Positions 1 through 64,000 of a DNA stretch of 64,000 nt are shown in pieces. The position numbers and the translations under genes are program-made. Numbering within the stretch: position 1 is the stretch's first letter; each line of letters begins with the position of its first letter. The DNA is taken from the NCBI GenBank assembly GCA_002104905.1, contig MCFE01000015.1, forward strand, positions 186,001-250,000, read 5' to 3'. The stretch is from Basidiobolus meristosporus CBS 931.73 (lineage: Eukaryota; Fungi; Basidiobolomycota). The notes under the pieces are model-generated. The model had not been told where the DNA came from. It saw only the letters and a program-made list of their open reading frames with translations, and ran no database searches.

Positions 1-1119
1 CTGGTCACTCGTTACTGGCTCCCCCTGACCATTGGATACACTACGCTAAGCCTCACAACATCCACTGTGTTTGCTCACAAAGCTAGCATAGAGTTGTGGT
101 TGACAGAGTCTCAGGCCACAATCCACGATTTCTTGTATGACTGGGTTTTCGTTCCGATGAAGCGGATTTGGGACACAATCCGACATAGAGAGCAACGGCT
201 GACCATCATGGGCCCCGAATCTTTGAATAGCGACTTTGAGGTTCGTTAGCATACCAATCAACAAATCGCTTGGTTTACATGTCCTGACTCGAGATGAATA
301 GTCACTAGAGAGAATGGTGTTGGATTTTGCCAAGAAGCACAACCAGTTGGATGAGGTTCAGTTTAATGAATTGGCTAGCAGAGTTCGGGAGGGTGATCTT
401 TCGGTGGTCTTGCGTAAATATGAGCAGGAGATACAGGTAATTACTTGGCTTGTTCGAATACAAGGAAGTGCACTAAATGGCTCAATTCTTCTACCATTAG
501 AACCCCTTCAAGAGTGCTCTTTTCGGTAAGTTGTAGTGGTAAGGGCTGTGAAGGGGCCGGTTTGCTAATCGTCAAACAATAGGTGATCTTGTCCAAGCGT
601 TGTTGATCCAGGTGCAAAAGACCAAAGTTGATGTTGAGCTTGCAATGTCTGCTTTAGATAAATTGCTACGTTCGAATGAATTGAACTTTGGTTTTATTGC
701 AGTGATACCTTCATTGCTGATTGTGTATGGTGTCTTTCGGTCCATCCGAAGCTCCTGGAGAAGTCGCGAAGGCCTAACTATGTCCAAGACCCATCAGCAA
801 ATACGAGATATCCTAAGGTACAGTTACTTTCCGGTCAGCCTGCTACCCACATACTAACCTCGGGTCCAATAGAGATGTAGAGCGTATTCTGAATAATCAC
901 ACCGGCCCAGAGTCCGCGCTTGATTTCCAGGCACAAGGCCTTTTGCTGTGCGAGCTTCAGCTCCTCAGAGTGTATGCAGACCGTCTACCCAAGAAATACC
1001 GAATTCGCCAGAAGTTCCTGAGCGATTTGCGCGAGTTGGAATCCACCAAATACACGGTTAGACAGCGATTGAATACCATGAACCGGATGTATCGAACATA
1101 CAAGTTCTTGAGGCCTTGA
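1..1119 (+). CDS. NCA2: Nuclear control of ATPase protein 2 (NCA2 family), 5'-truncated by window edge, multi-exon
   Basis: Spliced exons give WLTESQATIHDFLYDWVFVPMKRIWDTIRH...MVLDFAKK...GDLSVVLRKYEQEIQ...LIQVQKTKVDVELAMSALDKLLRSNELNFGFIAVIP, which I recognise as the NCA2 C-terminal region. GT-AG introns; stop TGA at 1117-1119. Confidence 0.85.
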
Positions 1120-1446
1120 TGCATTCCCATTTTATAAAGTTCACTGCATATTCATCACCACCAACTCTGATTTAATATCCCTGTATGTAAAGCATTTGAT
1201 TATACTAATGCCGATTTAGTTATTGGGTTCTAGATTAAGGATATAAATTGAGCGTTGGTCATACAATAGAATCACCTTCTCCTAACGCTAACTACAAAAC
1301 GATTGTCTGTAACAATACTGGTCACAAGCAAGATTGAACACCCACCTTTGTCTCGAAACCCTGTTTGTTCGTAAACCACCTTTATCCCCGTTCACTTGCG
1401 ACCACTTCTATATAGTCTGCTTATTGTTTGACCTGTATCATCAGAG

Positions 1447-4400
1447 ATGGCGGAACCAGGAGGGGGCTCGTCTACCGACCCAAATGAAGCTTTTATAACC
1501 TTTCTCATATACTGCCTGGTAGTGGTCACTGTTGTTTTATTCTTTCTTTTCTACGTGAATCGAGTGTTTGCGCAGATCCTATCAAAGTTAATTAGTATAT
1601 ACACCTGGAAGAAATACCGAGCATATTTCGAAATAGGTAGGGAACCACAACCTGCTTCTTTCTGAACCTTAATACCCGACCGAGTTGCTAATATTTGGCC
1701 TTCCTCGCTATTGCAAACTAAAAGACGCACTTCAATTTTCGTTATTGGGGGGAAGAGTACTATTTAAAAACTTCCGCTACTACTCGAGAAACCAATCGAT
1801 CTTCATATTACAAGGACACATCACCTTTCGATATTGGTTTCTGAGGGTTCGAGAGGAAAAAAATACAGAAAACTCGTACGAATCGAGCATTCCGGATAAC
1901 CCTGCTGCGCAAGAACGCCGTGAAGGTGCTTACTTTAAAAATTCCTTTATTTCGACCATTTGACTGACTCGATTCTATCCGGTACCATTTATCTAGTTAA
2001 AGAGCTGCCCTGCAGAATCAAATGCGAGATTAAGGGTTTAGAATGGTTCATGTATAACCGCACCCCTGTGTATGACATTCTGGAGAATATTATCAACCCA
2101 TCACGAGATAGCTCCGTCCTACAAGGCTTTGCCTGTGGCAATAGCGAGGAAAATATTACAGGTTAGGGGATTTTGACAGATACAACAACAGAGTTTAGGC
2201 TAATCCCACTTGAAAGTCAACTTCGATGGCGACACACCGCCGGCCGAGACAGAATCCAGCTTGTTTAGAAAACTGCTGCCAATACAATTTGATTGCGATA
2301 TTGGTTCCATTACCATCGGAAATAACGATCTACCTACAATATTGATCTCTAGTTTCTCCCAGGCCACTGGGGTATATTCCGCTGCAAAGGTACATATCTG
2401 TAAAACGAACTTTACCCACATTTACATTCAGGCATGCTTACATCTCATGCACACATAGCCCAGCTCTCCACTTGATTATTATAAATCGGTTCTCAACATG
2501 GACGTCATTAGTCCCAAAATCTCATGCCGAATCAATGTAGACTACAACGACAGGGGTATGTCCTACCCTCCGTTAACCGAGTATAATCTGGTTGTTTAAC
2601 GCTTATTTTGAAGACGGCCGAACAGAGAACGAAAAAGCGGAGCTCTTGGCTCAAGAGTATGCGCGAGTTTCAACTGTAGTAGAGTGCTCCGAGCTTTACT
2701 TCAATTATTACGCAGATGTCCCTGGGCCAGTTCCGTACCATTCCCGGTTGGAAATCGACCCGAGCGAGATAGATATCGGGAATGGTGGACCGCCGCCACA
2801 ATATGGAATTCACTTGATCTTTAAACAAGGCATTGTACACTATGGCCCATGGACCGACCAGCAACGCTCCATCATGCAGAATTATTTCTTTCCCAATTCG
2901 TATCGCGACCTCGAAAAGACGACCCCGCTACAACATGGCTGTCCACGTGTCCATACTGAACTGAAAATGTTTATCCAGTTAGATAAGGATATAACGATAC
3001 GTGTGCCATTCCGGGAATCTTCCAAGGTAATTTAGACTCTTTCAGAATACGATCAAGACTGAGCTAAAGCATCCACCTTAGAACTGGAAATACACCGCAG
3101 CCAATAGCGCCTATTACGGCGCTCGTAGCCCTCGTCCCTATGGGTGGATTGACTTGAAATCATCAGGCTTCTACATCGATCTATCCGTTCCTTTGGTAGT
3201 AGGAGGAAATGGCTACGCTACTATGGTAGATGTGCGATGCCAGGACCTTGAAGTGGCTACTAGTACCAACTACGCGGCTATGCTGCAGTCACAGAACTTC
3301 CATGTCAGTTACTTTCGGTCATCGCCGGTGATTTTATACTAACCGAACCATTCATTCCAGATTCATTGCGTGTTGCAAAACCCTCTCATATGGAATCAGA
3401 TCCGCACTTGGGTTTTTGACCTGAGCTTTGACAAGACGAAATTATACCTTCTGAGAGATCAGATTACTCTTTTACAGGATATGATCAAAGATTGGACCGC
3501 AGGTCCTTCAGTGGACTTCGCCCACTTCGTCCCCATTGAATATATCTATAAGATGATTTTCGACGAGTTGGAAGTTAACCTCTATGTCAACGAGCACAAC
3601 ATCATCAACGACCCGAGTGACCTAGAAGATAATGGTGAGTTTTTGGTTCTTGCGCGCCCTGTCCTCCGGTCTAACCTTGCTCCTGTAACCAGCTATCCTG
3701 ACACTGGCAACGTCACGCCTTGATGCTGCAATCATCACTCCCTTTGGAAAGTACGAACCAAAAACAAACAACATCGAATTCTCCGTCAACGTAATCTCCC
3801 AAATTGAGCCTTCTTTGAGCACAGACATTAATACCAGACCTGATGATTAGATGCAAAAAAACTTTGTCTCGTTGGCTCTACCAACCTCTCATACAGCTAG
3901 CGCCTTCCTCCCAAAGAGAACTCATAGCATTGGAAATGTCAAAGGATTCGTCATCGACGGAAATTACGAATACTACACGAAGGTCGACCCAACCCATTTG
4001 GACACTCTAACACTCAACATCAAGGTAAGCCCTTCCTGACAAGCATCACCATCCTCCCAGCAATAGCTGATTTCGCAAATTACCAGCTCGTCAAACCGAA
4101 TGTGCAGCTCTCTGGTTTATTCATCAAGCATCTGATGATCGTGAAAGATAACTATCTAGGAGCCTTCAACAATTTCCTGACATTTGAAGAGTACAGGTCG
4201 AGGATTGACACTTCATTTGATCGGGTTGAGCAAACCAATGCTCAATATCGAGCCAAGGTATTGATTTAGTCTTCCACAAGTAATTGCCTACCGGACATTC
4301 ATTCTCGCTCTACAGAGCCCCGAAAACCCCTACGAGGTATTCATAAGACTCATGATCGAGGATTTGATATTGAAGCTGCCGGAGAACCTGTATGCTTGTG

Positions 4401-7400
4401 AGGATTTCTTGGAGCTCTACGTTCAGGAATGCCAAGTCGAAAACCGGGCCACAGACTTTTATCAAGGTACATTTACGCCAGCATTATCTTTCTAGCCGCA
4501 AACGAACACAACGGAGCTTACCACAACACTTCCCGATTTAGATCTGTATGCCACTACGACACCGGTTTTTGTGACGAAAGGTGGGCCGGGTATTTCTGCG
4601 TTGAGCAAGCAAAAGTTATCTCGGATTCAAAAAGATCGTCAAGACATCTTGTACACCGAGGGTTAGTTGGCATCAGCTTCTGTTGGATTCTCATGAAATA
4701 GCACTGAATGCCGCTTCTCTACATAGACATCACGATCCATGCGCATCGTATGTTTGGGCCTTTGCCTCATACAAACACTTATGTTTGTGATTGGAAACTC
4801 GACTTCGGAAGTGTGCTGGGTAGAGTCGGCCCAAAATTCCTGGCCGGCTTCGGCTCGTTTCTGGATTCGTTTGTGTTCAATTACGTCGATCGAGAAAACA
4901 CCTTCCCCTCGGAGTTTCAGATCCCACCGTTCCCTGATCTAACTCTGCTAAAGGTCGGGATCGCTGATCTGGACTTCGTCGTGTGGGCAGGTGGAAGCGT
5001 CTCCCAGTTGCTGATCAAAGATGGGATTCGAATCGATTTCAACAACCTGGTCAACGAGGTGTACAACAGCAAGGCCTATATATCGATCCCAGAGCTGATC
5101 ATTCGATTCATGACGGTATCAGATAAGCAGGATGGGCAAATGTATTCCGATGCGGAAAACGAGGAGATTCCTTGGGTGGAGGTGGCTAGTATCGAGACCG
5201 CATTAAACATCAGCACATACACAAACACTCCAGATTGGAGAGTGAGGCGACAAAAGCAGCGATCATTTGTTAGGCACGAAGATAGAGAGACGCTCAGATG
5301 TTGCTTTGTTTACGAAGACGATACGAGCACTATCTATGAGACCTCTTCCACTAAAGCAGCCAGCGACAACCACCTGAATGGCTCATATCTCCCTCCTCTC
5401 ATATCGACTATTCTCGAAGGGTTCAATGAACCCTCTCTGGGCATAAACTTTGATTCCGCCACAAATGGTTTGTCGACCTTTTTCCCCGATTCTCAAAACA
5501 TCTCCCTTCATGAAGATATCAAGGCATTCTGGCCAGCCTGCGATTCACCTACTGAGATAGACGCGGAGTTCGATTTCGACGAAAGCCAGCAGAACAAGGT
5601 AAACAGCTATCTCGACGCACATTCCCTTAACTATTCCGGCTCGTCAAGGGCTGGCTCCATGTTGTCCCGCTGGGATGGTGCTACCAATGATCGAATCAGC
5701 TCGTTTTACCAAAATGGCGCGGCTGACAGTGACTCGGACGTCAGCTACTATATGAATGAGTCGGACGAAGAGGAGAGCGAAAAAGATACGCTAAACAGCC
5801 AAAGAGAGGGTAGATCTGTCCCCCCTAAGCCCGTGTCAATACCTTACTACAAGTACCTTAAAAGATACAAAATGACAGACGATTCAAAGCGGGACATGGC
5901 CGAAGGGAATATTCGACTAAAGCCGCCTTGTACGATGTTTACCGACCTCTCGGAAGCAAACACAGAGACTTCTGCATTCTACCGGTGTAGCTCCAAAGGA
6001 TCTTTCCAAGGCCAGGGCAATTCACCGATATCGGCATGGCTTCGCCAGCAAGATTCTACCATTAGGGATACTTCTGATGAAGCCGAGCAATTTGCCGAAT
6101 CCGAGTTTGAAAACGCGATGGTTCTCGAGTGCCCTGACCGTATCAAAGTATTGATCACACCGGTATTCTTCAAGATAGTACAGGATTTGGTACAGTCGAT
6201 GGATGAACAGGTTTGAATCTTTCTATTGAAGATTTTCTCGCGGCACAGATCAACTGAACCTTTGTTTCTCATTAAATCAGGAGTGGAGCATTGAAAGTAT
6301 CCTGGATTCTATACAGATCGACAACGTCGTCAAACCCTTAAGGTTGGAAAATTTGCGATGTAGAAGTATGAAGTACTTGATTGGAATTCCCAGAGTCCAC
6401 CTCCATTTGATCCAAGACGTGACTCTGCCAGATGACTTCACATCCAACCGGGAGGAATTCCCATATGCTCGCACAAGATATGATCTATCTGATACACTAC
6501 TCTCCACTATGGACGTCGTACTAGACGACTTGATGCTCAACGTTTTCGTCAAGAAGAAGATGGCTCATCCGGAAAGCCATGAAGAGATGGTCGTTGTCGA
6601 CTCCAAGGTTTTGTTGGACTTCAGTCAGTTGAGGGTCAATCTGCGCTTTGTCGGCATCGGTATATTTGGTATATCGGAGACGCGGCTTAAAAAGCTCCCG
6701 TTAGATTTCATCAGCTATTCGGAGAATGAACCAGTTGTGCTGGACCTACTGTTCGATCGTTTTCATTTGGAGTGGCTAGGTAACAAAAAGCCGAATTCCT
6801 TTACAGCGTTGCTGGAGGATTTCTCCGCCATATTCCTTCACGAGGCGGTGGAGATCGTTTTCGGGGCAGCGGCATCCTGGCTGGCCTTTGCGAATGATAT
6901 GAAATCTGTGCTGTCGATGTTCCAAAAGAAAAAATCCAAGCGGGTTCAGTATTTGGTCGCCACCATATCCGATTATTCGGCAAGAAATACTATCGGCCCC
7001 GACCCAGCGTTCCTTTCCCGTGTATCAGGAGTTCGGAGATTGGGTGCCAAGGAGGCGTTCGTCAACGACAGCTGGAGGCTGATGGCCCGCATTCGACATT
7101 GCTCACGCTCCATGACCCACGATTCTATGAGGAGACTCAAGAATTCGCTACGTGACCAGGAGATTGAGAAGTGGAACTTGGATTCAGTACTACACGCGGT
7201 GACCACGAATTTTTCCAAATGGAGGTTCTGGGAATTCGAGAAACTCGAAAGCTGCTTGTTGCTCACAAACATCTTTGGTCGAAAGGAGAGTTCTCCAAAC
7301 GATATAGATGCCGTCATCATCGAGTTTTTGCGGTCGTCAGAGAACTGCTTAGGGATCAAGTTCAACCGAGTCAGTTTGTTCATCTACGGAGAGAACGAGA

Positions 7401-10400
7401 CTGAAGATAACTCCATGGTCGTTGGACCGGTACAGATCGACTCGGAGACCGATTATCTGGACAATACCAGTGCTGTGTATGTTGCTGACGAAGAGAAGAC
7501 GTATGGTCAATCGTCTCGAGAGACGCTGGATTCCTTTGTCAACCTCTTCCTCTGCGCAAAGATTCATCAGATCGACATTGTACTGAAGCCAACACTACTC
7601 ACGTTTGTCAAGCATTTGCTTCATGTGAACCGATGCTTTAGTCCTGTGTTCGACTCGTTTTCTGAGGATGAGAGCGTATCAGGCAGCGATCAGTTGATCG
7701 AGCCAGGTGACGGATTCGACATTACTCGACTGATATCAAAGCTGCGCTTCTCAGCACACGCCATGCTCTTTCTGGACCACATCAATGTTACGGCCACTGT
7801 CGAACACTGGATAACTCAGCTCAAATTTGACTCTATCAAACTAAATGGGATCTCGCATAACCTGCTAGTCAAGCCCAGCCAATCTACCAAGAAACCGATC
7901 GCTCCGGAGACTGTGCGCATCCCGATCTTTGCCGATGCATCGAGTTCGATTGATTCCCTATCGTTAACTCTTCAAGAACGCATCATGACCGAAAACCACA
8001 AGCAACATACTCAGCTTCTCTCGTTCGATACCCACGGAATCGGAGTCAACGTCGCATTCGACAACTCCAAAATAGCCCGGCACAGAAAACTCACGGATAG
8101 CAGCGAGCCCAATTACCTCAACGTATTTGTGAAAGTGCGAGGATTGTCCCTCAAGGTCCCACAGAACCTAATCAAGCTGTATCACTTCGTTGAAAAGTGG
8201 AAAACCGAGAATCTGCCAAATTACGATTTCTTGATCAATCGCTTGATAGCAGAGTGGGAAAGCCACAAAAGTACCTTCCCGATCAAGACCCAGTCGGAAA
8301 AGGTTCACCACCACAGAACCAGCCTGAACCCACTTGGTTTGAAGCTGCAGTTTTTGCTCAAGCAGATCACATTCCAAAGCGATGTGACGCCGTCGCTGAA
8401 TTTCCAGTACGACATCCTGGACTTCCTGGGGTATCTGCAGAGCAATTCTATCGAACTCGACAGCAAAAAGCCTGGATTTGATCTTAGCTACTCAGTCCAG
8501 ATTCTCAAGCAGAACGTGCAGTTCATCACGAAACACAAAGTGCCAACCCATGCTAGCACCGGTAATGAGAATCCCCGCGACTTACACCAGCAAATCGCCA
8601 CCTTCTCCATACCAGCTATACGCTCGGAAGGTCGAGTAGAAACTGTAAACGATCGTAGCAAACTCGAGTCCATCGTTATCATCGACTTTATCAGATTGAC
8701 GCTCAATGCAAACCTCATTGACCAGCTGTTGACCACACACACTTTGCTGAGCAGTGAGTTCAACGACGTGATCGACGTATTCCTCTACTCCACCAGAAAA
8801 ATTCAGGAGCGACGCACGAGGTTGAACGTGCAACCGTCCAACTCGGAAGAAACCCCGAAGAACGCATTGCTGTTCACGAACAAGATCTCCTTCAAAGGAC
8901 TTCGAATCGCGGCGGTTAGCCCGGTTGCGGTCATACTTTTCGAGTCGGACGTCCTGCACGGGTTTGTGTCGAATCTGAAGAACTCCAATCGAGTCAAACT
9001 TGAGCAAGCCGCAGCACCGCTGTCGTGGAAGATATTCGCCAACAAGTTCTCCATCTCCCTGAATCACAACGCGGGCAATATGAGCGATTACATGGAGAGC
9101 ACTGTGTCGCGTGATGACCCGAGCGTGCTGAAGTACCGTATGGCCTTCATCTTGATGGACTTGGTGATGCAGAACTGGAACCCGGAGCCGAAATGCGACG
9201 GAAATGACCAGCGAGGCAAGTCCTCAACAATGGAGTCTTTCTTCATCAAGTTCCTGAAGCTGCATGCGGTCATGCAGCCCATTGCGCTGGGCAAATCCGC
9301 CGATCTGTATATCTACGTGAGCCAGGAACTCGCTCGTAGAAAGGAGATAAAAACGCTCCAGATTCGGAAATTGACGCAGGATACCAAGCGTATACTTCGG
9401 TCGCTGGATGTCGAAGTGCCCAAATACAAGGACAATGGCCGCTCGTTCTTTGAGGATAAGCTACTATCAGTGCAGATCAATAAGCTTGCCATCGCTATTC
9501 CACTAGAGAAATATGAAGATATCGGCTCATCCATCTCCACCACTCCGTCTTCGCAGCACAAGTTGCGTAGCAAGCCAAAGCACCCGACTGCCTTTTTGTT
9601 TACTGTCAGATACATCGATCTATCCACCAAAAAGCTGGAGAGAAGTCACGGCCTAGTAAACGACCTATGCCTTCAGTTCATCCCACAATTTGATCAGAGC
9701 AACGAGAAGTTCTTTTCCCAGGCTCAACACACCAAGATGAATAGAGTGCTTCTGCCGGTAATTGGATGCAAAGTATATTCACAAATCAGCGCGACCAAGC
9801 ACAAGATCCAAATCGATGCCCACGTCGAAGGATTCGAGATCGATATCGAGCCAACTGTTGTGGAGCATATCAACAATCTGGAGGATATCTGGCTGAACAA
9901 CAAGCTGAAGTTCAGCACGCTGGCCAACGAGAATGCCGCCTCGAATCCACAGCACCGACCCAACTCCCTAAGCCATGATGTGCTCACTCTCAAGGATGAT
10001 ACCGGGTCTAGTGCCTTACATATGGTTTCCTTAGAGCTGGAAACAAGCTTTAGCTTTAGTAGTGGAACATGCCGGTTTTATCCGAAGACCTCGAAGTCGG
10101 TCGTGCCAGACCATCTCTCCACGAAAAGCACCTCAGACAATGGCACGCCGATAGATTTGGGAATTGGAGTTCTTGTGATCCCTGGGTTGACCCTCCATTT
10201 CGTGTTTATCACGCCAATTGGGGAATACGCCAGATCGGTCATCGACCCTTCAGCTAGGCGTATCTACCTGGAGATCATGATACACCCAAGCGAGAACATC
10301 GTCTACCCATCAGCGATCCCATTCATCAAAGATATCCTGTCCGGCCTAAAGCTGGGTGTTCAACGCTCGAGCGAAAAGAAGCATGTGACAAAGGTCGAGA

Positions 10401-12358
10401 ACCCGTCCTCGGTCATTCAAGAATTCAAGGTCTCTGTGTACCTGCGACTCTCCCAGACGAGATTCGACCTTAGCTGTCAACCAGCTTCGAAGGTTGCTCT
10501 ATCATTGCTCTGGGAAGAAGGGAACTTCCTCATGTCCTCTGGGAATGAGAACGGCTACCAGGGGATCACGTGCACAGGCAACATCAAAGGAGCCTCTGTA
10601 GTCGTTCAGCATGCCTTCTCACCCGAATATTGTTTACTGGGAGAAACCCGAAACGCTTTGTTCAATATGACCATCATGAGTCGCAATGACAGCACCGCCA
10701 AAGAAAACTCTGTCTCTGCGGTCGCGCAAATCTCGGAGATTCGAGGGGATTTCAATATGCGACATTTCCAGGACTTCTTACTGTTCAAGAATGTTTGGCT
10801 GGATCGGTCCATCGACCAATTCACAACCAAGGATGAAGAGCAGGCCATAGCAGTAAATGGAGAAGTTCATCCCTCGGAGGATACTGAATCGAGCGAGACG
10901 GCCGAGCACCCCAAGCCATTCTCCGTTTTCGTCACCATCTCGTTGAAGCATATTGATATTGCTGGGGATTTAGGACAAGCGATTGGCAAGGTGTACTTCT
11001 CTACAGAAAACATCACCTTCAATACCACGCTGGTTCCGGATGCCTTCAGATCTTTGACATCCACGGTAGGACGCATAGAGCTGAAATCGGAGGGCAGACT
11101 GAAAGGAAGCGCCACGCTCGATGAGCTTCAGGTTGTGCTTCATGTCAAGAACTTGCCTGCAGTCATCGAGAATTCTGCAATACATAATTGGGTTAATGTT
11201 CAGCTAACGCTTGGGCGAATTGCAACCACCTTCGAGTATGAGTACCAGCGTATACTGGTTGCCGAGATCGATCCCATTGTCCTTCATCTGAGAGACCAGT
11301 GGGATAACGTCAACTCTGAGGAAATGAAAGTCAACATCCACTTAAGTTTGACGCTAAAGGAAGTGGAGATTGTCTCTTCAATCAAAACGCACCCGGTGTT
11401 CATAAGCATCGGGAACAAACTGATCATGGTTATTGAAGAGAAACGCCGACTTGCCTTTGATAGCATGGCTTCGACATACTTCGTGGAGGGCAACTCGAAG
11501 GTAAAGCCGCGTCCACCGGCCGAATCAACCGCCAACCCCAATGACCTCCAGAAGCAGTATATCATGATTGGCAAAAAGATGATCTCCCCAGTGGGGGAAC
11601 TCTCGCTGACACTAGAAAGGGCGCGGGTTACAATCTACCCGAACCGGTTCTCCGACAATGATTTTGTTCAAGGAAGACTGGAAGGCCTAGGCATCGTGCT
11701 GAATAGAAGCATCGCCTCGGACAGGAAGATCCACCGCTCGCTTATCCTCAAATTCGCCACCGTGGCGGTCTCCAAGAATCGATGCAAAAAGCTGGAATTG
11801 CAAGACGAAAACCGGCTGAGCATCAGTGAGTGGATCCGGCATATTTCGGAGAGCTCTTCCAAGAATATACTCTACCTTCCAAGCACCAAGATGGAAATGC
11901 TAACGCAGCAGCTCTTTGACAGTCTAGTCATTGAGCATCAATTCTCCACGCAGTTTGTGGGAAGGGTGGATATTGCGCTCAATTTCACCTTGTACAAATA
12001 CCTCATGGAGCTGGCATCGCTGTACAATCAAATGAGAAGCAGCACGCGCAAACCCTCCGACACCCTAAAGCAAAGAGGCGCTCCTGCCGAGGCAGACCAG
12101 AAAACGGAACCTGCCAATTATTCGGATAGAACGCCCGACCCAGCAGCGAAGGAACTTATTTTCAAGGCCGTAGAGCCTATCCGCTTGGATCCCCAACTAA
12201 AACTTATGGGCGACGCTACGCCACCGCTGGAGTGGATTGGCGTCCAACGTCAAAAAGTTCCCGAAGCCATACACGACCATGTCACCTCGAATCTGGACGA
12301 ATTCCTTCTAGCGGTTCAAAGTCTCTATGTTGAGCAATTATCCAAAGGTGCCCATTGA
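1447..12358 (+). CDS. CSF1: Csf1/BLTP1 (KIAA1109/Tweek-like) bridge-like lipid transfer protein, multi-exon
   Basis: N-terminal TM anchor followed by SLLGGRVLFKNFRYYSRNQSIFILQGHITFRYW; HAHRMFGPLP motif; C-terminal LDPQLKLMGDATPPLEWIG. More than 10 short introns in the 5' half and a ~6-kb terminal exon. Confidence 0.93.
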
Positions 12359-12524
12359 AGTGTTTACTTGGCTCTCATCCCTAAGTGTATTAATAGCGTA
12401 CTGCGATATATATATATATATACATACCCCACTCTAATACTTTGATAATACAATACAAACTACGCTAGCACCATGATGCTTTCGATCCCGTCGTTTTTGA
12501 TTTCTTTATTTCACTCCACTACAC

Positions 12525-12870
12525 GAACCGCTTCTTCGCGGCAGTAATAGCTCTATGCAAGTGCGAGCCGGGGCTATCGGGCAGCAACCCCCACATCAGA
12601 AAACTCTAGCAGTGGTTATATTTGAGATGGATTCGACCCAGACCAGTTATTCCCTAAATAAGGGCATATTATGAAGTGGCGAATACGGGGGCACCAGATT
12701 TTATTTCTGGCCAGCGACACGAAAACCAACCATTCGCTGGGCAGACTCCCAGTGATTTTTAGCTAAAAGTTGGGGTTGCAAGGTACACACCAGGGGAAAT
12801 CCATACGAAGTTGGCAGTTTCTCGGAAAGGCTGTGGGCAGATGCTTCAAATCTCTTTAATGGAGAAATAC
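12525..12870. ncRNA. Candidate structured non-coding RNA, family unidentified
   Basis: Non-coding gap between convergent CSF1 and COA2 with several hairpins (CCGC/GCGG 12528-12541, CCCT/AGGG 12652-12664, CCAGA/TCTGG 12694-12710, CCAGCGA/TCGCTGG 12711-12740) and a long-range GCAACCCC/GGGGTTGC match (about 12584-12591 with 12772-12779). No family motif matched. Confidence 0.25.
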
Positions 12871-12985
12871 TTGGGTACAGGTTTAGGCCGAGGGAAGGCA
12901 AGAATGAGGGTAGCGGGGGAGGGAAGGAGTGTATATCGAAGTTCACTTGATATGGGGCCAGGTGGTTTGGACGAAATAAAGGGCT

Positions 12986-13213
12986 TTATAGTTGCGAAGC
13001 AGGTGTGGAATCCTTTTGGTCCTGTATTACGGTAAGGGTGGAGGACTTGGACACTTCCACCATTTGCTCCTCTTCTGCGTACATGTGCATACGATCTGAA
13101 GCGGGACAAGGTAATACAGTGGGGGCGGCAACGGTGAACACTGAGCCAACGGCTACCGAGAAGAACAAATACGAAGTGATTCGCTGTCGTTGTGCGTACG
13201 ATAGTGTTCTCAT
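12986..13213 (-). CDS. COA2: Cytochrome c oxidase assembly factor Coa2-like small protein
   Basis: 75 aa from a true ATG: MRTLSYAQRQRITSYLFFSVAVGSVFTVAAPTVLPCPA. The basic N-terminus, hydrophobic stretch and VLPCPA match my recollection of yeast Coa2 (LFxS...SVAIGSVLPCPA). Confidence 0.7.
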   Translation of the reverse strand: MRTLSYAQRQRITSYLFFSVAVGSVFTVAAPTVLPCPASDRMHMYAEEEQMVEVSKSSTLTVIQDQKDSTPASQL

Positions 13214-13617
13214 GTTACGTTTCTAGCTTGTAGGTTAGGTCCCTTTCCGTCAAAACGATGTCTCTACACGCCTTGCTGTTCAGGAAGTTGACAGAGAAAC
13301 CCCAAAATAAGAGATTCAAGGTACGGACTACTTCAGACCGCCGCCCATTTGGCAATCTACTTTACCTCAGTTTTCCAAACTGATTGGGGTCTCTGTCACA
13401 CCAATAAGAGCCACCACTGCCAAAAATTCTTGGGGCTAATCGAATCTTGGCAAAATCCCCTCATCTTTTCGAAACGGTCAGCTCGACCCTGTTTATTTTC
13501 AAGCTTAAGCTAGCCACTGGAATATCGGTCAGTGCCTCGTTGAGCAATATGATGTGGTGGTGATATTCTCATTAAATGATTTATAATGGTGGATTTTTTA
13601 CAGCGGGATTGGTAGGC

Positions 13618-14021
13618 TTATTCCTTGAGTTCGAACTCTTTGATGGTCAGCGTAACCAAATGCAGGAACTCCAAGAACGAATTGACCGCCACGCGCAACA
13701 TACGCACCGTATGGCATTGGAAAGTGCTATGAATCCAGTTGAAAGGGGTGAGCCTTCTTTCGGCTGGGAGAGTGAGATTGTGTAGCACTTACACTAGGAG
13801 CTGGTTATCCTTCACCTCAAGCTCGCGCTTGACCTGATCCTCCTTTAGCTCCTTGTCGACATTAAGAGTACGTCTGGCAATGTCTGCCTGTTGAGGGGAC
13901 TCAAAGGCAAAAGAAAGATTCCTAACATGCAGGGAAGATCGTTCCGGTTAGCAGTGATTTCGAGAAGTTAGATCTGTTGAGCAACAGCATACATGGTGTG
14001 TTCCCAATTTGTGGTGGACAT
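13618..14021 (-). CDS. PCC1: EKC/KEOPS complex subunit Pcc1/LAGE3 (3 exons)
   Basis: Not in the ORF track. Spliced by eye (GTATGC and GTAAGT donors): MSTTNWEHTM|NLSFAFESPQQADIARRTLNVDKELKEDQVKRELEVKDNQLLV|TFQCHTVRMLRVAVNSFLEFLHLVTLTIKEFELKE*. Confidence 0.9.
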
Positions 14022-14227
14022 GATGGGTAGCTCTGCTGCTGCAAACGATACTGGCTTGGTAGGTGAGAGGTAATCAAACAATCCCTTAAGTTTAATTGAA
14101 TTCAGGTCAAATAGAATAGGTTGTTCACAGGTTTACTTCGGAAAAAAATCCTCCATATTGATCGCATATATTCATCGAGATTTAATAAACATCATTGGCT
14201 TCCACCATCAACACGGCCAATTCAACC

Positions 14228-15059
14228 ATGTCGCTTCCCATATTCCGCCTTCGTCAAACACAGACACATGTGACTATTTTGGTTGAAGTCCCACTGATAC
14301 AGGAAGCTTCGGTTCAAATAAGAAACGACAGGAACTCGGTAAGTCCTTCCTCGATGACCAGTCTTCATAAAGGCAACACTAACTCGACCAAGCTTACTCT
14401 AACCTTTACTGATGCTGAAGAGCAAGAATACGAACTCCCTTTGGATTTCGAACAAGAGATAGATCCCTCTGGAATCAAGACAAGCGTTTGCGAGACCAAC
14501 CTTGTCTTACTATTCCATAAGCAACTTCCCGGCGAGTGGAAGTCGGTGTACGTGAGGGAGAGTGGCGAGAAGCATTTCTTGACCGAAGCGCGTATAAGAC
14601 AATTGGTTGCTCACGGCGAACAGGAGTGCCCTTGGGTAGGTTGAAAAAAAGCCGTGGTATCAATTAAATGGGATTTCTAATCTATGAATTGGGTTTGATC
14701 CCGTTAGTCCAAATCGGACGTACATATCACCGCTGTGGAGGTGGATAGGAAGAATCCCAGTGAATCACTGGAGTTTGAAGTCCGTTTTTAATCGATTCAT
14801 CACAGCAGCCACTGGTCTATGGTCGCTGCATGGGTCGAGGGTTGGACAAAGCCCACCACATGTACCATTATATCATAGAAGTTGGAATAAAGAATCAGTC
14901 TGTGGCACTGTTACTACGAAGGCTGTGGGGTTGATTGATTCGAGAGAAACCCTGGTGCAGGATGATGATGCGTTCGTCAGAAGTTATACTGTTCAGCTTG
15001 CAGACGCACTTGTCACTTTATCCGTGGGGCTTGCGGAAATGAGGTGCACTTGTTTGTAA
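14228..15059 (+). CDS. CS/p23-like domain protein resembling the C-terminal domain of Kintoun/DNAAF2, no PIH1 domain
   Basis: ATG at 14228; introns at 14339 (GTAAGT) and 14637 (GTAGGT). PIFRLRQTQTHVTILVEVPLIQEASVQ...YELPLDF...SVCETNLVLLFHK...GEWKSVY...EKHFLTE aligns by eye with DNAAF2 as I recall it (PLLCNQDKETLTLLIQVPRIQPQSLQ...YSFFLQF...SISSNNAVIELAK...GHWREWY...EERLFVNE). Confidence 0.6.
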
Positions 15060-15070
15060 CTGTATCATGG

Positions 15071-15097
15071 CTTGGTCAGCCACACTTGGTCAGCCAC
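15071..15097 (+). repeat. Direct repeat CTTGGTCAGCCAC x2
   Basis: Identical 13-mers at 15071-15083 and 15085-15097. Confidence 0.85.
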
Positions 15098-15351
15098 CAT
15101 TCTCCTGCGATGATCACATAAACTTGATACTCCGTGATATCAGCGCTGATGGGCAAACAAGCAGCCATCCCAAACTGCTACCCCAACCCAGCATCCCTAA
15201 ACGGTGGTAAGGGTTCAAGATAGAACTGCATACGATCTCATGTTAGAAAAACACATCGACCAACCACGTCGCTACGAACCGTAACGGCTAATTGCAATTA
15301 CATGGCATGGCATACACCTGGCAACAAAGCATCATCAATTTGTACGAGTCC

Positions 15352-15444
15352 CTACTCTTAATTGGCAATGTATGAATAACAAGTTCTGGTCTCGTTTCTA
15401 CTCTTAATTGGCAATGTATTGATAGCAGGTTATAGACTCGTTTC
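15352..15444 (+). repeat. 46-bp-period tandem duplication, each copy carrying a CCAAT box (ATTGG), upstream of the cyclin
   Basis: CTACTCTTAATTGGCAATGTAT at 15352 and 15398, each followed by CTCGTTTC. Confidence 0.8.
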
Positions 15445-15651
15445 AGATCGTCTGGATTGAGGAGAGGAAATATATGTTGAGTTGGGCATGTTGATTCTAT
15501 ATTGACCGGCTCTGCAGTGTTTCTATTCTGTTTCTATTCCATTTATTTATACGGATCTGGTCGCTTTGTCGTGAGCATATATATTGCAGCGGTTGGATGG
15601 CCAGTGGTTCTTAGCCGTGTCTTCATTCTAATCTTGGAGGCATCTCAGCTC

Positions 15652-16464
15652 ATGTTCGCGCCTTCCTTTAACCATCTCTTTGCCGCTTCATCGCTACATC
15701 CATCCTGGCCTTATTACTCACCCACCCTCTCTCATTCACTTGCCTTCCCCACGAGCCAATATTCAATATCCAATGCATCAAGCCCCACCTACCACCCATC
15801 TGCATTCACTTCCAGCCAAATGATAGGCCTTGACCTCAGTCAACTGGCTCACTTCTGCGCGGACATGGTGTGCTCGATATGGCATTTCAACTCTGGCCTG
15901 CTGGAGAAGCCCGCAGAGCCAGCGTTCCGTAATTTCTGCTATCAAGTGCTATCAACCTCCCAAGTCTCCGTCCCCGTAATCCTCCTCGCCCTGGTCTATA
16001 TTCAGCGGTTCAAGAGCTCCAGCCCTTGCACCATGGGTGCCGACAGCTCGGAGGGCAGGTTGTTTGCGGTCGCGCTGATGCTAGCCAACAAGTTCCTAGA
16101 CGATGGCCCTTTCACTAATCGTACGTGGTCTGAAGTGACTGGGATACCTCTTTCCGAAATCAACATCATGGAAAGAGAGTTCTTGACCATCCTCTCATTC
16201 GATCTCAACATGTCACACAGAGAGTTTAGGAGTTGGTCAAAGTGTTTGATAGATCATCTGGTGTACCAGGGCACTCTACTCCGATCTGTGGTGAGTACCG
16301 AGAGCTCAGCCACACTATCATATGATTACAGCTACGGCCAGAGCTTCTACTGGTCATATTGGTACCCTTTCATGGCCAATATCCATCAATCGCATTATTT
16401 TCCTAATCCCTCGCCTTGTAAGTATACCTTCCCTTTTTTTGCCTACTGTCCTATGTCGGCTTAA
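15652..16464 (+). CDS. Pho80/Pcl-family cyclin
   Basis: VPVILLALVYIQR...RLFAVALMLANKFLDDGPFTNRTWSEVTGIPLSEINIMEREFL is a Pcl-type cyclin box. First ATG at 15652; the ORF-track start is TTG. The 3' end could be spliced. Confidence 0.88.
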   Translation: MFAPSFNHLFAASSLHPSWPYYSPTLSHSLAFPTSQYSISNASSPTYHPSAFTSSQMIGLDLSQLAHFCADMVCSIWHFNSGLLEKPAEPAFRNFCYQVLSTSQVSVPVILLALVYIQRFKSSSPCTMGADSSEGRLFAVALMLANKFLDDGPFTNRTWSEVTGIPLSEINIMEREFLTILSFDLNMSHREFRSWSKCLIDHLVYQGTLLRSVVSTESSATLSYDYSYGQSFYWSYWYPFMANIHQSHYFPNPSPCKYTFPFFAYCPMSA

Positions 16465-17198
16465 CCTCACCGACATCCACTCATTGCATCTCTGTTTTGT
16501 GTCTTTATCATGATTTCTGCCAGTCTTTAACCTCTCCCATTAAGATCTATCGTTTTTGCCTATCTGTACTAGTGTTAGATATATGCTTCAGCTTATCCTT
16601 ATTCTGCATAAACCCCTCCCGAAACAACCCAAGCCACTGGTACACTATCTCAGAACAGCATGCCCACCTCTGTCACACCCCCTATGCCGCCTATGTTGTA
16701 TTTGTGTCATCCTATTGTGTATATACATCCCTTGTTTAGAAAGGTACTCTTCCCACAACCTTCTCTCCAGAATCCGAGTGGCCTGGTAGCGTCCGATACA
16801 GGTTGTGAAGTAGCTTCCGCTGTCGCAACCTGGGTTCAATACGACAGGAAATAACCGCCCGCTTGAATAGTGCCCACTCAGTCGACCAGCAGTGATACGA
16901 TTATTCAACGCAATCTCAGCATCATTTATGTTCCTTTGTATTGGGAAACAAATGTAGAGCAGATGAATATCTTACCCATGAATACTAATCGATTATTTAC
17001 TATTCTTCAGACTTCCTATCCTACGTTGTATTGCTACAAAATATCACCAATTAAATATTGTCCCTATCCACTTCCCGCATAGCCACCTTGCCAGTGTTGA
17101 GATCTTGCTCGTATCAAGCCAGTAGAAACTGGTTGGTGATCAAAGCAGCGGCGGTCGCAGCGGCGGCCATTCGCTTCGTAGATCCTGCGTGGAATTTG

Positions 17199-17315
17199 CA
17201 TGTGAAGGTGATCCTTATATTGTGCACTTCATCCTAGGGATCCATTGAAAGGGATTCACCTGGACTGACTACTCTACCCACGTATAAATAATACCATGGA
17301 GAGGATTCACGTGAA
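17199..17315. promoter_or_regulatory. E-box / ICRE-like sites upstream of the bHLH gene
   Basis: CATGTGAA at 17199-17206, perfect palindrome TTCACGTGAA at 17306-17315, TATAAATA at 17283. Confidence 0.4.
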
Positions 17316-17540
17316 ACAGAGGCCATTCGATGATACCAATTTAGATCCGATACGTAGCGACATCCCCGTGGCTTTTGTGTCAAGTTGAGCATCGCCTCGT
17401 TGAACATAGCAGTCCTTTGAGAGCCATCCAAATACACTTTGCGTTCTCCTACGTAGGCAGCCAGAAAGTGGCCAATTTTGTACGGGATCCCCACAGGGCA
17501 CTTTTCCACACCTCGCTAAGACCTTACCTTTGCTAGGCTC

Positions 17541-18724
17541 ATGCATCGTGGGGATGTTTCCAAGAAGGCCCCGATCGCACGAGAAACGCTGGACAGCGTG
17601 TCAGTCCAAGGTCAGTCCTCGCTTCCCAACGAGTTCCAGGGCCAAAACCCCCTCTGACCTCAACCCACGTATTCACGCTCGTCTCGTCATTCGGTTTTTC
17701 TAGATACCCCTCCACCCGACACCACTTTCCAAGAACCCAGCCACCAAGCCACCCCGCTGTTGGACAAGCAGGAGCAGAAAACGTTCGAGGATTTTCTGAA
17801 GCAATTCGAAGGCTCCAACGAAGATCTCTTCAAACAGCAGCTTACCAGAGTGCCCCTTCCTGATAAGGCGGCGGCAGACGCAGGTATCGTTCGTGTGCTG
17901 ATATCCTCACGTGGATGAAACCAACACGTTTAACCAACGGTCTGATTACAGCACACGGCGGCCCAGACCAACTGGACGCTTACCATCTCACCGAGCCTCG
18001 GCCCACGATGGACACTCCCTCAAGCGAATCCAAAGGTACCTTAACGCTCGACCCAATGGATCACCAGGGAAATTGCCACCACTCTCACCCATATCACCAA
18101 ACTCAACCTATCCCCCCGTTAGATCAACCAAACACCAAGGCGAAAACAAAGGACCCGGGAGCCAGCCGATCCCGGAAACGCAAGAGCACCACGAACAACG
18201 GGGAAGGGGCAACCAAGGCGGATCCGAAGACCCCGGGACGAGGGAAGAAGGGGGCCCAGGAGCTCCTCACGGAGGAAGAGAAGAAAGCGAACCACATCGC
18301 GTCCGAGCAGAAACGAAGGCAGAACATACGTCTGGGCTTTGAGCAGTTGGTGGAGATCGTTCCCACCCTCTCGCAGTGCCATCGAAGCGAGTCGGCGATC
18401 CTGCAAAAATGTGAGTAGATCCTGGCCGTCGGTCTCGTGATTCCCACCCACCCATCCACCCACCATCCTAAAACTTATCAAGCTGTAGAATACATCAAGC
18501 AGCTGCTCTCGCAGAAGCAGGAGCTTCAACAGCGCATCCAGGAATTGGCCAACTCGCTGGGCGAATCGTAAGTACCGCTGGGGAACCCTTTTTTCGTCGC
18601 ACCCCCGACTGACCCACTCTTCCATTTAGGCTGGATGACTCATCGGTAAGTCAACCATGTGAAAAGGAGGATCGTCTCGTGAATAACCATCTCTCTGGTA
18701 TAGTCGTCGGACGACAACACATAA
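17541..18724 (+). CDS. bHLH transcription factor (Ino4/Mlx-like), multi-exon
   Basis: Spliced: MHRGDVSKKAP...LLTEEEKKANHIASEQKRRQNIRLGFEQLVEIVPTLSQCHRSESAILQK|SVEYIKQLLSQKQELQQRIQEL, a basic-HLH-zipper. Five GT-AG introns. Confidence 0.85.
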
Positions 18725-18859
18725 TGCACAAGACACATCATCGAAGCTACACTATTCCTTTGATTTAATTGATATGCAGATTAAACAAACAGGAACGGGA
18801 ACGGGAACGGAAACGGGGGCTGGGGAAGGCCGGGCAAATCGTATCTCGGGGATGGTGGC

Positions 18860-21800
18860 CTAGCGAGCAGCCTCGCTCGGGAATACATCCTCGATCATGA
18901 AGTCGTCCACCGCCGCCTTGGCGAATTTGATCCGCGCCGGGTTCGCTTCGGAAAGTTGTTCGCATATCAATTTCGTGTTGTCAGAGGGAGTCAAGGCCAA
19001 CGTGATGGAATTTCCGGAAACCTCCAGGAACCTCGTAAGATATTTCTCAAATGCACCTCTCAGATCCACCTTATCCACCGAATACAAGTATCTTCGGAAG
19101 TACTTCTCTTGTGTCTCAAGCGAGCCGAACCCCTAGCATAGCGAAGTAAAGAAAAAGTAAATGAAACCGTTAGCGTTAGACCTCTCCCAGAGAATTGTAC
19201 ACAACCAAAAAATAAACCAGCGACAATTTACCTTTAGACAACATCCTAATGCTGCCCCGATCACCCCTCCAGCGGTGGCACCCTCCATGCAGCTTCGATA
19301 GGCGATGCCCGCGCGAGCGGTGTCGAGCTCGAAGTCCCCTACCAGCTTGTCCCACTCGGATGCGTCCTCCTTCATGTTCTTCAGCAGCTCCCAGAAGCTC
19401 TGGACGGCCTTGATAGGGTCGGCAGCATCTCTGATCTCGAACACCATCTGTCCGGTCCAGGCGTACACACACAGTGAGGCATCGTAAGCATATCCGTTAC
19501 CTCGGATCAAAGTGTAGAGTGGCCCCTCTGCGCGAGAGAATATCTCGCATAGCAGTATGGTGGCGAAGTACTCTTTCGCCAGGGCCTCGTTGTTCAAATC
19601 GATGTGGGCATGAAGGATGTCACATGGGACCACAGAGAGTAGGAAGGAGGAGGTGATGGAGCTCATGGGCAGCACCAACCCAATTGGCTTGCTGTTCTGG
19701 GCCTTGTACGGGGAGCGGGGGAACGGGAAAGTCTTCAAGTCCACGCACCTATCGGTGCTGTAATTTGCGATTTGCCCTTCGGGACGGTTGGGGTTGTGGA
19801 ATGCAAGGTACTTCGCGTAATTGCTATCCCACACCCTCAACAGCTCGTCGGCTGCAGAGAGGGTCGTCCCGCTTGGAGAGAAGTCGAATGGAGTGCTGAT
19901 CTGCAAAAAGCCAGCTATCAGTTGGGGGTCCTCTTTGGATGCTTTCGCGAGTATCTGTTGAATCGACATCAGGAGAGACGCCTGGATGGACTGAAGGCAG
20001 TCAATGATCTCCTCGGCCTCATTGCTCTCCGACTCCTCCAACTTGTAGATGACCGACTTCAAAAATGCCTCTTGACGGAATATGCTGATGGGGATGTCGT
20101 TGCTGATATCCTTGGTGGCGGCATTGCTAGCCTTACCAAAGTCCCATTGTGTGTTCGACTCGCTGGGTCGTAACGCGGAGGTGATTCGGGTGGTTAGTGC
20201 GGCCATCATATCACCTCCTTCCCGCTTAAGCTCCACCAATTCGCTTAGCAAATTCTTGGCTACAATCAGAATACGTTCTCTTGTGAACGAGGCAAACATC
20301 AAGATACGTGTCAGGAGTTCGCACAGCTTCGAGAATTTCGCCGGCTCCGAGGAGGCAGCCAGGACAAACACCTCCGACATCCAACTGCATGCGAAGGTGT
20401 CGTTTCCGAAGCCTACCGCGCATTCGTGGGACACCAGGTCTCGGGAAATCTCGTTCACCAGATCGCGGTAGTCCATCTTCTCGGTCTTCACGAGCGTCGA
20501 TTCCTTATCAACAACCGGCACAATGACGTCAGTCTGGCTCAGAAGCTCCTGGAAGAGGACCAGGTAAGGCCTCACATTCTCGTCCAGGAATTGGGTTGGG
20601 AAGCAGAATTTGACGTGGGTGAAGTAGGTGTCAGTCTCTACCAGCTGGATGGTTTTGAATGGCCTCATCGAGAAATCGGCATTGGAGCTAAGATCAAGGT
20701 TGGTCAATTTCGAAGGAAGCTTCGAGACGGTGTTGAGGGTGGGTATGGCCGGCATAGATCTCAGAACCTCCGATGGAATTCGGATGGTGTTGGCGTCCAC
20801 GGCTTTGTTGACAATCTCTGCTTGGAGCGCGAGGCCATCCGGGCCCAATTCCTCGCATCGAGCTTCCTGGGCAGCGGACTTCTGTGCATCCAACTGAGGA
20901 CCGAGCTCAGTATCCGGAATCATCTTGATCTCCACCACCGGCTGATCCAAAAACCACGTCTTTAGTAAATCCTGCCAAAACTGCTCCGACTTGAGCTCCA
21001 GCTCATCTAGAATCTGGAAAATCTTGGAGCGCGTCCCAATCTTGGGGGAATGGACGGAGGTGCTGGAATAATGAGAGGCCAGCACATCCAGCAGCAGGTA
21101 GGAAGCAATCACCTCGTGTGGATCTTCCTCCAATGCTTCCAGAATCTTGATGCGGTGTCTTTTGACGGCGTTTCGCATTTGCTCGAAATCAAGGAACCCG
21201 TTGTTGACTATATCCGAGAACACCTCTCTGAGCTCTGAGTAGTAAGCATTGGGCTCAAACAACGGAGGGACGGGGTTCTCGGAAGGGTCGTCGGCGAAGT
21301 CATCTTCCATGGTCTCATCATCGACATCCGAGTGAGCTGACTCTTCATCCGAGTGTTGTCGTTTCTTACCTCGCAACTCGTCCTCGCCTTCCGACTCTTC
21401 ATCGCTCATGTCCTCGTCGTCCTCATCGTCTTGTGATTGATTATACGGCACACCGCTGAATACAAGCAAGAGTGAAGTGTATGTGTATGCCTTCACCTCA
21501 AAGTCGATCTGATTCGCGTAGGGCTCGGGACGCTCCACGAATCGTTGGGAAAGTGGCGCGGCAGACGTTTCGTGAAGATATCTGAATAGAACTTCGATCG
21601 CCACGATGTTGAACACATCTTCAACCGGGGGTCCACGCCAGCCTAGAGAATACCTGACGTTAGCAAAGGGTGAAATCAGCTCTCGTACCGGTTGATGCGT
21701 TACCGTATCCGATGGAGCCCACATCGTCATCATTCGAGGGGAATGGCACCACTTTGGTGAGGATCACTTCGCCATCGGGAAGGGAAAATGTTGGCGGCTC

Positions 21801-22636
21801 GAAGACCAGCTCCTTTTCTTTGCATCCGGCACCGAAATTGGTTTTCTCAAGGGTGTCGGGGTGCTCGTTTAGCTTGTTGAACAGTTTTTCCATGTCGATA
21901 TTATCTCCAGCCAATATCAAGGTAATATTATCTGGATGATAGAACCGCTTATGATACTCGATGATCTCCTCGTTGGTCAATGTAGCGATATCTGGCGTCA
22001 GGCCACCACATTCGTGCGAGTATGTGGTCATGCCTCTGTAGAGTTCTTTCCGCAAATGGAAGTCCAGCAGATCTGCTTCGCTATGCTCTCTAGAAGCCAT
22101 CTCACTGTACACGACTCCTTGCTCCTTGCCTTGTCCATCAACATGGTACACTTCCGTAACAAACTGCTCGTCTCTTAATGTTGGATGAAGTACGTGATCA
22201 AGAAAGACGGGCAAGGTGTTGATCATTCCCTCTGCTCCTGCGGTAGCCAACGTATACGCAGTATGATCTTCGGTGGTGTACGCGTTTGTTCCAGTGGATA
22301 GAGATCTATTTGCCAAAGAATCTAAATATCCACGCAAAGGAAATTCCTTGGAGCCGCAGAAAATTACTAATTGACGAAATATGTTAGCAAGTTTTTCTGA
22401 TTATGAAAAGCGAAAGGGACTTCAAACGAAAGTTTACAATGTTCCAAGGTGTGCGGTAAGCCTTTGTCGTTATCTGCAATGGTTGGCACAATGATACTCG
22501 CATAACAAAGGGGTCCGGGAACATTGATGTTAATTATGCGGAAGCCCGAACTTGAAGGTTTGTATACTTGTAAACCCACTTTTCCATTTGGTGACCGAAA
22601 GTCAATATCCTCCACTAAAGAAAACGTGTGCACCAT
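18860..22636 (-). CDS. Peptidase M16 family zinc metalloprotease (yeast YOL098C-like), multi-exon
   Basis: DKGLPHTLEH|LIFCGS (HxxEH), GTNAYTTEDHTAY, GVVYSEM (distal Glu), ECGG. Probable ATG at 22636; an in-frame upstream ATG exists at 22741. Confidence 0.88.
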
Positions 22637-22868
22637 TTGATAACTCTCCAGTAAGGCTAAGGAAGGGATCAACTGAATATACCAATATATACAACAAATC
22701 TTTGATTCTAAATGATCTAGTAGCCTTATGGTGCCGGCCATTTCTATAAATTAAACATCAAAAAATATATTTATTAAGATATAATCGATACAAAATCACC
22801 AGTATGTAGACATTGGTAAGGTTCACCCAAAATTGTGCACTGGTAGTAAGTTAGGGATATTGGTGATT

Positions 22869-25633
22869 AGATACTTGGTCCGGTTGGCGTATTCACTTTC
22901 ATTACCACTACCACAAGCTCAGTCGCCTTTCTCTAAACCACCATATCACATCATATCACATCCCCTCCCTCCTTCCTCTGCTCCTACTCTCATGGATCCT
23001 CCAGTCTCTTCATCATAGTCTAAAATACCCGTACATGCATCGGTCTTAGGAATTAGGAACTCTTGAAACCTCTTCACAAAAGAAAAATAGACAGTGTAGA
23101 ACTACAAAGATTCGGTCAGTCTTGATGTCTCCGTATCGTACAGACTCTTAAAACGGCCTCATTGCCAGGTTGTCGTATGTGTGTGCATGAGTAAATGTGT
23201 GCGTATGTGTGTGTGTGTGTGTGTGTGCGTGAGTGGGTGTATATATATGTGGGCGTGTGAGTGTAGACGTGTATGGGTGGCTGGGCGTTCGTTTACTTGT
23301 TCGTGTGCGAGGGTGGTTGACTGATATGAGTACAATACAGTTTGATGGTTTCTTGTGATCATTCCCTACTGAGTCTGGCTCTGCTCTACTCCGCTCCTCG
23401 TCTGCCTTCTCTTCTTCCTCTTCCTCTTCCTCCTGCTCCTTACTCGCTTGACAGACTCACTCCCTAGTCCACCCGTGAGAAGTGAGATTGGCAGTGCACC
23501 AGCTCCAGTAGAGAAATCTCTCAATCTCTCCATCAACCAGAAAATTTGCTTGTAAATCTATCTACATGAAATCACCAAAAACTGTCACGCCAAGGCCATC
23601 ACTACATCGAATACACAAATAGTCAGTCAGTCAGTCAGTCAGTCAGTTAGTAATCAGCTCGTCATTGCTCCCTCCCTCCCCCACTCACTTGTTCATTCGT
23701 CCATTCATTCAATCAATCTGTACTTACCACTCTTCCCGTGCTCCGGGCCTTCCCTTCCTCACCACACTTTAGTGCTGTTGGTACTCTCCCGGCTGCCCAG
23801 ATCCCATCATGAACGACTCTTGGCTTGGAAAGTTGTTGTCCATGCTTGCACTCGACATCATGGACATCCCTCCAACCGCGTTTGGTGGGAGACTCGAGCC
23901 ACTCATGTCTCCTTGCTGAAACCCGCCTGCTGTCCCACGCTGCCCAAACATCGACTCTTGCCCAAAATTAGAGTAGCTCATCTCCTGTGCCTACAAAAAT
24001 AAAACCCATTCATACCAGTGGTTAGTTTTTTCCATTCTCTCTCTCTCCCTCTCTCTCTCATCTCTCTATCCAGCCCACTTTACCTGATTGATTGTAGCCA
24101 TCGGTGCAAACCGTTGTCCTCGACCACCGCGTGCGTACTCCTCTCCACTCTCATATGGATGGGCAGAGTTGCCCTCCCCATACCCGAGCCCCATGTTGCC
24201 GCCGCTCTCCGTCATCCCATAGCTTCCCCCGAGGATCCCTGCTTTCGAATCTCGGCCAAACGGTGACTGTCCTTGTGCTTCAGGATTCAGTCCGCTGTTC
24301 AGTAGAAGCTGTGTCCCTGAGTATTGATCATTCCCCGATGAATACAGGTCTCCGGGGAATCCATGTGGCTGCTGCTGCTGCTGCTGCTGTTGTTGTTGTT
24401 GCTGTTGTTGCTGCTGTCGTAGATTGATATCCGCCAAGGAATGTCTTCGTGGCTGATTGTATGGCATTGTGTATGGGTCTGCCAGCGAGTGTCTACGTAG
24501 GTACAGGTGTCTGCGCTGTGGTGCTGGGTGATGCGAGCCAGGTGGGGGTGCTACAAAATCAAAAATACCCTTGGTTACCATTCTGTTCGCTTACTCCTTC
24601 TCACCCCTACTCTACTCCCTGCTTCTGCCTCTGTTTCTGCTAGGTGCCATTGGTCATGTACTGCATGGCAATGTCACCCCTCGTCCTCATCATCCCACCG
24701 ACCACGAATCGTGTGCTGAAAATACTTACTGTTGTATCCTGTCTGCATTGCCATCGGACCGCTCGTGTGAGGGCTGGCTTGGCCGGGATCTCCCATGCCT
24801 GCCGCACTCTGTCCAAAGTTCATTCCTCCTTGGCTGCTTGCCGATGCTAGTGTCTGGTTCGCCATCGACCCCAGGTCTTGCGAGTAGAATCGTGGTCGAC
24901 TGAACTGCGCGTTGTACCCTACATGTCGTGTCAATTGGTTTGTCTCTCGTTAGTCACCGCTCTCAAACCACCCTCCCCGCCCCACTCTACTCTACTCTAC
25001 TCCACTCTCTACGCTACTCTATCCCCCCACCCGTCATTGTCACTCTGTATACTGACCTTGCTGATTGTACTGCGAGTTGGGTGGATATGCTCCATTGAAC
25101 GCATCCATGTTCACACTGACCGTGCTGCTATAGCTGGCTGTCTGCTCAAAAATAAGTCATCATTGTTAGCAAGTCCACTCTCTTTGTTTGTCATGGCTGT
25201 CTCTATCACCATCACCATCACCATCACCGTCACCATCACTCTCGCCACACATCTCTCTCATAGGTCTACTCACATATTTTCCAATGATCTTCTTCAGTGC
25301 ATATGGAAGCACCTTCCAGGGGAACACCTTCACGTCTTTCTCAATGTTTCTGGGCTTCGGGTTGGGGAATGACATGATCAGCTTGAAAAACTCGGCCGAT
25401 TCCGGCTTGCACTTGGATACTGTCAATGGTCGGAATCCCTCCAGGTTTCTGCGGATCCGGTTCTTCTCTTCCACCGTGAATCGAACCGCAATCAACGACT
25501 CGAGCAAGTAGATACAGTCAACGCTGGTGATGAAATAGTCGTTTTTCTCCTCCCAGTATATGCAGGATACCACGATACTGTTCGGGCCTCGCTCCGCGGG
25601 TGCCACGGGTTGAAAACCGCAGTGAATAACGTT
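22869..25633. repeat. Near-identical duplicated tract, copy 1 (partner 28352-31129)
   Basis: Base-for-base match over ~2.77 kb, including introns and 3' flank. Visible differences are concentrated in microsatellites ((GT)n, (AGTC)n, CAG/CAA). Confidence 0.95.
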
Positions 25634-26036
25634 GTTTTCGTGTTGACGCCAAAACTGGACGAGTCTTCGTTTTGCCTCTTTTTCCTCCTCAGTCCTTACG
25701 TGAAAATGTCAGCATTTGACTTCTATTGCAATAAATGGTCACATACCAATTCAGGGTCATCTCTTCAATTACTCCAGTCAAGTTTAAAGAGGCTTTGTTT
25801 AGCAATGAAGCGTAGGCGTTATATGCCGCCATAGGCACAGGCCCTACTGGCCCAGCAGGTGGCGTATTGAAGTTTGCTATACGACCGGAGGGATAATAGT
25901 TGGGCTGTTGCTGTGATAGTTGGTTGTCGGTGACTGCTATCGAGTTTTGTGTTTCCAGATCTGCCTCTTGATCATTCAATGGTGGCGATTCGTAGAACGG
26001 TTTCATAGTTAGCTGTGTGTTCGAAGGAGAAATCAT
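23769..26036 (-). CDS. Medusa (MedA/Acon-3-like, DUF7082) developmental transcriptional regulator, copy 1, multi-exon
   Basis: RRLVQFWRQ...SIVVSCIYW...ITSVDCIYLLE...FTVEEKNRIRRNLEGFRPLTVSK...PKPRNIEKDVKVFPWKVLPYALKKIIGKY|TASY is the MedA conserved domain. PolyQ C-terminal part. Confidence 0.88.
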
Positions 26037-28351
26037 AAAAATGCTAGTAATATGATTTCAAGCGGCAAGTCGATGCAATTCACCAGTACAATAAGTGTAA
26101 CCCACTAGATAACTGTACAATTATAAATTAAAGCGAAAATAGGAGATATTCTTAATATTCAAACCAGAATTTGAAGTAAGAAGTGGAAATTTGGAAGAAA
26201 TAGCTAAAAAGGTATTCTTATAGCAAGGCAACTTGTAACACGAAACAGGTTTGAGACGTTGTCGACGGTGGCAATCGGGTTCAATAAAAAAGGGAGGATT
26301 AAATGTAGGATCGAGTGAAATGTAGTCAAAGAGCCAAGTCCGATACGAATCAAGGGTGAAACTGGCACAAGCAGGTTAGAAAATTTGGATTAGAGTGAAA
26401 AGGCAAGACTTTATAAGTGCACTAGGGCTTGAAATGTCAAGTCTTTGGAATTGGAAGGGTAGTACACAGGAAAGAGAGATGTTGCCAATCAGGTCAACTG
26501 AAGAACCAGCCATATATAGGCAGCAGATCGGAGTTTACATAGAACAGCGTCAAGTAGAATGATGAACCAATGGTGAAGAAAGAGTTGATCTGGATCTGGA
26601 TGTTGTGTGGATTAATCTTGCATTAAATCAATACTATAGAGCCTATCCCCGCCCCATTAATGCTCTGGTGATGAATCATCCATCCACATTGATCATGTTC
26701 CCAGCCGCAAGATGGATTTCTAAAAGCATCGGCATGTTTCAGAATGAATGGACTGGAGGCCAATAAGGCTAGGGAAAAGGTTTCATCGAACGAGTAGTGG
26801 CTTCTTACCCATGATATATGGTAATGACCATCACCTGAGGAGGATTTATTATCGCAATCCATTTTATACACCGGATGTTTAGCATGATGCATACTAGATT
26901 ATGTCGCATAGATGGCCATATCAAGAAGGTCTGATCTGTGCAGAAAGCCTTAAGGCATCAGCATGGCCCAAGTTATCAGTAATATGTACTTGAGATGAAT
27001 CAAAGTTGGAGGTGAATGAATGTGATGTTTGAGTTCCTGCTGGCTGATTTGGTGGTAGATTTGGATGAATCGCACATTCAGCATTACCAGTTACCTATTA
27101 TGGTTGCCCATGGGCTGTACTCAGATCATATCTCAGTAAATCTGTACAGTTGCAAAGCAGTCAAGCTCATCAAACTGCCGATTGCAAGCCGGAAAAGGCC
27201 TCGACCTGTGGTTGGAATTGCCGGCTAATATTCGGATTTAACTGACCTTGAATAGTAGAGCCTTCATGTAATCCCGAGACATGCTCAAGTAATTTAACAC
27301 ATAGCTTCACGAAACCTTCCCCGCTTTGGGGATCTTTACTACACTGCGATTTCTTTTTATATCTACCTGAGGCCCCTGCTCCACTTCGAATCGCACGAGA
27401 CATCTTGGACATTCAAGGAGGTGCCGTATAGCCGTATTCGTTATAATAGAAGTTAATTGGGTTAGCGTCAATACGTGGACCCGGAATATCTAGTAGATGA
27501 CTAATATGTTAATCCGTACATATCCCACACATATAAACCTGATGCGGGTTACAAGAGGTTTAAGTTGGAGCAAAGTAAGGGTCGATCATTGGGAAGAGTC
27601 ATAAGCAAGCAACATCCATTTCTGTTGCATTGTATGAGCTAATCTGCTCGATCACCTCCATGAAGCTAATAATAATAAGCATTCGTGCCGATTTCAACAC
27701 ACCCTTGGATTAGTAATTTGGTTTCAGAGGCATGCATATTCTGTAAGAGTGAGTACCAATGGGAATTTAAGAGCTGTAGACCGTATATATTAATAGTTCT
27801 CCTACTGTTTTGTTTGGTTATGGATTAACAATCCATTGAAATCTCAAGCAACACCAAGCGATATCAACTATTTCCTATTTCTGCCCGAGATATCTCGTAT
27901 ATGAGACTGGGACGCCTTGACTTTCAGGCTTTAGCGCGATCAAGTTTCAATGGAGTAGCTACATTCTATGATATTCTGAGTAGAATTTCTTACCAAAAGT
28001 GTTCAGCTTGATGACTCCGCTGATAACCTATACAAGTTCATCACTTGCGCCAAGAGATTCCCTTACTGTGATACAATTCAGGATAATCAGTGTTGCAATG
28101 ACTTTATTCAGCACAATTGCACTAACGGATGGAATGGTGAGAATCAAGTACCTGAATGAAGTATTGGGTGAATATTTCACTTCTGTTCGGTTTAAACTTT
28201 CTAGTTCCATTGACGGAAGAATTCCAGTAATTTTATTTTATTAATATACCGAAAGGATATTATACAAACAAGAGTACCATAAAAACTGGAATGCACAGGT
28301 AAAGTTCACCCAAAATTACACACTATTGGTGAATTGGGAATGTTGATAATA

Positions 28352-31129
28352 AGATACTTGGTCCGGTTGGCGTATTCACTTTCACTACCACTACCACAAG
28401 CTCAGTCGCCTTTCTCTAAACCACCATATCACATCATATCACATCCCCTCCCTCCTTCCTCTGCTCCTACTCTCATGGATCCTCCAGTCTCTTCATCATA
28501 GTCTAAAATACCCGTACATGCATCGGTCATAGGAATTAGGAACTCTTGAAACCTCTTCACAAAAGAAAAATAGACAGTGTAGAACTACAAAGATTCGGTC
28601 AGTCTTGATGTCTCCGTATCGTACAGACTCTTAAAACGGCCTCATTGCCAGGTTGTCGTATGTGTGTGCATGAGTAAATGTGTGCGTGCGTGCGTATGTG
28701 TGTGGGTGTGGGTGTTATATATATATATGTATGGGTGTGGACGTGCGAGTGTAGACGTGTATGGGTGGCTGAGCGTTCGTTTACTTGTTCGTGTGTGAGG
28801 GTGGTTGACTGATATGAGTACAATACAGTTTGATGGTTTCTTGTGATCATTCCCTACTGAGTCTGGCTCTGTTCTACTCCGCTCCTTGTCTGCCTTCTCT
28901 TCTTCCTCTTCCTCTTCCTCCTGCTCCTTACTCGCTTGACAGACTCACTCCCTCCTAGTCCACCCGTGAGAAGTGAGATTGGCAGTGCACCAGCTCCAGT
29001 AGAGAAATCACTCAATCTCTCCATCAACCAGAAAATTTGCTTGTAAATCTATCTACATGAAATCACCAAAAACTGTCACGCCAAGGCCATCACTACATCG
29101 AATACACAAATAGTCAGTCAGTCAGTCAGTCAGTTAGTAATCAGCTCGTCATTGCTCCCTCCCTCCCCCACTCACTTGTTCATTCGTCCATTCATTCAAT
29201 CAATCTGTACTTACCACTCTTCCCGTGCTCCGGGCCTTCCCTTCCTCACCACACTTTAGTGCTGTTGGTACTCTCCCGGCTGCCCAGATCCCATCATGAA
29301 CGACTCTTGGCTTGGAAAGTTGTTGTCCATGCTTGCACTCGACATCATGGACATCCCTCCAACCGCGTTTGGTGGGAGACTCGAGCCACTCATGTCTCCT
29401 TGCTGAAACCCGCCTGCTGTCCCACGCTGCCCAAACATCGACTCTTGCCCAAAATTAGAGTAGCTCATCTCCTGTGCCTACAAAAATAAAATCCATTCAT
29501 ACCAGTGGTTAGTTTTTTCCATTCTCTCTCTCTCCCTCTCTCTCTCATCTCTCTATCCAGCCCACTTTACCTGATTGATTGTAGCCATCGGTGCAAACCG
29601 TTGTCCTCGACCACCGCGTGCGTACTCCTCTCCACTCTCATATGGATGGGCAGAGTTGCCCTCCCCATACCCGAGCCCCATGTTGCCGCCGCTCTCCGTC
29701 ATCCCATAGCTTCCCCCGAGGATCCCTGCTTTCGAATCTCGGCCAAACGGTGACTGTCCTTGTGCTTCAGGATTCAGTCCGCTGTTCAGTAGAAGCTGTG
29801 TCCCTGAGTATTGATCATTCCCCGATGAATACAGGTCTCCGGGGAATCCATGTGACTGTTGCTGCTGCTGCTGTTGTTGTTGCTGTTGTTGCTGCTGTTG
29901 CTGCTGTCGTAGATTGATATCCGCCAAGGAATGTCTTCGTGGCTGATTGTATGGCATTGTGTATGGGTCTGCCAGCGAGTGTCTACGTAGGTACAGGTGT
30001 CTGCGCTGTGGTGCTGGGTGATGCGAGCCAGGCGGGGGTGCTACAAAATCAAAAATACCCTTGGTTACTATTCTGTTCGCTTACTCCTTCTCACCCCTAC
30101 TCTACTCCCTGCTTCTGCCTCTGTTTCTGCTAGGTGCCATTGGTCATGTACTGCATGGCAATGTCACCCCTCGTCCTCATCATCCCACCGACCACGAATC
30201 GTGTGCTGAAAATACTTACTGTTGTATCCTGTCTGCATTGCCATCGGACCGCTCGTGTGAGGGCTGGCTTGGCCGGGATCTCCCATGCCTGCCGCACTCT
30301 GTCCAAAGTTCATTCCTCCTTGGCTGCTTGCCGATGCTAGTGTCTGGTTCGCCATCGACCCCAGGTCTTGCGAGTAGAATCGTGGTCGACTGAACTGCGC
30401 GTTGTACCCTACATGTCGTGTCAATTGGTTTGTCTCTCGTTAGTCACCGCTCTCAAACCACCCCTCCCCCGCCCCACTCTACTCTACTCTACTCTACTCC
30501 ACTCTCTACGCTACTCTATCCCCCACCCGTCATTGTCACTCTGTATACTGACCTTGCTGATTGTACTGCGAGTTGGGTGGATATGCTCCATTGAACGCAT
30601 CCATGTTCACACTGACCGTGCTGCTATAGCTGGCTGTCTGCTCAAAAATAAGTCATCATTGTTAGCAAGTCCACTCTCTTTGTTTGTCATGGCTGTCTCT
30701 ATCACCATCACCATCACCATCACCGTCACCATCACTCTCGCCACACATCTCTCTCATAGGTCTACTCACATATTTTCCAATGATCTTCTTCAGTGCATAT
30801 GGAAGCACCTTCCAGGGGAACACCTTCACGTCTTTCTCAATGTTTCTGGGCTTCGGGTTGGGGAATGACATGATCAGCTTGAAAAACTCGGCCGATTCCG
30901 GCTTGCACTTGGATACTGTCAATGGTCGGAATCCCTCCAGGTTTCTGCGGATCCGGTTCTTCTCTTCCACCGTGAATCGAACCGCAATCAACGACTCGAG
31001 CAAGTAGATACAGTCAACGCTGGTGATGAAATAGTCGTTTTTCTCCTCCCAGTATATGCAGGATACCACGATACTGTTCGGGCCTCGCTCCGCGGGTGCC
31101 ACGGGTTGAAAACCGCAGTGAATAACGTT
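28352..31129. repeat. Near-identical duplicated tract, copy 2 (partner 22869-25633)
   Basis: Offset 5483-5496 bp from copy 1. Confidence 0.95.
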
Positions 31130-31563
31130 ATTTTTATGTTGACGCCAAAACTGTACAAGTCGTCGCTTTGTATCTCTTTCTTCAGGAGTCCTGTAACAAA
31201 GGTGTTAGGCAATTCCCTAATAGGTCTAGTCAACATAACATACCAGTTGAGCACCATTTCATCTATATTTCCGGCCAAATTTAAAGAGGCCTTATTGAGG
31301 AGAGATGCGTAGGCGTTGTAAGGCACCATCGGTATTGCCCCAACTGGACCTGATGGCTGGATTTCATAGTTTTCAGTACTAGAATTAGGAAAATAGTACT
31401 CCGAGACCTGGGCTTGAGGTTGGGATTGTGGTTGCAAATGCTGTTGACTATCGCCTAGATTCTGCTCATTGCCTTGACTCTTGGACTCGGCCTCGTTTAT
31501 AGGAAACGGAGAAGTTACATAAAAGGGGTGCATTTGAGATTGTGAAGAATGAGGAGAGATCAT
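29256..31563 (-). CDS. Medusa (MedA-like) regulator, copy 2, with a diverged N-terminal exon
   Basis: ATG at 31563 (MISPHSSQSQMHPFY...YNAYASLLNKASLNLAGNIDEMVLNW|TPEERDTKRRLVQFW). The downstream part is nearly identical to copy 1. Confidence 0.88.
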
Positions 31564-32824
31564 ATAAGGTACTCCTTTAAGAGGCAACAGTGTGTCAGGA
31601 AAGCTTGTTAGTACCAGAGAGTTTCAATGAATGTTACAAGATGAATGACTATATTAGTATGAAGAGATGAAACGGCTAAAAAGAGGAAATGGCAATAGCT
31701 TATATACAGATCTTATAGATTTATGTATTCTAGGATCTCAGGAATTCGGTGGGATGATCCGATACGCAAGGAGTGGATGCAACTATAAGGATGATTGATT
31801 TTGTACTATGAAACAAAGAAAAACCATCAACCAATTTACGAGAAGAACAGAAAATGGGTACGTAATACGGCAGTTGTTGAAATCAGAGAAGAGAGTCGGT
31901 CTGAAGAGCGGAAAGGGTTACACCCAACGTTCCTTTATAGGGAAACATGAGCAATGACTAATAATCACCGTCAACGATAATATGGCCAATTATCATCATG
32001 AATAATATGGGAAATTGTCTGAGCACATTCGAAGGGCAGCCCACCATTTATCGGGGAATACTCTGCAGAATTTCTATTCTCTGCCCATTCATCAAGATCC
32101 CAAATCTCTACATCGCTCTCGGTTCTTATCTAATTTGTCCGTTGGAGTTCAGAGAACGAGCGTTTCAGAAAAGGCACAGTGGACGCAACCCCGACCAAAA
32201 ATAGCTAAATTGGAATGTGGGGAAATGTTGGAAGCTCGCGAGTGATTCGCTCGAAACTCTCTGATTTCTTATCGCATGTTGGCTGCACCATGTACGAGGC
32301 ATGGGATTTATGTGGCTTTTGCTGATTTATCACCGCAATCGCCACGGCTCTGTGACTGTCCGAATGGGAATGAGACTGTTTCCCAAATCAATGATTGCAT
32401 CGACCAAAGAAATCATGTGTTTATGGCATTTATAGAACTGGTATTGTCAAGACACATAATCAAGAGAGTTCAGTGCCATTGTTGTTTGATGACTCAGTTC
32501 ATCACCAATTGCTGTGCTGATAGAAAACCCTGGGTTAGGTAAGCTGGGTATCTTGCTTTTATCGTGCTTCTATTCCACCATGAGCTGAGCCGATTTATGC
32601 ACATACCACTTTCATGGTACTTCAATATTAATAACCCCGTGCTAGCAGTTGAAGGGGTGTGTCCAACCCCTTTACTTTATATATCTTCTTTCAAACATGG
32701 TTATTGGCGTTTTTGCGTTAGAGTATCGAGTTGCGCTAGAGTATCTATCCCCCTTTGCCTATCTTTACTTCCCTCTTGACAGAGCATAAAGCCATAGACA
32801 CACAACTGTCCCAAGTTTTCGTTA

Positions 32825-35375
32825 ATGGGCTACTTTGCGAAACTCAAGAGTCGCATATTACCGCCAAAGCGGCCGCATAGATATGAGAGGCTTGTTCACT
32901 TTGAGAGGAATTGGGTTTTCTGTAGGGTATGTTGGCCCCTGGTCAAGGACGTGTTTAGAAATAGGTAGACTAAGGCTTGTAGTTTAATAGGAGCGAATAT
33001 TAGAGGAGCCTGCCCCTGGTGAAACCCCAGCACTTGATGCTAAGCTAACCGACTCACTGAAATTGCTCATCAATCTGCTGGTTCAAGAACAAATTCGCCA
33101 GGAAGATGGAATCAATGGGGAATGTATGGAGCATCTTCTCCACAATGACATACTAGACTGGTTGGTGAACCTATCGGAGCCAGATATGCCTTTCGGCCTT
33201 CGTGGGGAAGTAATTCGAACCATTTCGAGTATGATCAGCACATTGGACGAGCGCTTTCTAACTCACAACAAGGTTCATGGGCCAACGATCAAACTACTAG
33301 ACTACTGTATGGCAGATCAGAACCAATTGGAGCTGTACCATGAGGATATGGTAGATTTGATGTTTAGCATATGCTCGAAAATCCGACGATGCCCAGAGCT
33401 TCTGAACATCTTCTTTTTCGAGAGTGTCTGGGGCATCGAGAATGTCGGACAGAGCGTTCATCGCTCTGGGAAATCGAAGCATGAGTTCCCCATTTTCGGC
33501 TACTTGCTGCGATTTGTGCATAAGGAGGGAAAGACTGGAGATATTGCGAGAACTGCAATGCTATTTCTTGTTGAAATCACATCGGGTGAACTGCGTGATT
33601 ATGTTCATGCGGAGAGCGACTTGTGCGCCGTGGTTGCCGCTGGTTTAGGAGCGTTCTACTCGCTTCTGCCTCGCAAGCTGGTGGTGAAGCTCCAACTTGA
33701 AGAGAGTGAAAAAGCTGTGTCCCATTGTACTGAGGTTTTGGAAATTGAAGAAGCCCCAGATGTGGAGAGCACAGCTTCCCCAGAATTCCAAGACCACCTC
33801 TGCTCGTTTGTCAAGTACCTTGAGTTTACACAGGAGCTACTTGAGAGATGCCCTAGCGTAAGGGTTCGTAACTCCCTGCTGGAGAATATACGGCGGATCT
33901 TCTTCGAGAATATCTTGTATCCATCACTGTCCGAGTGCTCCGAAATGGACGGCTCCGCTGTGGCAGTAATTACCTATGTGAATGTGTTGATCCAGACGGT
34001 CTACCAAAGAGAACTTGGTTCGATACTCGTACAGTACTTAATTAACATGAAACCAAAGCCTACCGAGACCCACCGAGACTTCTGCAAGATTTCACCCAAA
34101 CCAGATGCCCTGAACACGGTCGAGAGGGCTGATGTCATCAGCATCGACTCAGGAACAGGTCTTCTGACATCCATTGAGCATAAATCTCCCTCACCCTACA
34201 ACATCAAGGAGGTTGTAATTAACAACCTAAAGTCTGACTCCCAGCATATTGTTATCACAACGTTGAATCTTTTGCATACGATTCTAGAGCATCACTGCCA
34301 TCACTCGTTCGAGTTGTTTGAAGTGGAACTGGTCTCCGATCTGGAGAGTCATGATGTTTCCATCGATGCCACCAACCCAAAAGGGCCAAACCATGAACTC
34401 AAAGCTGTAGATCACTTGCGAGTGATGGATCTTTATTTTTCCCTGATCTCCAGAATCGACTCTGCCCACGACAAAGAGGGGTTTGTTCAAGTGTATAACA
34501 GCTACCTGTTTGATGTTCAAAACCAGCTTGAGGTGCACCAGGAATATCACCAAGAGTGTGCTTTTCATAAGTTCCAGGGAAAGAAAAGAAGGGAGGATAG
34601 CGAGAGCAAAGGATATCCGCTTTTGATTTCGGAGAAGCAACCCAACTTGTATTTCTCGAGACATCGCCTGGTCAGTACGGATCCTATTTTGCGCATTTTG
34701 CTATCTTCGTTATCTCAGTTTTTCGCCCACTCCTGCGAATATAATTTGGCACTGACCAGAGTACTGGCGACCCTTGCGACTTGTCCATATCGCTGCATAA
34801 GCGGGTGGCTATCGTTCGAGGAACACAACAAATTTTCTGTGGAACCAAGCACCTCGTCGGTCAACTCCATTCATGCGGTGCTGTCCGCTGAAAATAGCAG
34901 TGTAGAAGGCTTGAATGCATTGCGGCGAAACGATCCCGACATAATCTCAGTGTTCCAGATACTGACCGAGCATGTCTCCTACTACCGCTCCAAAGTCCCC
35001 AACTTGGACCAAATGCTTCATGAGCGTAGGGACCACTTTCTTAGCCCCAACAGGGAGAATGAGGAACAGTCAATCCAGTCCGATCTAACAGTATTCAACC
35101 GACCTCCAGAGAACGAGGATGAGTTCTATGAGTCTGATCTTCTCTCGCCAACAAGTGCTGATGCAGTGCCGATCACCGGCTCGTTTTTACGACACGTCGA
35201 CACCTACAATTCCACCACTCGTGGTACACAGAATAACGAAATACCTCCAATCCAGGTTGACAATATTTCCTCACTGGTGGATAATATCATCATCTTGGGC
35301 GAAACCATGAAAGAGCTGACATGCATAATTGAAGTACGCAAAAGCCTCGGCGCTGATTATGTGAACTATATGTAA
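32825..35375 (+). CDS. FTS- and Hook-interacting protein (FHIP/FAM160/RAI16 family)
   Basis: MGYFAKLKSRILPP...|ERILEE...LLVQEQ...GECMEHLLHNDILDWLV...HEFPIFGYLLRFVHKEGKTGDIARTAMLFL...FFENILYPSL...NLALTRVLATLA...NIIILGETMKEL. One 5' intron. Confidence 0.88.
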
Positions 35376-36590
35376 ATTTTTAAGTTGTATTTAATTGTTC
35401 ACGAACCACTGCTCCAGTTGCTCATCAGATGTATAACCTAGCAAGATTGATTTCAATATTTTTGTGTTGAATAGATATAATGATATTCGATTGCCTGGAC
35501 ATTGTGCCAGTGGTCTCTAGAGTTAAAGTATCCCCAGATATCCTGCAATATCTGACATAGCATTGTATGCTTGTTGACTCGGTGTGATGTCACTGTCGCT
35601 ACGATTTCAAAGTAATCTTGATCTTGATGGTTACATTTGGGTTCTTCTGGACGACTTGGAATATCTTCACCATAACGGCAGGTACCCGGAACATGAAAAT
35701 TTTCAAACTACATTCCAACAAAAAATTTGAGCAGGAAATAATAAAGCTCACAAAGTATTAAAAAGTTGAAACCTCCCCATCCCAATATTTGGAATGGCCG
35801 GGAACAAAGTTAAGGATTAGTTGCAAAAATACCACAATATCTGATAGTATCCTGCTACACAACCATTCTATGCTTTCAGTGAGGAGCTAACCGCAAAGAT
35901 TCTGGTGTACTTTAATCTTCTGGTGGTTTTCAGTAAAGTCAAAATTAATCCCAATAGGTTGCTCCCTGATACACAAATGAGTACAGCCACTAATATAATA
36001 GACTACATTGCCAGAACTACGCCGGTTTTGAATCGGTAGAATAGAATACTTTCGGAGCCAGTCTGCTTGAGTGCTTGCTATTTGGTCTCTGCAATAAAAC
36101 TCTGATGTGTTGCCCCAATATTCGATGAAATGTTTGTTTGGACTTTAGAAAAGCGGATTTGAACCAGCCAGCCAACTCGGAAATATTAAAACATGGGTAC
36201 TAACTATGCTGTTAGCTTGAACTGACGCCGACGCAGGTTCAACTGAATCCCTAAACTAGTCAAGTGACCCCATTGTCAAACAAGACTCGAGCCACTCCCT
36301 AACCTCAACCTCTGCGTGGAAAATCTGCATGCAATAAGCATAAAATCACACTCGTGAAAGATATTTCCCCATTTAGAAGAGGAGAACTCCTGGCAAGTAA
36401 TCTATATATTGTCGATTAATCGAAATCGGGTAGAAATCTCTGGGTAAAAACGAGAGGGTAACCTCCACTAGGGAAAAGGCCGGTATTACAGTTGAGCAAC
36501 GGTGTTTACTGAGTGTATACTACAAATTTATGGAGTGCATGTATGGAACTCCTGCAGATCATAATTGGACCTCAGTCGAGGCATTGCATA

Positions 36591-37040
36591 ATCAGATATT
36601 CCATGGGCTAGATGGTTAGATGTTACACTGACGGCATTGTGGAATTGACTACCTATCATAGTCCGACACCATTCGCCAAGTGAAATATCTGATGGTCTCC
36701 AGCTCATTTTCTAAACATTTTTATCAGATGGGCCGAGTGTGACCAAATGGAGACCAGATGCTATTGCTCCATTTAGCTGTGATAACCCAGTGAGGTTACA
36801 TGCCCCACTCTTCAAATGACTCACCAGTTCCTCAGATCAGTAGCATTATCAGATGGAAGAGAGCAGTGTAGCCCATACATTCACCGTAAATGTTGTGGGG
36901 GACTACGGTTGAGAGCAATGGTGAATTCATGACAGGGGTTGTTTATCAGATTCTCCTCGAGACCAGTGTAGGGCCAAATGCATATATAGTCCTAGACCGA
37001 AGCTTTATCTTTCCATCAAATATTGTTCAAACATCTGATA
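36591..37040. promoter_or_regulatory. Cluster of ATCWGATAA iron-GATA-type sites upstream of zinc-finger gene 1
   Basis: Perfect TTATCAGAT at 36721, 36846 and 36943; ATCWGATAT variants at 36591 and 36685; ATCTGATAG at 37033. Confidence 0.75.
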
Positions 37041-37072
37041 GACCTTTTCCAGACAACCGTTTTACATACACC

Positions 37073-37837
37073 ATGTCCTCTACTGTAGAAGTACAAAGTT
37101 CTCATTCTCTTACACCAGCAAATTGTACCGATATGAATGAGCTCTTGGCTGTCCTAGACCAAGCAAAGATCCCGCGTCCATACAAATGTCCTCTGTGTGA
37201 GAAAGCATTCTATAGAATTGAGCACCGTACCAGACACATCCGCATCCATACCGGTGAAAAGCCATACAAGTGCGAAAGCCCTGGTTGCAAGAAATCTTTC
37301 TCCAGATCCGATGAGCTTGTGAGACACCAGAAAACCCACGTGAACCCTAAGAAGAGGGGGCGTAAAAGCAAGAAGCAACTGGCTTTAGAGGCCGAGCTGG
37401 CCTCCAAACAAAACGAGAAACGCAAGGCTGAATGTACTGATGACGATCACAGTGATATCGAGGCACCCAAAAAGAAGTACTGCCCCTCGACGAGTGAAAG
37501 CCAAGAGACACCTTCTTCTCCCGCACTTTCTTCTACCTCGTCTACCTCTGAAAGTGATGATGAATCAGTCACTACTCCAGAAATGAAGCCAGACCATGGA
37601 CCTTCCCTGGAACTTTTATGTGAGATCTCTACAAGCTTGGCATCCGGAAATGAAATCTCCCTGGAGCAGCCATTGATTGAGGAGGGTTCAGAAACTAATC
37701 AACTCCCTAGTTTTTCCCAGCTGATATCAAAAATTCCCAACAGCCGTATTCTTCCACCGCCAATGATGTCAAACGTATATTGGACACGCTCACAACCAGT
37801 CTCTACCAGTTTCTCCATTTTCCCGGGGTTATTCTAA
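37073..37837 (+). CDS. CreA/Mig1-type two-finger C2H2 repressor, paralog 1 (intronless)
   Basis: [55 protein letters not shown]. Likely ATG at 37073 (ACCATGT). Confidence 0.9.
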
Positions 37838-38157
37838 AATTTGTCATCTTTTTATAAGTATATCCATTTAGGATAATGTAGTTTTGCTGTTGTATATATT
37901 GGACCCCTCCCCTCCTCTTGATCTGCTGTATAGATTTCCTTCATTGACTGATTAAAATTCGATCTCAATCAAACCCAAGTTACATACAGATCTGTCTAAC
38001 TTATTGACAACTTGACTAACTCCATGATCAGACCAAGATGGCAATGTCAAGACTTTATCAAGGAGTACAACATCCACAAAACGAAAGCAGTTAACAGAAT
38101 CCGTACGGCAACCATAATACATATCAACAGTTAAACAGGTCTGGATTGCTTGCAAAG

Positions 38158-38625
38158 ATCTGATAACTTTGACCAAAATTCTGGAAGAATAGGACTTTCT
38201 TTGATAACCAATCGGATGTAATGTACCAGCCGATGTATGAAATACAAGTGACAATGTTGAGGAAAAAATCAGATAAGGAATGTACCAATGAGAAAACTCG
38301 GTAAAGCAAGTATGTTATACCACCTTAAACACGTGCATCAGATTATATTTCACTTGCTGCAGCTAATTCGGAATGCAACAAATATGACTGAGCAACGTTA
38401 GAGTGTCATCATTATTCATTTTGATTTGAAATTTATCAGATTTGGTTTCACATGTTGAACTATACCATTATCAGATTTTTTCGTTCTAGTCAATCCGTAG
38501 TCATTACCCCATTTGGTATGTGCTCGGAACTTGACAAACTCATTCCCACAATATTGATAATTGAGTGGGGCGAGTCAAACTTATCCCCAGCAATTAAATT
38601 AACGAATGGTAGGTATTTATCAGAT
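38158..38625. promoter_or_regulatory. Cluster of five perfect ATCWGATAA sites between convergent 3' ends
   Basis: Sites at 38158, 38268, 38433, 38468 and 38617. Confidence 0.7.
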
Positions 38626-38955
38626 GATCCTTATATATCAAATATAATGTCTAGAATCTTTTGAATATTTGTCCAGATTACGCGATCAAGTTTACATGGA
38701 ATGGTGACATTTGTCTAAAAAAAGACAACATATAATCAGGTCTTCTTTGGGTTCAAGGTACTTGCGGATGGCTATTAGCTGCAGGGACCAACGACTTTGA
38801 ACTAAGATTCCTGGTATTATTCTCAACTTGACAGTTGGGAAGATCTTTATTTTCAGTTGACTAAAACTATTAATGAACGTTTCCTGCTTGTTCATGTGTG
38901 CCAAATATTTTACAACAGCATATATACATACAAAACTAGAAGAATCTACTAGTGA

Positions 38956-39612
38956 TCAAAACCTAAACATCGTTGCTCGGGTAGGTATTTGGCTACTAGT
39001 GGGGATTGGTAACACCCGTTCAGCGGAAATCATTCTCATTAGTTCCCCAAAGCTTGGTAACTGAACTTCAGTCTTCCTCTCAGTCAAAGTAAACTCAGGA
39101 ACACCGCCAAGATGGGTGGGACTCTGACTCTTCAGAGGAGGTGTGGAAACTGATTCGTCCTCGCTCTCTGAAGTACACGAAGAGGCTGGGGAGAGTGAGG
39201 GGTTCTTCGACTCCTGGAAAACGCAGAGTTTCTTCATAGGTGGGCTATCCTCGGCCTTGATCGCGGTTGGGTTGTGGTTGACATTTGGTTGTGAAGTCTG
39301 GGTCTTTGATTTCAACTCAGCCTCTAAAGCGAGTTGCTTTTTACTTTTTCTTCCTCTCTTCTTGGGGTTAATATGAGTTTTCTGGTGTCTTATTAACTCG
39401 TCGGATCTTGAGAAGGACTTGGTGCAGCTGGCGAAATCGCACTTATACGGCTTTTCGCCCGTGTGAATTCGAATGTGTCTTGTTCTATGTTCGATACGGT
39501 AGAAGGCCTTGTTGCAAACGGGGCACTCGTACGGACGCGGGATGGTGGTGTTGTCTAAATTAGCCAATATATCTTTGATATCGGTTTCTCTGGTTTGTAG
39601 ATCACAGGTCAT
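38956..39612 (-). CDS. CreA/Mig1-type two-finger C2H2 repressor, paralog 2 (intronless)
   Basis: [55 protein letters not shown]...QLPSFGEL. Confidence 0.9.
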
Positions 39613-39917
39613 TTTACAAATAGTCGAACTGTGCAGAGCAGTATAGCTTATTGGAATTGATAACTTTTGTTAGTGCTTCATGAACGTTTTTCGTTGACTT
39701 ATATAATGTTCCAGCCAGTCTATGGTCTTTTTTCTGGAGTACTCGGGTCGAGGGCCCATCCAAAAGGGGAAACTCGACCGCTTTTGACGAATTGATTCCG
39801 GATTCCCTTAAAATATCAATGAAAATTTCAATCTCTCGCATTAATTGGACAGCTCCAATGATGGCACATAGGGCTTCAAGAAATACTAATATTCTGGCTT
39901 CAAGTAGTCGTATCAGA

Positions 39918-39929
39918 AATTATGCGGGG
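39918..39929 (+). promoter_or_regulatory. Canonical Mig1/CreA site (AT-box plus GCGGGG)
   Basis: AATTATGCGGGG fits WWWWWNSYGGGG and lies in the divergent promoter of paralogs 2 and 3. Confidence 0.45.
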
Positions 39930-40007
39930 AATCTGGCATTTGGTTTGCCACTACGGAATCCGCAATTGGAAATCTAGCTCCGTTCATACCAAAAGAACAT
40001 TCTACGG

Positions 40008-40720
40008 ATCAGATATTCATTCGTAAGAAGCATGGGTATTGGGTGGAGAGTAAAACTATATGGGGAAACTGCGTGGTGTGTAGTTTCAAATTTGAATGAG
40101 TTTCCGATTCAAATGCATGGATCATTAAATCGTAATTATCAGATAAACTTGTCTAGATGCTGATGGATTATGGAATTTTCAATCACATCATAGCTGAATA
40201 TTTACTTATTGGTTGTGTTTATCAGATTCTCCCATTTTGTAAAAAGATTCTCGGATCTGATTACTCATGGCTACAGTGGTTTGATATTGAGTATGTTAAA
40301 TAGCTCTACTCAGTTCTTGAGGATTTATCAGATGTTGATATGGGGGGGGTGCCTTTCCAAGTCCGATATTTCCATAATTGGTGAGATATTGATTTCTCCC
40401 TAACTTACCCGGTAGTGATTCCTGGTATAGATACCAAGATCGTATTGATTTCAACCCATAATACCTGCTTGACAGGGTTAGTGTCCGCGCTCTAAGCAAC
40501 GTGGAGTTGTGTTCAATTGAAGGAGAAATTTCTCAGAAAATGAAGACGGAGTAAAGTGAACCCTTGTTAATTACTCCGTTTTACTACAAATATCCGGCAT
40601 TGGCCTATTTGGAAATACTTCAATACATCTGATAACTTTTAGTAAGACTTCAATGTTTTATACAGAGAATCTGATAACTCATCCATAATGTTTATTGGAT
40701 AGATGAACAGCATCTGATAA
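40008..40720. promoter_or_regulatory. Cluster of ATCWGATAA sites in the divergent promoter of paralogs 2 and 3
   Basis: Perfect sites at 40136 (TTATCAGATAA, matches on both strands), 40219, 40325, 40627, 40669 and 40712; ATCAGATAT at 40008. Confidence 0.75.
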
Positions 40721-40812
40721 TGGGGCAGACTGATATTTAAATAGAATTTGCATAATACGCCGAGTATACGCTGCAATTCCTAGATTCCAACATCCTTTCC
40801 TTGCTTCAGAAA

Positions 40813-41508
40813 ATGATCGCCAAGGTTGAAAATTCCTCTAATAAAAGTTCTACCAAGCAGTCCAAATACAAAGACATTGCGATGAAAAGACTTCTTGCTG
40901 GCTTAGAGAAATCGCTGGATTCCCGTCTTTATAAGTGCCCTTTTTGCAGTAAAGAGTTCTACCGCGTCGAACATAGAACAAGGCATATTCGTATCCACAC
41001 AGGTGAGAAGCCGTACAAATGCCGCTTTGAAAAATGTTCCAAATCGTTCTCAAGGTCGGACGAACTCGCCAGACATCACAAAACCCATATGAATCCAAAG
41101 AAGAGGGGAAGAAAAAGCAAGAAACAGCTTGCTTTGGAAGCTGCTCTTGCTGCCAAATCCATTGAAGAAGCAGGTCATGCTAACCCGACAACTCAAGAGA
41201 TCCATCAAGGCCTTGACTCTGATAAGTTGAAAGCCAACGAGAAAACGTGTTATTCTGCTATGAGCTCTCCGCGTTCTCCTGGTACTTCCGAGAGTGATGA
41301 GGATGATATCACCACACAACATACCCAGCAAATGGAGGGCAAGCACACATCAACAAACTACGCAATGCAAAGGGATCTCCAAGGCAAGAAACAAATACAA
41401 CTGCCTAGTTTTTCCGAGTTGATGAGCATTATTGCTACCGAGGGGGCATTTCTCATGATGCCAGGTGACATAGGCCCCCAGCCAATGTATTCCAGCTATA
41501 AATATTGA
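40813..41508 (+). CDS. CreA/Mig1-type two-finger C2H2 repressor, paralog 3 (intronless)
   Basis: [55 protein letters not shown]...[11 protein letters not shown] at 40813. Confidence 0.9.
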
Positions 41509-41949
41509 CTCTATCCAATCTTGTAAATAATGGCATCCTCTGTTCATTGTATAGAGTGTTTTTAATCGCTCAATGTAGTTTTCCAAGTCGTGGTAGATTC
41601 ATAATAATATGATGGGTTTCTTTGAATTGGTGGTTTTCTGGTTTTTGAACATAATAAATTCTAACTTGCAATCCAACGCCTAACACAGTTGATTGGGGCT
41701 GGTTCCATCGCATCAGCAATCAAATACGATGCTGCTTAAATGGCTGGTGGCTAAACCTTAAGTACACGTGTAGTTGAATGCTCATCAGGGAATTCCAACA
41801 ATGGTCACAAATAAAAAATAGTCCCAGTGAAATCCGCTAATTTATGATATCATAGATGGATCCAAAGTCTGGGCCCAAAGCCACATCAGAATCCTATAAT
41901 TTGTAGTTGGAGGAACTCAGGCTTACAACTTTCTACTTGTGACGCTCTA

Positions 41950-43671
41950 ATGAGTCTGAAGAAACTGCCCAGAATTGCCATAGGGACCTATCGTTTGTTC
42001 CTTGGCATGCCTGAACATGAAAGAGCCTTGTTTTCTGCCTTGAAAAGACAATCCGATGAGCGATTAAATTTAAGCTTGATCGATACCTCTTCTAGTTACG
42101 GCAATGGTTTGAGTGAGAGATTGATAGGAAAGGTAGTGTTTCGATTTTTACGAACTATATACTCTGTGAGACTAATAGGTTCCTCCAGGTACTCCACCAC
42201 GAAAATCCCGAGATACTAAGAAGAGAAGAGGTTTACTTGACTTCAAAATTTGGCTACTTGCAAGGGGAGAGCATGCGCCAGCTTCAGGAAGGAAAACTGA
42301 AAGTAAGTTTAACTGTCGTGGCCCCAGGAAATAGAACCCAGGAACCAAACGCTTTTCTTGGTTTAAGTTAGACGAGGCGACTATCATCAAGCCATTTCAA
42401 AGCATTTACCACTGCATTCATCCAGAATTTATGAGGTAGGTTCCTTGTTTCTGTTCTACTTATTCAAGCTTAGTGTGTGGCCATGCGTATTGCCCGGTTT
42501 GTTCTGAGTGAAGTTACTAAGTTATACCTTTATTATGGAAAGAATAGAGATCAACTCTCTCGCAGTTTGACGCGGTTACAAACCGATTATGTCGATTCCT
42601 ATCTAATTTGTAACCCTGAATATTATCTGATGCACCATATTCAATCATCGGACGTGAATGTCAGAGGTTCAGCCAAGCGTCCCATACATCTATCGCAGCA
42701 CTCTCTTGACTAACCACCGTTCACATCGATTCTCCAGAGTTACAAGCAAACCTACTTGCTAGAATCGCGGAGACATTCGAGGCTTTAGAAGGGGAGATCA
42801 AGAAGGGAACAATCAAATCGGTGAGTGGAGCTGTACTTACCCTAGCAAACCTCAGATAGCTAACTGGTGCACAGTACGGTATTTCTAGCAATAGTTTTGC
42901 GCTGCCTCCGGAGCATCCTCACTTCTTGCCATACAAAGACTTGACAAAGCTGGCTGAGGAAGCGGCATCCAAGTCCAGAGGAACAAAGGACCACGGCTTT
43001 TCTACTGTTCAATTCCCCGCCAACGTATTGGAAACAGAGGGCTTAAAGTCGATGCTGACGTGGGCGAGCAAGCAGAATCTACAGGCAAGTGCCTATACAG
43101 TGCGGGTTTCTCCCAATCCATGGGTTTCTGAACGTGTTCATAGATTATGACAAGTCGGCCGCTAAGCTCGTTCGATCAGACTGGCATATGGAAGATAGTC
43201 AGCACACCACGAACATCATACCAGGAAGTGCTCGCAGAAACCTTAGAGCACATCCAGAAAAACACCGTCTCCTCGGACAATAAGCCGCACTTTCTGGTCG
43301 AAACCATCAACAGACTAAATTCTGAGATTCAGAACATTGACTCAGTGTTCAGGTATGAAGAGATCAAGCAAAGAGTGTACTCATTGATCCATAAGAAGTT
43401 TGATGAAATACCCCACGAATGGTTGGAGCATCTTCAGAAATTTTTCAACGAGTACGAACGGGAGGTGCAGCACATCGGCTCAGTGTGTCTAAAGAAATAT
43501 CTCGACGCGCGTGGGATCGAGGTAGGCGAAGGAGAGGGGAACTTTGAAGAGTTCGCAGTGCAGTTTTTGTTGGAGCATGAGAAGATCACCTCAGTCATCC
43601 TCGAAGTCGGCACGGAGAAACACGTGAATTTCGCAAGAAAGATGTTGAAGATCGATTTGGAAGACGACTGA
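41950..43671 (+). CDS. Aldo/keto reductase-fold protein, multi-exon (one GC-AG intron)
   Basis: IAIGTYR...IDTSSSYGNGLSERLIG|...LTSKFG...HCIHPEF|RDQLSRSLTRLQTDYVDSYLICNPEYYL...TVQFPANVLE. Confidence 0.8.
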
Positions 43672-44377
43672 CGCCTGCTGTGTCCCTTGTACTCTATCAC
43701 TCCACCGCTGTTCTGTACATACGCTTGTGTATCTATTGGGACATAGGCCCCTTTATGGTTCATTTTTATGGTATCTGCTTCAATGATCCCGGGCAATAAA
43801 TCACTGAATGCCTAACTCAAAGCTGTATGTGATCATCAGCGTCATTTGGCTACCAAGTTGATTAAGTACAGGCCTGGCTGGAGGAATCATTGGTATGATT
43901 CAGGCATCTAGTCCCTGATGGATACATTCAATGAAGATTACTTGATCATTACCGGAATGAGCTGCACTGTGGATTTACACAACACATAGAATATGCCACT
44001 ATCATTGGCGTCTTCCTTGAAAGTCATACATCTGGTGCTGTCTTCACCCTTACCCTTGGCCTCGCCATCATCGCTGTGTTTAGTGAATACGAGCTTGACC
44101 TGTATTCGATCACTATGGTGTGGTTATGCATGTCCATAGTCTTAACATCACCCCTTCAGGATAACATATGGATTGGGCCAAATGATGTACATCTTCGGCT
44201 GCTTCGACACCCCTTTGACAAATGAATCGGTGCTGCTGGTTTACACAACTTCCTTGTACATTAAGCATGCACTGATAGGCAGCCGGTGAGCTTGGCTACT
44301 TTTTTGCGAAGGAAGGTTTTAACTGCAAGGATGTGTGGCCATACGACGATCCAGAGGAAAATCCAGCAGCCTTTGTA

Positions 44378-44480
44378 AGTACTGCATAGATATAGATATC
44401 CGCCTGCTGCTAGTCTGACAACCAAGCTTGTAGTACTGCATAGATATAGATATCCGCCTGCTGCTAGTCTGACAACCAAG
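44378..44480 (+). repeat. Perfect 49-bp direct repeat (period 54) upstream of the aquaglyceroporin
   Basis: AGTACTGCATAGATATAGATATCCGCCTGCTGCTAGTCTGACAACCAAG at 44378 and 44432. Confidence 0.95.
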
Positions 44481-44850
44481 GCCTAAATTTGGTTACGCTG
44501 TAGCAAATGCCACAACACACGCATCAGGGCGTTTAAATTGGCTGAACGAAACAAGGAATTCGGTTTATTTGGCCGGCGGAGCAGATCGGTTGTATCGTTA
44601 TTGTGATATCCGCCCGCAAGGCCAACTTGATCCAAATATCCCATCTGATGCACTCCCTAGGGAGGTCTGAAATGGATATTTTCAACTAAACATTGTAGGC
44701 TGCTGTTGTTTCTTTTGGCATGGCTGCATATGCCTACTCGAGCAAAATCAATGGCAATGCGTTGCTGCCTCACTCAATCGCTCGTTTTCCCCAGGGCCAT
44801 ATAAAAAGGTGGCAGCCCCGCACTAAACCCACCATCAACTCCTCCGTGAT

Positions 44851-45878
44851 ATGACAATGAGTCACACCGCCGAAATCCACGAAACCAATTGGAAAACCAA
44901 CGACACTAAGATAACCTTTGAGACGAACAATGAACCTATCACATCCATCCTTAACGAAACTCCATTAATCCAACGCCTTGTGACAGGTGAGAGCATTCCC
45001 TGGCTTTCTAGACTCCGCCTCCAATATCGCGAATATATGGCGGAGTTTTTCGGAACCTTGCTGCTCGTTAGTCTCGGGCTCGCAGTCATACATCAGGCCA
45101 CTTTGGGAAAGGGTGCCACCGGCACTTTCCTAAGTGTAAACCTTGGTTGGGGGTTTGCCTTGACCCTAGCCCTGCTGCTTACTGGACGCGTCTCGGTTGG
45201 TTGAAATCACGCCTGATATATGGCAGCACCAGTTTAATCGTAAATGTTTATCTCTAGGGAGGCCATTTGAATCCTGCTGTAACAATCGCCGTTGCCCTGG
45301 TTAGAGGGATGCGTTGGGGCAAAGCGTGTGGCTACATTGTTGCTCAGCTTCTTGGAGCCTTTTCTGGGGCAGCACTGACATATCTGTACTTCTACCCACT
45401 TATCAAGGCCTATGAGAATGGACCTCGTGTCGTTGGTGGAGAGCATGACACAGCAGGGCTGTACGCATCCTACAAGAACCCAGCAATCTCGACCTTCTCT
45501 GCGTTTATTGGGGAATTCCTAGCTACAGGAGTCCTTATCATCGCCATATTTACCGCAACCGACAAAAGGAATAACATCCCATCCTACTGCGGGCCATTCA
45601 TTATTGGACTGAGCGCAATCTCGATCGGGGTGTCTTTGGGTAAGTGGCCTTGCGCTGTAGATGTCATTGACCATCCTACTAAACGGTGATGCTTAGGTTC
45701 GGTAACGGGTGGGTCCGTTAATCCAGCTCGTGATCTCGGGCCCAGAGTGTTTACAGCCATTGCTGGGTGGGGCCCCTCGGTGTTCACTGCAGGCAATTAT
45801 TATTTCTGGGTTCCCAATGTTGCGCCAATCCTAGGCGCGATTGTGTCCGGAACGTTGTATGAGTTCTTCATTTGTTAG
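44851..45878 (+). CDS. Aquaglyceroporin (MIP family), 3 exons
   Basis: YMAEFFGT, RVS|GGHLNPAVT, GEFLATG, LG|SVTGGSVNPARDLGPRVFT. Two NPA boxes; the Asp after NPAR is the glyceroporin signature. Confidence 0.93.
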
Positions 45879-46911
45879 ACAGCCCTGAAGTTCGCTGGCA
45901 TGAACCACGTCTAGGCCTATTTATATATACTGTTCAATAATAACTTTATTCACTAAACAAGACTGCGAGAGCTGGTGTTGGTAATATTCATTCTGGTTTT
46001 ACCCAGGATTCAGGAGGAGCGAGCAGAGGAAATGGATTGGGTGGTGACATTGAACAGTAGCCACAGTGAATGTATATGTATTAATACTGAATGGATTGGG
46101 TACATTGTGGCCGTGTATTGGGGATATATTGGATGCACTGAATGCGTTGAAGCTTAGCAGGTTTGTGGAATCGATTCTAGGCCTAGCAGATGAGACACGG
46201 GTTCAATATAAGTGGGGTATGACTGTTGGAGCCAATGCTAGGAGGGGAATCCTACACATATGATGCTCAATATTACACACATACTGATTGTGCTGGAATT
46301 GATGGTCTTCCTGCGTTTCGTCCTCCACCCCTGCATTCATGGCCAAAGACCTTGCTGTACTGCATGAGAACTACACGAACTCAGTTACTAGCTCCTGGCC
46401 TCCTCAGAAACAGCTACTTGAAACTTTCATATGACAGTGCATCCGCCTGTGCCACTAATTCCGATCTCATTAAACCAATAACTCGTTGTCTTGTCCTCAT
46501 CCACAAGCAAAATAATGTCCGAGTCGAGATTGTCGGATAGCCTACCAAGCGGAATAAAAATAGGCGATTTCTTGGATTAAAATTAGTTTTGTGATTAACC
46601 TTTGGCTCAGTCCAAGTCATGCTCTGCCTCGTTAGCAGCTAGCCTGCTTTAAACCGACATCTAGTCAACCAAAGATCCCCATATTATTTGTCTAGTAATT
46701 GATGGAATAGTGCGCTTCTCCCAAAGCTAAGGAAATATACAACTTTCCATAGAATCCACCTTAATTGGATGGACTTTTCACCAAGATTTTTTCCACTCTA
46801 ACTGAGAAAACAATCTTGTACCTTTATATTTGATTTTACTTCTTCTTGCGTTCCTTGATTGACCTTTGGGCCACTCGCTCAAATCCCCTTCCTCCTTTCT
46901 ACACTTTTTTG

Positions 46912-48235
46912 ATGAACTACGCACAGCAGGAGCAAGGTTTGGTTGTTCATCCTTCGGATTCACTGCCTCCGAACTCTGGACATCCTTACTTTGAGATGAG
47001 AGATGTTGACGATGTCGGTACTCAGATACGTCAACAGCTCACAAACTTTCACGCGACTCTGGTTTCGCATATTGCGGTTGAAATGCGGTCCATTCATGAG
47101 CGTATCAGCAACATTGAGAGTAAGCTCGATCAAATCGTGAACACCGATACTCGCACTTTACAAATGAAACTTTCCGAGATTGAAAGTAAGTTGAACGAGG
47201 TGGTATATTCGCAAACTCCAAAAAACAACAATAGAACTCCTGGAAATGCCAGTATCGTCTCAGCTACTCCTAACGGGACCCATAGCAACGGCAACGTACA
47301 GGGCCCTACGAACGTCGGAGTCCCGCAGACCCCAACTTCCCAAAATAGACTTGGAGTTAGCGTCCCGAGGTTAAACCAAACCCCGTCTCCCATGACTCCA
47401 TCTACTACCGGAACCAATAGCTCTGAGCAGAGCCCAGCGAGTTTAGCACAAACCGGAATGATGGTTCCTATCATGGCAAATTCCGCCCGAGAAACGCTCG
47501 TCTCTCAGCTGCCTTCCGAAGAGGGCGCGAAGGTGAAAGTTCTGCTTCGTCAGTTTGCCGGCAAAGCTATGGCATACATCGAGCAAAACGCCCCCGCCTA
47601 TGCCAATGTTAATAATCACGTTGGAGGTATAGAACATTGGTTCATTTCATCATTGACACGCAGCCAGCTCACCCCGCTTCAACTTAGCGACGACAACCAT
47701 GAAACGCTTCGATATCTACGATTCCCCATCGTGGGATCAGTTCGTCGAGGTCAACTTCCCACATATATCCAAATCCGACCTGAAGGACGAGCTCGTCAAG
47801 ATCGTTAGCGTCAAAGTGAAGAACACAAAAGCACGGTACAAAAAGGTAATTTGTCCCCGAAACAGAATAGTTTTAGGCATATACGGGCTGCGTGAATCAA
47901 ATGATAGTTACACATTCTCGTTGTTCTAGAGAGTCTCTGATACGCAGCTCCCTCAAGCCAACTCACAACTACAACTGCCAGATGCGCTGTCCGATGTACG
48001 TACTTTATTTCTCCCATGGGATCATTCGGATATTCACTGATCCTCCTTACAGAGTGAGACAAGCCCATCGCCCAAGAGACTTTGCGCAACACCCGCTGTG
48101 CTCAGTGAGAATGAGCTACTAGTCCAGCAGGCTCAACAGTCGGTACAGCTACCGCAGTCTCACACCCATGCTCTGCAGCAGTCTTCAAATCCACAGCGTC
48201 CTCCCGGAACTCCCTCCCAGCTTCACGCACAACAG

Positions 48236-48267
<32 letters not shown>

Positions 48268-48540
48268 TCTACAACGGCAGCACATGCAGCAGTTCCAACA
48301 ACATCAACTGCAGCAGCATCAGTTACGCCAGCAACAACTGCAACTGCAACAGCAGCACCAACATCCTCAACAAGGCAATGGGGTATGAGGTTGATTCCTT
48401 AACCAGTACATCGATATGATGTTGACTTACTTTGTTTTCAGGACGGGACCGACCAAACTCTCACGAGTCTGGGAATGCACCAGCATTCACATACCCAAGG
48501 GGGGGACTTGAATGATGGCTCTTTCCTTCTTCCTGTCTAA
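46912..48540 (+). CDS. Uncharacterised Q-rich protein with a coiled coil and a compact helical domain (probable nuclear regulator), multi-exon
   Basis: ATG at 46912; heptad-like IHERISNIESKLDQIV. Splicing at GTATAG...TTAG joins ATTTMKRFDIYDSPSWDQFVEVNFPHISKSDLKDELVKIVSVKVKNTKARYKK, then a polyQ exon; stop at 48538-48540. Confidence 0.6.
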
Positions 48541-49534
48541 TGGAGGCAAATTTTTGCATATTCATCAACACATCAAGTAAACTTCTTCGCTTTCAATCCA
48601 CGCAGGTAGCATGTGATCGTGTTGCCTAAGAAGAAACTTGTATTCATCATACGAATCCACCTCCAATCTCCCATTTTTTTGATAGGAGTGCTATTGTAAC
48701 TTTTTATGAATGCCTCTTTAATTGCTATTCTAAATTTCTTGCCTTTTCTTGCAGCTCTTTCTTACCACCACCACCACCACCCTTTCAGACTTCCGGTCAT
48801 TAACGCCGACGTATTAATCCCCACGTCCAAAGACCGCCAAACCCTCATTCCTGCTTGATTTTCTGATCACCCTTCCCTTTGACAACCTATTATCGCCAGT
48901 TGTTTTTCCACATCCTACTCACACGCATCCGACCATTCTGACCTTGTACGGCACCTTCCACCAGTATATAAGAAAAAGCTTAGGAATCCATATATACATA
49001 CATATATATATACATAAAGAAAATTCCTCGAAACGGAACCCGACAAGAGTCGCCTTCATGATATGCCATGAGGTTGGTAGCCGTAGGAAGAGCTCGTCAG
49101 TGTACATACTTCTCGGAGCTTGGCCAGCCTTAGCCATCCCAATCCCCTTGGTTTCGCCAGCCCAGTTCTAGTCCCAGCCTTGCTACCTTTCTCGTACATC
49201 CGCGAGCGAATCGAATTTACCCCGCACTCCATTTCGAGTGCAGGTCAGGAAAGATACTAGCTTAGATGAAGAACAATGCTTGGTGTTACATCACCTCAAT
49301 AAACATTGTTTGCAAGTGTGAATGAAAATGTTCTCGTTTCGTCCTGATTGAACACGAAAGAGCGATCCAAATCCATTTGGAGATGACGATGGCAGTACCG
49401 CTGGCCAGGCGAGGCGGATATTCGATCAATCATCGGGCTGGCTTTCCTCCTCGATACGGAAGAAATAATTCGTTGATCCTCATATCTTGATGAGGATGGC
49501 GGATTTTCATGGAGGTTGACACACTCGCTCTGCC

Positions 49535-50977
49535 ATGTCGAAGCCGCCACGTTCGAAAAGAGTCGCCAAAAAGGTTCAGCTGGAATACAAAGACCCGCTC
49601 CCCATCACACTGGCAGCCCCCAATTGTCAGGCTTATTCGATATTCGCTTTCCTCCACACCAGCTTGTCGGCGCTCCTGCTATGCATCCAGCCCGGGTAAG
49701 TTCCCTCTTCCGACAGAGCGCATATCCTTCATGTAGATCTCTCTGTCATTGTTCGCTAACGGCGTGTGGTTACCAGTGCGAAGTCCGTTCATCAGCCGAT
49801 CAGACCGGTGGGATTATTTGTTGGAAACGGTGTTTGGATCTTGAAAAGAGACCATATCGAGCATCTGTGGAAGAAGGGTTTTTTTGGGAAGGGGATCCTG
49901 TCTCGAAGTGAGCCCAGCTGGAAACAGCGACAGATCCGTAAGCTTTCCCCGATCCAGGGTAGGGAAAGACCGCCGGTAGTAGGTATGCATCAAGGCGTTG
50001 TAGGGCCCAAAGCCCCGTCCACCACTTTTGTAACACACAGTGCTCCTTTATTTAGCCTCAACTCTGTCAAAACGCCAGGAGAGGCAAAAGAAATACAGTG
50101 GGGTAGAGACGTCAACCGGAGACATGGAGCAGCTGTCAGCCCCATGGGACCAACGCAGGCTTCCCTTGGAAATGCACAGTGATCATATAGAAGATCTAGA
50201 ATATCTCCAGTTGAGTCCAGAGGAATCGATGTTTCTGAGAGAAATTGAGGCCATCGATTTAATCGATCAAACAGAGGTTAGCTTGCACGTTAGGCCCGCG
50301 CATCACGCATCACGCATCACACATCACACATCACACAGCAAGACTCATGTAGAATTGCGTAGAACCCGTACTCAATGGAGGAATGCTGGAACAGGCTGAA
50401 GGGCAAGAACGGAGATCGACCAGACAATGAATTCGTCGTTAATTACGCGGTGTACCATTATTATCGAAGCCGAGGCTGGGTGGTGAAAAATGGAGTCAAA
50501 TATGGAACCGATTATGGTAAAGATCCTGGCGGATTTCTTGTGTGTGCATCATGATGTCTAACCCACTTTCCAGTTCTGTATAGGAAAGGCCCGGTCTTCC
50601 ACCATTCAGAGTAGGTGGACTTGTTTCCAGCAAGTACAATCGATCATCATCACTCAAGCCTTGGATCAACTTAGATACGCAGTGATCATTGTCCCCGTCG
50701 ATTCCGCCGGACGGCATATTCGTCGGCGGCCAACCTCGCCCAGCTGGCAATGGCTCCTGGGGGTCAATCGAGTGTGTGGGCAGGTGAAAAAGGTAAGGAC
50801 GCGCTTACACGGTGTCTTCACGGAGCTGACGTTCTGAATCCCTAGACGATACTGCTATGCTATGTGTTTGTCCCTGACCTCGATGCCACCCAATTGGCCA
50901 CCCCGCAATGCATCCGCAGGTTTAGGCTTGCTGAGCATCAACTGAAGCGCTGGCTGCCAGAACGCAATCGTGATTGA
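49535..50977 (+). CDS. SEN2: tRNA-splicing endonuclease catalytic subunit Sen2, multi-exon
   Basis: LWKKGFFGKGILSRSEPSW; EYLQLSPEESMFL; YAVYHYYRSRGWVVKNGVKYGTDY|LLYRKGPVFHHSE; KRWLPERNRD*. Confidence 0.93.
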
Positions 50978-50984
50978 ATCACTG

Positions 50985-51070
50985 TCAATAAAGATAACGA
51001 TCAGCACAGTATCAATAAAGATGAAGATAAAGATCAGCACGGTATCAATAAAGATAAAGATAAAGATCAG
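50985..51070 (+). repeat. ~2.5 copies of a 33-bp unit containing AATAAA in the SEN2 3' UTR
   Basis: GATCAGCAC(A/G)GTATCAATAAAGAT(G/A)AAGATAAA at 50999 and 51032. Confidence 0.8.
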
Positions 51071-51390
51071 GTGTGCGGAAACCATTGGTAAACAACGGTG
51101 TGTCCATTATTTGGAATGAGACAAACTCGTTATGTAAAACTTGACCATTCAGCTGGCATCCTAAAAGTCCCCCTTCCTCCTCTCTCGCACGTCACATGAA
51201 ACAAATGGAATTGGCTCACCACCAGGATCAAGGGTCATCCGCAGGGAATCAGTATATTGATGACGAGCCTATAAGACTGGCGGTGGCGGGTGGAATTTTC
51301 GTGGTCACACTCCAACTACGTTCCTTCCACGCACCCTTCACATTCCCTTCTTTTCCATTTTTATCTTAGTTTTGCATTAATCGCTTCCCC

Positions 51391-51942
51391 ATGCAACCAT
51401 TGAAGTTAGACGCTGGTGTTGGCACTGATCATGCACCCAGTGACGTTTCTCCCATCTCCACCTCCCCCAAAACAATCTCTGTCTGGTCTGCCACCAACAA
51501 GAACCTCGCCGATGATTCTGCGGACGAACGCGAGCTTGCTGTGCTGAGCGCATCCGAGCGCAAGCAGCGAAGAAAGGTCAGATCTGCCTCGTTGGCGGTT
51601 GCCGGGCTTGACCCGAGCTATCCGTCAGAGCTTTTGCAGGACTACGACATCCCCGCCCCCTTTTGGTCGCGATTCATCCAGGCGTTGAATGCGGCCCTGA
51701 GTGAGCTACCAGCATCCAAGGATCCCAAAACACTGAATAGAATGAAATCCCGCCCACACGCCGACAACAACCGTCGACCCTCGTTGACTAGCGAGCGTAT
51801 CCAGGTCACCAAAGCAGAGCAAGTTCTGAACTGGTGGAACGAGGACTTCTTCCAAGAAAGAGGTTGTCGACTGAACCTTAGTTTTGAAACCATCAGTGAC
51901 CACGATTCCCGACCGTACTTGACCTTGTCACCAATTAAATGA
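51391..51942 (+). CDS. Hypothetical protein with an Erf4/Golgin-A7-like domain
   Basis: Intronless 183-aa ORF from ATG. LLQDYDIPAPFWSRFIQALNAAL...VLNWWNEDFFQERGCRLNL resembles the Erf4/GOLGA7 domain pattern. Confidence 0.5.
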   Translation: MQPLKLDAGVGTDHAPSDVSPISTSPKTISVWSATNKNLADDSADERELAVLSASERKQRRKVRSASLAVAGLDPSYPSELLQDYDIPAPFWSRFIQALNAALSELPASKDPKTLNRMKSRPHADNNRRPSLTSERIQVTKAEQVLNWWNEDFFQERGCRLNLSFETISDHDSRPYLTLSPIK

Positions 51943-52299
51943 ACCAATCATGTCCCAACCATATCCCTTTGCTTCCTCTCTTGATTCCTGTAAGAATGTT
52001 CCCACTCAGTACGTACAATAATGAACTTCAAGTGACTAAAGCAGCTTGTGTCTGGATTGAGGTGTTGAACAGATGGGAGAATCCACCGAATTTATATATT
52101 GTGGCTTGATCTGGAAATCGATCGATTAAAAATAGATAATAAATACTCCTGCTAATGGGCTCCAACATGTATTGGCTCCGGATACCGCCTGCCCATCCTT
52201 AAAATGTGGATCAATTTTTTGTGTTTGTAGTAGGTGACTTTATCTTGAAGTGGTTGTTGACAAATACACCACACCTACCCTTCGCCCCCACCAACTCTA

Positions 52300-53145
52300 A
52301 TGGTCAAAACTATCTACATCGTTCGTGTATGTATCTCTTTACTTCCCAGTGGGCAGCCCTATGTTTCTAACTGATCCTTCTATAGCACGGCTTCAGGGCT
52401 GATTGGGTCGACGAGCCCTTTGTTTATCACACTGGCCTTAACTACGATCCACCTCTGGCCAAGAAGGGCGTCCAACAAGTTGAGGAATTGGTCAGCTATC
52501 TGGTGAAAAACAACGTCAAGATTGATAAACTATTCTCCTCCCCTTTCTACCGCACCATGGAGACGGCAAGCATCATAGCCCAACATCCCGAAGTGAATTT
52601 GCCTATTCTCGCTGAACATGGTCTCAGGTAAGGGCATATATTCTTGAGCAGGTTAAGCCTTCTGTTTGCGAAAGAACACTCGGTTGGGGGAATGCTCTTG
52701 CGATGTACCTCCTTTCCGACCCTCATACGTATTTCGATTTTCTAGTGAGTGGTATGGACGGGGAAGAGACTTCTTGCCTCAACCTGCCACACTGGAGGTT
52801 TTGCACACCTTCTTCCCCCGGCTTGACGTGAGCTATTCAGCTATTACACGACCTACAAAGGCCCGGGAAACCATCGAGGAGTGCCATGATCGTCTGGAGT
52901 ACACCCTTGACAGTCTCATCGCGAGTAACTCCGACATTGACACAATAGTGCTGGTCTGCCATGGAGCGTCCACTATCGCGGCAGCCAGGGCGGTTCTGAA
53001 GGATCGAGAGGCGGAGATCAAGGTCGCGGCTTGCAGTCTAACAAAATTAACCTTACAACCGGACAACACGTGGAGAATGGACATGAACGGGAATACCGAG
53101 TACCTGTCCACTGGTGAAGAGAAGGTCTGGGATTTTGATATGTGA
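52300..53145 (+). CDS. Histidine phosphatase / phosphoglycerate-mutase-like protein (Tfc7/tau55-N-like), 3 exons
   Basis: MVKTIYIVR|HGFRADW...DPPLAKKG...FSSPFYRTMETA...EHGLS|EWYG...LVCHGAS...NGNTEYLSTGEEKVWDF; RHG catalytic motif intact. Confidence 0.88.
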
Positions 53146-53460
53146 AATAGAGCTGGAGTACAAGTGTAACCTTGACACCAACATTTGAATTGTACAGTAG
53201 TTATCCCTTAACTTCTAGACATCTCTTCTTTGAACTGTATTCTCGATAATTCTCAAGCATTCTTGATAATATTTCATCCATTTTCATCAATACTAGCCAT
53301 CATTACTGGCCTGCCTTTAGGATCCTACACATCTGTTGTTGCGAGATGGGTATCGGCCTCCCCCGCACTACCAATACCCGTCAGCAGTATACTTTATGTC
53401 AGATATGTTTATTCATGATTTATTGGTGTTTGTGTCTTCAGGCCATGCGATAAGCGTAGT

Positions 53461-54142
53461 TTACGAGTTTCGTTTGAGCTCGGACCAGCTAGTTTCCTTG
53501 GCCAGCGCTTGCATTTTTTCAATAAACTCCGTGCGAAGACATTCGTTGGTGTTAACCCTTGACAGGACTTGGTTCTCGTGGGTGGTGAACACCTCCTGCC
53601 GTGTCTTGTCCTTGTACACCCGGAGCTTCATGTTCAATAGGCCACACTCCACGTCGGTCAACGGTGGGGATACAATGTAGAACCTACGCTTTTCACTGCG
53701 AAAAGCGTGACTGGTCAGCTTCACCGAAAACACCATACTACCAAACACCTCTACTTACAAAGTTTCCCCTTGCTTGTTTCGCAGCTCTATGGCTGGAATC
53801 TTGTACGGAGCATCCTTGTCTACGGGATTCTCCAGTTCGGCTTCTATGTAAGAGCCGGGGGGTAGATCTTTGTTGAGCTGTAATAGCCAGGAATAACTAC
53901 AGGTTTGAACAGAAGCGTTTAGTAAGAAAAGAGTAATCGCTATGCTGGCTCTCCTTCGCCACCCTGCCTCACCCCAAGCGAACCTCCTGGGAGCATCAAC
54001 TTCGTACTTACTGGGCTGAGAGTCTCTCCTCTTTTGTATTCACAGCAAAGCTGGCGGCCAGGTCCTGGAAGTATTTGCTCTTTTTGAAGGTGGGCTCTTT
54101 GGTCCCAGCAGGTAACAGACAGCCGCAACTAAAATTGCTCAT
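53461..54142 (-). CDS. Hypothetical protein (~165 aa, 3 exons), unrecognised domain
   Basis: ACCATG start and two GTAAGT introns: MSNFSCGCLLPAGTKEPTFKKSKYFQDLAASFAVNTKEERLSAH|YSWLLQLNKDLPPGSYIEAELENPVDKDAPYK...F|EKRRFYIVSPPL...KLRVYKDKTRQEVFTTHENQVLSRVNT. Confidence 0.7.
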
Positions 54143-54364
54143 GGTGTTGGAAGAGCGCCGGCTGACAGAAATTTCCAATTTATCCCGCGACAAAATCAAT
54201 TGGTTCTCAATGGGATGGGATGGGCTCAGTGAGTGGGATCAATCTTTTTAATATAAAAATCTATAGAATTTCGAAGTTATATACTATCCTAAGCACTTAT
54301 TAGTTCTACACTGGTCGATGGCGGTGGTGATGGTATGAAGAAAAATGATGGATGACAAGGGAGT

Positions 54365-55891
54365 TTAGGTGGTCTTCTTGTTAACATTCACGTAGCCGGT
54401 ACCCATACACGCCATCAAGATGGTCTTGTTCTCCGGATCAGGTCTGATCTTGAATGTGACGCCGAAGAAGGACTTCAAATCTCTAAGATATTGGATCCTG
54501 CAAAGATGTTAGCACACTCTCCAACTCATTAATATCCAGCGGCACTTACGTGAAGGGAGAGATCTTGCCAATACGGATTTTGGACACATCCTCGGGACCA
54601 AGTACCATCATCAACAAGCCAACCCATTGGCATACCGAATCAAAGCATCCACCCTTGTTGACTTCTTCCAGAAGCATCTTGGCGCACTTTTTACCAATAT
54701 CCTCAGGAGTTTCACCTGGATTGGCGGCAAGCTCTGCTGATAACAGTGCCCCAGTGGTAGATTCCGCAACCAGGGTTAGGGCGAACCCAGGTGATCTGCA
54801 CAAATGAAAAGACGTCAGCATCGGTGGGTTGGTGCTTGCAAACGTCCATTGCTTACTTTCCGGACTCAGCTCCCTTGAAGACGTCGGTATAGATGTAGAT
54901 ATCTGGGATGTACCGGTTGAGGACTGAACGTGCTGAATCGACCAAGCGGTTGGCAGTCTGTGGAGACACTCTAGTACAGTAACTACACAAATATTTGGGT
55001 CAAGGGATAAAGGCCGATTTGCTTTGCTCAATGTTGAAGAATAGAGGCCATTGAAAAGGATACGCAATACCACGGATACGCTTGATTCTGCCCTCATCGA
55101 TGAATTGAAGTGGTTTAAGGGCTCGAATGATTGGGCATTTGAAGACGACTTCACCGCCGCCAAGTGGTGGAGCACCACGTTTGTTGATCTAAGGTGGTGC
55201 TTGAGTGCCATTGAACACTGAAAATCTGGAGGGAAACCGAATTGTACCTTAAGCTCCAGTCCATCCTCAAAGCCAAACCTCTTAAGCTGCATGAGGGTAA
55301 CAGTTCTGATGGTATCCACCTGGTCGAGATTGAATCAATAAATCGCTCCTGGCCCTGTCCATGCTCAAATATGACTTACCGAAATATCAAGGTTGTTTGT
55401 GGTGATTCCTGTGAGCAAGGCATTCATGGGGAGCTTTCCAAAGGGTGCCAAAGCAATCAAAGCCTCCAAAAAGTAGCCTACACCTCGGGCAGTACCACAG
55501 TCATGTTGGATTTTACCACCAACAATGATTCCTGGCTTGTAGAATACAGCAGTACCTATTTACGACACGGCGACAGAGCCGAAAATGCTTAGAGCGTGGT
55601 CGTCGTGAAGGGTAAATGCAGTGAGAGGCTACCTGTATAGTTGATTTCCAAATGTGAACCGTTTGTTACTTTCTCCAAAAGGCGAAGGAAGTTTGCCTCG
55701 TAATCTGAAGGAACACTTAGTAAGGTCGAGAGGAGAAATCCATCAAAGGGGGTATATGTACCTTTCAGACCGGGATTGTCGTCTTCCGATCTGATCTTCT
55801 CAATTCGAACCGGACGACCACTCAAAGTGGCCATGACCAATCTTTGGCGAAAGTAGTTGTGGCCCTCGAACTTGATAATGGTTTTGCTCAT
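54365..55891 (-). CDS. RCL1: RNA 3'-terminal phosphate cyclase-like protein Rcl1 (18S rRNA biogenesis), multi-exon
   Basis: FEGHNYFRQRLVMATLSGRPVRIEKIRS; KRGAPPLGGGEV; RIRGIA|YCTRVSPQ; SPGFALTLVAESTTG; PEDIG; GPEDVSKIRIG; GTGYVNVNKK. Confidence 0.96.
54983..55063 (-). other. U12-type (minor spliceosome) GT-AG intron in RCL1
   Basis: Donor GTATCCTTTT; branch CCTTGAC (54999-55005) with the branch A about 17 nt from the AG. Removing it restores RGIA|YCTRVSP. Confidence 0.88.
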
Positions 55892-56989
55892 TTTCGTTTT
55901 CTTGTCTGTTGGGGCAGCTTACGGATCGAGAAAAGCCAGTGTCGCCTAAACACTATGAACACCACGCAGGAAGCACGTTTCGCTGAGTAAATCACCAGTA
56001 TAAACTTAGTCATGATCATAGAGTGGATTTTTTTTCTTGGTTTTTTTTCTTTTTTCCAGATGAATGGCTACGAGGTTAATCGAGTTGAAATTAAGTAGAA
56101 ACTAAACAGAATTCAAATTGGATTAGTATATGCATCCAAGTAATCTGAAACTTGAGCAACTTTAGTAGCTCAGGTGATACCTGATCATGAACCAAACACA
56201 CTCCCGGTTTTTGAAACAACCCGCTTTCCGATCGGAGACGTAGTACAACAAAGGTTCTAGAGCTTAGGGACGTCAGCGAAAGGTTTGGAGATGGAAGGAT
56301 AGAACCATACCGTCGTTACCGTCGCATGGGCTTACTGTTTCTGGTGGAAAATCACCTCAACGTATCAGAATCTAATTTGCATCAGCTTAAATTTGTTGAT
56401 ATCTGAGATAGAGAGGGCAACCTTTTAGGAATGTTCGATTACCTTAAGTAGGCTTCAATATAGTCATATGAAGAAGATCGAAAAGGTACTCTGCATCCTG
56501 GGGGTGTTGTCCTTCCATAAGCGTTGTTGGAGTTGGAGACTGGTCTAACGACGTAGCAATAGACAAGCGCTACCTACATCTTGACTCTGTCCACCAGCTC
56601 GCCGCGTTCAAAAGATAATGAGGGAATGGCGAGAAGACACCGCTACTCACGGTTACCCTCCTCCCATGTATACTTGCTCCAATCAGACTCCCGTAAACCT
56701 TATGCCAACGACTAACCATTAACGCTGGTGTTGATTGAGCGGGCGTTTTCCATCTTCGGATCAGCCAAATCATTGCTCAAATAAACCACAGAAGTTTCTT
56801 TATTTGGAATAGCCAGTAATAGGCACTTGTGATTCTGCCATCAGTATAAATGCTTGGTAATCGGACTCAGCCCGAAAATTCTTCCGACAACTTTCTTGGA
56901 TTAACGTGCACACCCCCTTCCCTTGTCCTTTCTTCCCCATCACCGAGGCCGCACATTTGTATCAAAATAGCTCTTTAATACGTAGATAG

Positions 56990-57871
56990 ATGATCAGTGA
57001 AATACCCTTGGCGTCGCAGAATCCAGTCTTGCATCATGATATTGGCCTAGTGATTGCTTCTATGTCGATTCCGGTTGCTATTAGCACCACATACTACAGC
57101 ATCATTACAGTTATACACAACAAACACCCGATATTCAAGTTGAACTTGCTTCCTGCAGTACTCCTGTTGGTGAATTCAATAGTTCAACTGTGCGGGTGCT
57201 TCGTCAATAGTTTCCCTTGTAGAGCTCGCTACTTGGTTTTCGCAATCACCTTCGCCATCAGCGTGATATCAATGGACACCATACTCTATCTCAAGGCAAA
57301 GTCGGTCAACAAAAGACCAAAGCTCCTCACCTCAATCTACATCATTCTTCGACTGGCGTATTTGGCGATTTGGATCAAACTGATCGTGGATGTGAAGATC
57401 TTTCGTATGGGCAAAACAGTCAACATATGCACCAGCCTAGCAAAGTCATACGAAATGCTTATCCTGATCGTAATTGAGACGATGATCATCATGTACCTGA
57501 CGATTCTGTTCTTGAACATCATCTATGTGCAGTACAAAGAGTCACCCAGGGCGATCTATTCCTTTCTCATAAAGGATGGTCTAATCTTCTCGTTGTCCAT
57601 TTGCCTATTCTATTTCTTCATCACAATCCTGAAGTTCACCAATGTGATGGGCCACAAGGATCTGTTCAGCATTGGATGTAAGTAGCTTTTATTCGGTACA
57701 CCAACTGCCTCATCAGAATACTAACTTGTCGTTACAGGGGTTGTGTCTTGCAAGTTAATGACCGAGCAAATTTGGAGATCTCACCTATGGCGTTCGGAGG
57801 GTAGGAAGTCCAGTGAAACTACCCAAATGAATGACCTCAACGTGGATCTTGCCGCAATAGAGATCAAGTGA
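56990..57871 (+). CDS. Seven-transmembrane GPCR-like protein (2 exons)
   Basis: Seven hydrophobic segments after splicing (GTAAGT...TACAG). Cys before TM3 (FPCRAR) and Cys in the TM4-5 loop (NICTS); polar C-tail. Confidence 0.6.
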
Positions 57872-58080
57872 ATGTTTCATACCACCGCTCATACAATCAT
57901 TCTCACAACCATCGTTAATACCACCTCATCGCCCACATGTACAAACTACAGCAAGCATTATGTAAATACTCACTATTAATAAATCAGGCAGCCAAGCCTT
58001 GAAACAGCAATTTACATAATACAAATTTAAGCTTTACTGTTCTCGGTATGCTAATTAGCCGACATTTATCCACTAGCTGA

Positions 58081-58340
58081 TCATTGAAATGTGTTAGGAA
58101 ATAAGGCTACCCAGTCAAGGATAGAATTTCTAAATATTCCTTCTAGATGCAAAGAGTCCTGGAGCTGGATAAGGTCTCGGATGATTTTGGAATCGGTACA
58201 TGAGATCACCTGAGGATACTCCATAACTGATTGGGTGCCTGAGTGCTTAATTTTCCACCCATGGTGGTTGGACAACAAGATAGCCTACAAATATGTACTA
58301 GATTCTAGAGTCCAGGATGCTGCTAGATATAGAAGGCCAA
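58081..58340 (-). pseudogene. Possible decayed RhoGAP (Sec14/BNIP-RhoGAP-like) fragment
   Basis: SLHLEGIFRNS resembles the RhoGAP GLxxEGIFR box, and LAFYI*QHP upstream resembles the BNIP-type KALYIVHP. Many stops; weak. Confidence 0.2.
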
Positions 58341-59699
58341 GGTAGCGGTCAAAGTGGGTGCTAATCGAGAATAGATATATTGTGGGTGATGATGGTGGGG
58401 TTGGCCTAAATATGAGCATTTCTTTGATGCACTAGTTGCTGATTTTACTGTTTGATCGAATTCCTTTCCCATTAATGTTCCCCATAAGCATTAGAAGGCA
58501 GCGGCCATATGGTGTATTATTTAGGGCAGGGTGATGTAATACGATCGAAGTCGAAATCATTCCTGGAATAGTCACTCCTGTTCAACCCATTCCTTCATTC
58601 AGGTTCCGGTATGTTGAGAATGGAAGGGATTTGTTGACATGGTCAGTTAATGTGTTTAATCCTCCTACGAGATTACGTGCAAATTTGTTTAAATTATGTG
58701 CCTAATACTCTGTATTTAGCAAGTGTTCTATCTATGATGTGGGCTCCCTCTGTGACGTCATACTGATCGATGGCAGCTCTGCCCTTACAAAGCCTGATTG
58801 GCCATTCCCGCTGATATCCCATATTCCTTGCCCATTTGACAGTGCAAAAAAAGAAAGATAAATGCCACATTTGGTAAGACGTACTGAGGATACTAATCTC
58901 TGTTGAAATTTGGTCGTGTAATTCCTGGTGGATTGGTTATGCTGAGGTAATCTTGATAAGATTAGAAATGGAGTGGAAGGCATTAACAGTTATGAGGAGT
59001 TATTAGTCCTGATATCGATACTCCATTATTGATGGGTTTCTATCCTTCCCATTATTGCCAACCATACCTCCTTTGTATGAGTAGATAATCCATATATATG
59101 CTAGTCTTTTGCATACGGAGAAAATAGTTAGACACAATTCACGGTATCGTTCATGCTTAGGAGTGGTCGGCATTTGGATGCTTCAAATGCCACAATCATG
59201 ATATGAGGTGCACCAAGTTACGGGCGCATATTACCCGGAAAGAAGTGAATGTACCTTAGACGAGTTGCCTATTTCATCTTTGGTGGCCCATTGTACACAA
59301 TTTTTCATCGTGTGTCTGCTTATTCTTGACGCTTCAACATAGCCCACGTGACAGGATGATGGTTTCACACAGCGTTTACAAATTCTGAGAATTGGTAATT
59401 TGTCGCTTGGTTTCCAGAAAAGTAAGGTAAAGAGACCTGCTCAAATGAGCATTAATCGACGCGTTATCAGATTCTAGTTGGTGTTATCTTTACATATTTA
59501 ACCCTTGAGATAATGGGTTAGTGACAGGGAGCTCACCAGATTGAACATATCTGCTAGGTATATTACCTCGGTTGTGAGTCAACACTGAGGTGTGAAAATT
59601 TCCAAATTACATGAACATCAATTAGCCATAAACACTCGCTTGACGCATTTTTTGTGGCTGTTTCAATTCTTTCTTGGTATGGCCGCAGTGGGTACCGAT

Positions 59700-60045
59700 G
59701 TTACCATCCAACTAACGACAGCTCGATTTATTTACCAAGGACTAAGGTAGGAGTTCTTCAGGAGTAATGTTACCGGGGGTCTTCCTGTTCACCTTTCAAA
59801 AGTCCATGGTATAGGTGTTGTCACTCACTGAAACGCGCTGGTAACGGGGGCCTCTAAGTTTTGCCCAGTTTGCCCATTGACTCGAATGAGTGTGCTGGAC
59901 CCGCAGCAATTGAATTTGTAATCCTTGACGATGGCTCCACTGGAGAAAGTGATCAGTGCGCAACCTTGCTTGTGAATGCGAGGCCAAGGTAGCAGCTGAA
60001 GCAAGTGAAGTGAAGGAAAAGATATTGTACTTTACAATGTTGTTT
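59700..60045 (-). pseudogene. Possible decayed small secreted Cys-containing protein
   Basis: KYNIFSFTSLASAATLAS (signal-like, no ATG), then after a frameshift QGCALITFSSGAIVKDYKFNCCGSSTLIRVNGQTG, followed by stops. Confidence 0.2.
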
Positions 60046-60626
60046 CGTTGGATTGTTAAGTGCGTTCATTACGCTTATATAGAGGTCACCGGATTGAATG
60101 TCCTGTTTATGCTAATTTCTTGAGGATAGTCGTTTTACGCAATATACTGAAAGAATAAGACATACAACTGTTAGAATTTGGTAAGGAAAGGAGGGAAACG
60201 GAAATGATTCACAGCTTGCTAGGAGCATCGACACACAGTCAGGGTGTGTGCTATATATCATGGGGAACTTGTGAATTCTTAATCGATATTGCACCCGCTT
60301 GATTGTTAGAGTTAGTAAGTAGTGAATCATGTGTTGCAGCGTCTGATAGAGTTTGTGTGGCTAACATAACTGCAATACAATACCACTACTGTAGTAATTT
60401 TTGTATTTGCGCCTAAATGTTTACATCGACTTGGTCTAGGACCTTTACTATTCCCTAATCACTTGGAAAATATTTAATGGTCACTACTAGAATGCCATAT
60501 AAAATCAGCATAAATCCAAGATTAAATAAAATGGTATATCAAAAATGGGGGTTACGGCACATATTAAAACATTCAACTATTATTTTTAGATATTTTATAT
60601 TTTGTATTTACCCATAGAAATTATGA

Positions 60627-61325
60627 GGGGAGGGAAAGTCACAATTGCAGTGAAATCTTTATTCTGCTAAGTAGTTGCAAAAAATCACTAAAGTTTAAAA
60701 ATTAAGAAGCCAACTAAGAGTATTTAAATCTCTTAAGTAAATAATCAAACTTAACGTTAGTTTCTTGGGTAATAATTAGGGGAAGGATAGTCACAAAGGT
60801 AAGTGAAACATTTATTTGAATTCAGATAAGTCTAACTACAAATAAAGAAGCCAGCTGGGAATTAAAAGTTCCAATTGTAAAGACTAAGTTGAATATAAAT
60901 AAATCTAATCTAAAGTTAAGGCAGTATCCCAAAATACACTGGGATTCAGGTTCATGGGAGAGAAGTAGATGAGCCTGAGAGATGTAATAATATTCTAGGT
61001 AATGTAAAAACTTGTAATTGCACCTAAATATTTACCTAACTTGGTCACTTAAATCATTACTTGCAAATACTAGAAAATTCTGAGTATAATCTTTGTTGAG
61101 ATTTATTTAGAATATCTTTACCAAGACATTAGGTAATGTTGTGCATCAACATTTAAACTTGGCCAATTTCACTCCGTCAGAAAATCTAGTACCCTAACTG
61201 ATTTTCCCTCACCCAAACATAACTAATCCCTGTTATGGTTTATTTTATCACTTCTCAGAATCTATTTTTAGCTGTCACCCCTGATCAATTTTCAAGTGGC
61301 CCTTATGTCCTCAACTGATCTGCTA
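60627..61325 (-). mobile_element. Old AT-rich degenerate LINE 3'-end modules (two termini)
   Basis: Termini begin at 60627 and 60779. Positions 60779 to ~61000 align with 61326 to ~61545 (e.g. AAGTCTAACTACAAATAAAGAAGC, CTAAGTTGAATAT). Confidence 0.65.
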
Positions 61326-62022
61326 GGGGAGGGAAAGTCGCCAAGGTAGGTGAAATCATTATTTGATTTCAGACAAGTCTAACTACAAATAAAGAAGCTA
61401 GCAGGGAATACAAGATTCCCAGGGTAAACACTAAGTTGAATATGAATAAATCTAAGCTAAAGTTAAGGTGGTATCCCTGAGTACACTGGAGTTCAGATTC
61501 ATGGGGGAATGAAGTAAATAAGCTTGAGAGATATAATAATCTTTCAGGAAGTGGGTAACAGCAGGTGAAGGGGAGTTTTTGATAAGTGAAGTTAATCTTG
61601 AGAGCAGAGATTCTTCTAATGAGAAGGTCTTGTAAACTGGAGAATCAGGAAACTCTTTAAAGGCATGGTCAGTGGGTTTCCAGAAAAACAGGTTAGAGAC
61701 ATTTTGAGAGAATTGTTTAGCAATACCTATGTCAAGTACTGCCTCCAGAGTGTGATGGTTGATCAATTACATGTCAACAATCTTGGATAAATTGTAACCT
61801 TGTTGCTTGAGATACATCCTATGCTCAGATATGGGAATAAACTCCACATTGGCAAAGTAGCAGACAGCCCAGGCAGTAGCAGGAGGCAAATCAGAAGTGG
61901 CAGGAAACCTTCTTTTAGTCTTGGGAGGAGCAGCAGGATGTCTTGAGGAAGCAGGAACAGACTTTTTGACAGTTTCAGAGTAGGAAGAGTGAGCAGGAGC
62001 AGATGATTCTTGGGGAGTCTTA
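61326..62022 (-). mobile_element. ORF1-like (gag-like) fragment joined directly to a LINE-type 3' terminus
   Basis: SSAPAHSSYSETVKKSVPA...VCYFANV (frameshift) PISEHRMYLKQQGYNLSKIVDM*LINHHTLEAVL...RDTTLTLA*, then the shared terminus. No RT in between. Confidence 0.55.
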
Positions 62023-62740
62023 GGGGGAGACAGTCACCCACAGGTCAAATCTTTATTTCAGTTGAAACAAAGAAGCCAGTGCTACTGTTGTAGCTTTGAT
62101 ACAAGAGTGTGTAGCTGAGGGGAATTTGCAGGTAGGTTAACAAGAAGTGATGATAGTTCTTCAGTGCACAAGACACTGTTCAGGGGGCAGGGGGGTAGCA
62201 AGAGGGGTAAGAATGATTTGTGAACAACATTAATGAGGGGAATATAATAAGGATTGATATTCATCATAAAGGGAGTGTGCTGCTTCAGATATTGCTGCCA
62301 AAGGTCTGTCAAGTACTTCAGGTAGGCCAGCTTGGGTTTTTCTGACTGCAGAATATAGTGAGCAAACTTCTTGACTTCAGGATCTCCAAGTATAGTTCTC
62401 CAGCAGGAGCCAGGTGTAGTGTGGTGTGTTCTCTTCCAGGTCTTAATCAGTGGGTTGATGCAGTGGTGAAGTCTGAGATATAATCTGGTTTTAAGGTAGA
62501 GTAGTCTGATCTTGTAGGGCATAAACCCAAAAGCACCAAGAATAGTATGTCCGTAGGGGCATTCAGGCAGACAAGGCACCAGGGATGTAATGCATCAGAC
62601 TGCAAACCTGTCAAGTTTAGTGCAGTCTCTAGAAGTAAGAGAGAGAAGTGGTAAGCCAAATTCCAGGGCAGGGATGACAAACTACTTGAGTAGAAGGAGG
62701 CAGCTGGGAGCTGAAGTTGTAGGAGGAGTTACAGCCAGTA
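62023..62740 (-). mobile_element. Tandem duplicate of the 3' ~718 bp of the adjacent LINE
   Basis: Colinear with 62741-63459, with scattered substitutions and a frameshift. Confidence 0.9.
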
Positions 62741-64000
62741 GGGGGGAGACAGTCACCAACAGGTGAAATCTTTATTTCAGTTGAAACAAAGAAGCCAGCA
62801 CTACTGTTGTAGCTTTGATACAAGAGCGTGTAGCTGAGGGGAATTAGTAGGTACATTAATAAGAAGTGATGATAGTTCTTCAGTGCTCAAGACACTGTTC
62901 AGTGGGAAGGGGGGTAGCAAGAGAGGTAAGAATGACTTGTGAACAACATTAATGAGGGGAATGTGATAAGGATTGATATTCATCATAAAGGGAGTGTGCT
63001 GCTTCAGATATTGCTGCCAAAGGTCTTTCAAGTACTTTAGGTAGGCCAGGTTGGGGTTGTCTGACTACAGAATATATTGAGCAAACTTCTTGACTTCAGG
63101 ATCTCCAAGTGTAGTTCTCCAGCAGGAGCCAGGTGTAGTGTGGTGTGTTCTCTTCCATGCCTTAATCAGTAGGTTGTTGCAGTGGTGAAGTCTGAGATAT
63201 AATCTGATTCTAAGGTAGAGAAGTCTGATCTTATAGGGCATAAACCCAAAAGCACCAAGAATAGCATGTCTGTAGGGGCATTCAGGCAAATGAGGCACCA
63301 AGGAGGTAATGCACCATACTGCAAACTTGTCAAGCTTAGTGCAGTCTCTGGAAGTAAGAGAAAGAAGTGGTAAGCCAAATTCCAGGACAGGGGAGACAAA
63401 CTGCTTGAGTAGAAGGAGGCAGCTGGAAGCTGAAGTTGTAGGAGGAGTAACAGCCAGTAGCTTATGGAGTGCCTGTCTTGCCAGGATAATTATCTTCTTC
63501 AGGTGTGCTCCAGAGTCTAGTCCAGCAGGAAGGAAAGGAAAGTCAAGATATGTAGCAGAAACCTGGGCAGGTAGAGTGGAGTTCTCCAAATTGATAGGGC
63601 AGCCCAAAGGTACTGTCTTTGCAATGGAAAGCTGGAGATTATTCTTCTGCAGATACTGGTGGATGGTCTGGGAGTCTTGTTGCACATTGGAGGAGGAAAT
63701 TCTGATGTCATCAGCAAAGAGGGTAACCAGGCAGTCAGCTGAGAGTCTTGGGAAATCATTCAGAAAGATGGCAAACAGTATAGGACCAAGCACAGAGCCT
63801 TGAACCACTCCATTAGGAACTGAGAGCACAGCTGATTGCTCACTTGGGTGCAGAATTCTTGCTTGTGGATCCAGAAACAGAGACCTGACAAGGAGGGTGA
63901 GAGAGGTACTGGAGAAGCATTGCAACTTGGACCAAAGTAGATTTCTGTCAACTGAATCAAAGGCCTTAGTAATATCAAACAGAACAGAGGGATACTTGCA
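62741..64000 (-). mobile_element. Non-LTR retrotransposon (LINE) reverse transcriptase 3' part, continues past the window end
   Basis: LFDITKAFDSVDRNLLWSKL; GVVQGSVLGPILFAIFLND; LFADD; LSIAKT; TYLDFPF (YLG box altered); post-RT tail ending SKLQQ*. Confidence 0.93.

Follow-up and report, generated by a model that had tools for sequence, protein, structure and literature searches.

Conserved arrays of ATCWGATAA sites around three Mig1/CreA-class genes in Basidiobolus: a candidate iron-responsive regulatory module

The locus considered here lies in Basidiobolus meristosporus CBS 931.73 (GCA_002104905.1), within a window of 64,000 nt (contig MCFE01000015.1, positions 186,001-250,000, forward strand) that was analysed as a whole and whose own numbering is used below. 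It comprises three uninterrupted open reading frames in the order +, -, +, which are 49-57% identical to one another and encode two C2H2 fingers each:

37073..37837, + strand: g1, 254 aa, two-finger C2H2 protein, Mig1/CreA-like
38956..39612, - strand: g2, 218 aa, paralog of g1
40813..41508, + strand: g3, 231 aa, paralog, its length with this start fitting that of P0010, a public protein

Upstream, the g1 frame stays open back to an ATG at 36890 and that of g3 back to a TTG at 40801; Pfam returned zf-C2H2 families only for all three proteins. An initial annotation had described the genes as intronless paralogs of Mig1/CreA type, and the open frames, the paired fingers and the Mig1-type helices bear this out.

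The recognition helices read YRIEHRTRH in finger 1 and SRSDEL(V/I/A)RH in finger 2, and thus follow the F-x-R-x-EH-x-TRH and FSRSDEL-x-RH of the CreA-like protein P0045, which also has the same pattern of contact residues (R/E/H/R in finger 1, R/D/E/R in finger 2). From these residues the predicted target is GCGGGG, of the SYGGRG type, and not an AT-rich GATA palindrome; GC-box specificity and repressor function of the trio are both predictions of this kind. Mig1/CreA repressors recognise SYGGRG and answer to glucose by way of Snf1 and Ssn6-Tup1. The likeness extends to the C-terminus, where LPSF(S/G)(E/Q)L occurs in g1-g3 and in most Basidiobolus paralogs (the three B. ranarum proteins in the g2 position gave no match to the pattern used), and where variants of the LP[SG][IF]xxL type are found both in P0045 (LPGIRNL, as against LPSFSEL in the trio) and in short Mucorales proteins, which resemble the trio in their short form and carry LPSIRSL at the very C-terminus. 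Among the 120 matches listed, this motif was confined to proteins that also have Mig1-type helices, and LPSFxEL looks like a putative effector-type motif, resembling the LPxIRxL of CreA-like proteins. One 'Carbon catabolite repressor' cluster of the Atlas was among the nearest (score 0.95). The differences from Mig1/CreA lie in size and arrangement: trio-type proteins are 209-260 aa long, about half as long as P0045 (378 aa) and the representative of that cluster (406 aa), do not have the full-length architecture (~400 aa or more) with its further conserved regions, occur as three tandem copies, and carry a basic 19-letter segment and an acidic TSESDDES patch. Judged by these features, they are a short-form subfamily of the Mig1/CreA class. 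The CCAAT-complex-binding domain, bZIP-like region and Cys-rich motifs of the HapX/Php4 class were not found in them; the trio may be functionally like that class, but is no member of it.

The non-coding DNA around the trio (three intergenic stretches, 4081 nt in total, 38% GC) holds 15 perfect ATCWGATAA sites within 36721-40720, where a first-order Markov model expects 0.1-0.2. They form three arrays, of three, five and seven sites:

36721..36951, no strand assigned: array 1, upstream of g1 and inside the g1 5' leader; perfect sites at 36721, 36846 and 36943
38158..38625, no strand assigned: array 2, in the g1-g2 interval on which the two 3' ends converge; perfect sites at 38158, 38268, 38433, 38468 and 38617
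40136..40720, no strand assigned: array 3, divergent g2/g3 promoter; sites at 40136/40138 (overlapping, palindromic), 40219, 40325, 40627, 40669 and 40712

Across the whole window there are 19 exact matches against 1.7 expected (shuffle mean); none of 100 shuffles attained 19, the maximum being 7. All 14 perfect sites listed in the initial annotation recurred in the exact-match scan, the count rising to 15 with 40138, the opposite-strand partner of the palindromic site 40136, and its estimate of about 0.2 expected sites agrees with the Markov model. Its near-matches and distant sites were undercounted: it gave five of the former, where we find 12 one-mismatch sites around the trio, 11 of them with the ATCWGAT core intact (those of array 1 lie at 35837/35839, 36589/36591, 36685 and 37033), and three of the latter, where there are four (5118, 8688, 42623 and 59464), 8688 having been overlooked. 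Within the trio region, 15 of the 23 GATAA cores are preceded by ATCW, as compared with 4 of 98 in the rest of the window, and apart from the 9-mers themselves HGATAR shows no enrichment near the trio. Three of the four outside sites are coding: a Csf1-like gene contains 5118 and 8688, and 42623 is in the frame adjoining the trio, which we take for an aldo-keto reductase gene, as at the same position in B. ranarum. The site L001:3739 likewise falls in the gene adjoining the trio (an aldo-keto reductase gene in L001), but it is not homologous to 42623, and the window site is coding.

The flanks of the trio sites differ from one another, and long repeats in the region comprise the paralogous coding parts only, non-coding repeats amounting to the motif and a few bases. 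A dispersed repeat and a tandem promoter duplication are thereby ruled out, and the earlier view that the array is no tandem repeat holds. A hidden gene between the 3' ends of g1 and g2 was likewise rejected, as array 2 holds no conserved ORF and is covered by no contig of the transcriptome-like run X1 (see below). Five sites between two 3' ends would be an unusual location for a promoter-proximal repressor, which counts against reading them as targets of an iron repressor.

B. ranarum has three syntenic copies of the trio, which shows the trio to be older than the split of the two species, and the corresponding three intergenic regions of these copies hold 18, 12 and 15 ATCWGATAA sites. Between the window and these copies the intergenic DNA is otherwise 39-53% alike, and motif columns have an identity of 0.64-0.76 against 0.40-0.51 elsewhere. 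A B. ranarum site is aligned with 11 of the 15 window sites, and in all three copies with six, each of the array 1 sites 36721, 36846 and 36943 being matched in all three. The proposed check at orthologous loci thus came out in favour of motif conservation. Such conservation across species shows the array to be functional, and the alignments point to selection on the complete 9-mer, bearing on how many sites there are and, for the most part, on where they stand. No site cluster was found at the distant paralog loci B. meristosporus P0026, Cokeromyces P0059 and Mucor P0107, which have 0-2 sites each, as do 75 unrelated zinc-finger loci; the latter came from a metagenome scan for further orthologous loci that returned generic zinc-finger genes only, and served as the negative control for site density. 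A weaker cluster is present at the locus of P0014, a B. ranarum paralog. On these comparisons, the locus is a conserved cis-regulatory module: three Mig1/CreA-class genes amid three ATCWGATAA arrays.

Four short blocks besides the GATA sites are conserved in the window and in all three B. ranarum copies (4/4):

36697..36702, no strand assigned: CTCCAG, SYGGRG-type (Mig1/CreA consensus)
36816..36823, no strand assigned: ATGACTCA, identical in the window and in 3/3 B. ranarum copies, g1 leader region
36933..36938, no strand assigned: CAGGGG, containing the stress-element-like AGGGG, 5 nt from GATA site 36943
40694..40700, no strand assigned: ATTGGAT, a CCAAT box on the minus strand

The ATGACTCA block resembles a bZIP/AP-1-type site, and ATTGGAT separates the final two GATA sites ahead of g3. 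As the sole conserved match of SYGGRG type, CTCCAG is a possible site of auto- or cross-regulation. SYGGRG shows no enrichment near the trio (12 matches in the 4.1 kb; window-wide rate 3.4 per kb), so autoregulation via GC boxes has no support beyond that one conserved match and was set aside.

A listing of RNA runs gave none for the 5.9-kb trio stretch, and a search of all run types gave assemblies including X1, a transcriptome-like assembly with unrecorded culture conditions. Its contigs cover g1 (36730-37907) and g2 (38812-39659; word depth 217, more than for either other gene), and no contig covers the g3 gene body; the order is g2 > g1 >> g3. As g2 is not silent, any repression would have been partial or lifted in that sample, and the uneven signal suggests that the three genes are not regulated alike.

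Which factor, then, might read these arrays? ATCWGATAA has been published as the extended site of the SreA regulon and is over-represented in that of A. fumigatus, and the in vivo sites known for Urbs1 and Fep1 conform to it (PMC2610380), so the initial annotation was right to name it as the site of fungal iron GATA repressors. By this analogy, which draws on knowledge from other fungal phyla, the array probably ties the trio regulators to iron supply. The best explanation, to which we give somewhat better than an even chance, is that an iron GATA repressor of SreA/Fep1 type controls the trio, which in iron scarcity represses GC-box targets in turn. A two-finger iron-sensing repressor (SreA/Fep1/Urbs1 type) would bind the arrays, one GATA finger reading GATAA and the other the inverted GAT; with sufficient iron it would occupy them and damp the trio, and in iron scarcity it would leave, so that the three proteins accumulate, bind GC boxes (SYGGRG; predicted GCGGGG) and repress through the C-terminal LPSFxEL motif. 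The trio would then form a second tier of the iron-starvation response, parallel in function to HapX or Php4.

The same circuit logic is known from Fep1-Php4 of S. pombe and from Sfu1-Sef1/Hap43 of C. albicans. In the SreA-HapX system of Aspergillus, an iron-sensing GATA repressor acting on ATCWGATAA-type sites represses uptake genes together with the gene of a starvation-phase regulator, hapX (PMC2610380), and the wiring of the trio would be of this kind. The two differ in that the proposed second tier of Basidiobolus consists of three C2H2 proteins of Mig1 class, with two fingers each, and not of a bZIP-like CCAAT-complex-binding factor, and in that the site density is unusually high (15 in 4 kb) and extends between two 3' ends. 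The claim that such a second-tier circuit is undescribed holds only with a qualification: the logic of an iron GATA factor over a starvation regulator is that of SreA-HapX (PMC2610380), but a dense iron-GATA array on Mig1-class genes was not found described in the literature searched. A regulatory link between Mig1, HapX and iron has also been published: in Cryptococcus neoformans, Mig1 is reported to affect iron-use and iron-acquisition genes, and it and HapX regulate each other when iron is low (PMC4863601). There, as we propose for Basidiobolus, iron regulation involves a factor of Mig1 class, but the link runs via HapX and concerns a single gene and not a trio, and no iron-GATA array on MIG1 was found reported in the text consulted (PMC4863601).

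A different member of the GATA family could bind the arrays instead, one serving nitrogen (AreA/AreB-like), light (WC-2-like) or development, or an animal-like factor with two fingers that this early-diverging lineage has retained. The cue for the trio would in that case be nitrogen, light or development in place of iron. The GATA core is common to all GATA factors, g2 was expressed in what was an ordinary sample, and the palindromic ATCWGATA is also bound with high affinity by GATA-1, a two-finger factor of vertebrates (Trainor 1996, at second hand through PMC2610380). We nevertheless consider this unlikely, if with an appreciable chance of being right: the full 9-mer with its invariant ATC half-site is the signature of two-finger iron regulators in the fungi studied so far, and single-finger factors require only HGATAR, for which there is no enrichment beyond the 9-mers.

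Could the factor be of iron type, and yet act with the opposite or a mixed sign? It would then activate the trio, or part of it, in iron, and in iron-replete cells the trio would contribute to turning off genes of uptake or starvation. Cir1 of Cryptococcus is indeed both activator and repressor, and the clear g2, weak g1 and undetected g3 of one and the same sample would fit a mixed sign, as would the repression of the MIG1 transcript by HapX in low iron that is reported for Cryptococcus (PMC4863601). Against this, SreA, Fep1, Urbs1 and Sfu1 are repressors at such sites (PMC2610380), and their repressed targets typically carry dense multi-site arrays, which makes a reversal of sign rather improbable.

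It is harder still to credit that the trio proteins bind the 9-mers themselves, the arrays being an autoregulatory field. The restriction of the arrays to genes of the trio clade, with a weaker version at P0014, is what one would expect of such a field, but in either finger the contact residues are the ones seen in CreA-like P0045, the finger 2 helix is RSDEL(V/I/A)R beside the RSDELTR of EGR1, and the residues predict GCGGGG. The RSDELTR helix of Zif268 reads GCG. We would be very surprised if these fingers read an AT-rich palindrome. That the cluster arose by chance, base composition or a dispersed repeat, without function, we regard as practically refuted: nothing in its favour was found in the shuffles, Markov model, flanks, repeats or alignment, the observed 19 against a shuffle maximum of 7, the expected 0.1-0.2 and the unrelated flanks all speak against it, and the positions are conserved in DNA otherwise about 40-50% alike.

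Returning to an iron repressor over the trio, Dikarya iron regulation is well mapped, with a GATA repressor and HapX/Php4 or Aft, but we know of little such mapping in early-diverging fungi. In a set of fungi including B. meristosporus, GATA factors of siderophore type are reported to be well conserved (PMC5311114), and Mucor genomes have SreA homologs, with HapX and Aft absent (PMC7011435). Three Mig1-class genes with a conserved iron-type GATA array of very high density offer a testable candidate for the missing starvation-phase regulator. In Basidiobolus, and perhaps in other early-diverging fungi with SreA and without HapX, a short Mig1-class trio may run the iron-sparing arm in place of a HapX/Php4-type factor, held off in plentiful iron by dense SreA-type arrays; this we offer tentatively, as an idea with the balance against it. 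The array suggests a direct link between iron status and carbon or respiratory repression, and, if the idea were true, iron status would directly govern a catabolite-type repression (GC-box, Tup1-dependent) of iron-costly metabolism, respiration included. Basidiobolus lives as a symbiont in the gut of amphibians and reptiles and occasionally acts as a pathogen. Considering this, and its expanded siderophore repertoire (PMC7466969), its iron circuitry is of practical interest. Even if the binder were no iron regulator, the locus would be among the clearest conserved arrays of predicted binding sites in a non-Dikarya fungus.

The bipartite site is the same as that of vertebrate GATA-1, in which both fingers are needed for high affinity to ATCWGATA (Trainor 1996, as relayed by PMC2610380). 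GATA-1 serves animal haematopoietic regulation and has no iron-sensing link, and its site is relevant here only as a structural reason for the conservation of the ATC half-site.

The sites are gathered around three neighbouring paralogous genes, hereafter the trio, each an ORF without interruption:

37073-37837, + strand: g1, 254 aa, frame open from 36890
38956-39612, - strand: g2, 218 aa
40813-41508, + strand: g3, 231 aa

Their products share 49-57% identity and carry two C2H2 fingers apiece, with the finger helices YR(I/V)EHRTRH and SRSDELxRH, a basic segment of 17 residues, an acidic TSES patch and a C-terminal QLPSF..L motif all invariant among them, in agreement with the initial annotation of three intronless paralogs (+,-,+) with Mig1/CreA fingers. 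Among the best 120 database matches, two fingers together with both Mig1-type helices were found only in fungal-type short proteins or in P0045, a CreA-like protein of 378 aa; nearly all such Mig1-helix proteins contain an LP[SG][IF]xxL motif. This motif reads LPGIRNL in P0045 and LPSFSEL in Basidiobolus; in short Mucorales proteins it reads LPSIRSL and stands right at the C-terminus. By features, one of the nearest atlas clusters is 'Carbon catabolite repressor', with a very high score, and the relatives of solved structure are the fingers of WT1 and EGR1. Because both the fingers and the LP[SG][IF]xxL motif match, we place the trio in the Mig1/CreA class, of which it is a short form (209-260 aa). 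From the contact residues, the predicted target is a GC box of the GCGGGG type and not a GATA site. Short Mig1-type two-finger proteins (169-255 aa, C-terminal LPSI(R/H)SL(L/F)) also occur in Mucorales and related fungi (P0059, P0078, P0100, P0107, P0047, P0082 and P0113), and this subfamily seems to be widespread in early-diverging fungi.

An exact search of the window returned 19 matches to ATCWGATAA, where shuffled sequence yields 1.7 on average and 7 at most. Fifteen of the 19 lie within 36721-40720. They comprise all 14 sites originally listed plus 40138, the opposite-strand partner of the palindromic site at 40136. The non-coding DNA around the trio forms three stretches totalling 4081 nt at 38% GC, in which a first-order model expects 0.1-0.2 sites, matching the rough initial estimate of about 0.2. 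Outside the trio, the remaining 57.9 kb holds four sites, three of them within coding sequence, and not three sites as first counted, 8688 having been overlooked. Similarly, the trio region has 23 GATAA cores, 15 of them preceded by ATCW, versus 4 of 98 elsewhere in the window. Near-matches are indeed present, but they number 12 with one mismatch rather than five, and 11 of the 12 retain ATCWGAT. As to a tandem repeat, already dismissed at the outset, there is no kinship among the sequences flanking the sites, long repeats in the trio region are limited to the coding parts of the paralogs, and what repeats in non-coding DNA is the motif with a few adjoining bases (for example TGTTTATCAGATTCTCC, found at 36940 and 40216). 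Considering the excess over shuffles and model, the unrelated flanks and the coding-only long repeats, we confirm that the array exists, greatly exceeds chance expectation and is no repeat. Two outlying sites, at 5118 and 8688, are chance sites inside a Csf1-like gene: the long ORFs of 502 and 2004 aa at 4708-12358 match the N- and C-terminal regions of Csf1, and probably constitute one large gene.

The closest named relatives of the trio proteins are those of Basidiobolus ranarum (46-68% identity), whose genome (GCA_040143965.1) contains three syntenic copies of the trio, at loci L001, L002 and L003. The sole B. meristosporus match is a distant paralog, in a database from which the window's own proteins are masked. 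At L001 the trio lies between a RAI16-like gene and an aldo-keto reductase gene; in the window, the RAI16-like gene occupies the corresponding place, and on the opposite side is a frame that we take for that reductase. In a maximum-likelihood tree, each window gene groups with the B. ranarum genes of matching position (support 98/99 for g1, 100/99 for g3, and 87/89 for g2 with one copy unplaced), hence the triplication is older than the split between the two species. The L002 copy falls outside window, L001 and L003 in the g3 group, and is not placed by the g1 and g2 groups; together with the three locus copies, this suggests an old duplication or a hybrid or polyploid origin of the B. ranarum genome.

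Conservation of the motif at orthologous loci, a check proposed with the initial annotation, is borne out by site counts that are independent of any alignment: the trio's three intergenic regions hold 18 of the 20 sites at L001, all 12 at L002 and all 15 at L003. Each region of the window was also aligned, as reference, with the three B. ranarum copies using MAFFT, which possibly anchors on motifs and so renders the following figures somewhat favourable: identity is 0.64-0.76 in the window's motif columns versus 0.40-0.51 in other columns, and 11 of the window's 15 sites have an aligned B. ranarum site no more than 5 columns away, 6 of them in all three copies. Overall intergenic identity to the window is 0.39-0.53. 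Even the convergent 3'-3' region of g1 and g2, where a conserved ORF was sought and none found, has five sites in the window, five in L001, three in L002 and three in L003. Other blocks show no difference between the window and any of the three copies: ATGACTCA at 36816-36823, which looks like a bZIP/AP-1 site; CTCCAG at 36697, a match to the Mig1/CreA consensus SYGGRG; the stress-element-like CAGGGG at 36933-36938; and ATTGGAT at 40694-40700, a CCAAT box. Given the ATGACTCA, CAGGGG and ATTGGAT blocks, further regulators probably act alongside a GATA factor.

Loci of more distant family members (B. meristosporus P0026, Cokeromyces P0059 and Mucor P0107) have 0-2 sites, the array being absent at the two loci checked for the short Mig1-type proteins of Mucorales and related fungi, and none of 75 unrelated metagenomic zinc-finger loci has more than one. 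A weaker cluster (L008:5510-7814) surrounds the B. ranarum paralog P0014 (209 aa, LPSFSEL motif), with two perfect sites and five more ATCWGATA, all lying inside a 2.3-kb stretch that includes the gene. About 2.5 kb downstream lies a 69-aa HMA-domain gene, copper-chaperone-like.

Which factor could bind these sites? The definition of ATCWGATAA comes from its over-representation in the SreA regulon of A. fumigatus; sites used in vivo by Ustilago Urbs1 and S. pombe Fep1 fit it, and it is similar to the palindromic site requiring both fingers of vertebrate GATA-1 (PMC2610380). This agrees with the initial annotation, which gave it as the bipartite site of fungal iron-sensing GATA repressors. Across 60 pooled sites from the window and B. 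ranarum, a T immediately 5' of the motif is avoided (2/60). Single-finger nitrogen or light GATA factors require only HGATAR, and in the fungi studied so far the two-finger GATA factors are iron regulators; with this distinction, the invariant ATC half-site points to an iron-type GATA factor.

We posit that, when iron is sufficient, an SreA/Fep1-type repressor would sit on all three arrays (5' of g1, between the g1 and g2 3' ends, and in the divergent g2/g3 promoter), that iron starvation would derepress the trio, and that its products would then repress GC-box targets. The scheme would parallel that of SreA-HapX (PMC2610380), the trio and its array wiring a known regulatory logic in a new way. 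In Mucor, SreA homologs are reported with HapX and Aft absent (PMC7011435), which leaves room for early-diverging fungi to use another regulator in the starvation phase. In Cryptococcus, Mig1, HapX and iron are known to be linked (PMC4863601). The siderophore NRPS set of Basidiobolus is expanded (PMC7466969). The iron-to-repressor relay initially put forward is partly supported: array, conservation, protein class and transcription are observed, whilst we infer the factor's identity, the direction of control, the iron response and the targets.

As for transcription, no run listed as RNA matched the locus. Among the runs that contain the gene, X1 has 27 million letters and its type is guessed; its contigs span 36730-37907 and 38812-39659 exactly, covering g1 at a word depth of about 22 and g2 at 217, with none over intergenic DNA or the g3 body, while the genome-sized run X2 covers the whole region, so X1 is transcriptome-like. 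On that reading both g1 and g2 give rise to transcripts; in this one sample g2 is not silent, and the g1 leader, as delimited by the contig, contains the sites at 36846 and 36943. One X2 contig joins the finger regions of g2 (39445) and g3 (41046) on opposite strands; the inverted paralogous repeat there (220 nt, 75% complementary) most likely produced this join as an artefact of the assembly graph. Behind the G run at 40334-40341 an X2 contig has one additional G, which reflects a difference in homopolymer length or else an uncertainty of the assembly.
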